Assembly: GCA_017654855.1 (NCBI GenBank)
Contig: CM030335.1
Location: forward strand, 1,302,001-1,366,000
Length of the DNA stretch: 64,000 nucleotides
Direction: 5' to 3'
Source of the DNA: Podospora anserina
Taxonomy: Eukaryota
A model generated the notes under the pieces. It saw only the letters and a program-made list of their open reading frames with translations, searched no databases and was not told the DNA's origin. Position numbers and translations under genes: made by a program. Each line of letters begins with the position of its first letter. The stretch's first letter is position 1. This document shows positions 1-64,000 of the stretch, in pieces.

Positions 1-185
1 ATATACGGAGGAACTGGCCGGTATAGATAGACAGTTCCGCAGTATGCAAATCAGCTTGTATTCACGGTATCTAGTGTTTACATTGAGACATCTTGTTGTG
101 CACTGTTTAGCTGCACCGAACTAATTGTCAGAAGTTACCTTCAACCAGTATCCCTTTCAGAGGTTCTGTACAGGGGTTCGTCACA
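1..185 (+). mobile_element. 3' part (R/U5) of a Gypsy-family LTR, cut by the window edge
   Basis: Ends in GGTTCGTCACA at 185. Very similar to the reverse complement of 13800-13990. Confidence 0.9.
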
Positions 186-1108
186 TATACGCAACTTATT
201 ACTTTATTATCCAGATTTTAAAATACACACTATAATTTTAAAAGAAATGACTTCAAAACCGAAAAACCTCAACTAATGTTATTTATAATAGTAATAATAT
301 ATCACTAAAAATCTTAAAAAAGAATGTAGGAATTTAAAAACTTCAAATAATAAAATTAAAAATATTTATAATAAAACTAAGTATATACCTTTATGGGATA
401 ATAAAATGTAAAAAGTTAAAATATTGTAATAAAATCGTTAAGATTTAATATGTTTCGCAAAAACTAAAAGTATTTTTCAACTTATATTATAATGGAAATA
501 CTTTAACTATTAAGAATTCTTTTAAAGGTTAAAAGTAAGATATTTAACATCTATGTATTAAAGTTTTATAAAATATAATAATGCTAAAGGATATTTCTGA
601 AAATCCATAAATTTAAAGCCGCCGTTATTGTTTCCAAATCCTTGAAACCTTTTAAAGATTTCCCTTTAAATTTTGAAGAATTTAATAGTATTGAAGGTAT
701 ATGAAAAAATGGGTTTTGGCTTGAAACAGCCTTTTAAATATAAAACAAAGTCTGCTTTTCAAGGAATTCTTTTAGAAAGGAAATTAATTATTATTGAACA
801 ACTATTAATAATATAAAGTATCATTAATATTATATAAATAGTATTTGTTAATAGTATCCAATAAAAGAAATACAAAAGGTTATAAAAAAAGGTACTTTTA
901 TTTGAAAAAAGTTAAATATAAAGTAAAGTGCTATATTATTATAATCAATAATTTTTATTTTTAGAAGAAATTATGAGTTCTATAGTAAAGGTAATGTTTC
1001 TCTCAACTATAAATAATATAAATAAAGAGGTTCATTATAGATTTCATCGAAGTATAATATTTATAAAAAATGGGAATATTATTAAGGTTTATCAGAGATT
1101 ATTAACTA

Positions 1109-3005
1109 ACGTATATTATCAGTGAGTCGTGCATATCAGTGGGTCGTGCATATCAGTGGGTCGTGCCTATCAGTGGGTCGCGCACTCTCTACCACCCTAC
1201 TACAAAACCCTCAATTATAACACACCAACATTAGGAACTAACTACAATTACATCAGAAACAGCTGAATTAGATGATTCTGCAGCCTCCTGGTAAGTGCGT
1301 GCATTATGGCCAGGCTTGCCACACACATCACAGCACCGAACCTTTATATAAGCCCCCCCTGCACCACTACTATCCGGCTGCGTTTCTTGCACTCCCTCTC
1401 CACCTACGGCCTTCTTATCCAATAGATCGTGTGCATCCTGCACAGTAAGTGATCCTCCGAGCCGCACACGTGTTTTTTTGGCTCTCCGGCGTTTACTTAG
1501 TGCCTCGTTGGCCTTACGGAGTAAAGTGTTTTCTGTACGAAGGAGAGCTACCTAGTGTATTACAGCTATCGTACTCTTGGTAAGCTGGTCTATAGCAGCT
1601 AATATTGAAGTTGGGGAGCTATTTTGATGGTTAGTAATCCGAGTCTTAATAAGTGTTAACTGCGAGTTAGCTTTTCGGGGGTTGTACAGTGTTTGGAAGA
1701 CCCAAGGTTATATAGTGCCGGGCCGTAAGTTTAGAGGTATTAGCGTACGAAGCTTTATATCTAGCTTAGAAAGTACCTTTTTTGGATCGTATAGTATAAG
1801 GCTAATACCCGTAAAGCTACCCTATATATTTTTCTCCGTTATAGAGGCGAAAAAGGTTTCGCGGAAAGTATAGAGGAACTCGAGCTTACTTACGTAGTTA
1901 ATATATATATATATATTAAGTCCTCGATCTAGCGGCTGTACGCTTACTTTAATAGCTTAAAGTAGCCGATATTAAGTGGCTAGAGGTAATGCGAAAAATA
2001 TAGAGGTATATAAAGCGTAATAATATTATTCTATTAATAGTAGCGTTCGAATTTAGTTAAGTAGTAGCTTTCGTAACCGTTAAAGATTAATAACCGGTAT
2101 TTATTTTTTATACGAAACGTTATTTAATAATCGAAGTATTTAATTTAATTTAGGCCTACCGTATTAGTAATTTAATTATTATTAATAATTATAATACACT
2201 AAATAAATAATAGGTTAAACTCGGTATATTAATTAGTAAAGTGGTATTACGCGGCTAAAATAATAAAAAGAAATATAGTTTAACCGAGGGTATTAATTTC
2301 CTAGATTACTATTACTTATTCGCGGTTATTAAACTAGGTTAGTTTCGCCTTACTAAAGCCGTTTAAAGTCGTAATTATTATACTTATAGAAATAATACTT
2401 ATTATAAACTTAATTTCGTTAAAGTTATAAATATTATTATTTATAATACTATATTTAAGTTTAGTATTCCATATAAGCGCGAACCACTCGCTAATAACCT
2501 TTAGATCCTCGCATTTTACCCTCTAATAATCGTATTTACACGTAAAGCGCGTACGGAGCTCTGGCGAGCGTTTAATAAATCGATATACCTAAAGCTTGCC
2601 GACAGGGGGCGCATCGCGTACGTATAGCAGTTAGTTAGCTATATCTTCCACACTACGTAATCTAGGTAGAAAAGCTCGCGCACATAGCTCAATAATATAT
2701 TGGACAATAGCCTCCTCTTCTAATTGAGTAAGCTTCTTTATACCGGGCGGAGTATCGCGTCGTGCAGGCCGGCTAGAGCGTCGGTCGCGGAGGGTTGATG
2801 GTGGTACATTATAGAGCTTAGCTGCGGCTCTGAGGCTTAATTTTTCGTCCTTTTGGAGAGCTTCAAAGGCTAAGATTACCTTCGCTTCCTTTAAAGTAGA
2901 AGGCATATTGGATTGTAGAAAAATTTGATGTAAAGTGCAAAGAGGACGCGTCGCGCTAGCGAGTGCGCGACCTACTACTATGCACGACTCACTGATAATG
3001 TACGT
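1109..3005 (-). mobile_element. Fot1/pogo-like DNA transposon (Tc1/mariner superfamily), RIP-inactivated
   Basis: TIRs ACGTAYATTATCAGTGAGTCGTGCATA at both ends, flanked by TA duplications (1107-1108, 3006-3007). Four 17-bp subterminal repeats at 1117-1184. Confidence 0.95.
1231..2906 (-). pseudogene. Fot1-type DDE transposase pseudogene
   Basis: N-terminal HTH region (LSLRAAAKLYNVPPSTLRDRR) at 2631-2906 and C-terminal zinc knuckle (RCCDVCGKPGHNART) at 1231-1467. The middle is disrupted by stops. Confidence 0.92.
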
Positions 3006-3561
3006 TAATAAAGATAATAATATGATAAAAGTTGGTTTCTAAATAAGATTATATTGCAGGAATTTATATTCTGGGTTTCATAATAGTTTTTAAAAAAAGA
3101 TTTTAGGGTTTATAGAAATAATAGAGCCAATATCAAAAGTTTTAAGCCCTAATTTTTTTTAAAAAAAATACTATATAATTAAAATACTTTTGAAATAAAA
3201 ATAATTGAATTAAGAAAATTGTAGGTTTTTTAAAGAATTATTTAATAAGAATTTTAAGATAAAACATGCGCTGCTCCGCATTCGAGCTAACTACAACTCT
3301 TTCGTATCGCTCGGAATACCTATAAACTATCCTTAATATTCCGCTACAAATAAATAGAATCCATCTTCTTTATATCGTTTAATTGCGTTTTTACTTTAAT
3401 TACATTAATTTATTTAATTAAGTACTATACACTTTTTATTATAAACTTCATTATATTTAAATGATTCAATTATACCTTCATTTCAATTATATTGAATTAG
3501 TTATTATATCCTATATTATTTCTTAGTACTACCTTTAAAATATGGGAATTCCATTTCATTT

Positions 3562-3968
3562 TGTCACGGTTTTGGAAGATAGTGGGGCCACAAGGAACCA
3601 ATCAGGACTGGACCGGGCGGTCGAGCGGGGCTTACGGTCTAGGTAGATAGAACGGACTAATAAGATAGGGACCGTGGACCGCGGTGGGGCTTACGGTCCA
3701 CGGTCCAGCATCGATTAACCAGGAGTGGACCGAGGACCGTCTATAAATCAACGGTCTACGGTCCCTAGGTCTATATATACGGAGGAACTAGCTCATATAA
3801 ATACATAACTCCGTAGTATATAATATAAGTCACAATCGTTAGTATTTTAGCTACTATAATTGAGATAAGCCATTTGTTATATACTATTTAGTTGTACCGA
3901 ACCAGGATTATTCAGAAGTACCTTCAACCAGTATCCCTTTCAGAGGTTCTGGATAGCGGTTCGTCACA
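3562..3968 (+). mobile_element. Solo LTR, U3 type A
   Basis: TGTCAC...GTCACA termini, exact target-site duplication CATTT, CCAATCAGG box, GGACCG repeats and a TATA near 3772. Confidence 0.95.
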
Positions 3969-6900
3969 CATTTATATAGCTTGGTTAGGTCTTCTATATA
4001 GCTATACTTCTTGTAAAATCAATTCAAATTATTTTTAAATATGATTGACTTATTCTATTTAAAATCTATATTTGTGATTTTTCCATTTCTAAATATCGAA
4101 GTCAATAAATATTGTATGGACTAAGGTTAAATAATTTAAGAAATGAAAATACTTGCCGGAATTGGAATCTACCTAGATTTAATTGGCTAAATTAAATATC
4201 TCATGTTAGTTAACAAACATTTCACTGTTCAATAATTAATCCATCTAATTGTGAATACTCCCGATTTTTACATTTTTTATTTACATTTTTGTTTAATTAT
4301 CCATTCCTGTTTACTTCATGTTCTTAATCGTTATGAGAACACTATATTAGTAACCATAATAGTAATTTTCTAATTTGAGCGAAATTGACTTTATAAATTA
4401 AAGGATTCAAGAATTTTATAACATTTAAAATAAATTCGAAATATTCAGTTTTAAGTTTTAAATTTCCTTACACCTTTATAAAGAAACTACCATACCTCAA
4501 TCGATGGCCTTGTATGTTTATTATTACTTTGTTTCTATGAAATCTTATTTTACTTTTTCCTTTTTCGTTGTAATTCAATTAAGATTGCTCTTCTTTTTTT
4601 TACCTACCTAAACCCCAAAATCTTATAAAATAGGATTTAATTTCCCAAATGATTTAGTCATATTATGTTATCATCAACTCTTTCTATTCTACTTAACAAA
4701 ATTGTAATATTTTCAATCATTATTATCATACTTACGTTAATCAACCTTACTTACATATACACGTTATTATAATCCATACGTATTAAGTTTCAAGGCATTT
4801 TTTTTTAAAAAAAGTTATTTATAACGAAATAAAAAGAGGCTAAAAGGGTCTTTGAAACTTCTAATCAACATTCTTTTGATATTAGTTTATTTTAATATTA
4901 TTCCATTAACATAGATTCTAACATTTTAATTTCTATATATGATACACATTAATATCGTATAATTCTTGAGGTTGAAATAAATTTAGACCTCCAAGTTAGA
5001 GCTTCTTACCTTTTTTCAAAAAATTAAATGTATTCTTTAAAACATAATTCTGTTTCGATATAGAATTATCAAAAAAGCATAATTATAATACTTTTAGACT
5101 AACTATTTTTAATGCTAGAAGAACCCTTCCCATGATAGAAGCTCGGTAATCTTTAGCCATCTTTATAAGGATTAAATAAATCAATACTTTCAATTTCAAT
5201 TTAATTCTTATTATATATACTATTTACTATATATTGAACTTACACTTCCTATTATACATCACATTTAATATACTTTTCTAGATTTGTTCACAAAATTATA
5301 ATAATAAACTTATATAATCTTTACCCATCATTCTTCTACTTTTTGATTATATATATACTTTCCTATCTATTCCGGCATTTCATTGTTTCAATTTTTATAT
5401 ACTCATTAATACTGAAAAACCATCAAACTTATTTTTATTTTCAAAATAAACCTTGACTTTTTATATTTAAAATTGAAACATTTTCGCGAATATCCTCTTT
5501 CATAAAACTATAACTATATTTCCTTGAATCTTCACCTTACATTCAGAGTTCTTGTACATTTTATTATATTTGCTTTAATAATGTCTTAAAAGCTTATATT
5601 GTATGTATTTTGATTCACATTTTTATTAATATTATTCAAGTTAATTAATAAAATCATAACAAAGTTATGTTATCATAGTTACTATTATTTTATTTTATTT
5701 TATAAGTAGTCAGCTTAGATAATATAAATAATTGGTATCAAGTTATTAAGTGTTATTTTTGTAATGGTATTATTCTTCTATTAATAATTCATTATATTCT
5801 TTACTTCATTTAGGAACATTAATATTTTTGCAATACAGTAGTAATTAAATAGATAATCTTTCAACCTAAATTGTTGTAAATATGTCTAAATAAATTCATT
5901 GTTTTTTCCAAAAATGTACTCTTCTATATTTTGACAATATGTCTTTGGGGTTTTTCTATAATAACTTTATAAATTCTTTTTACAATTAAGTTATTATTAT
6001 TCTTAATTTTAAGATAAAAGGGTTTTCTTTTATTTACTTTTATTCTATTTTCCAGAATTTACGGGAATTGTTTGCAGTAAAATTTTGAAGAACTAAAGTG
6101 TAACCTAGTATACTAGAATAAAATCTTTCATTACCACTATCCCTATTTTCAACTTACATAAGAAGAAGATTAGGATAATCAAGGTATTAAATTTAAACAT
6201 TAACACTATTAAATAACTTATACTATAAAGGTTAATAGTTAGATATTTCAATCAAGGAAATATTTACTATCAATGATAAGTTTTGTATAGTTATGGCTGG
6301 TTATCATATTCAGAAAGTAGATTTTGATTATAGGTTTTAATTATAATAACAATTACTCGTAATAATGAAGGATTTTTCAGATATTAATATCTATTCACTT
6401 TTTGTTTTCAAAAGTAACATCCCCTTATTTATCCTCGTCGGCTATTTTAATAAATAGTTTGTAAATTTTAAAGATTGGAATAAAGTGAAGAGGAAAGAGG
6501 AATATAATATTGAAGTATTAAAGTCGGGAAACTTTTACTTGATCTCACACTATAATTAATAAACTATTTATTTCTAAGCTAACGGTTTCCTGCTACCTAA
6601 TCACTTCTATATTGTTATTATCTTTTATTTATATCACCTTTTATGTATAAAGTGACTATATTTGTCTTACTTAAATATATATAATAATTACTATTTAACG
6701 TATATTTAATCATCAATAATTATTCTAGTAACCATTACACATTTTCTTTCTGGATATTATTCATAGTCTTACTAAATACTATCATATTACTCAAAATATT
6801 ACTTAAAGTTTGATACAATAAACAGCCACTATCGTTAATATTGTAGATCATTTGAAATTAAGTATTATAGACCAATATAAAAACTTAAATCTTTATTGAT

Positions 6901-7116
6901 ATAGCTTAAATACTTAAATATTAGTATTATTAATGATTTTTATACGATGCAACACAATTAACTAGATTCTATTTAGTTTCAACTAATCTTAATTTTAATC
7001 ATACCATAATTTGATTTACTTAAAAAAATATTCATTACCATTACAGGCAAAATTACTATTCTTACTAGATTATTTCACGCTTTTTATTACACCCACTTAC
7101 CTCTTGATACTCCTTA

Positions 7117-7403
7117 TGTTCCGGCCCAAAGAGACAAATTAGTACAATCCCTAAATATTAAACAACTTAAATGACTACCTTAAATTTATTTAACCCCTAA
7201 ATACCTTTTGAATAAACCAAAACCTTGGACTACAACTCATATTTCCTATAACATATAAATCTATTTTAATTAACGATATAAATATACTTAAATTGGTTTC
7301 GCTTATCAGTTATCAGTAATTACTTATCGGTTATCAGTAATTAGTTATCAGTGATTAGTTTATCGGTTATCGATTGTTAATCAAAAGAATCGGCTCTTGA
7401 ACA
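7117..7403. mobile_element. Possible degraded LTR (TGTT...AACA)
   Basis: TG...CA ends, a TATAAA motif and degenerate TTATCAG tandem repeats at ~7305-7375. The flanks CCTTA/CCTCT are not a clean duplication. Confidence 0.35.
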
Positions 7404-7656
7404 CCTCTTGTGTATAAAAACTATTTATCAAGTCTAAATTAAATATAGATCCTAATCCCACTTAAAATATTTACCTATACTTAAATAATGAAACTAAAGA
7501 AAAGAAAATAACATCGTCACAGTTATAGGTATCCCTACAAAGCAAAAATAAATATTAACTGATTACAGCAAATTACTAATTAGTTAAACATGAAATTGAA
7601 TTAATCTGATTTAGTAAACTAATTTCATTACTTAGTCATTAATCTTTAATCCTTAT

Positions 7657-7660
<4 letters not shown>

Positions 7661-7695
<35 letters not shown>

Positions 7696-7697
7696 TC
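7661..7697. repeat. Interrupted (TA)n microsatellite
   Basis: Run of TA dinucleotides seen directly. Confidence 0.85.
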
Positions 7698-7928
7698 TAT
7701 TAACTTTAAACTAAAATGACTTTATATTTACTATTTTCAAAATACAAATATAGATATTATATGGCTAGCTTTTGCTTTATCTTAAGTATTTTATATTAAT
7801 TAAATAACTTTCTGATAAATACATCTATTATACTCATTTCTTTTTAATGTAGCACTATTATTTATTAGGATTGAAAATAATATACTACTACTACTACTGT
7901 TATACACTATATTTATTTTAAACTAACT

Positions 7929-8277
7929 TGTGACGAACCCCTATCCAGAACCTCTGAAAGGGATACTGGTTGAAGGCACTTCTGAACAATCCTAGTTCGG
8001 TACAGCTAAACAGTGTATAACAAATGGCTTGTCTCAGTCACAATAGTTAACATACTACGATTATAACTTATAAATTATATACTACGGAACTATCTATCTA
8101 CACTAGGCAGTTCCTCCGTATAGATAGACTTTAGGACCGTGGACCGTAAGCCCCGCCGCGGTCCCCGGTCTCTATCTTATTAATCTATTTACTTACCTGG
8201 ACTGTGAGCCCCGCTCGATCGCCCGGTCTAGTCCTGATTAGTCCCTCGTGGCTCCACTGTCCTCCAAAACCGTGACA
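7929..8277 (-). mobile_element. Solo LTR, U3 type A, inverted
   Basis: TGTGAC...GTGACA termini, exact duplication TAACT, homologous to the reverse complement of 3562-3968 with an internal deletion. Confidence 0.95.
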
Positions 8278-11200
8278 TAACTCTATAAATAAAATAAAAC
8301 TATTACAAATGCATCACGACAACCACCAGTTCAGCTACCCCATGTATCTCAATATATTACAGCCATAACTAACTAAAGTTAATTAAATTCAACATTGTAG
8401 GTTACTTTAACTTCCTTTAACTTTCCTTAACTTACGTTAACTTACTGACTTTAATTGAATTACATTGACAATTTAATTAAATACTACCAAATTGAAAACT
8501 TCAGATTAATGATATTAATCCCCTAACTAAATGGAATTAAACAGAAAACCACTTAGAGGATTAGCCCTAAAGTAAATAGAATTCAATTATAAATTGGAAG
8601 CTTACTATACAAACCTTTCAACTTAATAATCTTACATTAAAAATTATAGGTTTATAATATCAATTTTTTCATCAAATAAACTAAGAAAATATTAAACAGA
8701 GTAATAGTTATTAATAATTAGAAAAAAAGTACACTTTCATTTAAATTGATAAAAAATAATTTATTTAAAATTTAAAAAGAAGTTGTGCTATTTAACTTAA
8801 AAGGAAAGGATAGTTTAAATAATTAGGTAGGGATAATAAAAGTTAACATGTAAAATCTCTGAAAATTTCATAATCATATTAGAACACAATGACAATAAAT
8901 GAACTGAAACTGAATAATTATACCTATTAGAGAACTCTTGAATAAGTAATAAATTATATAAACTCTTTTTATGAATTCCTTTGAGTTTTCCTAAATGTTT
9001 TATATCCTTGAAATACTTATTAAATGTACTATACTTAAAGCTAAGATTAATTTAAAATAGTCTCTTTACTTTATATTATACCATGGCATTTCTAGTAATA
9101 TAAATGTATAGAAATAAACTGGGTTGGTACTTTCAATATAATGTAAATATTAAGGAAATCAAATCTATCTTGAAAAATAAATTTTAATTATGAAATTTGA
9201 ACTGTAAAGCGCCTAATAATAAGGGAATTTAAAAAAGTTGATTTAATATTTTAAATGTAGAATAGCCATTCAAGTAATTAAACATGTTTTAGGCAAAAAT
9301 CTTCATAATACAAGCTATATTTTAGGGATAATATAATTATTCATTGATGTTAATCTGTCCTCATGATGGGTTTAAATAACCGAGGTTATATAGGGAAATA
9401 TAAAAGGAGGATCTTTTCTTATATACCTTTAAAGCTTTACCAAAAGCCGGATAATATAGTATTAACAAAAATAATAAATTATATTAATATAATATGAATT
9501 CTCTACGTTTGAGTATAGTTAATTATAAATTAATCAATATATTGTATTTCATTATTTAATAATATATAAAAACTTTTCGAAAAATAGAATTTGGTGTTGG
9601 GATATTTCAAATTAAGGTCTAAATTTAAGAAATATTTAGACTTTATATTTAGCCTTTAAAGTTAACGTTTCGATTGATTTTATGTAGGTTTTATACATTT
9701 GAACTAGGTTACGTTCTGAATTAGTAGAAATGTTTAATTTATTTGATTATATTACTTTTTCTATTTAATTGATGATAAGCTAAAAATTAGATATTTAGTT
9801 TAAGGAAGGTCGATAAAAGCTAATAAAAATTAGGCTTGCCAAAACTTTAACAGAATTATTGGGACTAGATTTTTTGTATTATAAAATATTAAATTTAAAA
9901 AATTAGTAATTAAAGATCATATACGTTTAGTTATCGGTATTAAAGTAGAATGAATAAAAGAAGTTTTAAAGCATATATGAAAACCTTGGAATATTCATTG
10001 TTACATAATAAAGTTAAACTTTTGAATTTTCAAAGTTATATCGGTTCACTTATAGTATTTCTTCTACAGTAAACTACGGTGTTTATATTAATAAGAAGAC
10101 GGGTCAAGTAAGCAAAATTAATATAGGTAGTAAATAGTAATTAGAAAATAAATACGGTGACATGTAAATTATGTTTATAATATAGTTTATAGCTCGTAAC
10201 GGACATTATAGATAACTATTTAAAGTCTTTTTCAAAAGTTTTAATTAAATTACTATATAAAAAGGAGGATATCTTAATAAAAATTATTATTATAGCGAAG
10301 TTAGGGAAGTTTATTAAAAAGTTAAATACTACACACCGGTATATAGGAACTAAGATATTTTAATAGCATTATTATGGCTAAGTAAAAGGCTAATAATATA
10401 GCTAGTAATAGCCGTTTGTTATTATATCGGTATTTCAGATAATAGCTAGGGAGTATCTTAAAACGTTATAATCTCAAGTACAGGTATTAGAATTAAACCG
10501 TTAAAACTATTTAAAAGTTGTGGTTACACCGACGTAAAATAATAAAGATATTTTAGTAGTATTATTATAGTTATAGTGACAATAGGTAATATAAATTACT
10601 CAAATATTATAGTCTTATAATAAAAATAGTAAATAGTTTAAATATCAGGATTAAATGAATTATGAGCATACAAAATATAGGATAATACAATTTGAAATAG
10701 TGACCCTAAAGTTATTAATGAGACATTTATAAGCTTATTTTAGTGGTAATATTTATTTAATACTCAAAAACAAAGTTACTAGTTCTTTTAGATTTTCTCA
10801 TTATTTTTAATGATTAACTAGCTGTATCTTTTCCCCCTCAGTCTATATTAATATAACATTATACCTTTTGCTTTTACCTCAAGTAAAAATACATTCTACA
10901 TTTAATTTAATTATTTCATTTACATAATGTTTTTCAATTATGTTATAATGTTAGTAAGCCTTTTTATGGATTCGAGGTATCTATGATGTTATTTCAGTTA
11001 CCTTTTTTCTTTATCCGTTATTTTAAACCTAAAATTTAATAAAAATGAAATATTAAAATATATTTAAATTTTAAATATTCATTGTATAAGTATGAGTAAC
11101 CGGCCTTTAATAGCTATGCGTACATAACTTTTGAATTGTTCTGGTCGTTTAACCTTTATAGTATAGTCAGAATAAACATAGTTGGTAATATAGTAAGGGA

Positions 11201-13722
11201 GTAAGATTATATTGACACTATATTCTTTTAACATTGGTTTTATACTTTGTTACATTAGTTTATTTTTTATGTCATGTTAAAGTTATCTTTTTTAGAGTCT
11301 TCTAAGGGCTTATAATATTGAAAATCAAGTTTATTTTAACATTTTATTACTTATATGTAATTTACTATTTCAATAATAAATAGACTTATTATCTTGCCGT
11401 TTATATTATACCCCATTTTCTTCATATTTTCAAGTTATTTACTATTAATATATTTTAATTTTTTTATTCAAGATTATCGATACGGTTTTAAGGATTTGAT
11501 CGGTTTTTGATTTAAGGTTTAACTTTGAATAGATTTATATATTGGAACAAAGAAATACGGTTAAATATTGGATTGAATTGTAAAATAGGAAAAATTGCAT
11601 ATATTAGAAAACATAAAGGTAATTAAGTTACAAATGGCTCTTCTATACACTTTATCAGCTTTACTAATGATATTAAATAAAATATTAGAAATTTTAGATT
11701 TCCTATAATATCAAGTTATTGATATAAAAGGCCTTTCTTTTATCAATTGGGATAGTCTTAGATAAGTAGAATACTTCACCAGAGATATTATTTGCTCTCA
11801 CTTTATAATTTTTAAAGAAGGCATTTCCTTTTCTGTAAAGAACACTTAACCGGACCTTTAATTATATTTAAAAAAATTCCGTTGTTGTTATTCGCTCTAT
11901 AGAACTAATAGAACGGATTTACCTCATTATTAATATAAATATTATATTAATAAATTAATTCAATCGGTCAACTTAATAACAAGTTATGTTCTAGGTATAT
12001 TATATTATTAGTACAGTATATTATTATTTATGAGATGGACGAGAACGGTATTTAAAAAACAAAGTGTAAATATTAAAGAAAATATCAAAATTAATAATAA
12101 ACTTGTTTTTTTCTATTTTGTGCCATGTATAATTTTAATCTTATTATTTATTCTTTAACGGAGGAAACTTCTCTGTATTATTTAAAAGGCAAATATTTTT
12201 GTTGTCATTATATTTAGTCTTTTATTATAACTTTTAGTACTAAAACTCAATATAAAAAGACCTATACAGTATATGTTTGAAATAAATTCTTTATTTCAAT
12301 AAATTTGATAGTAAATAATAATAAAAAATCAGAGAAAAAAACTTTTTTGTTATACATAATATTATATTTAATTAATGGGTATTTTAGTTTCCTTAATTTC
12401 AATAAATTGTTACCGTCCTTTATTATTAAAGCGTTGAAAAATATGCTTATTAGGTTTCAGCTTTTTTTGGCTTAGAGAAACTATTGGAAAAGCTTTAGGA
12501 AAGATTTTAATCATGATTATTCTTGAATAAATACTATTTCTCTAATATTAGGACCAACCTATACTTATTAACATTTAAGGAAGGATATATATTTAGTAAA
12601 TTCTTTTTTATAATTTATTATATCCTTCAAGTAACCGACTATCTCTGGTATTATATGTAATTATTTACCTCTAATAAAAAGATAACCAAATAATAGTAAT
12701 TAGAATTTAGCTTTTGTATTTTTATCTTTAATAAAACCCTGACCTTAATTCTTTAGAAACTTATTTATTAAAGCCTTTATTTCAATAGCTAGTAAAGAGC
12801 CTATTTAAAGCCTAATCTATAGATTGCTCCAAGACTTTATAAATGTTTCATATTATATTCACTACCTAATTATTATTATTAAAAACTCGATTCGAGTCCT
12901 TTTGAATTCTAGAACACAATAATCATAGTTTATAAATATATATAGTGGTTTTGCTACAATAGAATATAATGCTAAAGATAATAGTGGGATATAAGTAAAA
13001 GATGAAAAACAATATTTAATTAAAAACTCTTCACTTAGTTTTATATTTTATATAGATCGATTAATTCATTCAATGAATTGTCAATGAATAATAAAAGGCT
13101 AGATTATGGAGAATTTGGATATTTTTATTTAAGTTACGTAGTTATATTTTATGAAATAAATTACTATTAATATTAATATTTCTATTCAGGGATGAAGAAG
13201 AATGTTTATGATTAGATTATTTAAATTATTTGGAGAACTACTAACATTTCCCTTTAAGAATTCACGATAATATCTCGATTTAATATATCAGCTACTCGAT
13301 TTTAAACTAATAACATTATACAATAGTAATATTGGGTTAATAGTATACCTTTTTAGAAAACTAATATGTCGTTATTTATCCGGAAAGTAATACTAAAGAA
13401 TTGATGGAAAGAATTTTGTTTTATATTTAAAACACAAAAGAATTTTATTCTTTCTAAGTCCTTTCATATAATACTAATATACGCTTACTTAAGTTTTAGG
13501 TTACGAAGGAAAATAAGCCTTAAATACTAAACGATTAAAGAATAACCCCGGATAATAAAGAGAATATTATGATGAATCACTATATTCAATTTTCTCCCTT
13601 ATAAAGATACTTTGAGATTAACAGGAAAATTTGCTCTCTAATATAATATATAGTATAAAGTCTTCAACGTATGTTCATTATAATAATCCTTAAAGGTCCA
13701 TAACTATAATCTTTTGAAATAT

Positions 13723-14573
13723 TGTGACGAACCCCTATCCAGAACCTCTGAAAGGAATACTAGTCGAAGGCACTTCCGAATAATCCTGGTTCAGTATAGT
13801 GTGATGAACCCATGTACAGAACCTCTGAAAGGGATACGGGTTGAAGGCTACTTCTGACAATTGGTTCGGTGCAGCTAAACAGTGCACAACAAGATGTCTC
13901 AATGTAAACACAAGATGCCGTGAATACAACTGCGAAATTGCATACTGCGGAACTGTCTATCTATACCAGCCAGTTCCTCCGTATATATAGACTTCTTTTC
14001 CCAGCCGTGCTTCCTCTGACCAGTGTCCTGAGCATACTGATCACTTACGCTCAGCCTGATCAGTGTCCTGATCATACTGATCATCCCGGCCTGGCCTGCT
14101 CAGTCTGATCAGTGCTCTGATCGCACTGATCACCGTCCCTCACTGTGATTGGCTCTCCTGGGTGTTTTCCCGATTGGCCCCTGCTCCCGTGGTTCCACAA
14201 CCAATCGTTATTCTCGTCCATGTACCAGGGTTGTGACATATAGCTAGATAGTGTATAACAAATGGTTTGTCTCAAATACAATAGTTAAGATACTAACGAT
14301 TATAACTTATATTGAATTGCATACTATAGAACCTTCCGCTAGCCGTTAGGTTCTATAGTATATATAGATCTAAGGATATCCTGAATCATTGCCCCTTGTT
14401 AATAATTCTCTCCTAGATTTTTATTTCCTAACCATAATCCTCTCCTGGATCATTGTTTCTTGGCAATGATCTCGAGGGCGAGGCTATTCACTGTCCTGAT
14501 TGGTTTTACTAACGATTGTCTGCGCGTCTCGTACCCCGCACACGGTCTATCCTGCTGTTGGCTTACTGTGACA
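13723..14573 (-). mobile_element. Solo LTR, U3 type C, split by a nested LTR
   Basis: TGTGAC start and GTGACA end, flanks AATAT/TATAT (4 of 5 match). The two halves rejoin across 13800-14243 to match the 7929 copy. Confidence 0.88.
13800..14238 (-). mobile_element. Nested solo LTR, U3 type B
   Basis: TGTGAT...GTGACA termini with exact duplication TATAG (13795-13799, 14239-14243). U3 is rich in CTGATCA repeats and little mutated. Confidence 0.95.
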
Positions 14574-14655
14574 TATATTTTAGAAATAGGGTTAGTATCG
14601 TTTAAACTAAATAGAAAATTAACTTTATTTTCAAAACATAACTTTATGCTTTATA

Positions 14656-16517
14656 ACGTGCATGATAAGCGAGCGACGCAGACAAGCGAGCGACGCACTC
14701 TCCACCACCTTACTATAACTATCCTCAATTGCTAAACCACAACATTAAGAACCAACTACAATTACATCAGAAACAGCTGAATCAGACCCTTCTGCAGCCT
14801 CCTGGCAAGTGCGGGAATTATAGCTAGGCTTGCCGCACACACTACAGTACTGAACCTTCGTACGAGCCCCCCTAACACTACCGCCATCCGGCTATATTTC
14901 TTCCACTACCTCCTCACCCACGGCCTTCTAGTCCAGTAGATCCTATATATCTTGCATAGTAAGTGATCCTCCGAGCCGTACACGTGTTTTTTTAGCTCTC
15001 CGGCGCTTATTTAATACTTTATTAGCCTTACGGAGCGAAGCGTTCTCTAATTAAAGGAGGGCTACCTAGTACATTACAGCTATCGTACCCTTAGTAAACT
15101 AATCTATAGTAATTAATATTAAAATTAAGGAACTATTTTAATAATTAATAATATAAATTTTAATAAATATTAATTATAAATTAATTTTTTAAGGATTTTA
15201 TAATATTTAAAATACTTAAAATAATACTATACTCGGCTTTAAAAATAAAGGTATTAACGTATAAAACTTTATATTTAATTTAAAAAGTACCCTTTCTAAA
15301 TCGTATAATATAAAGTTAATACCCGTAAAACTACCCTATATATTTTTCTCCGTTATAAAAACGAAAAAAGTTTCGCGGAAAGTATAAAGGAACTTAAACT
15401 TATTTATATAATTAATATATATATATATTAAATCCTCGATTTAACAGCCATATATTTACTTTAATAATCTAAAATAACCGATATTAAATAATTAAAGGAG
15501 GTAAGAAAAGTATAAAAATATATAAAACGTAATAATATTATTTTATTAATAATAATATTTAAATTTAATCGAATAATAATTTTCGTAATTATTAAAAATT
15601 AATAACCGGTATTTACTTTTCGTACGGAACGTTATATAATAATCGAAATATTTAATTTAATTTAAATTTATTAAATTAATAATTTAATTATTATTAATAA
15701 TTATAATATATTAAATAAATAATAAATTATATTTAATATATTAATTAATAAAATAATATTATACGGTTAAAATAATAAAGGGCGAAATAATTCAATTAAA
15801 AGTATTAACTTTTTAAATTACCGTTACTTATTCGCGGTTACTAAATTAAATTAATTTTATTTTATTAAAACCGTTCGAAATTATAATTATTATATTTACA
15901 AAAATAATATTTATTATAAATTTAATTTTATTAAAATTATAAATATTATTATTTATAATACTATATTTAACTTTAGTATTCCATATAAGTATAAACTATT
16001 TAATAATAACCTTTAAATCCTCGTATTTAACCCTTTAATAATCGTATCTATATATAAAACGTATACGGAACTATAGCTAACGTTTAATAAAATTATAAAC
16101 TTAACGTTTACTAATAGAAAGCGCGTCGCGTATGCGTAATAATTAGTTAGTTATATCTTTTATACTACTTAATTTAAATAGGAATACGCGTATAAATAGC
16201 TTAAGAACGTACTAAACTATTATCTTTTCCTCTAGATCCGTTAAATTACGTAAGTTAGCCGGAATATCGCGTCGCATTAGTCGGCCATTACGCTCATGGC
16301 GGAGGGTTGCTTCTGGGACGTTATATAACTTAACTGTAGTGCGGATACTAAGATCCTCCATATTTTAAATAGCTTCGAGGGCAAGAAAAAATCTCGCTTT
16401 TTTTAAAGGGCCGTCCATGGTTATTGGTGGTGAATTGTAGTAGAAGATATTGAAGAGACGCGTTGTGGTGGAGAGTGCGTCGCTCGCTTATCTGCGTCGC
16501 TCGCTTATCATGCACGT
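14656..16517 (-). mobile_element. Second Fot1/pogo-like DNA transposon, different TIR subfamily, RIP-inactivated
   Basis: TIRs of about 52 bp starting ACGTGCATGATAAGCGAGCGACGCAGA, with TA duplication. Transposase relic at 14745-16418 begins MDGPLKKARFFLALEAI* and is colinear with the 1109-3005 element. Confidence 0.95.
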
Positions 16518-18868
16518 TATAGGTTTATTGTAGTACTTAGTAAAACAATAACATTAATGGAGTTTATAATACAAAATAAGCTGCTGAATATTGGAATACC
16601 GATTTAGATTTGGAAGAAATAAACTCAATAGTAAAATATAAATCGGTATCTAATTAGAAGTAATAAAACCTTTTAATCATCTATTATTATTAATTACGAG
16701 TAGCAGAGAATTTAATATAAGTATAAGATTAGAAAAGTGTTTCTAAATAAAGAGAATAGTATTGTATTCTATGTAAATTAACTGAATATATAATAGTATA
16801 GTTATGTTGAAGATTAACAATACTAATGTTTCGATTATTTCAAAAATTGATAAATAAAGTAGATAATAAAGGTAAAGAAGATAACTATAGAGATAAAGAC
16901 ATAGTATAAATAGCAAGTAAATATAATTATATAGTATAATGTTTGACGGTTTTGGTAAATAAAATATCACCCCAATATAGTATTTGTATTTCTAATAATT
17001 CTGTTAGGCCTAAGTAAATAATTAAATAGTAAATAGCTGAAATTCAAAATAGCAAAATCAATTATTTTAAAAGAAAATAAACAAAGTTAGTAAAATTTAA
17101 TATATAACAGACATTTAAATGATATCAAACAATCAAAAACAATTACTATAGCATTTCTAATAATATTTTTGTTGTTTTCTTCATTTTACAAAAAATGACT
17201 ACTGTTAAAAATATCATTTAGTTATATTTTTAATTAAAAATTCCATTACGTATGATAGAAGTTTTTCAAAATCAAGAAGATTGAATTAAACCATAAAAAC
17301 CTGTAATTTTGAAACTAGTATAAGTAATTTAAAAAGGGTTCATGATATTACAACTTTAGCGATGATGCCTATATATCAAAAGTTTTTTAATATAATATTT
17401 CCTTTTGATAACTTTCGGCTAGAATTTAGTATTAATAATACGCTAAAATAAGGTCTCTAGTTTATAGGGTAAATCAAATCCAGTTATGAAAAGATAACTG
17501 TGGGGAGTAATAGTATAACTATTAGAAAAAAGCTGATTGAATTAGACTATCAATCCATATATAAAATAACTTAATTTAGCTTTTAATGTAATATTAGTTT
17601 TAAATTGACAAGATAGAAAATAAATAAAATGTAATTCAATAGATATATAGTTGATTAATAAATATATTTTATTATTAATAGTGAAATAAGAAACTGAGGG
17701 GAAAGAATTCATTTAGAAGCGTATCTTTTAATAAATAAAATTTCAAATTTCAAATTATTATTATACCAGATGTTTAAATAATGAAACAGGAGAAAATGTC
17801 CGATTTATCTATATCAGATTAAAAAGTAAATTTAAGTTTTAGCGAAACATGATTAAAAAGGAAGTTGATTGAGATAGAAAGAGCCCTTAACCAAAACTTT
17901 AAAGGGTTATGAAGAAATAGGATACATTTAACCATCCTAAATATTCTTTTTAGTTAAGTATCGACAAACATTTTGTCCACAAAAGCAATGAAATGCTATC
18001 TACTACTATCGTTGAATTATATTTATAATTGATTATAGTAGATTATTCATTCTGATTATTTATTTTGATTATTTATTTGATTATTTATTGATAATAAAAT
18101 CTTCTTCAGTATTATGAAAGATAGTTATTATTAAACATACACTCCTAATTCTATTGGAATTACTTAGATTAAATAATTAATTTTGGTAACGAGGGGTAAT
18201 TAAAGAATTAAGCAACATATTACTAGGGTAATAGCAGTTAATTTTACTTTTCAGTACCTAATAAACCTCACGGAAGTATAATTCCGTTATTGGAATATCT
18301 TAGAATATATATTATTATTAAGCAAATGAGGGATTTTATTAACTATAACCGGTATAGTATTTCTATATCCGGATTTGAATAATACTAATAATAGTAATCT
18401 TATTAATTAACATTTGTTCATTTTAGGGGATTTTTATAGTTCTAGTAATATCTTATAGCTTATAGATATTAAGTATTTCAGACTAGGATATCATGGAGGA
18501 TAAATACTTGATTGTTTATAATACTGAACGTTATAAATAAGTTTTTTACAAAATGAATATATGTAATTTTAAAAATATTAGGACGATATTAATGTATATT
18601 TATATAGAATATTTGAAAATAGTAGTTTCGACTGAAAATAAGACTGGAATTCAATAATATAATGGAAATATAAAATATCATATTAAATTACGCTGTATAC
18701 AAAGATCCTAAAACCAAAATATTATGCCCCAATATTGATTAGTACATCTACTCTTAAATAAACACGATATATTTGATTATAGTAATTTTATATTACAATA
18801 ATTTATATAATTAGGAAAAGCAAGGGTTGTAAATATCTATAAAACTGTAGTTGGAAAGGGATACGGAT

Positions 18869-19246
18869 TGTCACAGTTAAGCCAACAGGCAGGACGGACC
18901 GTGTGCGGGGTACGACACGCACAGCCAATTGTTAGTAGGACCAATCAGGACGGAGAATAGCCTTACCTGTGGGATCATTACCAAGAGTCAATGATCCAGA
19001 GCGGGATTATTGCCAAGAGTTAATGATCTAGAAGACAGGTAGGTCTATATATACCGAGGAACTGGATAGTATAAATAAATAGTTCCGTAATATAGAATAA
19101 ATATAAATTATAATTATGAGTATTTTAACTATCATAATTAAAATAAATCTCTTATTATATATTGTTTAGCTATACCGAATTAAGATTATTTCAAAGTACC
19201 TTCGATTAGTATTCTATTTAAAGCTTCTAGATAGGAGTTCGTTATA
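18869..19246 (+). mobile_element. LTR, U3 type C; probable 5' LTR of the downstream Gypsy element
   Basis: Starts TGTCACAG and matches the reverse complement of the type C half ending at 14573. The 3' end GTTCGTTATA is a RIP form of GTTCGTCACA. No target-site duplication, and gag-pol relics follow in the same orientation. Confidence 0.85.
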
Positions 19247-22200
19247 CGTTATATATTTATTTTAACTTTATGATAAATAAATTAAACGCGTTTTGTATTA
19301 TCATAGTCCAACCTAAAAACGTTTAAATAAAAAGCGTCCTACCTAACTTAAGTAACGAAAGACTTTTTATTAAAATTACCAAACTTAAAATTACTTCGCT
19401 TCTGTAGTTTATCATATATATTAAGGAACTCGAAAGTAACGTTTAACAAACTAAAGATTGAACTATCATTAATTCTATTATACCTAAAGCAGTAATTAAG
19501 TTTTCAATATCGGAGCGCTATAAAAGAGGAAAAGTAGAACCTAAAAGGTTATTAATTAGTTTAAAACCTGTTTTCATGATTATCTGAATTAATTTATCGT
19601 TAAAAAAAGTAATTTTCGCGGTTATTAAACTGAAGAATAAAGCTTTTATATAATTCGAACTTATTTTTTACGATTATTAACAAAAGGTAGAGGAAGATTG
19701 GGAAAGGATTACGGTTTAATATTTTAAAATTACCGAGTTTTTGAAATTGAATTTAGGGAAGTATTTAGGGAGTACGATACAGTAAGGCGCGCGTAAAAAA
19801 AGCTCGTAAACCTATATTAAACGTATTTAATAACTGATTATATGGCTTGGTTCAAGATCGATAGTTTACGTAATATAATTAACGATAAAAAGTTAATATA
19901 GCTTTTCTATAATAGCTTTTAAAGAAAATCATAAATTCTATAAGGAGTTAAAGCCTAATATTATTGATAAATACATTATTATAATTATACGAATCAACGA
20001 TTGATAATTCTAACGTTATTAGTGAGGAAAGGTAATAACAGGGGTTACTATAATAATAACCGCTTTAACGGTAAACGTAAATAACAATACTTTGATATCA
20101 ATTATTCCGGTGTTATATATATACGATTTATAAAAGTCGACGTTATACAGTAATAAAGGCCGCAAGGCCGGAGTTAAGGTAAAAATAGTTCTGGATATTT
20201 CATTTATTGTAAAGTAAAATACTTAAGAAGGACTGTAAACTATTTAAACGATTTGGATGAAGAAAGGAAACTATTATAATAATTATTATATTAAAAAGAT
20301 CGATGGTTATAACATTTATCATTATTGAACATTAAAAAAGGTAAAGCGGTAAGCTTTAAAAAAAAGGTTCATTAATATATCGAATAAAAGAAAATAGAGT
20401 TTTAGGTATCACGAAGAGTAATAAAAAGGTTAAAGGTATAATATGAAATGAAAGATTTTGAAATATAAACGTTATAGGATTAATTAATATAAATTATTAT
20501 AAAAATTACTACCAGGGTTATTAAAAACCACGATTTTACGTAATAAAAAATCTGCCTAATAAATAATACTAAAGAAATAATACCATTAATAGGTAACTGT
20601 AATTATATAACGAATATTATAGTTATAAGAGTTTATATATAAAAGATGTAAAAAATATTACCAAGATAAGAAAGTTATTAAGATTAGGCTTTCAAAGAGA
20701 CCGAAATAAATATTTCTACCTATATAGTATATACACCAGAAAGGAAATAAGGTATAGCTTTATCCTAAACATCCGGTATATCGAAAAGTATTTCAGTTTT
20801 AATATATTCTATATAAATATGTAGATTATTATCAAAGTGAATTATTATAGGGCTATTAGCCGATACGTAAAGTAACGTCAATAAAAAAGGTAAGCCTTAA
20901 TTAATTAGACGATAGTTCAATAGGAGTCAACCTAGGATAAATAAAATATTGATTGTTATAAAAAGTGTAAAACCCGGTTAAAATACAGAGTAGGCTTTAA
21001 GTAATATAATTTATACTTAAATATATAAAACTATATGGAGTAAAAAATTAGAAACAACGGTACTATTTACTAAGGGGAATTTGTATTCATATATTACTTA
21101 AGCCCCGACTATACGTTGCATTTCCGAAAAGAGTTAAGCGGTATTATAAAATTATAACGAATTTAAAATAACGACTAAGTAACGGAAATACAAGGATGGA
21201 AAGTAGAAAAAGGCCTAACGGTAATAAAAAAAATTTACGATATTAAATAATCTCAAATAAAAGGACGATTTTAAGAAACACTATTATTTAAGAAATAATT
21301 TACGGCCTTTCGTAAGGGCCAGTAACTTTTAACGGATTACGAAAGATATTATCGGAAATACCGGTGTAAAGTAAAAGTATAAAAGAATAACCCGATATTT
21401 ATTAGCGAGATTACTATTATATAGGAAAACGTAAACAAGGTAAACGCCTTTAGGTTATATCGTATTAGAAAGATATCAAAGTAATAATATTAATAAATAA
21501 AGGTTTAGAAATAAAACATTTTATTATAATTTACATGTTAAGTTGGAATATTGTAAAAGATAAAGAAGAAGTAGATCGTTATATAAAGACTATTTTCGAC
21601 ATGAAAATTCTATAGGGAAATATTACCCTTAAATATTATAGTCGAAAGGAAAATAATATTAATTATATTTAAATATTATAAATATAAGACCTTCGAAAAA
21701 TATAATTTAAAAGTAGCGATAGTATAAAAACTATAATTTGAATATCTATTGATGGGATAATAACTATTTACGATTTAAAAAAACCTTAAAAGTATTTAAT
21801 TAACGATAGAAAATTAGGAATATATATGGAGTAAAGTATGAAATAAGTACCTTCTACGGTATTATTATAACGAGCATAAAAAATAATGGTATATTTTATT
21901 CATATAAACGGTGAGATCGAAAAGGAAAATCAATAATATTAATAGAGAGTTTAGAGGTGAATAAATACTTATAATAATAATATAGAGAAAAAGAGAAAAA
22001 AATGGTACCGGTAGACTATTAAGGATATTTAGCTTTTACGGTAAAATATTAGAGGGACTTTTAAAGCGAAGACCGTAAATTATAAAGTTAAACTAGAAAA
22101 GGAATTAAACTATAGTTATTTAAGTTTTACCATATTAACGATCAGTAAAGTAAGGAATTACGAAAGTATTTCAATAACGTTTAAACAAATGATGAGTTAA

Positions 22201-23910
22201 AAAGTGTATATCGCTAGTAAAATACGTTGAACTTTCCGCATTAAAGAAAAGTAGTGATTTATAATTATATATTAATTACTATTAATTATATAATAAATTA
22301 GTAAATAATAAATCCTTATTACTACTGATATTTAAATTACGGAGTTAATTAACTGAAACGGAATACTTTTTTTACTTGAATATACCTATCAAAATATTTA
22401 TATATGGATAAATAAAAATAGTGTTTTGTATACCTTACAATTGTTTGAAGTATTCTATAATACTATTCGGATTAAATAATATACCTAAAACTTTCAACCT
22501 TTTGTTAACTATATATATCGAAAGTACCTCGATAAAATAATAACATTTTATTTTAATAATATTATTATTTATTTATATATTTGAAAAAAGTATAAGTAAT
22601 ATATATAGGAGATATTTAATATACTATATAAACCGGACCTCCAATTGAAAACAGAGAGTAAGTTCTATCTATATAGAAGAATCACTATATTTAGATTACT
22701 TAATATTATTAAAAGAGGTTAAGATAGAACTTAAGAAAATTACGGTAATTAAAGACTATGTTATACTAAAATTATAATTATATGTTAAAGAATTTTTAAA
22801 GTGTAGAAATTTCTATTAGATATTTATCCGGAAGTACGTAAAAATTACATAACTATTTAACTACTTAATTAAGAAAAATCTAAAATTCCGGTAAGGGTAA
22901 GAAAAAGAGTCGGCATTGTAAAACTTAAGAAATTAGTTTAAAGGACACGTTAACTAAGTTACTGAACTCTAATTAAGTCTTTAAGGTCGACATTAATATA
23001 TTAGATTATATGATTGCTAAATAATTAGGTTAATAAAATAATAACGATAGATTATATACGATAATCCTTTTTTAAGAAAAATGAAAAGAGGTACGGTATA
23101 ACTACCCAATCTATAATAAAAACTATTTACTATTACTGAATTGTTCAAAGAGGAAAGGTTGTATTTTGATAATATTAACTATAAATATAGGTCTATACGG
23201 ATTATACAAATTGTTAATCTTTGATTATTATAAAAGTTCTTAATATATAGTAAGCAGAATACTTAAAGTTTCCTTTACAATTTAATTGCTAAAGTAATTA
23301 TAGAAAATGTTTAAAAAATACTGAAGTAAATATATTTAACTGGCGAACCGATTACTATAAGGATTTGCTTAAAGAATTATTATTATTATTTAGGCCAACG
23401 CTAGGAGGTACTTTTATGTATTTACTTTAACTATAAATAAACTATTTTAAATAAATATTGAAGAAAACTAAATAATAACATTATAGAGTAATATTAACAG
23501 GAAAAATAAAACTATAAAGTATTCGAAAAAACAATTAGGAAAAGCTATAGTATAGAAATTAAGCGTACGTAAAACTAGATAATAGAACGGTATTAACAAT
23601 AGAAATTTATAAGTTAAAGCTCGAGAGATATATAACTACCGTAAAAACTATAGAAAAAATGTAATAATAGTTTTAAATAATAGAAGATTAAAGACGATAT
23701 CAAAGAAGCTATTTAATTATACTATACGTACGAAAAAATAACGGTTACGAAACATAAGCCTTATAATTTTTTAAACGTATTATTAATAGCGGAACAATTA
23801 TAAAGTTTATTTATAGTGAATTTTATTATTAAACTACTAAAGTAACACAATTTAATAATTAACGTTAAATACAATAATATATTAAAGGTAATCAATAAGC
23901 TTATTAAATA
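19247..23910 (+). mobile_element. RIP-degraded Ty3/Gypsy internal region (gag, protease, RT, RNase H), 3'-truncated
   Basis: Motifs readable after reversing C->T/G->A changes, in Gypsy order: gag-like ~19750-19830, LGMPW-like ~21815, RT LRLCVDYR-like ~22260, KTAFRT..MPFGLTNAP-like ~22415-22500, YLDDILIY-like ~22550, RNase H TDASD-like ~22990, NYPIYDKEL ~23100, ADALSRRPD-like ~23330. Confidence 0.85.
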
Positions 23911-23911
23911 A

Positions 23912-24104
23912 ACTGTTGACTTACAGACGGTCCTCGGTCCACTCCTGATTGGCCGATACTGGACTGTGGACCGTGAGCTCCGCCGCGGTCCCCGGTCCCC
24001 ATCTGATTGGTCCGTTTGCCCACCTGGACCGTGAGCCCCGCTCGATTGCGCTATCCAGTCCTGATTGGTCCGTCGTGGCCCCACTGTCTTCCAGAACCGT
24101 AACA
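23912..24104 (-). mobile_element. Truncated LTR (type A U3 half only), inverted
   Basis: Homologous to the reverse complement of 3562-3755. Ends CCGTAACA at 24104 and lacks the TATA/R/U5 half. Confidence 0.9.
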
Positions 24105-25264
24105 GGTTATTCTTTAAGAGTGACTATACATTTCATGACATATTATTCATGATAAAAATTGAATGAAATTACTTAGTGCATTGATGAAAATAGTCATAAG
24201 TCATAATATATTTAGAAATACTAAGAAAACACATTATAATAAACTATTTTATATTTTGGGATTCTCTAATATTACACTATTTAATATAGGTTTTTATTTT
24301 ATTTTTAATATATTAATAAATATGATAGATTATTTAGAATTTAATAATTAGAGGCTTTTGTGTTAAGGAAAACTGAGTTGAACTCGAAAATACTTAATTA
24401 AAAAGAAGTTTAGACTAAATATTATTTGATAATATTGAAATATTATTTTATAGAACAGTTTCAAATTATTTCACCGAATCATTATAAAAACCAAATTTCA
24501 AAAGAGATACTGTAGTATAATATTAAAGATATGAAGATTATCTTTACATTGTATTAAATTAGTAATTAAATATAAATAATGAGGGGCTAAAATAACCCCG
24601 AATAGTTATACTAACCTATATTCCTAAGTTAATAAAGACTAAGTATATATAGGGTATATAAAGTATATAGAGTTTTAAAGGTGAATAAAGAAATAAATAA
24701 ATCTTTACCTTTATAAATACTATCAAGATTTCATTTTCTGTTACTTATAATTTAATTCATTAGTATAATATAAACACTACTTTCTTAGAATTTATCTGTT
24801 AAACTATAATAAATTATCGTGAACTAAAAGAGCTCTCAATAGTAATATCATTAATCCTGAAAAAGCTGTATATACCAAAAAATATTTTTGATTATGTAAA
24901 AAACTAATTAAGATAATAAATTACGAAATTAATAGTAAAAAACACGATATCAACACAACACTACTTCTAATTCCATTGTAAAAAAAGACTTTTATTTTCA
25001 TTGTAAAAAAAGCTTTTTACTTATTATGATGTTAAAGTTTAGTATACTAAACATTATATTATATCAAAAGTTTTCTTGTTTTACTATGCTAAAAAATGAA
25101 AAGATTAATAGAATTAAAAAGTTGTATTACATTAGCAATTAATAAGTGTATTATTAATGACTAACAAGTAAATATTCAATTATAAAGATTGTTCGAAATT
25201 TTTCTATCAAAATTTATACCAAGAATTTTAATACATTTCGCCGTTAAATAAAAAATTTCATAAA

Positions 25265-25896
25265 TGTTAGCTGGTAAGCCCTGATAGGCCTATAATATAG
25301 AACCTATACAGGGTTGCTGTAAAATACAGCAGTGCGCAAGCGGAAGCGGGAGGATACGACGGCAGTGCCGAAGGAAGGTAAAGCACTGTAATACAGTGAG
25401 GTATAAAGAATAAGAATTGCCTTTATTACCCTTGGCCTTGGCCTTTGGCCTTAGCCTTAAGCTTTTGCCCTTAAGGAAAGAAAGAGAACTATTCTATAGG
25501 AGAGAGGAAAGGTCTATATATAGGCCTTCGTAGGCCTACTGTGGGTCCTGTAGGCCCTGGAAGCCCCTATACCACTTTGGGGTATTTGGTGGGCTTAGGT
25601 GGGTCTAGTGTAGACTCACGGAAATCCATAGAACCTTCGGTAGCAGAGTTGCCCTATAAATCACACTATTGTGGCAACTTATTACGTAAGCCTGTAGCCA
25701 CTTTAGAAGGTTCTAGTATCCATTAACTAAGCCTCAGGCCACAGTAGCCCTATAAGCCTTCAAGGGTCCCTTGTAAAGAATATTCTAAAGGGATCCAAGC
25801 CGGGAAGTTCCATTACTGCTTATAGCAGTACTGCCCACTGTAATATCAATCTGTAGGGCAGTAAGTAGGGCACTTAGTAGTACCCACACATCAACA
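25265..25896. mobile_element. Solo LTR of an unrelated family (Copia-like TGTT...AACA ends)
   Basis: TGTTAG...TCAACA termini, exact duplication ATAAA, internal TATA near 25515, higher GC than the flanks. Confidence 0.88.
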
Positions 25897-27355
25897 ATAA
25901 ATATATAATTTAAAAGAATTCACAATAAATTTAAAGTATACTTTTCAGAATAAAATAAGTATGAAAAGTATAACATTAAAGTAGTATTAAATTTAGTAGG
26001 AAAACTTATCACTACTTGATTATTGAGAATAATAGAAAAAATTTATAATCCTAAACTGTTTCACTTTAATTCTTTGAAAGAAACTGTTTTTATATAGGGA
26101 CCTACCTAGTCAGGTCCCTATAAGTAAAGATTAATATAAGTAATGAAAGTCTTTCAATTTATATTTTAAAATATCAAGGAATTTTTACTACCAATGAAAA
26201 ATAGATTATCCTTCTTCAAGAATTATAAAAGTGAAATTATTAGTAATATAAGTAAAGTAGTAAGTAAAAGACAGTTCTTTTTAAACCTTTTAAAGGAAAA
26301 TAAAATTTAATAATAAATAATTATTAGTAATTACATTACTTATAAGTAAATATGCCAAAGTATATAATAATCTTAATAGTAATCCAGAGATACACATATT
26401 AATTAAGTAGTATTTTGAGACTTATTTATTATAGTAAGTCATTATTGTTAAGTTTATAATTAGGTAAATATAAACTAAGGTTATTATAATAGAAAAAAAT
26501 GGATTAGCGGTAGTAGTTATTTAGGTATAGAAACTTTTTGAATTAAATACTTTTTATTCAATATATACATAACTTTACTAATAAATAAAAATATATAAGC
26601 CGTATTTTAAAGGTAGTAATCTAGTTTAAGTAGAGAGTATAACAATAATATTAGAAAACCCTAACATGCCCTGCCTACCTTATCAAATTTAATAAACAGC
26701 TTAATTAAAAGTAAAAAATTTATAAAACCCCAAAATAAAAGTAATATTTTTAGTACTCTTAAAAAAAGACCAAAAAATCGTGCCTTATAAAAACCTAACC
26801 GAATATAATAAATTATTGAGCTAAATTAAATTAAAAATAATAAATACTAAAATAAAGACTAAAGATATATTAATTGATAAACTTTTCTCTATTTACATCA
26901 GAAACTCCTAATTATAACAATAACGAAGGAATTTTCATAATTTAGGTCCTTAGTTTGCATTTTCTTACTATTATTAATAAAATATAAACGATTGAAAATA
27001 AATTAAACACAGTTACCTTTATAATATTTAGCTTTACTTTATAAACTAAATTGATATTTTATCAAAATAAAACTAAACAAAAAACATCAAATCATGAATA
27101 ACTATAATCTAGACCCTACTTCATAAAGGGGCCCCTTATTTACAGGGACCTAGCTCACTAGACTTCTATAAATACAGTATAGTACAGTATAATTTTTATT
27201 TGACTTATTTAATAAATTAATACACCTAACTTCCAGCATTATTGAGTTTTATTATAATAATTAATTAGTAGTATGATATATTGCATATCTTTAACTTTAT
27301 AATATTAATTAAATTCCTTATAATATTTTAATTTTAATTTTAATTTTAATTTTAT

Positions 27356-27594
27356 TGTCAGGGCTTGATAGGTAAGTTCTGAGACAACGCAACAGTTATA
27401 CCATACCAATTGATTTAATTGTAAGCTAAAGAAGAAAAAGCGAGGAAATTCCAACAGTGCTTGCAAAGCAGAGCTTTTTGACAGAGCAAAGCTTTGACCA
27501 CTTGCTCTTGCTTCTAGAGTCCCAATTGCCCCCGTGGCCCGCACGTGCCCGGTATCCAGTCCGTCAGTGTCAGTGTCAAGCCAGTGCCGTAACA
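27356..27594. mobile_element. Short solo LTR of a third family (239 bp)
   Basis: TGTCA...TAACA termini, exact duplication TTTAT, GC-rich and little mutated within AT-rich flanks. Confidence 0.88.
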
Positions 27595-28324
27595 TTTATT
27601 TTTATTTTTATTTTTTATAGTATATAAAGTTACTATTAAAGTATATTTTATATTGCTAGCATTTCAATAGTTTTTCTTTAAAGTTAAATTATATATAAAG
27701 ATAGCTAGAGCATTAACATCTAGTTATTTTATAACTTGAAAAAACTTTTATAAAAACACTATCTACCTATATAAATTTAAGTTTTTATAAATAGAGAAAC
27801 GTATCTAATATATCTTTTACAAATAAATATCCAATTTTAGTAAGTACTCTTTAAAGGTTTTTTTTTAAAAAAAAATTAATGGCTGAGGTTACTATTAAAC
27901 TTATTTTCGATGCCTTCAACGTGTTTTCTTTATAGCTTTTTTCAATGTTACCCCTTTCTTACCTATTTGTTCTGCTATGCTTTCTTCTGGCCCCTGATCG
28001 ATAGACATTGTTCTTTTGTTACTGTTGCTTGCCCTTTTGCCCAGTGGTGGGTTCAGTTCTGAACCCCGAGCAACCGCTCCCCGCTTGACTTCGAACATAA
28101 GCCCATTTCTGCCTCAATCGGATATTACACTTTCCAGCACCACCCCCTCTTTTCTCACGGCACTTGTTATTAAACACTGGGAACTCAAATCACCGTCTAT
28201 CCATAAAGAATGGAGCTGCTCCCGTCCCCGTCAGACCATGGTCGAGTACCACCGTTCCAAGTCATATTATCATCGACTTACCCATCTTAACAGAAGTCCT
28301 GCTTTGCATTCTGTTACATTGACG

Positions 28325-29170
28325 ATGCCTTCCACGAGTCACATCAACATCTGGGCTGTTCTTGCTGCCACAGTCCAACTAGCTGCAGGCATTCCTTTGT
28401 CACCGGCCGCGGCAGACTGCAACCGCGCCGTTCTGGCAGAGGCAGCAGACGCCTATGTTGCTAGCCAGAAAGCTGGCAGCCTGGCTCCCCTGCAAGAATT
28501 TGTTGCCAGTGGTTGGGAGTACGAGGAGAACAACAAGCGTATTGATGCAACGAAGTCCGTTCTGACACAAGGATTGGCCATTGACCACCGACGTACCATC
28601 TATGACCTCGTCGACTGTGCCACATTCACCGAGCTCATTGCCGCAAACAACCCACAGCCACATGTGATTGGCACTCAAATCCGCCACGGTGCGGACGGCA
28701 AAGTAACCCTCATTGACAGTGTCGCCTCCACGACTGGGTCATGGCTCTTTAATGCTCAAAATACGCTCAAATACGCCCTTCAGGAGAAATGGGACATCAT
28801 CCCTGAGGGAAAGCGGGACAGTAGAGAGAAGATCAAGGCGGCCGGCGACGCCTACATGTCGATGTGGGATGATGCCAAAGCCTCGAGCCTCGTCCCCTGG
28901 GGGGCGCCGTGTGCGAGGTTGGAGGGCGGCGCTTATACAGGCAGAGGTGATGAGGACACATGCAGGCAAGGAATCCCGACAAACAGTAGCCAGGCACCCA
29001 ATACGCGCCGCCGCTATGTTATCGACGAGTCTATGGGGTCTATCAATATTCTTTGTGTTTGGGAGCACATGATGAACGCGGCCGACAGTCATGAATTCCG
29101 CCTTGAGAACGGAAAGGTACGATATATTCACACTATGACTGAGTGTGGAGGCCGAGTATGCAGGCTGTAG
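28325..29170 (+). CDS. Secreted protein of unknown function (DUF8021-like), 281 aa, no introns
   Basis: ATG at 28325 gives a signal peptide (NIWAVLAATVQLAAG). Motifs AADAY, CATFTELI, VPWGAPCARLEGG and DSHEFRLE resemble a conserved fungal secreted family; the family name is from memory. Confidence 0.8.
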   Translation: MPSTSHINIWAVLAATVQLAAGIPLSPAAADCNRAVLAEAADAYVASQKAGSLAPLQEFVASGWEYEENNKRIDATKSVLTQGLAIDHRRTIYDLVDCATFTELIAANNPQPHVIGTQIRHGADGKVTLIDSVASTTGSWLFNAQNTLKYALQEKWDIIPEGKRDSREKIKAAGDAYMSMWDDAKASSLVPWGAPCARLEGGAYTGRGDEDTCRQGIPTNSSQAPNTRRRYVIDESMGSINILCVWEHMMNAADSHEFRLENGKVRYIHTMTECGGRVCRL

Positions 29171-29730
29171 GGAGCAAATAGCGAACTGTAGAGGAGCAGC
29201 TATTATTCTGCTGAAGCATGTTCAAGGTCTTGTTAATCGATTGGTTTATGGTGTAAATTAGGTAGGCTTACGAAAAGCAAAAAAACCGAGATGCTCCAGG
29301 CTTTTAGAAAACCATGATGCTTAGTACCTGTGCTGTGGGAAGCGGCTATTCTCATTGTCAAGAGGGGAAGCCCCTGAATATATGTGAAACCTCAAGGCAC
29401 ATTTGGCATTTGTGTGATGGACCAATCCGGCCTTTCGTTATTCCGTCCAACTACCAAGCAACGCCAAGCAGATGCTGCCAAGACAGCTATTGTATATACA
29501 CCACATAAGCATCACCCTCGTATCAGGCCCCCCCCCCCCAAGACCAGTATCATAAAACTGATACTACGCTAGATACATACATGCACGCTCAAATAGTGAC
29601 CAAAATAACTCACTGCCTTCTTAACACCCAAAGAAAACCGATACATAGAGCTAAAACCTGCCCGAAATCAATCCATGTTTAAAGCCCCCCACTGACAGTG
29701 ATAGCTACGAACAAAAACTGTGTCTGGACC

Positions 29731-32700
29731 TCACCAAAAGCTGCACCACCCTATATAGTGCTGGCAGAGATTCTCAAGCTTGGTAGCCTCAATGATCAGC
29801 TTATTAACCTGATCTTTAACAAGAAGCTCTTCGTTCGGCTTGAAATCACGACCCGTGAGTTTCTGGGAGACCCGGTCAAGCACTTCGACAGCCCGCGCAT
29901 TTTGCACCTCCGCAATCTCGATGGGGCCATGGACACCGTCATTGGTTATGCTTGGGAGCGGCGCGGCGGATGAGTTTGTACGCGCACGGCTACGCGCCCC
30001 GGTCAAGCCTTCGGGACCAGCTTGAGCTGCCAGGAACTCAGTCGGGGCCATCGGAGCCTCCAGTATGGAAGGCCGACGCACCCGTGCTGCCTGGGGCCCG
30101 GCAATAGCTTGCTCTCTCTCCGAATTGAAATGTGGTCCAGCGGGACTGGCCGGGTTGGTAAGACGCCACGTGAGTAGCGGGTCGTGAATGAACTAAAGTT
30201 ACGAGTTAGTACAAGACACGATATGTGGCTATAGGTGGTTCAACTTACAGCCTCGAGAACGGCCATAACGCTCTCCTTATTGTCACGCAAGACTCTCATC
30301 ACGTGTTCGCATGTAATCCGGAAGCTGCCCTCGATGTTGCTAACCTCCATGGCATAAGTAAGCATGCGGGTAAGCCTAAAAGGCACCCGCTCCGGGTACT
30401 TCTCACGCTTCATCGCCACCTCAAAGCAGTCGCCAAAGTCAATGTGAATGATCTTGCCCGTGATGCGGTCCAGCATCAGGTTGCTCGGATGACGGTCGCC
30501 CAAGCCCAGGATGTACCCGACCATCGACATGACGCCGAGGGAACGCGTGTAATTAGTTCGCCTGTCTAACCAGGCTTCGGAGCTCTTGCTCTTCAGCCAT
30601 AAGACCCGGTACAGATCCTGACCCGTTGTGTTATCAAGGGCATACCCAAACACTTCCACCTTCTGCATGAGTGTGAGGTTATCGTAGTCGGGCGCCATCT
30701 GAAGCATGATCCGATGCTCGATGTTAAGGAGAATCTTTCTTGACTCCCGATAATCACGGATAAGCTGGTGGATCGTGTCGCTGTCTGGGACCCAGCCGAG
30801 AAGACCCGAATTCTGCGACAGCGGAATAGCCGGGTAACGTTGGATGTTGAGATGGCGCTTGTAGCATTCCGAGTCGTTGGCCAAGAGCGTGTTGCAGAGG
30901 CCGAAGAGCTGCATGACACGCTCATCCTGCCTGATGTCCTCATGACCTTTGAGCAAGAAAGTGTACGTCTTACCGTCACTTCCAACAATGTCAAGTTTTC
31001 GCGGACGTTGCTTGCTGCTGATGACCGTAAAGGTGCCGTCAAAAGACATGATTCGGACAACCTCTTGGCCACTGCGATACGTTCCCGGCACCGCGAGCTC
31101 CAGGTCCCTGGCCTGGAGCAGGTCCGGAGAGCAGTAGGTCAGCTCCAGTGTGGTCATCTGTGGAAGCTGTCGGCTGATACGACGGAAAACCTGGTAGTAC
31201 AAGTCCCAGGCTTGGTTCAGGTCATTGACGTCCTCTGTTTCGCGATATTGCCGGCACCACTCGCGAGCCTCACCCAGATCACGGCCGAACGTCTGTGTAA
31301 ATGAAACCTCCCGGAGGGTTTGAGGGCCCTTTTCGAGCAGGTCGTGAAGGGGCTCGAGGGCATCAAACATTCCCTTGATATTGTGATCGCCAAAGTAGAG
31401 CCGGGAAGCCTCCTCCAGACCCTCATGCCATAGCTCGTGCCAGAGGACCGCGGTCCTAATAAGCTCGCGGCTCACCGTCTCTGCCTGCTCGACCAGCTTA
31501 TTACTGTGCTGACGGATTGTCTCCATAATGAGGCTGGCGGTCTTGGACCTGCGCGTGCTTTGTCGCGACTTCATGGCAACCGTCAAGGGGTAGACTAACG
31601 CCTGGGGGTGCGCACGACCGACATCAGACAACAGAGCATGGATCGACGCCTGAACCTTCTTGTTAGGTTGGGTAATGCGAGCGATCAACTGTGGAATGAC
31701 CTCAAGCCAGGTATCAACGCTGACACGACTGAAGCCCTCTGTCACAGTACTGGCGACATCGGGGTTGCCACCATATGTAAGCCAGAGTGTGAGCAAACGC
31801 AGCGTGTCTTGCAGAGAGCTTCCCGAAGAGAGCGAAATAGACTCGAAAAAACCATGCACAGCAGGCACGGCATACTGGATGATGACGCCGCTGTCTAGGT
31901 CCTTGCGAGATCCAAGGGCCTGCACCACTTCGAAGTTGGCCAAGGCCCAGGCATGCCAGGCCTTGTACCAGTGGCGATGATAATAGGTGGCCTTGTAGTA
32001 GCAGGAGAGGATGTCTTTGCGCCGTGTGTATTGCCAATCGTCCTTGTTCAGGGCAATCATCCAATCGCCCTGGCGGAGGTAGCACTTGGCAAGCAGCACC
32101 GTTTGTTCTGTCCAGTGACGCTGCACATCCGGGCTGAGTAATGCCGCCTCGTCGAACTCGGAAAAGGTAGAGGCCTGATGTAAGCCGTCAATTGCACCGT
32201 TACCGGCCTGGGTGGAAGCGGCTATTTGGTGTCTTGCGCTCTCTACCCTGTGGGCCGTCTCGTCAGTGAACTTGCGAAGGCAGTACAGCGTTCTCTCGGC
32301 GATGGTTCGGTCAGTGTTTCGCATCGCCGGCTGCAAACCGACCTCCCACTGGTACTTGAGTACTGCATACAGAACCGGAGACGCAAGTCTCTCGGCATCG
32401 GGGTCCATGGGGCGGTCGTGCCAGTGAGGGATCACTGTGTCCAGCGGCACATCCGACCCGATAAGCTGTCTCAGTGACTTCTCCGCCAAACCCATCCGTC
32501 CAGACTTGCGGCACAAGTTGGCGAACTTAGTCCACATGTGCATGTTCTCTGGTGGCGTGAGCACGAGCGACCGGAGTCGCAGCATGCGCTGCCATACCTC
32601 AACGTTTCGCTGGCACCCCTTGAGACGAGTCTCCCATGTTGCCCGCAAACTGGCTTGCTTTTCAGCATCGCACTGCTTGTAGATGATCAATTCTTCCAAC

Positions 32701-35700
32701 TCTGCAAGCATCTGAACGCGCACAACAACTTGGTATGCCCTGTTGTAGGATTCGCTCACGAGGGCGCTCAGCTCTGTATCGAGACCTTCTCGAGCTTGGT
32801 CGATGCAGCCCAGGGCTTCTCGGAACTGATTGCGGTGGAGGGCTAAGATGGCGCCGAAGAAGGCGCGATCTGGTGAGAATCGTTTCATAGACTGCAGGTA
32901 GTTATCCATAGAGTCCCATTTCCCGAGCCCCCAGGCAGCCGTGGTGGCAAGGCCTGCGATCATGCGTTGAACCTCTGGTGCCGAGTTTGACCATGTCTTG
33001 CCAGCCAGCGAGGCTAGCGAATCCCACTCACCCAGCGCATGGTAGCAACGCATCTTGCCCATGACAATGTCGACCGGTGTGGGCTGGTCAGGCGGAAGCT
33101 CGCGTTCGCGTTGGCAGTAAAAGTTAAGCGCCTCATCCCAGCGTTCCAGCTTCTCGAACCAGCTTTCCCGCAGCGTGATCCCGTCCTTGTACGCCTTCAC
33201 CTTAGTCAAGATACCAATGGCGGCATCGGACTGCTGCAACTGATTGTTAATCACAATCAGGGCTTCGACCGCGTGACTGTTGTGGTCCTGAAGAAACTCG
33301 AGTTCTTTGTAATGCAGCGCTTTGGCATAGGCGTGACATCTTGCCGCCTCACGTCCCAAGGTTCGAATGTCGATTGGTAGGGCCTTGTCATCATGTTCCA
33401 TGAACTCGGCAAGGTTCAGCAAAAGGCCCAGAAGATCAGGAGGCACATTCTCGGATTTGATTGTGTTTTCGATGTTGGTGATCAGTTCCTCCTGCACGAG
33501 CATTAGTAAACTTGCCGGGGGATCGCGGCAACTCAGTTCTTGGCCTACCTGAAATTGTTCGTACAGCTCGCTCCAGCATGAGACGAAGGCAGAGTTGAAG
33601 AGCTCCCTTGCCAGTGGCTGATAAGTGCTTGCCAAACTGGCGCAAGCTCGGAGTGAGTGATTCGGGGACTCAGAAAGTAACGTCGTGCTAAACTTGCGGA
33701 ACCACTCGTGCCAGTCGTCTTTAGTAGACTTACCCTTGGTTTCCCAGGCTTGCCGTAAATGCATGGGGTTGAGATCCAACTTCTTGGGCGGGCTGTTTTC
33801 AGAGGCATGAAGCTCGACTGCATTGTCCTCGAAGCGCGGCGCGAGGTTAGGCGGTAATGTTTCCCCTTTCTTGAGCTTTTCGACGGCCTTGTCATAGTTG
33901 GAGTGTTGGAGGCCGTATGTTGAGATGGTTTTGTGGACGGTGTGTTCAAAGTGCAAATAATCACGCCCCAGCTGCAACATGAGGGCACATAGCGTGTCGA
34001 GGGCAGCCACTCTTAGACTTGGTTCGTGGCTGGCAAGGACCCGGGTGAGGGGGTGGATGATTTTGGACGCATAGTCGTTGAGATTCACCATGCTCGAGAG
34101 CTTGCCAATCGTTTCAATGGCAGACTTGCGCAGAAACATGGGTTGGGCCGAGTTGTCGAAGAGACGTACCAACACGGGGATGATGAGGTGCATATACTCC
34201 TCGGCGCTTGAGCCGAACACTAGGAAAGCATGAAAGATCTTTTCGGTCGGTTGCCGCTTGGTGGTGGTGTCCTTTTCCAGCAAGCCGAGCATCATCGGGA
34301 GGAGACTGGCAAGGTAGACCTTGAACTCGCCCTCTAGGGAGCGTGCAATGGACTCGATCAACGACATGATGGTGGTCTGGAGCGAATATGTCGTGTCCCA
34401 ATACTCCTGGAGAACCTCGATGATGTCCGGGAGGTAGACCCTGATATGCTGACGGACAATTCCAACAAGCCTACTAAGGTGGTTGAAATAGAAGTCGAGT
34501 CGCGTTTGGCTCGAGGCGCGGATCACGGCGATAAAGGCAGGCACCACACGGTCGAGGAACTGGACACACTTGAGCCCAAGCGTGATGAAGATGCTCATGA
34601 TGGCATCCACCACGTTTCCGTGCCACTGCACCAACGACTGGTCTTTGAGGATCTGGAGAAGGGCATTAATAACAACGGTTGGGTAGTAGTCCTCCTGTGA
34701 AGGGGTTAGTCCGCCCATCATGAGGGACACATCAGTGAGTTGGGTTGCTTCGGTTTGCTTCTGTGTGCGCGGCGCGCGATCTTCGACCTGCTGTTCTGGA
34801 GTTTTAGCCTTGTTTTTCGACGTTACTTTGCGCTTCTGCTTTTCAACCACTTCAGGAGGGGAGTACGGTCCGAGAAAGAGGGCGACGTTGTCGTTCTCAT
34901 CGTCCGAATCATCCGAGTCTTCCATGGTTGGAGTAGCAGAGGACAATGCGCTGAAATGGGCGTGGCGAAGGGGAACAAAAGAACAGTTGCGCTGTACCTG
35001 ATATTTGTAGGGATCGAGTGCTCCCAGGATGCCCATCACCTTGATGGTTTCCTGTCGTAAAAGCCCGCGCTGAGGCTCGCCCCGGATGATGGACTGCAGG
35101 ATCTCAAGAAGTTGGGGATACTCGAGGTAGGGTTTGATGACATAGCCTGTGTTACTGGCCAGCTGACCGAGGGTATGCAGGGCTGCCTCCCGTTTAACTG
35201 GTGCGCTTTGATCCTGCAATGCGTCAATGATGATGGGCATGAGATCCTTCTTGTAGTTTAGCATCTCTTCTCCACCAACGGTGCACAGTTCCCCGAGTGC
35301 TTGGAGGACAGTCGCAGCAACGGACGGGATCGGGTCGCGAGCTTTTGGCAGCAACACTTGGGTGATGGAGTTGACGTATGGTTTGACCAGCTCCTGAGCG
35401 TGCCGTGTGAGAAGACTGAGTAATCTCGAGCTTTCCTCCTTGCTCCGAGCCACATCTGTGTATTCAAGCTCTGTCAACATCTGAATGATGGTTTTTCGCA
35501 GCTGGGGGATAACATAGGCGGGATTGTGGCGAGCCAACCGGCCTATGATGGACACGGCCACCTCCCTGACGGCAAACTGTTCATCGTGGAGCGCGAAGAA
35601 CAAGGTGCGTATATTCTCAGCCTTGGCGAGATGCTGGTCAAATCGCTCGTCAAGGGCTGCTAGCAACGTCTGCCGTATTTTGGGTTCGGGATCCGAAACA

Positions 35701-37476
35701 CCCACAGTCAGGAGTCTCTCGATGACATCGGCGACCACTTGGAGGGCATGATAGCTTGTCTGGTTGACGATTGGGTCACGCACATAGAGCTGGCAGCAGG
35801 TGAGGGCAGCAGCCTCACGTGTTTCTGGGTCATCATCTTCGACGTATTTGATAGCGACGTCGCGGACGAATTCGTTCAAGACATGGCCTTGAAAATCAAA
35901 GCTGCCGAGCGTGTTGAGGGCCAACTTGACTTCATCCTTTGTCCGCTGGTGAGCAAGGGGGTCCTTTGGGTCTTTGGGAATATGAGGTATGGAAGCGAGC
36001 GAGTTTGGATGGGGTGCACCCAGAGGTCTGAAGGGTTCGCCGCAGAGAACTTTGCTCAGCATGTCCAACAGGCGCTCTTGAATGGTGGCTTTGACTGGGG
36101 GGATGTAGAACGCCATATCGACAAGGGCCTGTGTCAGTTTTGGCGTGAGCTCGCAGGCGAAGATGGGATCAAGAAGCGCCTCCATATACTTGCTCATTGT
36201 CTGACCCACGGCGACGGCCAATCGACTGATGCAGTCAAAAACAGGATCGACCGAGCTTCGTTTCCGGGACTGTACACTGAGACCCTCGCGAATATGGATG
36301 AGAACGCCGTCTAAATAGGGTGTGATTGCGCTCTTGACCGAATTGGCGATGTTGCCAATGGCAAGAAAGGCGTCGTTGCGGTCCTTGTCCTTCTTCAGCA
36401 TGCCCCCAAGATACACCATAAACATGTGCAAATAGCTCGCCGAGAACTCTGTCGGTGCATAGTTGGCCAGGTCCGGGATCAAAAGCACAACCGTCTTGCG
36501 GATGGCGGGATCGCGCGCGTCTTTGTGGCGGAAGACAATCTCACAGGCCTCTTGGTAGTGAGCCTGCATGTACATGCCACCCTGTTCAAGCAGCTCCTTG
36601 AGCACAAGAAGCGAGGCATGGATAAACTCAACCGTGTTGATCTTGAGCCCCTTGATCGCCTCGTTGAGCATCTTGTCCATCCAGTCCTTCTTCAGCTCCT
36701 GGTCTCGCTCACGAATGATTTTGAAACAGGCGCTAACGGTCTCGCTGGCAGTCTCGCGAATCAAGAGACGGGAGTCACGAAGGCCAATCCAAATCTGTTC
36801 AAAGACGTAGCCCACATAGTTATACATCAACGTAGGCGTGTTTCTGGCCAGCTCGCGAAGCACCAAGACTGCCGAGTACCGCCGTTCCTCGATTCGGTCA
36901 GACTGTAGCCACTCAAGCGCTGTTTGAACTTCGGAATCGACCAGTTCGGAAATCAAGGAACCGCCTGGCTTGCATAGTTTTCCAAGGACGACAGCGGCCG
37001 GCTGCATAGAGTTGATATCGCGGCCACGCAGGATGCTGCCAATGTAGTTCTGGAAGCGGGTGTACTTCAAGGCTGGTTCTATGCCGTCAAAATCGACCAA
37101 CGCATCCAGGATGTAAATTCCACCAAGACGGTCATACGTATCGGGACCTTGTATCAATAGATTCGTACGCTGATTGACATTATCGAAGAAGCGCTGGAAC
37201 TGTTCGGCACCCATCTCTGATATCTCGTTAGTACCTAGAGTCACTCTTGTAACACAGACTTGGAAATAACCTCACCCTGCTTGGCAGCATTGACCAGGTC
37301 TCTGATTTGGCGCGCGGCCCGTTTCCTTTGGTTTTCATCATAGTTTCTGCAATGCAAGCCAAACATTAGCAAGAAAGCAGCATGGAGCGCTCAGCAAACG
37401 CAAACACGAACCGATTCCTGATCTCCTTGATGTGCTGGTCCAGCGAGGTAGCTGTCTGATCTTTGACGGCGGACAT
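29731..37476 (-). CDS. TOR: Target of rapamycin (TOR) PIKK kinase
   Basis: HEAT repeats, FAT, FRB ([18 protein letters not shown]), kinase ([22 protein letters not shown]) and FATC ([12 protein letters not shown]). Predicted exons 37476-37412, 37346-37276, 37216-34998, 34790-33549, 33491-30249, 30192-29731. Confidence 0.99.
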
Positions 37477-38231
37477 CTTGTCCAGCCCTGGCGGTTTCTG
37501 CCGTTCTCCTCCTGAGGGTAGTGGATGGCCTCGACAAGCAAGCGCTACGTCGATCGCCGACAACCCATAGTCGATCGACGAAGAGAGCCGCAAGAAGGGC
37601 CAGGTTTTTGGGCTGCGAGTCCGCTTCCAAAAGAGAAAACTTGGGAATGGCCGGGGGACTGTGGTCGTGAGACACGTCGCGGGAGGTCAGACTCGGGGTC
37701 TTTTGGGTGGAAGGCTGAGTGAGAGTATGGATGCTGGCGGGGACGGGGACGGCGTCCAAGTTATGTATAGGGTGCCACGGCGAGAGATAGAGAAGGAACT
37801 TCGTCGTTGGGGCCGGGCGCGCGTTGGGTTGAATAAATGCAGGCAGGGTTTTGAGACAAAGGTGGCTGGCTGGTTGAGAGGTAAAGTGAAATAATCCGCT
37901 GAGATGGCGTCGCAGGAGAGGCTGCATCACTTGCACCCTTCTAATGCTTGTCCAAACCAAGAAGCTTAGGTCGGACGGAGGAGTGGGTGTCGTCGGTCGG
38001 CAGCGCAGTTGAGTTGCACTGGGGCCCCACTCTTGCAACGCTGTCACTAGGGCGAATGCATGCTAGTGCCCGTTTTGGCGTGCTGGGAAGACGGTACTGG
38101 TTTGCGGCAAACCTGCCATGCTGCACTCCTCTACACCAAGTATTCAGATCCTCAACTTCAACTTCCCACCACAGAAATCAAACCCACTAGCCTTGCGCTC
38201 TCAACGAACTTACTCTTAGACAGCTCTTACC

Positions 38232-39071
38232 ATGGGAAACGATGGAGGCTCCATTCCCAAGAGGCGTGAATTGGTCAAAGACGCAGCCCGCGCGCCAACA
38301 GTAAGCGAGCTCAAAGCAACCGCACACGAGAGTCTCAACCACGCTTGGACTCATGATCCCCTCACCTCGGAGCTTCTGGATCTCGAAAATGCCGTGTCTG
38401 ACTGGCGTGGCCGCCTCTACAACTACGAGTCCATTCTCAAGGGCCTGATGCCGGGCGACAGCGATGACACCAAAACCACCGAGTCAGCGAACGGCGAATC
38501 CCCGGAGGCTACTTTCGCATCTACCGGTATCAAATCTCTTCGAGATATTGTTAAGCTTAAGGTCAAACGGTACACATCCCCTGGAACAAAGGAAAAGGGA
38601 ATATGGGCCTGTCCGGTGACGCTAAAGGAGTTGGGGGCATCCACCAGATCTGTGTACCTTGTTCCATGTGGCCATGTCTTTGCCGAAACAGCCATCAAGC
38701 AGATACACGAAGAAGTCTGTCCCGAGTGTAGCGAGCCGTTTCACTCCGAGGACATCATCCCTATCTTGCCAACTGAGAAGTCCGACATGGAAAGACTAGC
38801 GGCAAGAAACGAAGCCCTCCGTGCAAAGGGCTTGACGCACAGTTTAAAGAAGGATAAATCATCCAGCAAAAAGAAACGCAAGGCCGACGAGGCCAATGGC
38901 ACTCGGTCCGCAACAGGAGAAGAGGACACTGTGAAGGCAACGCCCAAGTCAGCCACCTCGCACCGGGTGAGTGGCATCAACAATGCCATGACAGCGTCGC
39001 TTACTGCCAAGGTGCTTGCTGAGCAAGAGGAACGCAACAAGCGGAGGAAACTGGCTGCTGCAGGGAGCTAA
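38232..39071 (+). CDS. RTF2: Replication termination factor 2 (Rtf2 RING-like)
   Basis: Diagnostic N-terminus MGNDGGSIPKRRELVK; CPVT, PCGHVF and CPEC zinc motifs; basic C-terminus. Confidence 0.93.
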   Translation: MGNDGGSIPKRRELVKDAARAPTVSELKATAHESLNHAWTHDPLTSELLDLENAVSDWRGRLYNYESILKGLMPGDSDDTKTTESANGESPEATFASTGIKSLRDIVKLKVKRYTSPGTKEKGIWACPVTLKELGASTRSVYLVPCGHVFAETAIKQIHEEVCPECSEPFHSEDIIPILPTEKSDMERLAARNEALRAKGLTHSLKKDKSSSKKKRKADEANGTRSATGEEDTVKATPKSATSHRVSGINNAMTASLTAKVLAEQEERNKRRKLAAAGS

Positions 39072-39184
39072 CAAACAATGTATCTTTCAATTGTGCTTTG
39101 CAAGTGTCGCTATACGTAATATACCCAAATAAATACAATTTCACTATACACGCGCCTGACCACACCCTCCCCCATCGTGTCTCT

Positions 39185-41010
39185 CTATAGCTCGTCCTTA
39201 ATCGGCACGCCGGGCTCCTGAACATCTTCACAGGCAGCTGGGGAGCCGACCTCCATCCTGTACACGCACTTCTCAGCCTCTACCGTGCGCCAGACCTCGT
39301 CTGTCTCAGCACAGCCAAGGTAAACGTCGGTTCTCCTGTTGGGCCCGTTCCAGCACCCCTGCCCATTCTCATACCGCAAAACCAACCTCTGACCCTTGCC
39401 CAGTCCCTTGCCGTCAAGTCTCTCTTCCTCATCCACAAACTCCTTGTCAATGCGCACAAAGTTGCCCATGTTGGTATTCCCATGACCCTTCTTACTCTTT
39501 TGGGTGGTCTTGTCGAACCAGCAGAGCTCATAGTCATATTCGCCAGCCTCACCGCTGATGCACTTGCCCTTCAGGGCACGGAAAACATCATCAGGGCCAT
39601 AGTCCTTTTCGAGCTCCCGCTGCTCCTCTTCCAGCTGGCCCAGCTTTACCGAATGTGCATTCGTGGCAGAATCGCGGGCCTCCCTTGCGGCTGTGACCAA
39701 ACGAGACTCTCCGCCACTGGTAGGGTTGTCAGCAAGGATGCCATTCTCGATCGCCCAAACCCGGAGGAGGTTGAGCTTCTGGTGAACATAGTCGCGGACT
39801 GGCACTGGAAGATAGGCCTCCCAGTTGTACACTACCGGTTGTTAGCTGAGCCTCCGTGTCTGAAAATTGGATGCAGGTTTGAACAACTTACCGACGTCAA
39901 CATCGCTCGCCTCGCCAGTCTCAAACTCGGCCCAATTGATTCCAGATGTTTCACTATCCTCTTTTAGCACCTCCATGATATCGGAGTCGGCGAGGTCTCC
40001 CTTGGGCTCGCTGGGCTGTCCTGCAGCGTAGTCCTCCCAGGCCTTGACCGCAGCCTTGACGCCCTCATCGTTGAAGTTGGGATTGTACTCCTCCTTGAGC
40101 TTGGTGAGGATGTCCTCCAGTTGGTCGACCTTGTCTTGAAGATCATCCCGCTGGTCCATGACCTTGTCCAACGTATTTCGCAACTCATTGACGCGGCTTT
40201 TGGCCAGACCAACGAGAACACCCAGCTTGCCGCCCTGGCCTTCACTCTTGACGACCTTTCCTCTTTCTGAGCGTTCCACCTCATCAAACTTGGCCTGCAT
40301 TTCTGCCTTCTTGGCGTCAAGGTCTCGCACCTCTGTCTTGAGGTTCGCAATCTTAACCTCCACCCGTCGGCGCAGCTCACGGGACTCCTTGACCAACGTG
40401 CGTCTCTTCTTCGCCGACCGCTCCTTGTTCTGTCTCCGTTGTTCCTCCAGACGTCGGTATTCTTTCCCAATAGCATCGCAACGGTTTTCACACTGGACAC
40501 CACCGGCATGAGTGTTCTCGTCGCTGCCATCGCAACATAGCTCGTAGTCGCAGACGCCATCGTTGACGTACATGAAGGCGAGGTAGCTTCCAACATGGCC
40601 GGCATTGACGCACCAGAAGCCGGGGAGGGCGGCGGTTGTGTTGGTGGTGCCGGTTACGGAGCCTGGAAGCGGCTGTTCTGGAGATAGGGGGTCAATATTG
40701 GCGCAGGCGGCGGTCCCAGGTTCGTCTGAGCCATCGGGGCAGTCGCACGAGTTGTCATTGACCTGGGACGCCTTGAGGGTGATGGAGGGAATGCCGATGC
40801 ATGTAAAGGTTGTTTTACTTTCGAAGAACTTGACAACTACGGCGGCACAAGACAGGTTGCTGTTAGCAGCAGCATCCCGACTGTGGCTAATGGAAGTGTC
40901 GACGAAGGGGACTTACACTCGGGTCCAACGCCCCGCGGCAAGCTCTCTGATGCAGCGAGACTGCCGTGAGCAATGGCGCCCAAAAGCGCCAATGCACCTG
41001 TCCTGCGCAT
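39185..41010 (-). CDS. GTB1: Glucosidase II beta subunit (PRKCSH family)
   Basis: Signal peptide from ATG 41010, Cys-rich DGVCDYELCCDGSDE, coiled coil, MRH domain (YENGQGCWNGPNR), C-terminal KDEL. Introns 40916-40837 and 39891-39832. Confidence 0.95.
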
Positions 41011-41485
41011 TGTTCGGGGCCTGAATTGGGTAACGGGTGATGGGGACTTGTTGCTACCTTTTTGCCCCAGGGGATGTTGAAATCTCAAAGCCTCACTAGG
41101 TTATCAAGACTGGACGGAGCTGTGTCATCAAACTTGCAGTTCCAGCCTCGGACACAGGACAGCTTGCCAACTTCCCGCCCAGCCCCAGTTCAAGTTGCAC
41201 TTGAGACACCTGGCAGCTGTCAGGGGAGGGGTGGCTGGTCACGTGAAAGGAGAACCTTGGGGGACAATTTGCCTGCCGGAACAGTGCTTATCTCCTAAAG
41301 GCCCAAAACGTGGGGTAACCCCACTAAAAAGAGAGATGGGCAAAAAACTCCAGCTCAAAGCTGCTGCCCCGCCATCTTCATCACGGACAACCCGCCGCTG
41401 ACATTCTAGCTTCAACCGAATTCGCAAGCAGCAGTCCCGTCTGTACATAGCTGTATTCTCTTGTAGCGGCATCACATTTAGCATC

Positions 41486-42652
41486 ATGCCGTCTTCCGGC
41501 GACGCTCTCGAAACACTCACCACCGTTGTGTCGGATGCGCTCACCCTCATCGGCCAACTTGAAGTAGTTGTTTCGGGTCTCAGCTCCCAGGAAATCAGTA
41601 CCACAGCCTCCCCAGGAGTTCAGCAGTCGCCAGAAGGTGGTTCCCTCGATGCACTTTCATTGGCACACGATTCGGCTACCCTCATCAGAGCACACGCCAC
41701 AAAGATCTCTCTTCTTATTATCAATGAGCCCTTCACGCCAACAGCCATCACCAAAGTTGTACGAGAGCTTATAGCTGGTCCCCTTCCTGGTTTGGCAGCT
41801 TCTGCCCAAGAATGCACAGCCAGACGGTATACACGGGCAATTCAGAAGGATCTGGCTTGGAAGGTGGCCCGCGTGCTCAAGGAGCTCCGTGACCTGCTAT
41901 CCCAGATTCCCAAGGACGGGAAAATCCTGAAAGATGGCAAAAAGAATGCAGCGGCTGGTGCAGCCGGCGGCAAGGGCAGCATTGCCGCTACTGGTCTGTT
42001 ATGGGCTGCGTGCGACGACCTGATGGCATTTTGCAAGCGGGGATTCGGCGGCAACTTGGTCTACAAGGTCGACCAGTTACGTGAGACGCTAAAGGATGTT
42101 ATGGAGGAGTTGAAAGAGTGGGGCGAGGAAACAGGAGATGACGGGGATGAAGATGATGACGACGAGGGCGACGATGGTGTTGCAGGGATCACCAACAACC
42201 TTGGGTCTGCTTCCCTCTCTGCGAATGCAAGCACCCAGGCCATGTTGGACGACCTGATGAACTCTCAAAGTTACATCCCACGAGACGACCCACACAAAAT
42301 CAGAGATCGTTTGGAATCATGTCTCAGGCGACTACGCCTGACCTCTTTACTTTACCAAGCTGCCGCTAAGCGCAGGCTCAAGCCATTGCCGCACACCCCT
42401 CCAACATCAGACTCCAATGTCCCTGCTCGCCTTGATGAAGTCTTGGCGCTTTTGAAGGGAATCCCAGAAAGATTTGGGAACCTTGCGATGGCTTTCTATG
42501 ACCTTGATCCTGACGAGATTGACCGTCTAATGGACCAATGCTTCTTTGATGCATTTGCTGCCTCGGAGCTGCTCGTCAAACCATGGGATGGCCAAAAGGA
42601 TGAATTCACCGACTGGGCCCTTAAATTTCAGGTAGAGATAAAAAAAAGCTAG
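41486..42652 (+). CDS. Grap2 and cyclin-D-interacting (GCIP/CCNDBP1)-like helical protein
   Basis: Intact 388-aa ORF, helical composition with a central acidic tract; LIRAHATKISLL motif recalled from this family. Confidence 0.65.
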   Translation: MPSSGDALETLTTVVSDALTLIGQLEVVVSGLSSQEISTTASPGVQQSPEGGSLDALSLAHDSATLIRAHATKISLLIINEPFTPTAITKVVRELIAGPLPGLAASAQECTARRYTRAIQKDLAWKVARVLKELRDLLSQIPKDGKILKDGKKNAAAGAAGGKGSIAATGLLWAACDDLMAFCKRGFGGNLVYKVDQLRETLKDVMEELKEWGEETGDDGDEDDDDEGDDGVAGITNNLGSASLSANASTQAMLDDLMNSQSYIPRDDPHKIRDRLESCLRRLRLTSLLYQAAAKRRLKPLPHTPPTSDSNVPARLDEVLALLKGIPERFGNLAMAFYDLDPDEIDRLMDQCFFDAFAASELLVKPWDGQKDEFTDWALKFQVEIKKS

Positions 42653-43567
42653 ATATTTTTGGCGATGAACCACAACAAGTTGCCATCCTGTGTCTCGCCT
42701 TTCTAATTTGAATGGTATCTCGCCATTGCCAGTCCTAAAGATTATGGTATTAATGTACCAGAACACCAATTGTTAATCGATATATTAATTTAAGAACCTA
42801 TCACATTACGCTATACCATTCAACTGCGTGAGTTGTATTTTGAATCAGTAGCAGACCTTCCATCACGAAGTCGAGGAGCTTTGGTACAGGCATTGTCTTT
42901 GGGTTCTCATCTTAGATATCTTATCTTCTACATAATTCAAGTTTCTAAGACAAGGGAAAATAAAGAAAATATATGCTAGAGGTGTTACTCTAAATTAGAG
43001 ACCTTAATTATCGTGCTTATCCCCCAGGATTATGTTGATCGATGTTTGTTGTGTGAACAATCAACCCCTGGGTCAGGGGCTAGTCTTGGCAGGGATAAAA
43101 AGACCCAAGGACTGCTTATACAAATGAAAGACATCCGCCACCAATTGCTTGCTGGCCATTATCATTCCCACCATGACAATTTTGTTGCAGCCTCCGCATG
43201 GCTGTTTGCACTTGTGGGTGAGCTGGCCTCCATGCCCTGGTGAAATTACGCTCCTTATATCACGAGCATGAAGATCACTAGATATTTGTTATATGTTGCA
43301 GCAGCAAACCTTTGCAGAAGTTTGAGTGGGTCTGAAGTGAAATCACCCCTGATATATTCCGAGAGTGTGTTATGAAAACACGAAGGTTGTCAAATCTGGA
43401 AGTTGTACTGCGATAGGTAGAACAGGCTGAAGTGTACCATGCAGTTCTTGTAAGGTATGCAGCAAGGCTCTGGGGAAAAGGATAGTTTATCTTGGGCGTC
43501 TGTCAAACTTGCTCCCCTGGCTTTGCTCGAAATAACTGGCTTAGTCGCTCAGCTGGATTGAGGGTCC

Positions 43568-43790
43568 ATGTGTTATTCACCTGAAGAAGCCCCTCGCCTG
43601 ATAGCCACATTGGAAGCTGCCAGACTCTGTGGTCGCGTATCATGTGTATGTCAATGCAAGACACCCCTCGCCTGATAGACGCATTTGAAGCTTTTGGACT
43701 CCGTAGTCGCGTACCGACAAGCTCTATACACCATAGCCGCGTATCAACAAGCCCTATACACCGTAGCCGCGTATCACCAAGCCCTATCCA
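43568..43790 (+). repeat. Imperfect ~74-bp duplication followed by three 30-bp tandem repeats
   Basis: CCCCTCGCCTGATAG...GAAGCT occurs twice (units start at 43568 and 43642). A unit like CCGTAGCCGCGTATCAACAAGCCCTATACA occurs three times at ~43701-43790. Confidence 0.8.
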
Positions 43791-45747
43791 CTCTCCCCAC
43801 GTCTCACTTCCGGGGACCACAGGAATAACGCTTCGTTATAGTCCTCTACACGACCAGCGAGAAAGAGTTTCATATTCTCAACTTGAGGCTTCGAATTCTA
43901 CCCCGAGACCGCCAGCTCTAGGGACCCTTCTTCGCATCTTCAGTTCCTCACAAGCTCTAACTCCATCTTCAAGTCTTCCTCTTCTTCTGATTTATTCCGG
44001 GTTCGATTCTCTGAGCTTCGATCGCCAGCTCATACACTCTCTGTCTGCCTTTAAACCCCTGAGCAGATACAGCCCCGAGGTCCGCGTACCAATCTTTCAT
44101 TCAACTTGGGCAGCTCGAGAATCAAGAACCACAACTGTCAGCTTTGATCACACCATCCTACAACTTCTGTTTCTCTTTTGAGTCTCTGAATTGATCCAAG
44201 CCAGTAGCTGATCGTTCACTTCCTCCTGAAGTTGTTCCGAATCGAATCAGACTTCACATCTTGACCACCAGTTCTCACAGCTGCTGCTCACCTTGCGATT
44301 TCACGGGCCTTTTGATTCTACAAGCAGATAAAGTTTCTACCCAGCCTTCAATACGATCCTGAGTTTGAATTACCCGAATCCAAGCACTCTGAAGAGCACG
44401 TTTCTCCAGCACCGGAAGCATTTCGACTCCGGTCTTGAGCAGTTGAACGACTAGGATCAAGAGAAGCCAACAGCAAGGACGAGAGGAGCAAGAACTTACG
44501 AGACAATCAAACCAAAGGTCTGAAGCTAAAGAGCCCAGTCCTCCACCCATCATCGACATCAGTTGGTGTGCTATTCCAACATCGATCTCAAGCAAGAACA
44601 CCCCCCCAAAGAGATCAGCCATCAACCAGGAATTGGGTAAGCTTGAGCGCCCAGCACTCCGCATTTCATCAACATTAGCCGGTGACAGCTGAGGCCAGTT
44701 CAATACTTGAAGTTCCTGTGCGTGCAGTGATTCGGATCTGATTTCATACACTTGTAAGCATCACAAGCAACTGGAGCTAACACGAAGTCCAACAACTTGA
44801 ACCAAAAGAATGACAAACCAAGGGACAGAGCGTGGCTAGAATCACGAACCAGAGCAGTTTGAGATGACAGATATGGGTCGAGACAGATCCGATACCTATG
44901 GGGGTATTGGAATGGCGATTGGCAGCCACACCAACCGCCCCGTCATCGGCAAGTTGATTGCTACAAGCTCAGACCAAATAAAACGAGGCAAGTTGTTAAC
45001 CAACTGAGAAGCTTCCCAAATCTCCAAGCGCGCGGCATCATCGCCTTCGATGGGAGGCACACCTGGGACTTGCCAAAGGCAACCAGGATGCTCTGGAGGG
45101 GCGCCATGCGCCAGAGCTGGGGACGGCTGGTTGGGTGTGGGATCGCGGCGTTGCTCCTCTTTGCCAATCTCTTCATGAGCGTTGGCTTAGCTCTCTGCCA
45201 AGCCAAGGGCAAGAAGGGGGTGGAAACTGGTGTGTAGATTTGGCTCTGGGGAAGTTTAAGAGTCTTCCTTCTTGTGCTGTTCGTTTTCGGGTTTCTCTGG
45301 TGGCGTGACGGCAAAGCCGTCAACAAGCTGGCAGAGAACGAAGCCTGGATCGGTGGGAAGGCGACGGGGGGCGTGAGTGCCAGTCAGGCTCTCACACTTT
45401 CCACGCCAGCCGAGACCTCTGCGGCTGCGGCGGAGGCAGAGCGGGGGAAGGGGGCGGCTGTCGGGGCTGGCAAGCGCGAGGGCGAGGGCAAGGGCAAGGG
45501 CAAGGGCAAAGGCAAGGAGGTGGTCAAGTCCTGTGTCGCGCCGGTCGCTTCTCGAATTTGACTCGCTTGAGCATGGGAAGCCCGTGGGAAGCTCTGGTGA
45601 GGGAACCAGAGGCTTGGGTTGTCGTTCTGACACTCAGCACAGCATCTGGTCCGAGATGGGTACAACAGCGCCACAGCCGTATAGCCCATTCGGAGTTCAC
45701 TACCAGGAGCCATCACGGCGCTGACCTGCCCTAGTGGGAAGGGGGAG

Positions 45748-45981
45748 AAGAAGGACAAGAAGAAGGACAAGAAGAAGGACAAGAAGAAGGACAAGAAGAA
45801 GGACAAGAAGAAGGACAAGAAGAAGGACAAGAAGAAGGACAAGAAGAAGGACAAGAAGAAGGACAAGAAGAAGGACAAGAAGAAGGACAAGAAGAAGGAC
45901 AAGAAGAAGGACAAGAAGAAGGACAAGAAGAAGGACAAGAAGAAGGACAAGAAGAAGGACAAGAAGAAGGACAAGAAGGAC
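45748..45981 (+). repeat. Perfect 12-bp minisatellite (AAGAAGAAGGAC), 18 full units plus two partial units
   Basis: Seen directly; reads (KKKD)n in frame +1. Confidence 0.98.
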
Positions 45982-46270
45982 GACGAGCTTGGGACAGGAG
46001 AAGCTCAGGATGAAGAAGGGGACACTGGGGCGTGGTGTCGAAACCTTCAACGCTGAGGCTGGCAGATGATTAGAATGGGACGGAAGATAACCCCCGGTGT
46101 TGAATTTGTGTTTGTTTACTTGGGATTGGATCATGAAAGGGGGTGATGTAACATAATGTAAAAGTAGCAGGCCAAAGCGCCTCGGTTGTTGATTTGTCTT
46201 GTCTTCCAATCCTGTGATTATTATGAACGCTTGCTATATATAGGCCATCCGAGATCTTCGAGTATAACTA

Positions 46271-47902
46271 TCAGATAGCTCGCGCCATCCGAGCTCTATT
46301 CTCTCTATACCTCTTCTCCTTCCCAGCTGTCTTCCTCCTCTTTTTCCAAGATCTGTTGAGGTCACCACGATTTTCCCAGAACCATTTTTGAAAATCGCTG
46401 GCAGGCTTGTCGCCTTCCGGTACACCCGACCGAGTAGTGGATGCACCGGGCTGCTCGTTGCCTTCACGGAGAGGTTCTTCATGACCACCATCGTCCTCCA
46501 TATCCTCATCATCATCATCCCATGGCTTAAACCGACCGCCTGTTGGGTGTGCCGTATCTGGAGTAGGCGCTGCGCTGCGGATGCCCCTAATCTCGAAGTC
46601 TTGGCGTGTAAAAGGAGTCATGGGGATCTGGAGCCCATCGGCAGCTGCACCAGCATCCTCATTGTCATTGTCCCCATCGCCACCGCCAAAGAAGCTGAAG
46701 CCCTTTGACTCAGTTCCTCCCTCGGCTGTCTCACCGTCGGTATGCTGAGAACGCTTGTACAATGCTTCCAGAGGGTGTATTGTCTTGGGCTCGCTCGGGG
46801 TAGCAGGAGGGATTTTGATAGCCAAGCTCTTGACCGAACTTGACGATTTAGGTCTAGAAAGCTCAGGGCTGAGTGTTGATGGTAAGGGTGAACTGTTGTG
46901 TTGTGGTGTTGGGCTAGGTTTTGGTTGCGCTTTGTGGTTGGGGGTTGATGCTGCTTTTGTGGGCGAAGAGGGGCTGTCAGACTCGCTGTCGCTGTCTGAC
47001 TCCTCACCACTGCTACTGTCGTTGCTGCTCGACTCGCTCTTACTCTCGCTCTGCTCCGCCTTCTTAGGAGCTGAGATCCTGAAAGTTGGAGGGGGCGGGG
47101 CCACGGTCACAGCCTCAACCACATTGCCGTCCTCGTCCACCCATCCCTTACCCTCGACAAACTCCAAAGGTGGTTTTGAAGGGCCGGATGACACTGTCAT
47201 CTTGAGAAAGGTCGGGAATTTCGTTGTATTTTCGAACTCGTGAACAACTACTTCGCGAAGTTTGCCCTTCTTCTTCCTCTTGGATCCGGTGTCGTCTTCA
47301 GCCGATGGTACGGCATTCGCAGGCAGGATCGTCTTGACCAGACATTCGGCATGATCCGTGTATTTTGATCGCTCCTGTTTCTTCTTTTTGTCCTTGCTGT
47401 CCTTCTTTGACCTCTTTTCCTTGGGCTCGTCGGCAGTGGTCCATCCCCTCTTGACCTTCCTGTCATTGTCGAAAACAATGCCGCTGATTTCGTCATTGTC
47501 GCGCTTTCTCTTTTTGGAATTGTATTTTGCTGGGTGCGCGTCGTCCTTGACCCTCTTGTCCTTCTGTTCTTTGGCCATTGCCTCGTCGCCGAGAGGTTCT
47601 GGGATCCTGGAGGGCTTTGCGCGCTCGATGCGAATCTTGACGCCCCGCAGAATCGAGCCGTTGAGTTTCTTCCTGAGTTTGTCGGCGTCTTCGCTTGGCA
47701 GCTCCAGATAACCGTACCGCTTGTCGGGAAAAGTGTCGAGGGTGTGGTAGGAGATGTTGCGTGCCTTTGGAAGGAGCGCTGACGAGAGGAATACTTTCAG
47801 CAGGTCGGCGTCCAGCGGCGTAACGTGTAACCGTACATAAGGTGGCGCCTGGTCGAGGGCTGGCTGAGTTGATGGTGTTTGTGAGCCACCGATTGCTGTC
47901 AT
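46271..47902 (-). CDS. Nucleolar RRM protein (Nop8/NOL8-like; SRP40-like composition)
   Basis: N-terminal RRM-like segment (YGYLEL..KKLNGSILRGVKIRIE), Lys-rich and Ser/acidic tracts, C-terminal FWENRGDLNRSWKKRR. 543 aa, no introns. Confidence 0.75.
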   Translation of the reverse strand: MTAIGGSQTPSTQPALDQAPPYVRLHVTPLDADLLKVFLSSALLPKARNISYHTLDTFPDKRYGYLELPSEDADKLRKKLNGSILRGVKIRIERAKPSRIPEPLGDEAMAKEQKDKRVKDDAHPAKYNSKKRKRDNDEISGIVFDNDRKVKRGWTTADEPKEKRSKKDSKDKKKKQERSKYTDHAECLVKTILPANAVPSAEDDTGSKRKKKGKLREVVVHEFENTTKFPTFLKMTVSSGPSKPPLEFVEGKGWVDEDGNVVEAVTVAPPPPTFRISAPKKAEQSESKSESSSNDSSSGEESDSDSESDSPSSPTKAASTPNHKAQPKPSPTPQHNSSPLPSTLSPELSRPKSSSSVKSLAIKIPPATPSEPKTIHPLEALYKRSQHTDGETAEGGTESKGFSFFGGGDGDNDNEDAGAAADGLQIPMTPFTRQDFEIRGIRSAAPTPDTAHPTGGRFKPWDDDDEDMEDDGGHEEPLREGNEQPGASTTRSGVPEGDKPASDFQKWFWENRGDLNRSWKKRRKTAGKEKRYRENRARMARAI

Positions 47903-48607
47903 GGCCGTCGGATGTCCAAAGCCCGAGTACTGGGAGGGGGGTCGTCGAACTATGGCGGTTGGGCAAAAAAAGGACGGGAATGCGCTCGGTTTGCGAATGC
48001 GCAGAGAGCAACCTCTCTCTCAATCTTTCTCTTGCCCAAAAATAATTCAATGGATCTGCAGCTCACCGCTTTGAGAGACCCACAGCTGCCAATCAGCTGT
48101 GGTGGCTTGGCACTGGCTCACACCAGCAATATCCTTTTTCAGACATCTCTCAGCGAGCCACAGCTTCCAAATAATACCCGTGTACCAGCTGCCCTTTCCA
48201 CCGGAGACAATGATGCGAGACCGTGATCTCCAAAAGGAGGAAGCACGAAGGTGACAATGAACGTCATGACACTCATGAAATCAAATACTAGGAAGGAGGG
48301 CAACGGGACCCAACATGTCTACTTTAAATATCCCTTTCCTCCAGGCTCCAAACTCCCACTCTTCTCTTCTCCCAAGCATACTTCCAAATTTTGGACCAGC
48401 TATTCTCAAACAACAAGATCAGTAATCCACACACACTCTTACGCTGACTTCTCGATTCGGCACCATCGCCCTCAACATCCTCACATTCTGCGTTCCTACA
48501 CTCATTCCCCTACCGCCCTCACAGTCTCTTGCCCTCGGCAGAAGGAGACCGTCTCGCCCCCAACCGTCGATTACTCAAGTCTTCACCGTCACCGGCCATC
48601 AAGTACC

Positions 48608-48967
48608 ATGGATCAGTCCTCCGCTGCTGCTTGCTCCAAGAGCCCCTCGGCCTGTTCCGATGGCGACAAGGTTAAGAAGGCCGACGATGCCTCTAGCTAC
48701 AGCTGCCCGTCCACTACCAATGCCCCTGTCAACACCGAATGTGATGTCTCGTCGCCCCCAGGCGTAAATCAAGACCGGACTCTCAGTGTTGCCACCGAAG
48801 ACTCTCGCCGTACCAGCACCGGCGATGTCGATGAGCAGACCAAACCTGCTTGCGAGAAGAAGGCTGCGTGTGATGCCGAGACTGCGTGCCAGAAGGAGAG
48901 TTCGCCCGATGATAAACCCGATGATAAACCCGATGATGGGCCCGATGATGTGCCCCATTGCCTTTGA
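48608..48967 (+). CDS. Small low-complexity hypothetical protein (119 aa)
   Basis: ACCATGG start context after a CT-rich leader, TATA-like TTTAAATA near 48323, fungal codon usage, PDDK repeats. Confidence 0.55.
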   Translation: MDQSSAAACSKSPSACSDGDKVKKADDASSYSCPSTTNAPVNTECDVSSPPGVNQDRTLSVATEDSRRTSTGDVDEQTKPACEKKAACDAETACQKESSPDDKPDDKPDDGPDDVPHCL

Positions 48968-49482
48968 GGAGCAATTTGAGCATTTTGCATTGGTAATTGG
49001 ACCGGTGGTTAAAGATTTTGTATCCTGAGGGGGAATCTGTGGTGGTGTGGTACGTCTTTAGAACGCTGATGACTAGGAGTAGCACCTGTTGGAGGCATTG
49101 ATGGTTATTGGCATTCTGGCCGCTAGAGTATTGTTAAACTAGATGAGCTCCGTCGTTAAAATTCTAAGTTTCAATATCGAAGGTCCCATGCCTGTCTTTT
49201 GACTCCCTATGTTGGTGAATACCTGTGAGTATAGAGAACGAAATCTGTAGCCAAAAAAGTATATTTGTCATGACACACGTGATTATTTATCATACAACAA
49301 CAGAAGACGAATGTTTTGTACATGCAGGAGAAGGGGGTGGAAACAATGCAAACCTCGAAAGGGAAAAAGACAGATTGACGAACCCTGTTCCGTTGCCCCT
49401 TTGCGCCGCCCAGTGTAACGCCCAGTTCCGACCTGCCAATCTCTGACCGGACGCTCTATCCAAGAGGAGTACGGCCAATGCA

Positions 49483-50654
49483 TTACGACCGCGCGTTCTT
49501 CTTTTCTTCCCTAACCTCGGACCCGGAGGCCTTCCACCAGACGTCACCGCCCCAACGCATGAGGCGCTCCACAGCTGCTGTTGGGGTTATGGCAGGCCGA
49601 ACGTCCAGATAGAAGACAGGCTCGCCTGTGGGCTCTGGTGGCCCCGAGTAGAAGTCAATGACATACCTGACCTCCTTCTGCTGCCCGTTCACATTGCGCG
49701 AAACGAACCAATCATGGCGATCAAAGGGAGGCTCGGTACTGGAAAAAGACGAAAGATGTTAGTGAACCTGCTATGACATTTCACAGACCGATCGAAGAGC
49801 GCAAAACGTACCCAAACTTGGAAGGATACACCCGTCCCAACATCTGCAGAATAGCCGCCTTGGGCGTCATCTCCTTGGGCCTCCCCTGGAACCTGATCAG
49901 GGTAGGTTGTTCCCGTCCGCCCTCCTGAGCCTCCAAGCGCCTCAGTTCGATGTCGGCGTTGTCCTCCCCACGCTTGCTGACCTCCCAACCGCGCAGCAAG
50001 CCCTTGCCGAACCGGCGCTCCCACTCCACAATCTCCCCCCACGCACCCTCGTTGAGAAAGTTGTGAACCGCAACCATGCTCTCGACGGCCGTCACGTCGG
50101 TGTCTGTGTAACCCTTGCGCAGCAAAGCATTGTACATCTGCTGGGGGGAAGGATACTCCCAGTTTCCGTCTCCAGTACCCTTGGGAATGGATGATTCGTC
50201 TCTGGATGTTGGAAGCGCATGAGTCTGGTTCGGGGCTCTCTCCTGTGAGATAGAATGGAACATGTAGTTTAGGGGATTCAATTTCGAGAGAAACGACTGT
50301 TGGTTATCGGCTGTGGGCTCAGGGGCGCTACCGTGAGGAACCGGGCATGACGATAACGCCGCATTTGCGGAAGGGTTACTGTGCGGGACGGGGCATCCAG
50401 AAGCGGGCGGCGCGGGAGCAGGAGCGGCGGCGGGGGTTGGAGCAGCGGAGGCGAAGGCATCAACGGTCTTCTTGTTGTGCATAGGGCATCCAGGCTCAAA
50501 ATGCTGTCAGATACGACCTGCGGTGCAGAACAGGGGGAAATGTAACCCGTGAGCTACTTACAGGAGGGGCAGCATCGCCGCCGCTCTGAGGATGGTTGAG
50601 AGGCTTCGAAACCGCCGGAGCGGCAGGCGTAGCATCGGCCCAAAACCAACCCAT
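49483..50654 (-). CDS. CYC3: Cytochrome c heme lyase (holocytochrome c synthase)
   Basis: MGWFWAD start, CPV/CPM heme motifs, [46 protein letters not shown]. Two introns. Confidence 0.96.
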
Positions 50655-50983
50655 GGTAACTGGTTGTATGTGGTGCTTTATCGGAAAATCTACTGGTCGA
50701 TCCAAGGTCAATGTGGACTGGCAAACCGTCGAAGATCGTGTGAGCAAGTCTTGGATTCAAGCACTGATTAGATTTCTCAGATGGAGATAAGGGAAAAAAA
50801 CGGCCCCAATTTTCGGCCTGGGCTGTTGAAGAGAAAAAAGCCACCAAGAATGACGCGCATTTTACAGATCTTTCGGTCCCGCGCTGCCAAGACCCATCTC
50901 CCCACTGCCGCCGGCCCCACAGGCGATCGTCCCATCGCGCCCCACGTTGCGGACAAAATACCTGGCACTGCGAAACACTGAAC

Positions 50984-51131
50984 CAGGCCTCGAAACATAG
51001 CTAATAGGCCTTAAAAGATAGTCAACAGGCTTTAAACATAGTAAAGAGGTTTAAGATTAGTCAAGAGGTCTTAAAAGATAGTCAAGAGGCCTTGAAAATG
51101 ATCAAAAAGCCTAAAGAATCGTTAAAAGGCC
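50984..51131. repeat. Degenerate ~21-bp tandem repeat, about 7 units
   Basis: Consensus near AGGCCTTAAAAGATAGTCAAG recurs with 20-22 bp spacing. Confidence 0.75.
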
Positions 51132-51323
51132 TGTTTTTCTTTTGAAGATACCAGTTATTTTGTTTGCAACGTCGTCCGCTTCACCAACCACAGTGTCACG
51201 ATTGCAGAAAGCATATCCGGGTCCACAGTAGAGTACAATATGTATTAGGAGTTGTGTATAAATCATGGCAGAATCGTACGATGCTGTTCCGGTGTGAAAA
51301 AGGGCATCTTTTGCTGGTTTGCC

Positions 51324-53564
51324 CTAGACATTGGGTGACAAGAGGTCATATTTGACACATCGTTCAACCTACGGATACCGGGGCTGTTAGTACTACGTCA
51401 CACTGATCAAGCAGTGGAACGAAACTCACATCTTCAATACTGGCCTGCATAAACCTTCTTGTTTCCAGGCCCACCCATACCATCAACATGGAGAAGTCGC
51501 CTTCCTTTACCATATCCTTCCCGCTCTGAGCACCCAACTGTCTCAAGATGGGAAGCGAGCTGCTCAGCAGGTCAACATCGGGGTTGAGGCTCCGACCAAT
51601 ACCCTCGAGCAGCAGTATACTAATGACGACATTGACAAAGTCTCCCTCTAGGCGGACATGATGCTGCCGCACCATGTTCAGGACTTCTTGCAGGATATCA
51701 CCAATCTTGACGTTTCCCAGAGCCAAAGTACGGCTCTTGACACCAAGTACCAAGTGTTGCATCTTCAGCGCAAACACCTCCTTGTCCAAAACGGCATCTG
51801 GCTGCTGACACCGCTCGCACATCAAGTGGCCAGCCTTGTAGCCATCGAATTCAGCAACGGCGCGGAACAGGTCCAGGAAGTTGCGTCGGTTCGTCTCGTT
51901 GAGCTCCGTCACTAGGCCCGTGTCGATAAATATCAGCTGCGGCCGGAAACCCTCTCTGTCCATCTTGCTTAGTTCTGCTACCCATTGCTCCTTGTTGTTT
52001 CGGAATGGACGCAGGCGAGCCAGGACCTGCTCTGTCACGTCCCCTTCAGATTCAGGTTCATGGCTATCGTGCGTCTGGCGCAAACGTAGGCTCGGCCGCT
52101 CCGTCTCGTAGAAGCGCACCATGATGTTTCCAGGGTGCAAGTCAGCGTGGACAAAGTTGTCCAACAGCAGCATCCGCAGGAAAGCGTCGAGGCCTTCCGA
52201 GGCAATGGCTTGCTGGAAAACCCCGCCACCATTCGCCATAAACTCAGCCAAGGGGATGCCATGCGCAAACTCCTCGATCAGCACATTTCTGGTGCAGAAT
52301 TCGGCATATGGGAAGGGGAAAGAGGCCGTCGTCCTCTCTTTGAAATTCTTGCGGAATCTGGAAAGGTTGGCAGCCTCGATGCGCAAATCTAACTGTAGCT
52401 TCATCATCTCCCCAAACTGGTCCACCTCGTCGGGAAGCGAGAGCCACTCAATGGTGGGTATTGAGTTCAAAATGGTGGCGAAAAACCACATGATGCGTAG
52501 GTCCCGCCGGACAGTTCGTTCGACTCCGGGATGTAGGACCTTGACGGCCACATAAGACGAAGGAACCCGTTTTGGCGATGACTTGAGAACGCTTTCTACA
52601 TTCTTGTAGACGTGCCGGCGGAGGTCTTCAGGAGTGTCGCCTTCATCCACATCGACAGGGACAGTAAGGCCAGGCTTTAGCTTGGCCCTGTACACCTGCG
52701 CAATTGCACCAACACCGAGAGGCTTGTCGTCGAACTCTTCAAAAATCTCCTCAAATTCGCAGCCACCGAAAGCAGCTCGAACAATTTGTTTGGTAGCATG
52801 GAAGGAATGGGCTGGCGCATCGGCGTGGAGTTTCGACATGATCGCACACAGTTCGTCGGGGAAGACATCAGACCTGGAAGCAGCCCATTGCCCAAGCTAT
52901 CCAGAGCTGTCAGTGGTAGATCTCAGACTATGGACTTCAGAAAGAATGGCAAGAGACCAGGACTCAAACCTACCTTGATGAAGGCTGGGCCTGCCCATTC
53001 CATAGCCTGCACCAGAAATCCGTACCACCAAAGCGTACCTGTCCGTTCATTGTCACGATCGGCCCGTCGGTTGCCAATCCAGATCGCTGGCACAGCCAAA
53101 ATGACTGGAACAAAGATAGTAACAAGCTGAAGGAAGCGGAAGCCGGTGCAAATTGGCTCCCATATATATAGATCGAGGAACAACACAATCTGGTGTCGCA
53201 TACGCGTTAGTCCAGTGTCGCTGTCCGAGATCTTCTTCTTGATTTCATCACGAGAGACCTCGAGCATGCGCTTTTCTCCGGTATCCCGCGGTCCTTCGTT
53301 GTCCTTCTCTGACAATTCGACAAATGCTGCAGCGGCCAAGCCGCTGGCACCAGCTGAAGCTAGCTTTGGAGAGTGAGGAGGTTGTCGCCATGAACGATGA
53401 CGGTATTGCCCCAGACGTAATGGGGACTGTGTATGCGAAGCAAATGTACGGGAAGGTGGGTGTGATGATCGGATACAGCCGTGCAGAAGATTAGAAGGAC
53501 AGCCGGCACATCTTGAAGCCTCCGCGCGGCGGAAAAGGCGGCCAAGGGTGAGAAGCACACTCAT
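51324..53564 (-). CDS. Mitochondrial ABC1/UbiB atypical kinase (ADCK2/Cqd1-like)
   Basis: Presequence-like N-terminus, GPAFIKLGQW across intron 52973-52897, GAIAQVY, VAVKVLHP, HADLHPGN, FIDTG. Last exon VERCVKYDLLSPNV*. Confidence 0.92.
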
Positions 53565-54199
53565 GTCGTCACAAAGCCGCCGAGAGAAAACAGACTGGTG
53601 TCGAGCAGGTCGCCAAGAGCATGGTCATACCCTCTTCGTCGCAACTGAAAGGGCGCTGTTATTCCTGGCGACATGGACGCGCATAAAGGTTTCGAGGCCT
53701 TTGGCGGCTTCGAGGAGCTGGGACGGAAGATGCAGGACCAGCTGTGACGTCGTTGACCCGCGCACAGACAGGGGACGCCAAGGATTCCCGAGGATCCCGA
53801 TCCACAAGCGGGACCCGACATTTGCACCCTTGCCACAAAACAATTGACACAAAAGTAGGTTAACCCATATTATATTGTGAACCATACCTTGAAGAATAAT
53901 GATTAGGCCTTTCTCTAAAGATAGTCATCATGTTTTTAGAGATATTAAAAAGGCTTATTAATCTGTTTTTGGGGCATAGTTTACATATGGTATAGGTTAA
54001 CTTACTTTTGCTATGCCAATTACACTATTTTGTGGGGAGGGTGATTTGTTCCGATTCCCTGTCCATTATCCAACACTTGTATTTCTTCTAGACTTCTACC
54101 AAATGCTATTTTCCCAAAGCTGCAAAATTAAATATCAACATGCTTTTCAATCAACCCAAACTCCAAAATCACCCAACCGATAGTTGCCTATCACTCTCC

Positions 54200-55917
54200 T
54201 CAAAGCCGAATCACAATCGAGTTGAAATGCATCTGGGGGATATAATCAGCATCGTGTACCTAGCAGAAGGTTGGTGGTGGTACTCACCCGGCCCTCGTGG
54301 CATTCATTCGTTATTGGGGGACCCTCGACGGTTTTGCCGTTCATGGCAATTGTGACAGGCCCGGTGGCGCTGCCATCAAACGGAATCTCAAAATAGGAAA
54401 GGGGGCTGTCGATTCTGGTGCCCACACTCTTCCAGCGGCTGCCGATTGCGACGGTGATGTTGGTTGGGACCTTGACCAACGCCATAACCGAAACGACGTC
54501 TCTTGCCCCTTGGGACGCCGGTATCTCACCGCCCTGGCCCCAGGTGGTGCCTGCCCAAAGTCAGTCATACACTCTCTCACAGCTAGTTGATTCCCGACTT
54601 ACCGCAACCCTCTCCCGCACTTGCCGGGGTTGTTCGGTACCAGGCAATGACCGTGTCTTCTGGAAAATCCACAAGACGAGAACCAGACTTATATGCAGCG
54701 ATAAAGTATGGGAGGACGGCTCGGAAGGCTGAGTGCGAGTAGCCATTGACATATTCTTCTGCGCCTTCTACAACTTGCGCTGGCACAGTATCGCAGATGT
54801 AACTCGACTCGCCAAAGTCATTCCCTTTGAAAACCGAAGTCAGCAATGGCCCGTCTCGGCCCTTGGGTAAAACTCACATGTGATGATCTGAACAAAGTCA
54901 GGCAATACATCAAGTACTTGTTGCCATCGATCATGCCACAGACTCTCGCTTGAGCAGTACCAGTTCTTGTTCCATTGCGGCAAGTCTGTTTGATTAGTTT
55001 TCGTGTCACCACTATGCTGGAGGCGCATGACTCACTCGTATAGAAGTATGGGCTAACACCCATCATGTATTTCTTGCCCTTGAGGTTGTCACAGTACAAG
55101 AGATCTTCGTTGATGTTCATTTGATTTTGACCAGCTTTGGGCCAGGCGTCCCACGAAACTGGAATCGAATTAGCACTCATGAGAGGTGTGAATCCAGCAC
55201 AGCATGGCTTACAAGCTCCGTCAATGACATCCAGCTTCTCAGAAATTCCATATGGGCCAAGGCTAGACCAATCAGGAACAAGAAAGATGTCGCCTGTCTG
55301 TTCCCGAACTGAAATCCAATTTTCAGCCCAACCTGGACCCTCGAAAGTTGAAACCAAAGGTCGCCCGTCCACAATGAACTGTGCGCTTGATTCCCTGAAG
55401 CGGTTGATGAGGTCAACAACCTGTGAAACTGACCACTCTCCGCAGGCCATACTATGATGAAAAAGAGTCAGTTCGCTACACACCGCCATTTGGCCCATCT
55501 TGTATCGTCAAGGTGTGCTGCTGAACAAGGACCTAGGCAGACATACTCGAAAGAAATAAACATGACAAACTCACCCAGCTCCTCAGCCTCGTGATAGGCA
55601 TGAGAGAGTTGAGTCTCTGTCCACGGGTCGGAAGGCCCAATGTTGAGAGCAAAGCCATCGATACCGGCCTCTTTGGCAGTCTTGATATCGTGGACCCATT
55701 GCTCGACAGTTTGGTGACATGTCAGGCCAACCTGAATTCGACTGTTAGATAATGGTCTTGACAGCTACCTGGCTGGGGGGAAGCGGGCTGGGGAATTGCG
55801 AACCATGTAGTGGGCAAAGACTTTCCGGTCATCGTTGGTCTCGGGCTCCTTTTCACCTTCGATCCTGTCCTCGATCTTTTCGAGCAGGCGTTTGAACTTG
55901 GTCTTTAAATAGCCCAT
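54200..55917 (-). CDS. GH71 alpha-1,3-glucanase lacking a signal peptide (Agn2-like)
   Basis: KVFAHYM|VG, GIDGFALN, PLVSTFEG, YMMGVSPYFYT and spliced ITWNDFGES motifs. Several introns; last exon MHFNSIVIRL*. Confidence 0.92.
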
Positions 55918-56475
55918 GGTGTGACACTTGCCGGTTGTATGATATGGGAGCCGGTTGAAGACGGATGGAACCTGATCAAGTTCACTTCAGTCAAAAGAAC
56001 AGCCAATCAAGTATGTATGCGGCCAAGGAGAGCAGGGAGTTGATCTGGCTGAACCCCGAAAAAGGGGCCATGCCCAACAGGCCCACTCAATTATAGCGTG
56101 CCATCTCCACCCCCAGCCAATATTGGATTTGGCCTTGCGACCAGTTGACCGCCAAGAGTGATAATACCCGTCATGGTTCGATCACCCAAGGTCTTGGGTC
56201 GATGGGAGACGGATGTCAAGAATGACCAAAGAGAGCTGAGAGCTGAATTCTATCTGATAGCTTCTTGGAGGATCATGGTGTATTTTGCCCGGGGATGCTC
56301 CCTAGGCGTCAGCGAGAAACCCACGAAGGAAGATCCCGGCAACGAGCAGCAAACGCCCCTGTGTGTCACATCTGAAATCGGCAAATGCTATTGGTTGACG
56401 GGCTTCGAGAGGCCATCGCTGCCGAAGTTCCAGCAGACCAGGCTAGCAGACAATATAAATTCAAGATTGACCCGT

Positions 56476-56545
56476 CTGTGGGATCAGTACAAGCGATTTT
56501 GCTGACCCAGCTGTGGGATCAGTACAAGCGATTTTGCTGACCCAG
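56476..56545. repeat. Perfect 35-bp tandem duplication
   Basis: CTGTGGGATCAGTACAAGCGATTTTGCTGACCCAG occurs at 56476-56510 and 56511-56545. Confidence 0.97.
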
Positions 56546-56868
56546 CAGGCTGGAAAATGTCCGGTGGATTGCAGCTTTAAAAGATGGCCACTGCCGGGCT
56601 GGCTGATGGGAAGCAAGCCCTGCCGGCCGCGGGGCCCATGCCGCCCATAGCGCAAATTCACCTGGCGCCCCACATTTAGGTCTTTCCCCACAATAAAAGA
56701 CCAGACACACACAACAGCTTCCGGGGCGGAAATATTAAATTCCTGGCAACCCTGCGATTTTTGGCTCCGCACAACTGAATCTACGGAAATTTCGCAAACC
56801 GCTAACCACCTTCTGCACACGATCCGGCGACCGATTTTCCACGCGTCACTCATCAATCAGTCGCAAAA

Positions 56869-57253
56869 ATGGATTCCTCCAAGGCTCCCGTCAAGCTCGT
56901 TAAGGTCACCCGCGTTTTGGGCAGAACCGGTATGCGAAAAACCCCCGCCCTCCGAGACCGAATTTCGATTTCGACCCCTCCGATTCCTGTGGCCGATTGA
57001 ACAGCATGCTGATAATTTTGGTGGAATTCAGGCTCCCGTGGTGGTGTCACTCAGGTTCGCGTTGAGTTCATGGACGATACTACTCGTTCCATCATCCGCA
57101 ACGTCAAGGGTCCTGGTATGTTCAGATCCGCTGCCTTCGGCTTCCATGTGTGGGCGAGGGTTGGCAGCTAACATTTCTGCCTGTTTTACAGTCCGCGAGG
57201 ATGATATCCTTGTCCTTCTCGAGTCCGAGCGCGAGGCTCGCCGCCTCAGATAA
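56869..57253 (+). CDS. RPS28: 40S ribosomal protein S28 (eS28)
   Basis: Exons 56869-56929, 57032-57115 and 57192-57253 give [68 protein letters not shown]. Confidence 0.99.
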
Positions 57254-58548
57254 GTTGGAGGCATTCCGAAGTTGGGGGAAGGGAGCGTGGCAGCGGCTTC
57301 TAGCTACCTGGTCTGCCTGATTGGCAAGATCATTGTCGTATCCTGCGGCGACAAGAGGAGGGACGGAATGTCAAGGATGGGCGTTCGGTAGAACGAGATC
57401 ATGCATGATTATTGCTTTCCCCAAAATACACGGCGCTGAAGGCTGGTTCTGCGGATATCACATTTGCGTTGGCTGGGGGGTCATGCAGCAGGGCATAATG
57501 ATGGGTGATTTTGGGCGTCAATCAACAAGAATCTTTCCCGAACAGCACTTCGAGCTCAGTACCTGTGCTTGACAAGGACATTCCAATACATATGCCGATT
57601 CCCTCCCTCCGCAAGTTGACCCAAAACCCATCGACCGTGCTGCTTATGATTCGATCCATCGTGGAGGACTCGGCTTGGTATTATATGCTGGGAATGATTC
57701 TGATCTGGAAGAGGGCACTACAAGCTACCGTTGTGACTGACAGATGATGCAGACAGGCTTTTCTTAACCCGTTACGCCCTCTTGGAAAGTTGTCAATGCA
57801 ATGCCCAGTGTTATTTTGAGCATGCACACACTTGCAATAGCATTTAGAAGCACAAACATCCAATATGCCTGCTTAACCAGACTGGCAACAGGTTCACAAA
57901 CTCAACTAGGCAGTGCACAGCGGACTGGCTGTGTCGACATCCTCGTGATATAGATTTAGAATGCTCGAAAACCTACACTTCAGCGCAATTAGCAACAGTC
58001 AACTAGTTCCGGCAAACCCCGGTGACACCCAAAATGGACTCGATACACAAGCTAGAAATGGTCGTCCCCTACTGCTGTCCAGACAGTATAAAACCATCCA
58101 TCATCGGACCAAGTCCCGGAACTCGAAACCGGAGCGGCAGCAATGCCACCGTCTTGGCGTCGCCCCAAAACACGGGAAATGCCCAGATGAGCAGCCTCGC
58201 TCCGCCAAATACAACCTTTCAGTTGCTTTTCCTTCGTTGGTAGTGGTCCAGGACGCATCATACCCCGGATTCTATCATCAGTGGCGGAGACAAGCATTGT
58301 CATTCCGCCAATAAGGTGTCAAAGACAGATGACTAGCCGACTTGGCAGAACAGCTTGCGATGCAGAAACCGAGATCGCAGGCGACGACGTCAAGGGGTAA
58401 AGGGGTCACGACTGTTGCTCAATGGATATAAACATTCCATGCCGCTCTTCTAGGGATGTATATACCACCCACTGTGCTGAGCGTTCCTCGTCCCCGGAAG
58501 CAGCTTGAAAACCTGCGTTCACGGCACCGAGTGCTCTAGGTTTTCAAC

Positions 58549-60241
58549 ATGGAGCCCAAGTCGGTCTTTCAGCTTGCTGTCCTCTCACTGCTGTCTTTTG
58601 TTTCGGGTGCTTACGCCGCTTTTGGTTACACTTCTTCTGGGGGCAATTATGTCGTCGACGCCGGTTCCGCCAACCCGCTCATCTTTTCCGTGAGCCAGTC
58701 CAACTGCGATATCAGGTCGATCAAGTATAGAGGCACCGAGCTCCAGTATGGAAGCCAGTTCACCCATATCAACTCCGGCCTCGGGTCCGCGACCGTCTCG
58801 ATCAGCCAGATCAACGGATCGAAAAAGTACATCAAAATTACTTGTGTGACGTCGACTTTGACCCACTACATCGTGGTCCGCGCAGGCGATAGCAGCATGT
58901 TCTTGGCCACTTATATCACCGCCCAGCCTTCCATTGGCGAGTTGCGATGGATTGCTCGTCTTCTGCCCGACAAGCTTCCTGGAGAATATCCCTATGGCGA
59001 AGTCTCCAACACCCAAAGCTCCACTTCCACTGTTGAGGGCTCCGACGTCTTCGTGGTGAACGGCCAGACCCGGTCCAAGTTCTATTCGTCAACGAGGTTC
59101 ATCGACGAGGATTCCCACTGTGTATTTGGTGGTAGCGACTTGATGCACGTCTGCATCATGACACCGCAGCAAGAGTCGTCTTCAGGTGGCCCGTTCTTCC
59201 GAGACATCAATTCGAACAACGCTGGTGCCTCTACCAATCTGTACAACTACATGAACAGCGGTCATGTGCAGACGGAGCCGTACCGAATGGGACTTCATGG
59301 ACCATACATCATGCAGTTCTCGCGCTCTGGAATCCCAAGTGTCAAGAACGTGGACGTCTCGTGGTTCGGCGAGGTTGGTGTGACAGGATGGGTCCCTCCT
59401 TCGGGTCGTGGAAGGGTCACAGGCACCGCCTCCGGTGTACAGAGCGGAATGGAAGGTGTGGTTCACTGGTTCAACAGCGCTGCTCAGTACTGGGCCAGAA
59501 CCTCCTCCAATGGGGCCTTCACCTCCCCTTTGATGAAGCCGGGCACGTACACCATGGTTCTGTACCAGACCGAATTCAAGATTGCGACATCTACCGTCAC
59601 TGTCACGGCCGGACAGACCAGATCGCAGAATATCGCCGGCACCTTCAACACCTCCCGCAATACCCTCTGGCAAATTGGTCAATACGATGGGCAGCCAGCT
59701 GGTTTCCGCAACGCTGACAAGTTCCTTCGCATGCATCCCTCTGACAGCCGCATGAGCAACTGGGGTCCTCTGACATACAAGGTCGGCAGCTCGCCACTCA
59801 CCGATTTCCCCATGGCGGTCTTCCAGTCTGTCAACAACCCTGTGACGATCCGGTTCAACTTGGGAAGCGCACCGGGAGCTGCCACGTTGAGGATTGCCAC
59901 AACCCTCAGCTTCGCGGGTAGTCGTCCGCAAATCAATGTGAACGGGTGGTCTGGCCCAGCACCAAGCGCCCCAGCCAAAATTGATAGCCGCGGCGTGACT
60001 CGCGGTGCGTACCGTGGCCATGGTGAAGTCTATACCGTAGCCATCCCAACTGGCAAATTGGTTGCAGGAAGTAACACCATCACCATCAGCTCCATCAGTG
60101 GCAGCAGTGGGACAACGTTCTTGAGCCCCAACTTTGTAAGTAATATGATTATGTGGCTCGCACACGCTTGATTTGCGAAAGGAGCGGAAGAGGCTAACCA
60201 AAAGACAACAGATTTTCGACGCTGTCGAGTTGTTCCAGTAA
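58549..60241 (+). CDS. Secreted rhamnogalacturonan lyase, family PL4 (RglA/Asd-1-like)
   Basis: Signal peptide, [51 protein letters not shown]. Intron 60136-60211; last exon IFDAVELFQ*. Confidence 0.95.
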
Positions 60242-61543
60242 ACTAAGCCTGGGACGGTTGTGGTGTTGTGATTAATCAAAGGCCGAAAAGAGTTGGAAAA
60301 GAACCCCGACTACCTAATGCCAGTGCCCAGGCCTGCCCGAGGGACGAGGGCACACCTGAGCCGATAGAAGCAGCGCTAGAACAATTCCATATGCAAGAAT
60401 AGATGAACAGGGAAAAGCTTATCGGATCCAACCTTGTTCCCGTCGGTAGTTGGACAGTGAACCAACCACCCATCCGACACGGCCACACATGCGCATCATC
60501 CCGAGGGCCTTGTCATACCTTATCAACACCGTTCTATCGAGATCTAGAACCCGGACCTTCCTTCCCTGGATATGCCCACGCCGCATGTGAATATCGATAC
60601 TGTTCTAATGGCCATACTCTGCAGTATTACGAGAGAATATCTGCAATTGCCATCCAGCACAGACGACCCATATCTTGTATATTGCTTTCCCCTCCTTCGA
60701 GAAGCTGTGGCGCCGCGGGCGGAATCAAGGTCGCAACCACTAGACGCTCTCAGCTTGCATGGACCTCCCTATCAGAGTTAGGGGGGCCCGTTGAATGGCG
60801 CAATGAATGGCAGTTTTCAAGCTCGCGTGCCCCCCCTCCTATTTACGATCTCACTCCCTTTCCTGCTGATGGCATTGGCAGACACACAAACCCCCACCAC
60901 GAAGTGAGGAGATGAGGCCTTTTCAGTGCCGCTTCTGTCCGTCCACTCAGATGATCAGGTAGCCCACAACAGCCTTCGGTATACCTACCTCAAATCAAAA
61001 AGTTGATCCAGAATGGAAGCGTGTGTGGTGGAGTGGGGGTGAAAAATGTGAAATCGCCAATCCCAAAGGGGGGCGGCCGTGACACTATGCCCGTTACGGC
61101 AGCTCCAAGTAACGACTGATCGCCCAACGGCCGAGGCCAGCGCGATAACACAATGTGATACAGGCGGGTACCTGCCCAATACAGGGGTCCGAACCGCCGC
61201 ACGGCGTCTTCATGCTCCTCAATCAGGAAGCCCATCCCGTGCGGCATAACCGGCTGTTCAGGTTTCAGTCTAAGCACCTACCTACCTTTACCAGATGGTG
61301 AATCTGGAGAAGCTGTACATTGTCTTGTATGGGGGATGGGGTCTCACGATGGGGTCTAGCCTACTGGATGGCGTCAGTTCAACCCCAGCTGGCCATGAGT
61401 AACGAGGTAGCCGTAGAGTATTAAAAGGAATCCAGCGGGACATCAACTACCGAGTCCTTCCTCCCTTCTCAGTCTTGAGTACCCCCAGTCCTGACTCCCC
61501 CTTGGTCTTCCATCCTCCCAAGACACCATCACGAAAAGCCAAG

Positions 61544-62816
61544 ATGAAGACTCAAGCGCTCCTGGCCCTGCTGGCCGCCTCCATCTGCTCTGTGGCTGCC
61601 GTGCCCTCCCCCCAGGACGCGGCCAACAGAAAGGCCGGCCTCCGTCTGATCAAGACTTCCCCCAAGGGTGCCCCTAAGTGGATCTCTGAGGAGGAAAAGA
61701 TCGTTCAGTATGCGGCGCACGAGATCGGTTTCGTTGATATCACCGATATCACAGTAAGTACTATGCCACTGTCACTCACCCCTTTTCCAGCTTGCAGCAG
61801 GGAATGATTGACCAATTCTTTCAGGATTCCCAAGTCCTCAGGGCCCTGTCTGCCGATGAGGATGAGGATGTCTTCCAAGCCCGGGCCGTCACCTACCCTA
61901 CTGCCGTGAGCAAGCAGGCCCAGGCCAATCCTCTCATCAACCTCGTCTCCACTACCCAACCCCAAAGCTGGATGACAACCCTCACCAACTATCACAACCG
62001 TTACTACAGGGCCACCTACGGCACCCAGGCCGGTACTTGGCTCTATAACACCCTCGTCAGCCTCGTCGCTGTCAACCCAGCCATCACCGTCACCAGGTTT
62101 ACCCACTCCTTCAACCAGCCCTCCATCATCGTCAAGATTCCCGGAAACTCCACTGACCTCGTCATCGTTTCCGCTCACTATGATTCCACCGCCGGCTCGA
62201 CCACCGCACGTGCTCCCGGCGCTGATGACAACGCCTCCGGTGTTGTCGTCCTCATGGAGGCGCTCCGTGTCCTGGCCAACAACAAGTTCAAGGGCAAGGA
62301 CACCCTCGAGTTCCACTTCTACGGCGGTGAGGAGGGTGGTCTCCTTGGCTCTGCTGCTGTCTTTGCCAACTACAAGTCCACCGGCAAGACCGTCCTCGCT
62401 GTTGTGAACCAGGACATGGCCGGCTACTCCCCCAGCGGGAAGATCTCCATCTACACCGACTACGTTGACAGCGCTCTGACTGCGTACGTCCGTGTGGTCG
62501 CTACCGCTTACACTGGCACTACTACCGCCGATAAGTGCGGCTACGGATGCTCCGACCACGCTTCAGCCCGCTCCAACGGTTTCCGTATGTTCCCCCCCTT
62601 TATCACTTTTATCCTCCTTTTGGGCTTTCCTGGTGTGTTGAATCAGTACTAACATGGATGTAAACAGCCGCCGCCTACGTTTGCGATGAAGTTATGAAGA
62701 CTGCCACTCCTTACATTCACACCGCCAACGATGCCCTCTCCACCATCATGTGGCCCGCCATCCTCCGCCACACCAAGTTCACCGTTGCCTTCCTCGTCGA
62801 GGCTTCATACTTGTAA
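61544..62816 (+). CDS. Secreted M28 leucine aminopeptidase
   Basis: Signal and pro-peptide; zinc-ligand motifs SAHYDS, GADDNASG, GEEGGLLGS, NQDM, CGYGCSDHAS, YIHT. Introns 61754-61824 and 62585-62667. Confidence 0.95.
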
Positions 62817-62985
62817 GGATGCAATAATAATCTAGCGGTGGTCTCAAATGGGCACTTCCTGCACAAACAGACCATCATTCTCTGTTCATATTAGTGTTCG
62901 CTTTGAGAACAAACATTGTACATAGACGCAATAGTCAAAAACACACATGTTCAAACTTGATTCCTGCTTTGGCGTTTCCCGATTT

Positions 62986-64000
62986 TCAATCCCTCCAGAG
63001 TCCCCCATCAATTGGACTTCCCCTTCTCCCTGGGCCTTGATCATCGTCTTCATCCTCCCCGTCAGCCAATAGGTGCTCTGACGAGACACTTGGGTCGTGT
63101 CCCCCAAATAGCACATCCATATCTTCCAGAGCGCGCCCTTTCGTTTCTGGAAAGAAGATGTAAATGATGGGAACTGATACTAGGTTGATGACCATGAAAA
63201 AGAAGTAGATCTTGGAGCCGAGAGCCGCGATTCCAATGGGCCATATCTGGGTGACGATGATGGAGCCTATGGCGCCGCACGAAGCGGCAAAGCTGAGGCC
63301 CCGTGCTCGGACGGCGGTTGGGAAAATCTAGGTAAGTTAGGTAGGTAAGGTTAGTCCGAGTCATGTTCTAGTGAATATTTGTGCTTTGTTCACGGGTAAG
63401 TGAAGATCTTACCTCGGAACCATACACCCAGGCAGCTGGACCAAATCCCATTGAGTATCCCAATGAGTAGATGAAAACAAAGACCACACAGGCATAATCT
63501 GCTGCGGTGTTGGAGTTATTTGGATAAATCAAAGGCAAAGTGCCGTTGATCTGGCAGTGTAGTCAGTACGGTCTGGCCCTCGTAAACAGAGTTAGAGTAC
63601 TTACCAGCAAGGAGAACGCCATGATAACAGCTCCAATGACAAGTGTCAGCCTTCGTCCAACTCTATCGATGATAAACATCTCCAGCACATTGCACCCGAT
63701 CTTAAGAGTGCTTTCAATCCCCCCTGCGAGTAGAGACACTCGATGGCTCAAGCCTAGAGTTCTAAAGAGAGCAGGAAGGTAGTATTTCATAGCTGTAGCA
63801 CCGCACATCTGCGCCAGGAACTGCAAAAGTGCCGATCGCCACATGCGAGCAAAGAGACTTCTGTCGGCGAACAGAGATGTCCAAACAAGGCCAGTGACTC
63901 TGAAAGAAGCTACAGAGCGTTCGATGTCGTCAAGCTCGTCGTAGATTTCATCGGATGTGTAATACCCTTCGCGGTAGTACTGAAGCGTGGTGAAGGCCTC
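62986..64000 (-). CDS. MFS sugar porter family transporter, 3' part (5' end outside the window)
   Basis: LQFLAQMCGATAMKYY, IDRVGRR, GPAAWVYGSE|IFPTAVRARG and FFPETKGRALEDMD motifs; at least two introns. Confidence 0.93.

Follow-up and report, generated by a model that had tools for sequence, protein, structure and literature searches.

Does the in-frame TAG at 45235-45237 in this part of the Podospora anserina genome mark a gene that A-to-I editing of its mRNA could switch on, or a gene that has been lost? The window, by which we mean the whole stretch of 64,000 nucleotides that was analysed, carries this codon between Pa_4_9660 and Pa_4_9670. The original prediction was that editing to UIG, read as Trp, might activate a two-helix membrane protein of 157 residues starting at ATG 45088, with a simple pseudogenising change of TGG to TAG as an equally live alternative. 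That alternative proves the better fit. At a probability of roughly 0.75 the locus represents an unannotated, single-copy and recently decayed gene (a unitary pseudogene) belonging to a membrane-protein family of the Podosporaceae, a reading drawn from sequence comparison. The central features and the two neighbouring genes are as follows.

41486-42652, + strand: upstream neighbour Pa_4_9660, with a GCIP_N domain, covered by RNA contigs
45034-45531, + strand: conserved core in frame +1, HTW...VVKS; tblastn 54-60% to P0018, P0019 and P0020 (E 1e-52 or better) and 90% to P0001
45142-45198, + strand: hydrophobic helix 1, Kyte-Doolittle maximum 2.32, equivalent to helix 128-170 of the P0018 model
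45235-45237, + strand: premature TAG at a Trp codon, found in the P. anserina lineage alone
45238-45294, + strand: hydrophobic helix 2, with derived changes V-to-I (45238), G-to-R (45259) and L-to-V (45262)
45469-45517, + strand: GGCAAG repeat giving a KG run, 8.2 copies; close relatives are one unit shorter
46271-47902, - strand: downstream convergent neighbour Pa_4_9670, whose ortholog in L023 has its 3' end convergent to a Cladorrhinum-type homologue

The description of the reading frame is accurate. Frame +1 across 44863-45561 is interrupted by the single TAG and is otherwise open, the peptide quoted was reproduced and 157 codons were counted from ATG 45088. Hydrophobic helices do flank the stop on both sides, the Kyte-Doolittle maxima over 19 residues being 2.32 upstream, 2.17 across the TAG and 2.07 directly downstream. 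In 216 kb of the same genome, helices of at least 2.0 on either side of a TAG occur in one of 14 ATG-TAG-stop arrangements of similar size, namely this one, which argues for more than a chance arrangement. The TAG is true sequence and not an assembly error. All sampled words of the region are present in 20 of the 24 listed runs, from five studies (12 runs may be source DNA), and an identical downstream half, P0002, is called as a protein on seven contigs.

Codon usage is gene-like over 45088-45558, with a score of 0.121 per codon against a mean of 0.108 for chunks of real genes, a value reached by 3.4% of 870 wrong-frame chunks. The segment 44863-45011, previously assigned to the coding frame, does not belong to it; the score over 44863-45087 is -0.058, and for the 5' part homology is found in frame +2. 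The exact antisense frame of 45088-45558 scores 0.122, equal to the sense strand. This equality, and the fact that the published transcript table lists nothing between Pa_4_9660 and Pa_4_9670, would speak for a frame open by chance in DNA that does not code, or for the antisense shadow of a gene on the minus strand. Such an origin is barely credible given stops in all three minus frames and a core that is 65-79% identical, ungapped and in the plus frame, to proteins from other genera. In L023 a Cladorrhinum-type homologue is convergent to the 3' end of the Pa_4_9670 ortholog (69% over 118 aa) as in P. anserina, the one case in which synteny was seen; this distant match was the sole one in a metagenome scan. 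The idea of an unconstrained chance ORF was rejected on the homologues, from protein search and tblastn, and on the L023 synteny.

We consider that the locus is the core of a real membrane-protein gene, on the evidence of its relatives, and that it belongs to an uncharacterised two-helix family whose members were found in Podosporaceae only (Cercophora, Triangularia and Cladorrhinum). A search with the read-through peptide matched two proteins among 392 candidates. Comparison of P0001 with 1.84 billion representatives gave six matches: P0018 of Cercophora samala, P0019 of T. verruculosa, P0020 of T. setosa, P0002, P0021 and the repeat protein P0022. P0002 is the downstream half of the gene from the P. 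anserina genome itself, and P0021 clusters with P0025 of Cladorrhinum samala. Profile searching added a further member, P0035. P0022 (E 2e-5) was judged spurious and left out of all counts. The homologues were compared as predicted proteins, with DNA used for L023 only. A core of 101 residues aligns free of gaps, with 24, 26 and 35 differences to P0018, P0020 and P0019, respectively.

The same family includes KAK0662582.1 (Cercophora samala), KAK4195732.1 (Triangularia verruculosa), KAK4177228.1 (T. setosa), KAK4466457.1 (Cladorrhinum samala) and QBC44DRAFT_393154 (Cladorrhinum sp. PSN332). These hypothetical 'transmembrane proteins' have in common with the P. anserina locus a two-helix core near the C-terminus and a conserved tail motif but, unlike it, are called intact, at 306-1124 aa. 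Each of six family proteins tested carries two hydrophobic helices close to its C-terminus. An AlphaFold model of P0018, of low confidence (seven sequences, mean pLDDT 49), presents a helical hairpin of residues 128-170 and 177-215, an additional helix at 45-61 and disorder elsewhere. The intact protein is predicted to comprise a long, mostly disordered N-terminal region, a two-helix hairpin with a short loop, and a low-complexity tail. Judging by this architecture its role was most likely that of a small membrane anchor or scaffold for disordered parts, not that of an enzyme or channel. Scans of six family proteins against Pfam gave nothing above cut-off, only sub-threshold BrkB and cytochrome b561; a search of the ESM Atlas with P0019 residues 160-280 gave a top score of 0.75 and no family. 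No sequence relative was found in the PDB, and a fold search there with the pLDDT 49 model found no match.

What belongs at the position of the stop? The proposal of Trp holds, with W in six out of six near homologues (P0001, P0003, P0004, P0018, P0019 and P0020), and the TAG is therefore best seen as a derived change from TGG. The Cladorrhinum proteins P0021 and P0025 have Val at this codon and P0035 is ambiguous. Among the proteins compared, no other lineage has a TAG here. Half-genes from other lineages were likewise sought, and none was found among proteins of 86-275 aa or 30-84 aa, in a search made at the protein level, which is biased against broken genes, and with proteins of 276-863 aa searched at the 50% cluster level.

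Two further accounts of the TAG can be weighed against these alignments. One takes it as a working stop, ending a one-helix protein of about 100-120 aa or preceding a downstream half that has its own start. With the putative intron spliced, a frame would stay open from ATG 44864 or 44873 as far as the TAG, and the gene caller reports the downstream half on seven contigs, but that call begins at GTG, a bacterial-style start, there is no in-frame ATG between the TAG and TGA 45559, and the proteins searched hold no homologue of such a form; we regard this as quite improbable. The other account has the TAG removed by splicing, as a 3' splice site or inside an intron. TAG can serve as an acceptor, and introns are probable in this gene; on the other hand, homologues run gap-free through the site and a pattern scan found no set of donor, branch point and acceptor ending at 45237, which leaves splicing a very improbable explanation.

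The TAG is one of several lesions. The features that bear on the remainder of the gene are listed here.

44810-44952, + strand: 5' block in frame +2 from ATG 44810, with more ATGs at 44864 and 44873 and an IGMAIG motif; matches the N-terminus of T. setosa P0020
44837-44839, + strand: another in-frame TAG, at the tenth codon of the 5' block, aligned to Gly in P0020
44953-45011, + strand: putative 59-nt intron with a weak GTTGAT donor and an AAG acceptor, which would connect frame +2 with frame +1; the joint recreates the GNF..QA motif of P0019
45033-45034, + strand: junction of an in-frame loss of about 81-120 conserved codons, from the QA-to-HTW spacing
45088-45090, + strand: ATG from which the 157 codons were counted; V in P0001, P0004 and P0020, L in P0018, I in P0019, M in P. 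anserina and P0003 only
45529-45532, + strand: one extra base, a frameshift, after which frame +1 ends at TGA 45559-45561; homologues carry on in frame +2
45533-45724, + strand: ancestral C-terminal tail, out of frame (frame +2), 63/63 identical to the P0001 tail

With residues 1-32 of P0020 as query, the block at 44810 was the best of 8070 six-frame tiles (score 63 vs 40 for the next elsewhere; tblastn E 0.003). The IG.AI block by itself is weak, ranking 11-152, yet it is colinear. The TAG at 44837 could be bypassed by starting at ATG 44864 or 44873. The putative intron at 44953-45011, a weak one, is the only way in which frames +2 and +1 can be connected; if left unspliced it would amount to a further frameshift. 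Upstream of ATG 44810, consensus-like GTAAGC donors are seen on the + strand at 44637 and 44754, and these could be left over from upstream introns of an ancestral gene that was longer, like its Cladorrhinum counterparts of 851-1124 aa; homology there fell short of significance. Inspection suggested a remnant of the long Cladorrhinum N-terminus at 43900-44090; it ranked 26-44 of 8070 tiles with E 12-19 and was rejected.

The loss at 45033-45034 is apparent in the spacing from the QA motif to HTW, which is 93, 132 and 130 residues in P0018, P0019 and P0020 vs 12 in P. anserina. The missing segment is 48-54% identical among these three proteins. An HMM of the segment gave no match at the P. anserina locus and found the start of P0001 (E 0.017), in which the end of the segment persists; a search with P0020 as query returned no copy elsewhere within the genome of P. 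anserina. The lost 81-120 residues include helix 45-61, the sole ordered element outside the hairpin in the low-confidence P0018 model.

Since the homologues have V, L or I at 45088, the ATG there is a derived Met and not the ancestral start. Of the earlier interpretation, the two-helix membrane-protein gene and the Trp at its stop hold good, and the 157-residue gene from this ATG does not survive as the ancestral form. At the other end, the displaced tail still matches P0018 (E 4e-16), P0019 (E 4e-18) and the Cladorrhinum protein P0021 (E 1e-4). The shifted end is common to P0002 and to P0003, which has Trp at the TAG site. As P0003 has TGG yet the same shifted end, the frameshift is by parsimony older than the TAG. 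Indels and other stops in the gene had been named as evidence that would tell against editing, and such lesions are largely what the locus displays: a one-base frameshift, a loss of 81-120 residues and a second TAG.

Close to the TAG, the V-to-I and G-to-R changes fall within 24 nt of it and are unique to the P. anserina genome, both most simply G to A, with the codon states inferred from the relatives' proteins. The span 45236-45259 thus contains three inferred, lineage-unique G-to-A changes in 24 nt, possibly one clustered mutational event. RIP was considered as their source and is not supported because the locus is single copy and a nearby 12-mer array is perfect. In helix 2, Arg replaces an invariant Gly. 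The P. anserina lineage has five derived changes in the 101-residue core, three of which fall among the 58 columns that do not vary between four intact homologues, where 2.9 would be expected in the absence of constraint. Without the stop codon, which had been picked in advance, two of four are at invariant columns vs 2.3 expected; the numbers are small. Tests for raised amino-acid divergence gave Fisher p values of 0.10, 0.14 and 0.23, and of 0.003 only against the closest flank orthologue.

Could editing nevertheless rescue a shortened gene? The locus might be a young PSC gene of the kind described in Fusarium, in which a two-helix protein of 209-230 aa is made only in fruiting bodies, by conversion of UAG 45235 (perhaps also 44837) to UIG, read as Trp. 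Editing is described as common in Sordariomycetes (PMC11087585), and ADAT genes are induced as P. anserina perithecia develop (bioRxiv 2024.12.09.627484); by descent editing, presumably with the Tad2-Tad3-Ame1 system, is likely to occur in P. anserina. No report of mapped editing sites in this species was found among literature titles and abstract openings. The Trp in all six near homologues suits the proposal, as Fusarium PSC stops are reported to derive mostly from TGG by G to A (PMC10776026). In-frame loss of the missing segment, with both helices kept, also suits it, as does a model with the putative intron spliced and a start at ATG 44864 or 44873, 209-212 codons long, in which TAG 45235 is the only break. 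The same paper describes many of the Fusarium PSC genes as coding for hypothetical proteins that are confined to a lineage and contain disordered regions.

The surroundings of the codon are less accommodating. The preferences described for Fusarium editing sites are C or U at -2, U at -1, A or G at +1, +3 and +4, G at +2, and a place in the loop of a hairpin when 61 nt are folded, with -1 and +1 carrying most weight (PMC9600606). The U at -1 and G at +1 are automatic for any UAG. In the GUAGAUU context of 45236, none of the four free positions is preferred, these being Fusarium preferences, not rules, applied to P. anserina. Among the 548 TAGs in the window's gene-rich part, 54 have a context as poor as this. 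The A at 45238, by the inferred codon change, replaces a preferred +2 G with a depleted A. In folding, A 45236 is paired in six of seven window sizes, including 61 nt, and unpaired in the 31-nt fold; the 61-nt fold shows no unusual stability (z -0.04). TAG 44837 has a better context, with two of four free positions preferred (C at -2, A at +3) and its A in a predicted hairpin loop in 6/7 window sizes, a point for the editing proposal.

Among the runs listed as carrying sequence from 43900-45740, none was RNA. Contigs assembled from three runs presumed to be RNA, from two studies, include spliced glucosidase II beta transcripts and cover Pa_4_9660. In the same contigs 42825-45740 is uncovered; such contigs indicate presence and not absence, so this was not counted as evidence. 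Another run, X21, covers part of the locus at low depth; it is unspliced through a proven intron and so looks like DNA, and a G>T at 44839 in one of its contigs was disregarded.

Comparison with the PSC pseudogenes of Fusarium graminearum (Qi et al. 2024, PMC10776026) is instructive, within what that account covers. The host is again a Sordariomycete, the product a lineage-restricted hypothetical protein with disordered regions, and an in-frame TAG stands within real coding sequence where relatives and orthologues have Trp. In contrast, editing by itself restores the F. graminearum genes, and the TAGs in them, as those of functional PSC genes, are generally conserved across species, whereas the P. 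anserina TAG is in one lineage; a TAG kept in relatives is typical, not required. Favourable flanks and a hairpin loop are absent at 45235. Unlike the F. graminearum genes, the P. anserina locus has a second TAG, has lost a large segment and is shifted in frame by one base, and editing the stop alone cannot restore the full-length ancestral protein. These additional lesions, the Arg in helix 2, the single lineage and the poor context make the editing proposal unlikely.

We return to the unitary pseudogene as the preferred reading. There are intact orthologues in other species, the genome holds no intact copy elsewhere (one unrelated weak match, E 0.19), and several independent disabling lesions are present, which together are the marks of such a pseudogene. 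Silar et al. in 2019 reportedly described a 'gene graveyard' of unitary pseudogenes in the P. anserina species complex. Like those, the 45235 gene is single-copy and is disrupted in part of the complex, while outgroups have it intact. Some observations run counter. The deletion is in frame and keeps both helices, the spliced model has but one break, rate tests are not significant in three of four comparisons, and the tail of T. setosa P0020 is also short, so the tail may be dispensable. Overall the gene has probably lost its function.

A sequence of events, its order set by parsimony on predicted proteins, would begin with relaxed constraint in the ancestor of the P. anserina genome and the P0003 lineage. 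Ancestral damage would consist of the frameshift, the V-to-M and L-to-V changes and perhaps the deletion also. The P. anserina lineage alone would then have acquired the TGG to TAG change along with two further G-to-A changes within 24 nt. The TAG would be an ordinary nonsense change in a gene already damaged.

What follows from a pseudogene is modest. It fills the annotation gap from Pa_4_9660 to Pa_4_9670 on the chromosome arm, defines an unstudied Podosporaceae membrane-protein family and presents the loss of a gene in steps within a species complex in which identity between members exceeds 98% (PMC10936905). It also teaches that a TAG where relatives have Trp is insufficient to call an editing switch. 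We think it doubtful that the locus is instead a PSC switch caught at birth, with the shortened gene open in the P0003 lineage (TGG) and dependent in P. anserina on perithecial editing of one or two UAGs. If it were, a near-identical pair of genomes would differ in the editing need of one membrane protein, a direct test of whether editing switches begin as tolerated damage or as adaptations, and a very young PSC site would be available in a tractable model fungus.

The locus is placed by its neighbours: the proteins on either side group with the Podospora genes that bear the numbers 409660 and 409670, and Pa_4_9660 and Pa_4_9670 are consecutive rows of Table S1 of PMC9801653, with spacing as in the window. 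That published transcript table has no entry between them, the gene is absent from the 20 new coding genes of Table 3 of the same paper, and a literature search found no mention of five locus tags; the gene appears to lack annotation. The accessions of the flanking genes under the name P. pseudopauciseta, KAK4665615.1 and KAK4665617.1, skip one number and are consecutive in four other listed series, and there may be an annotated gene in that species at the orthologous interval.

Directly 3' of the ancestral stop, at 45746-45978, lies an array of the 12-mer AGAAGAAGGACA, with 19.4 copies and 100% matches. Across it the published coordinates of the flanking genes and those in the window differ by 12-14 bases (PMC9801653), a shift which suggests that copy number varies. 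On the other side, within a 2-kb unannotated stretch upstream, a 30-bp tandem repeat of 2.9 copies occupies 43704-43791. Further off, the glucosidase II beta subunit gene on the - strand has introns at 39832-39891 and 40837-40916, confirmed by spliced contigs from three runs. A block at 1-28000 is AT-rich, with GC mostly 0.17-0.35 per kb and no 200-codon ORF before 27998, and looks like RIP-degraded repeat DNA. Beyond it, 30240-37271 on the - strand is an uninterrupted ORF of 2343 codons, which may resemble a TOR-type kinase.
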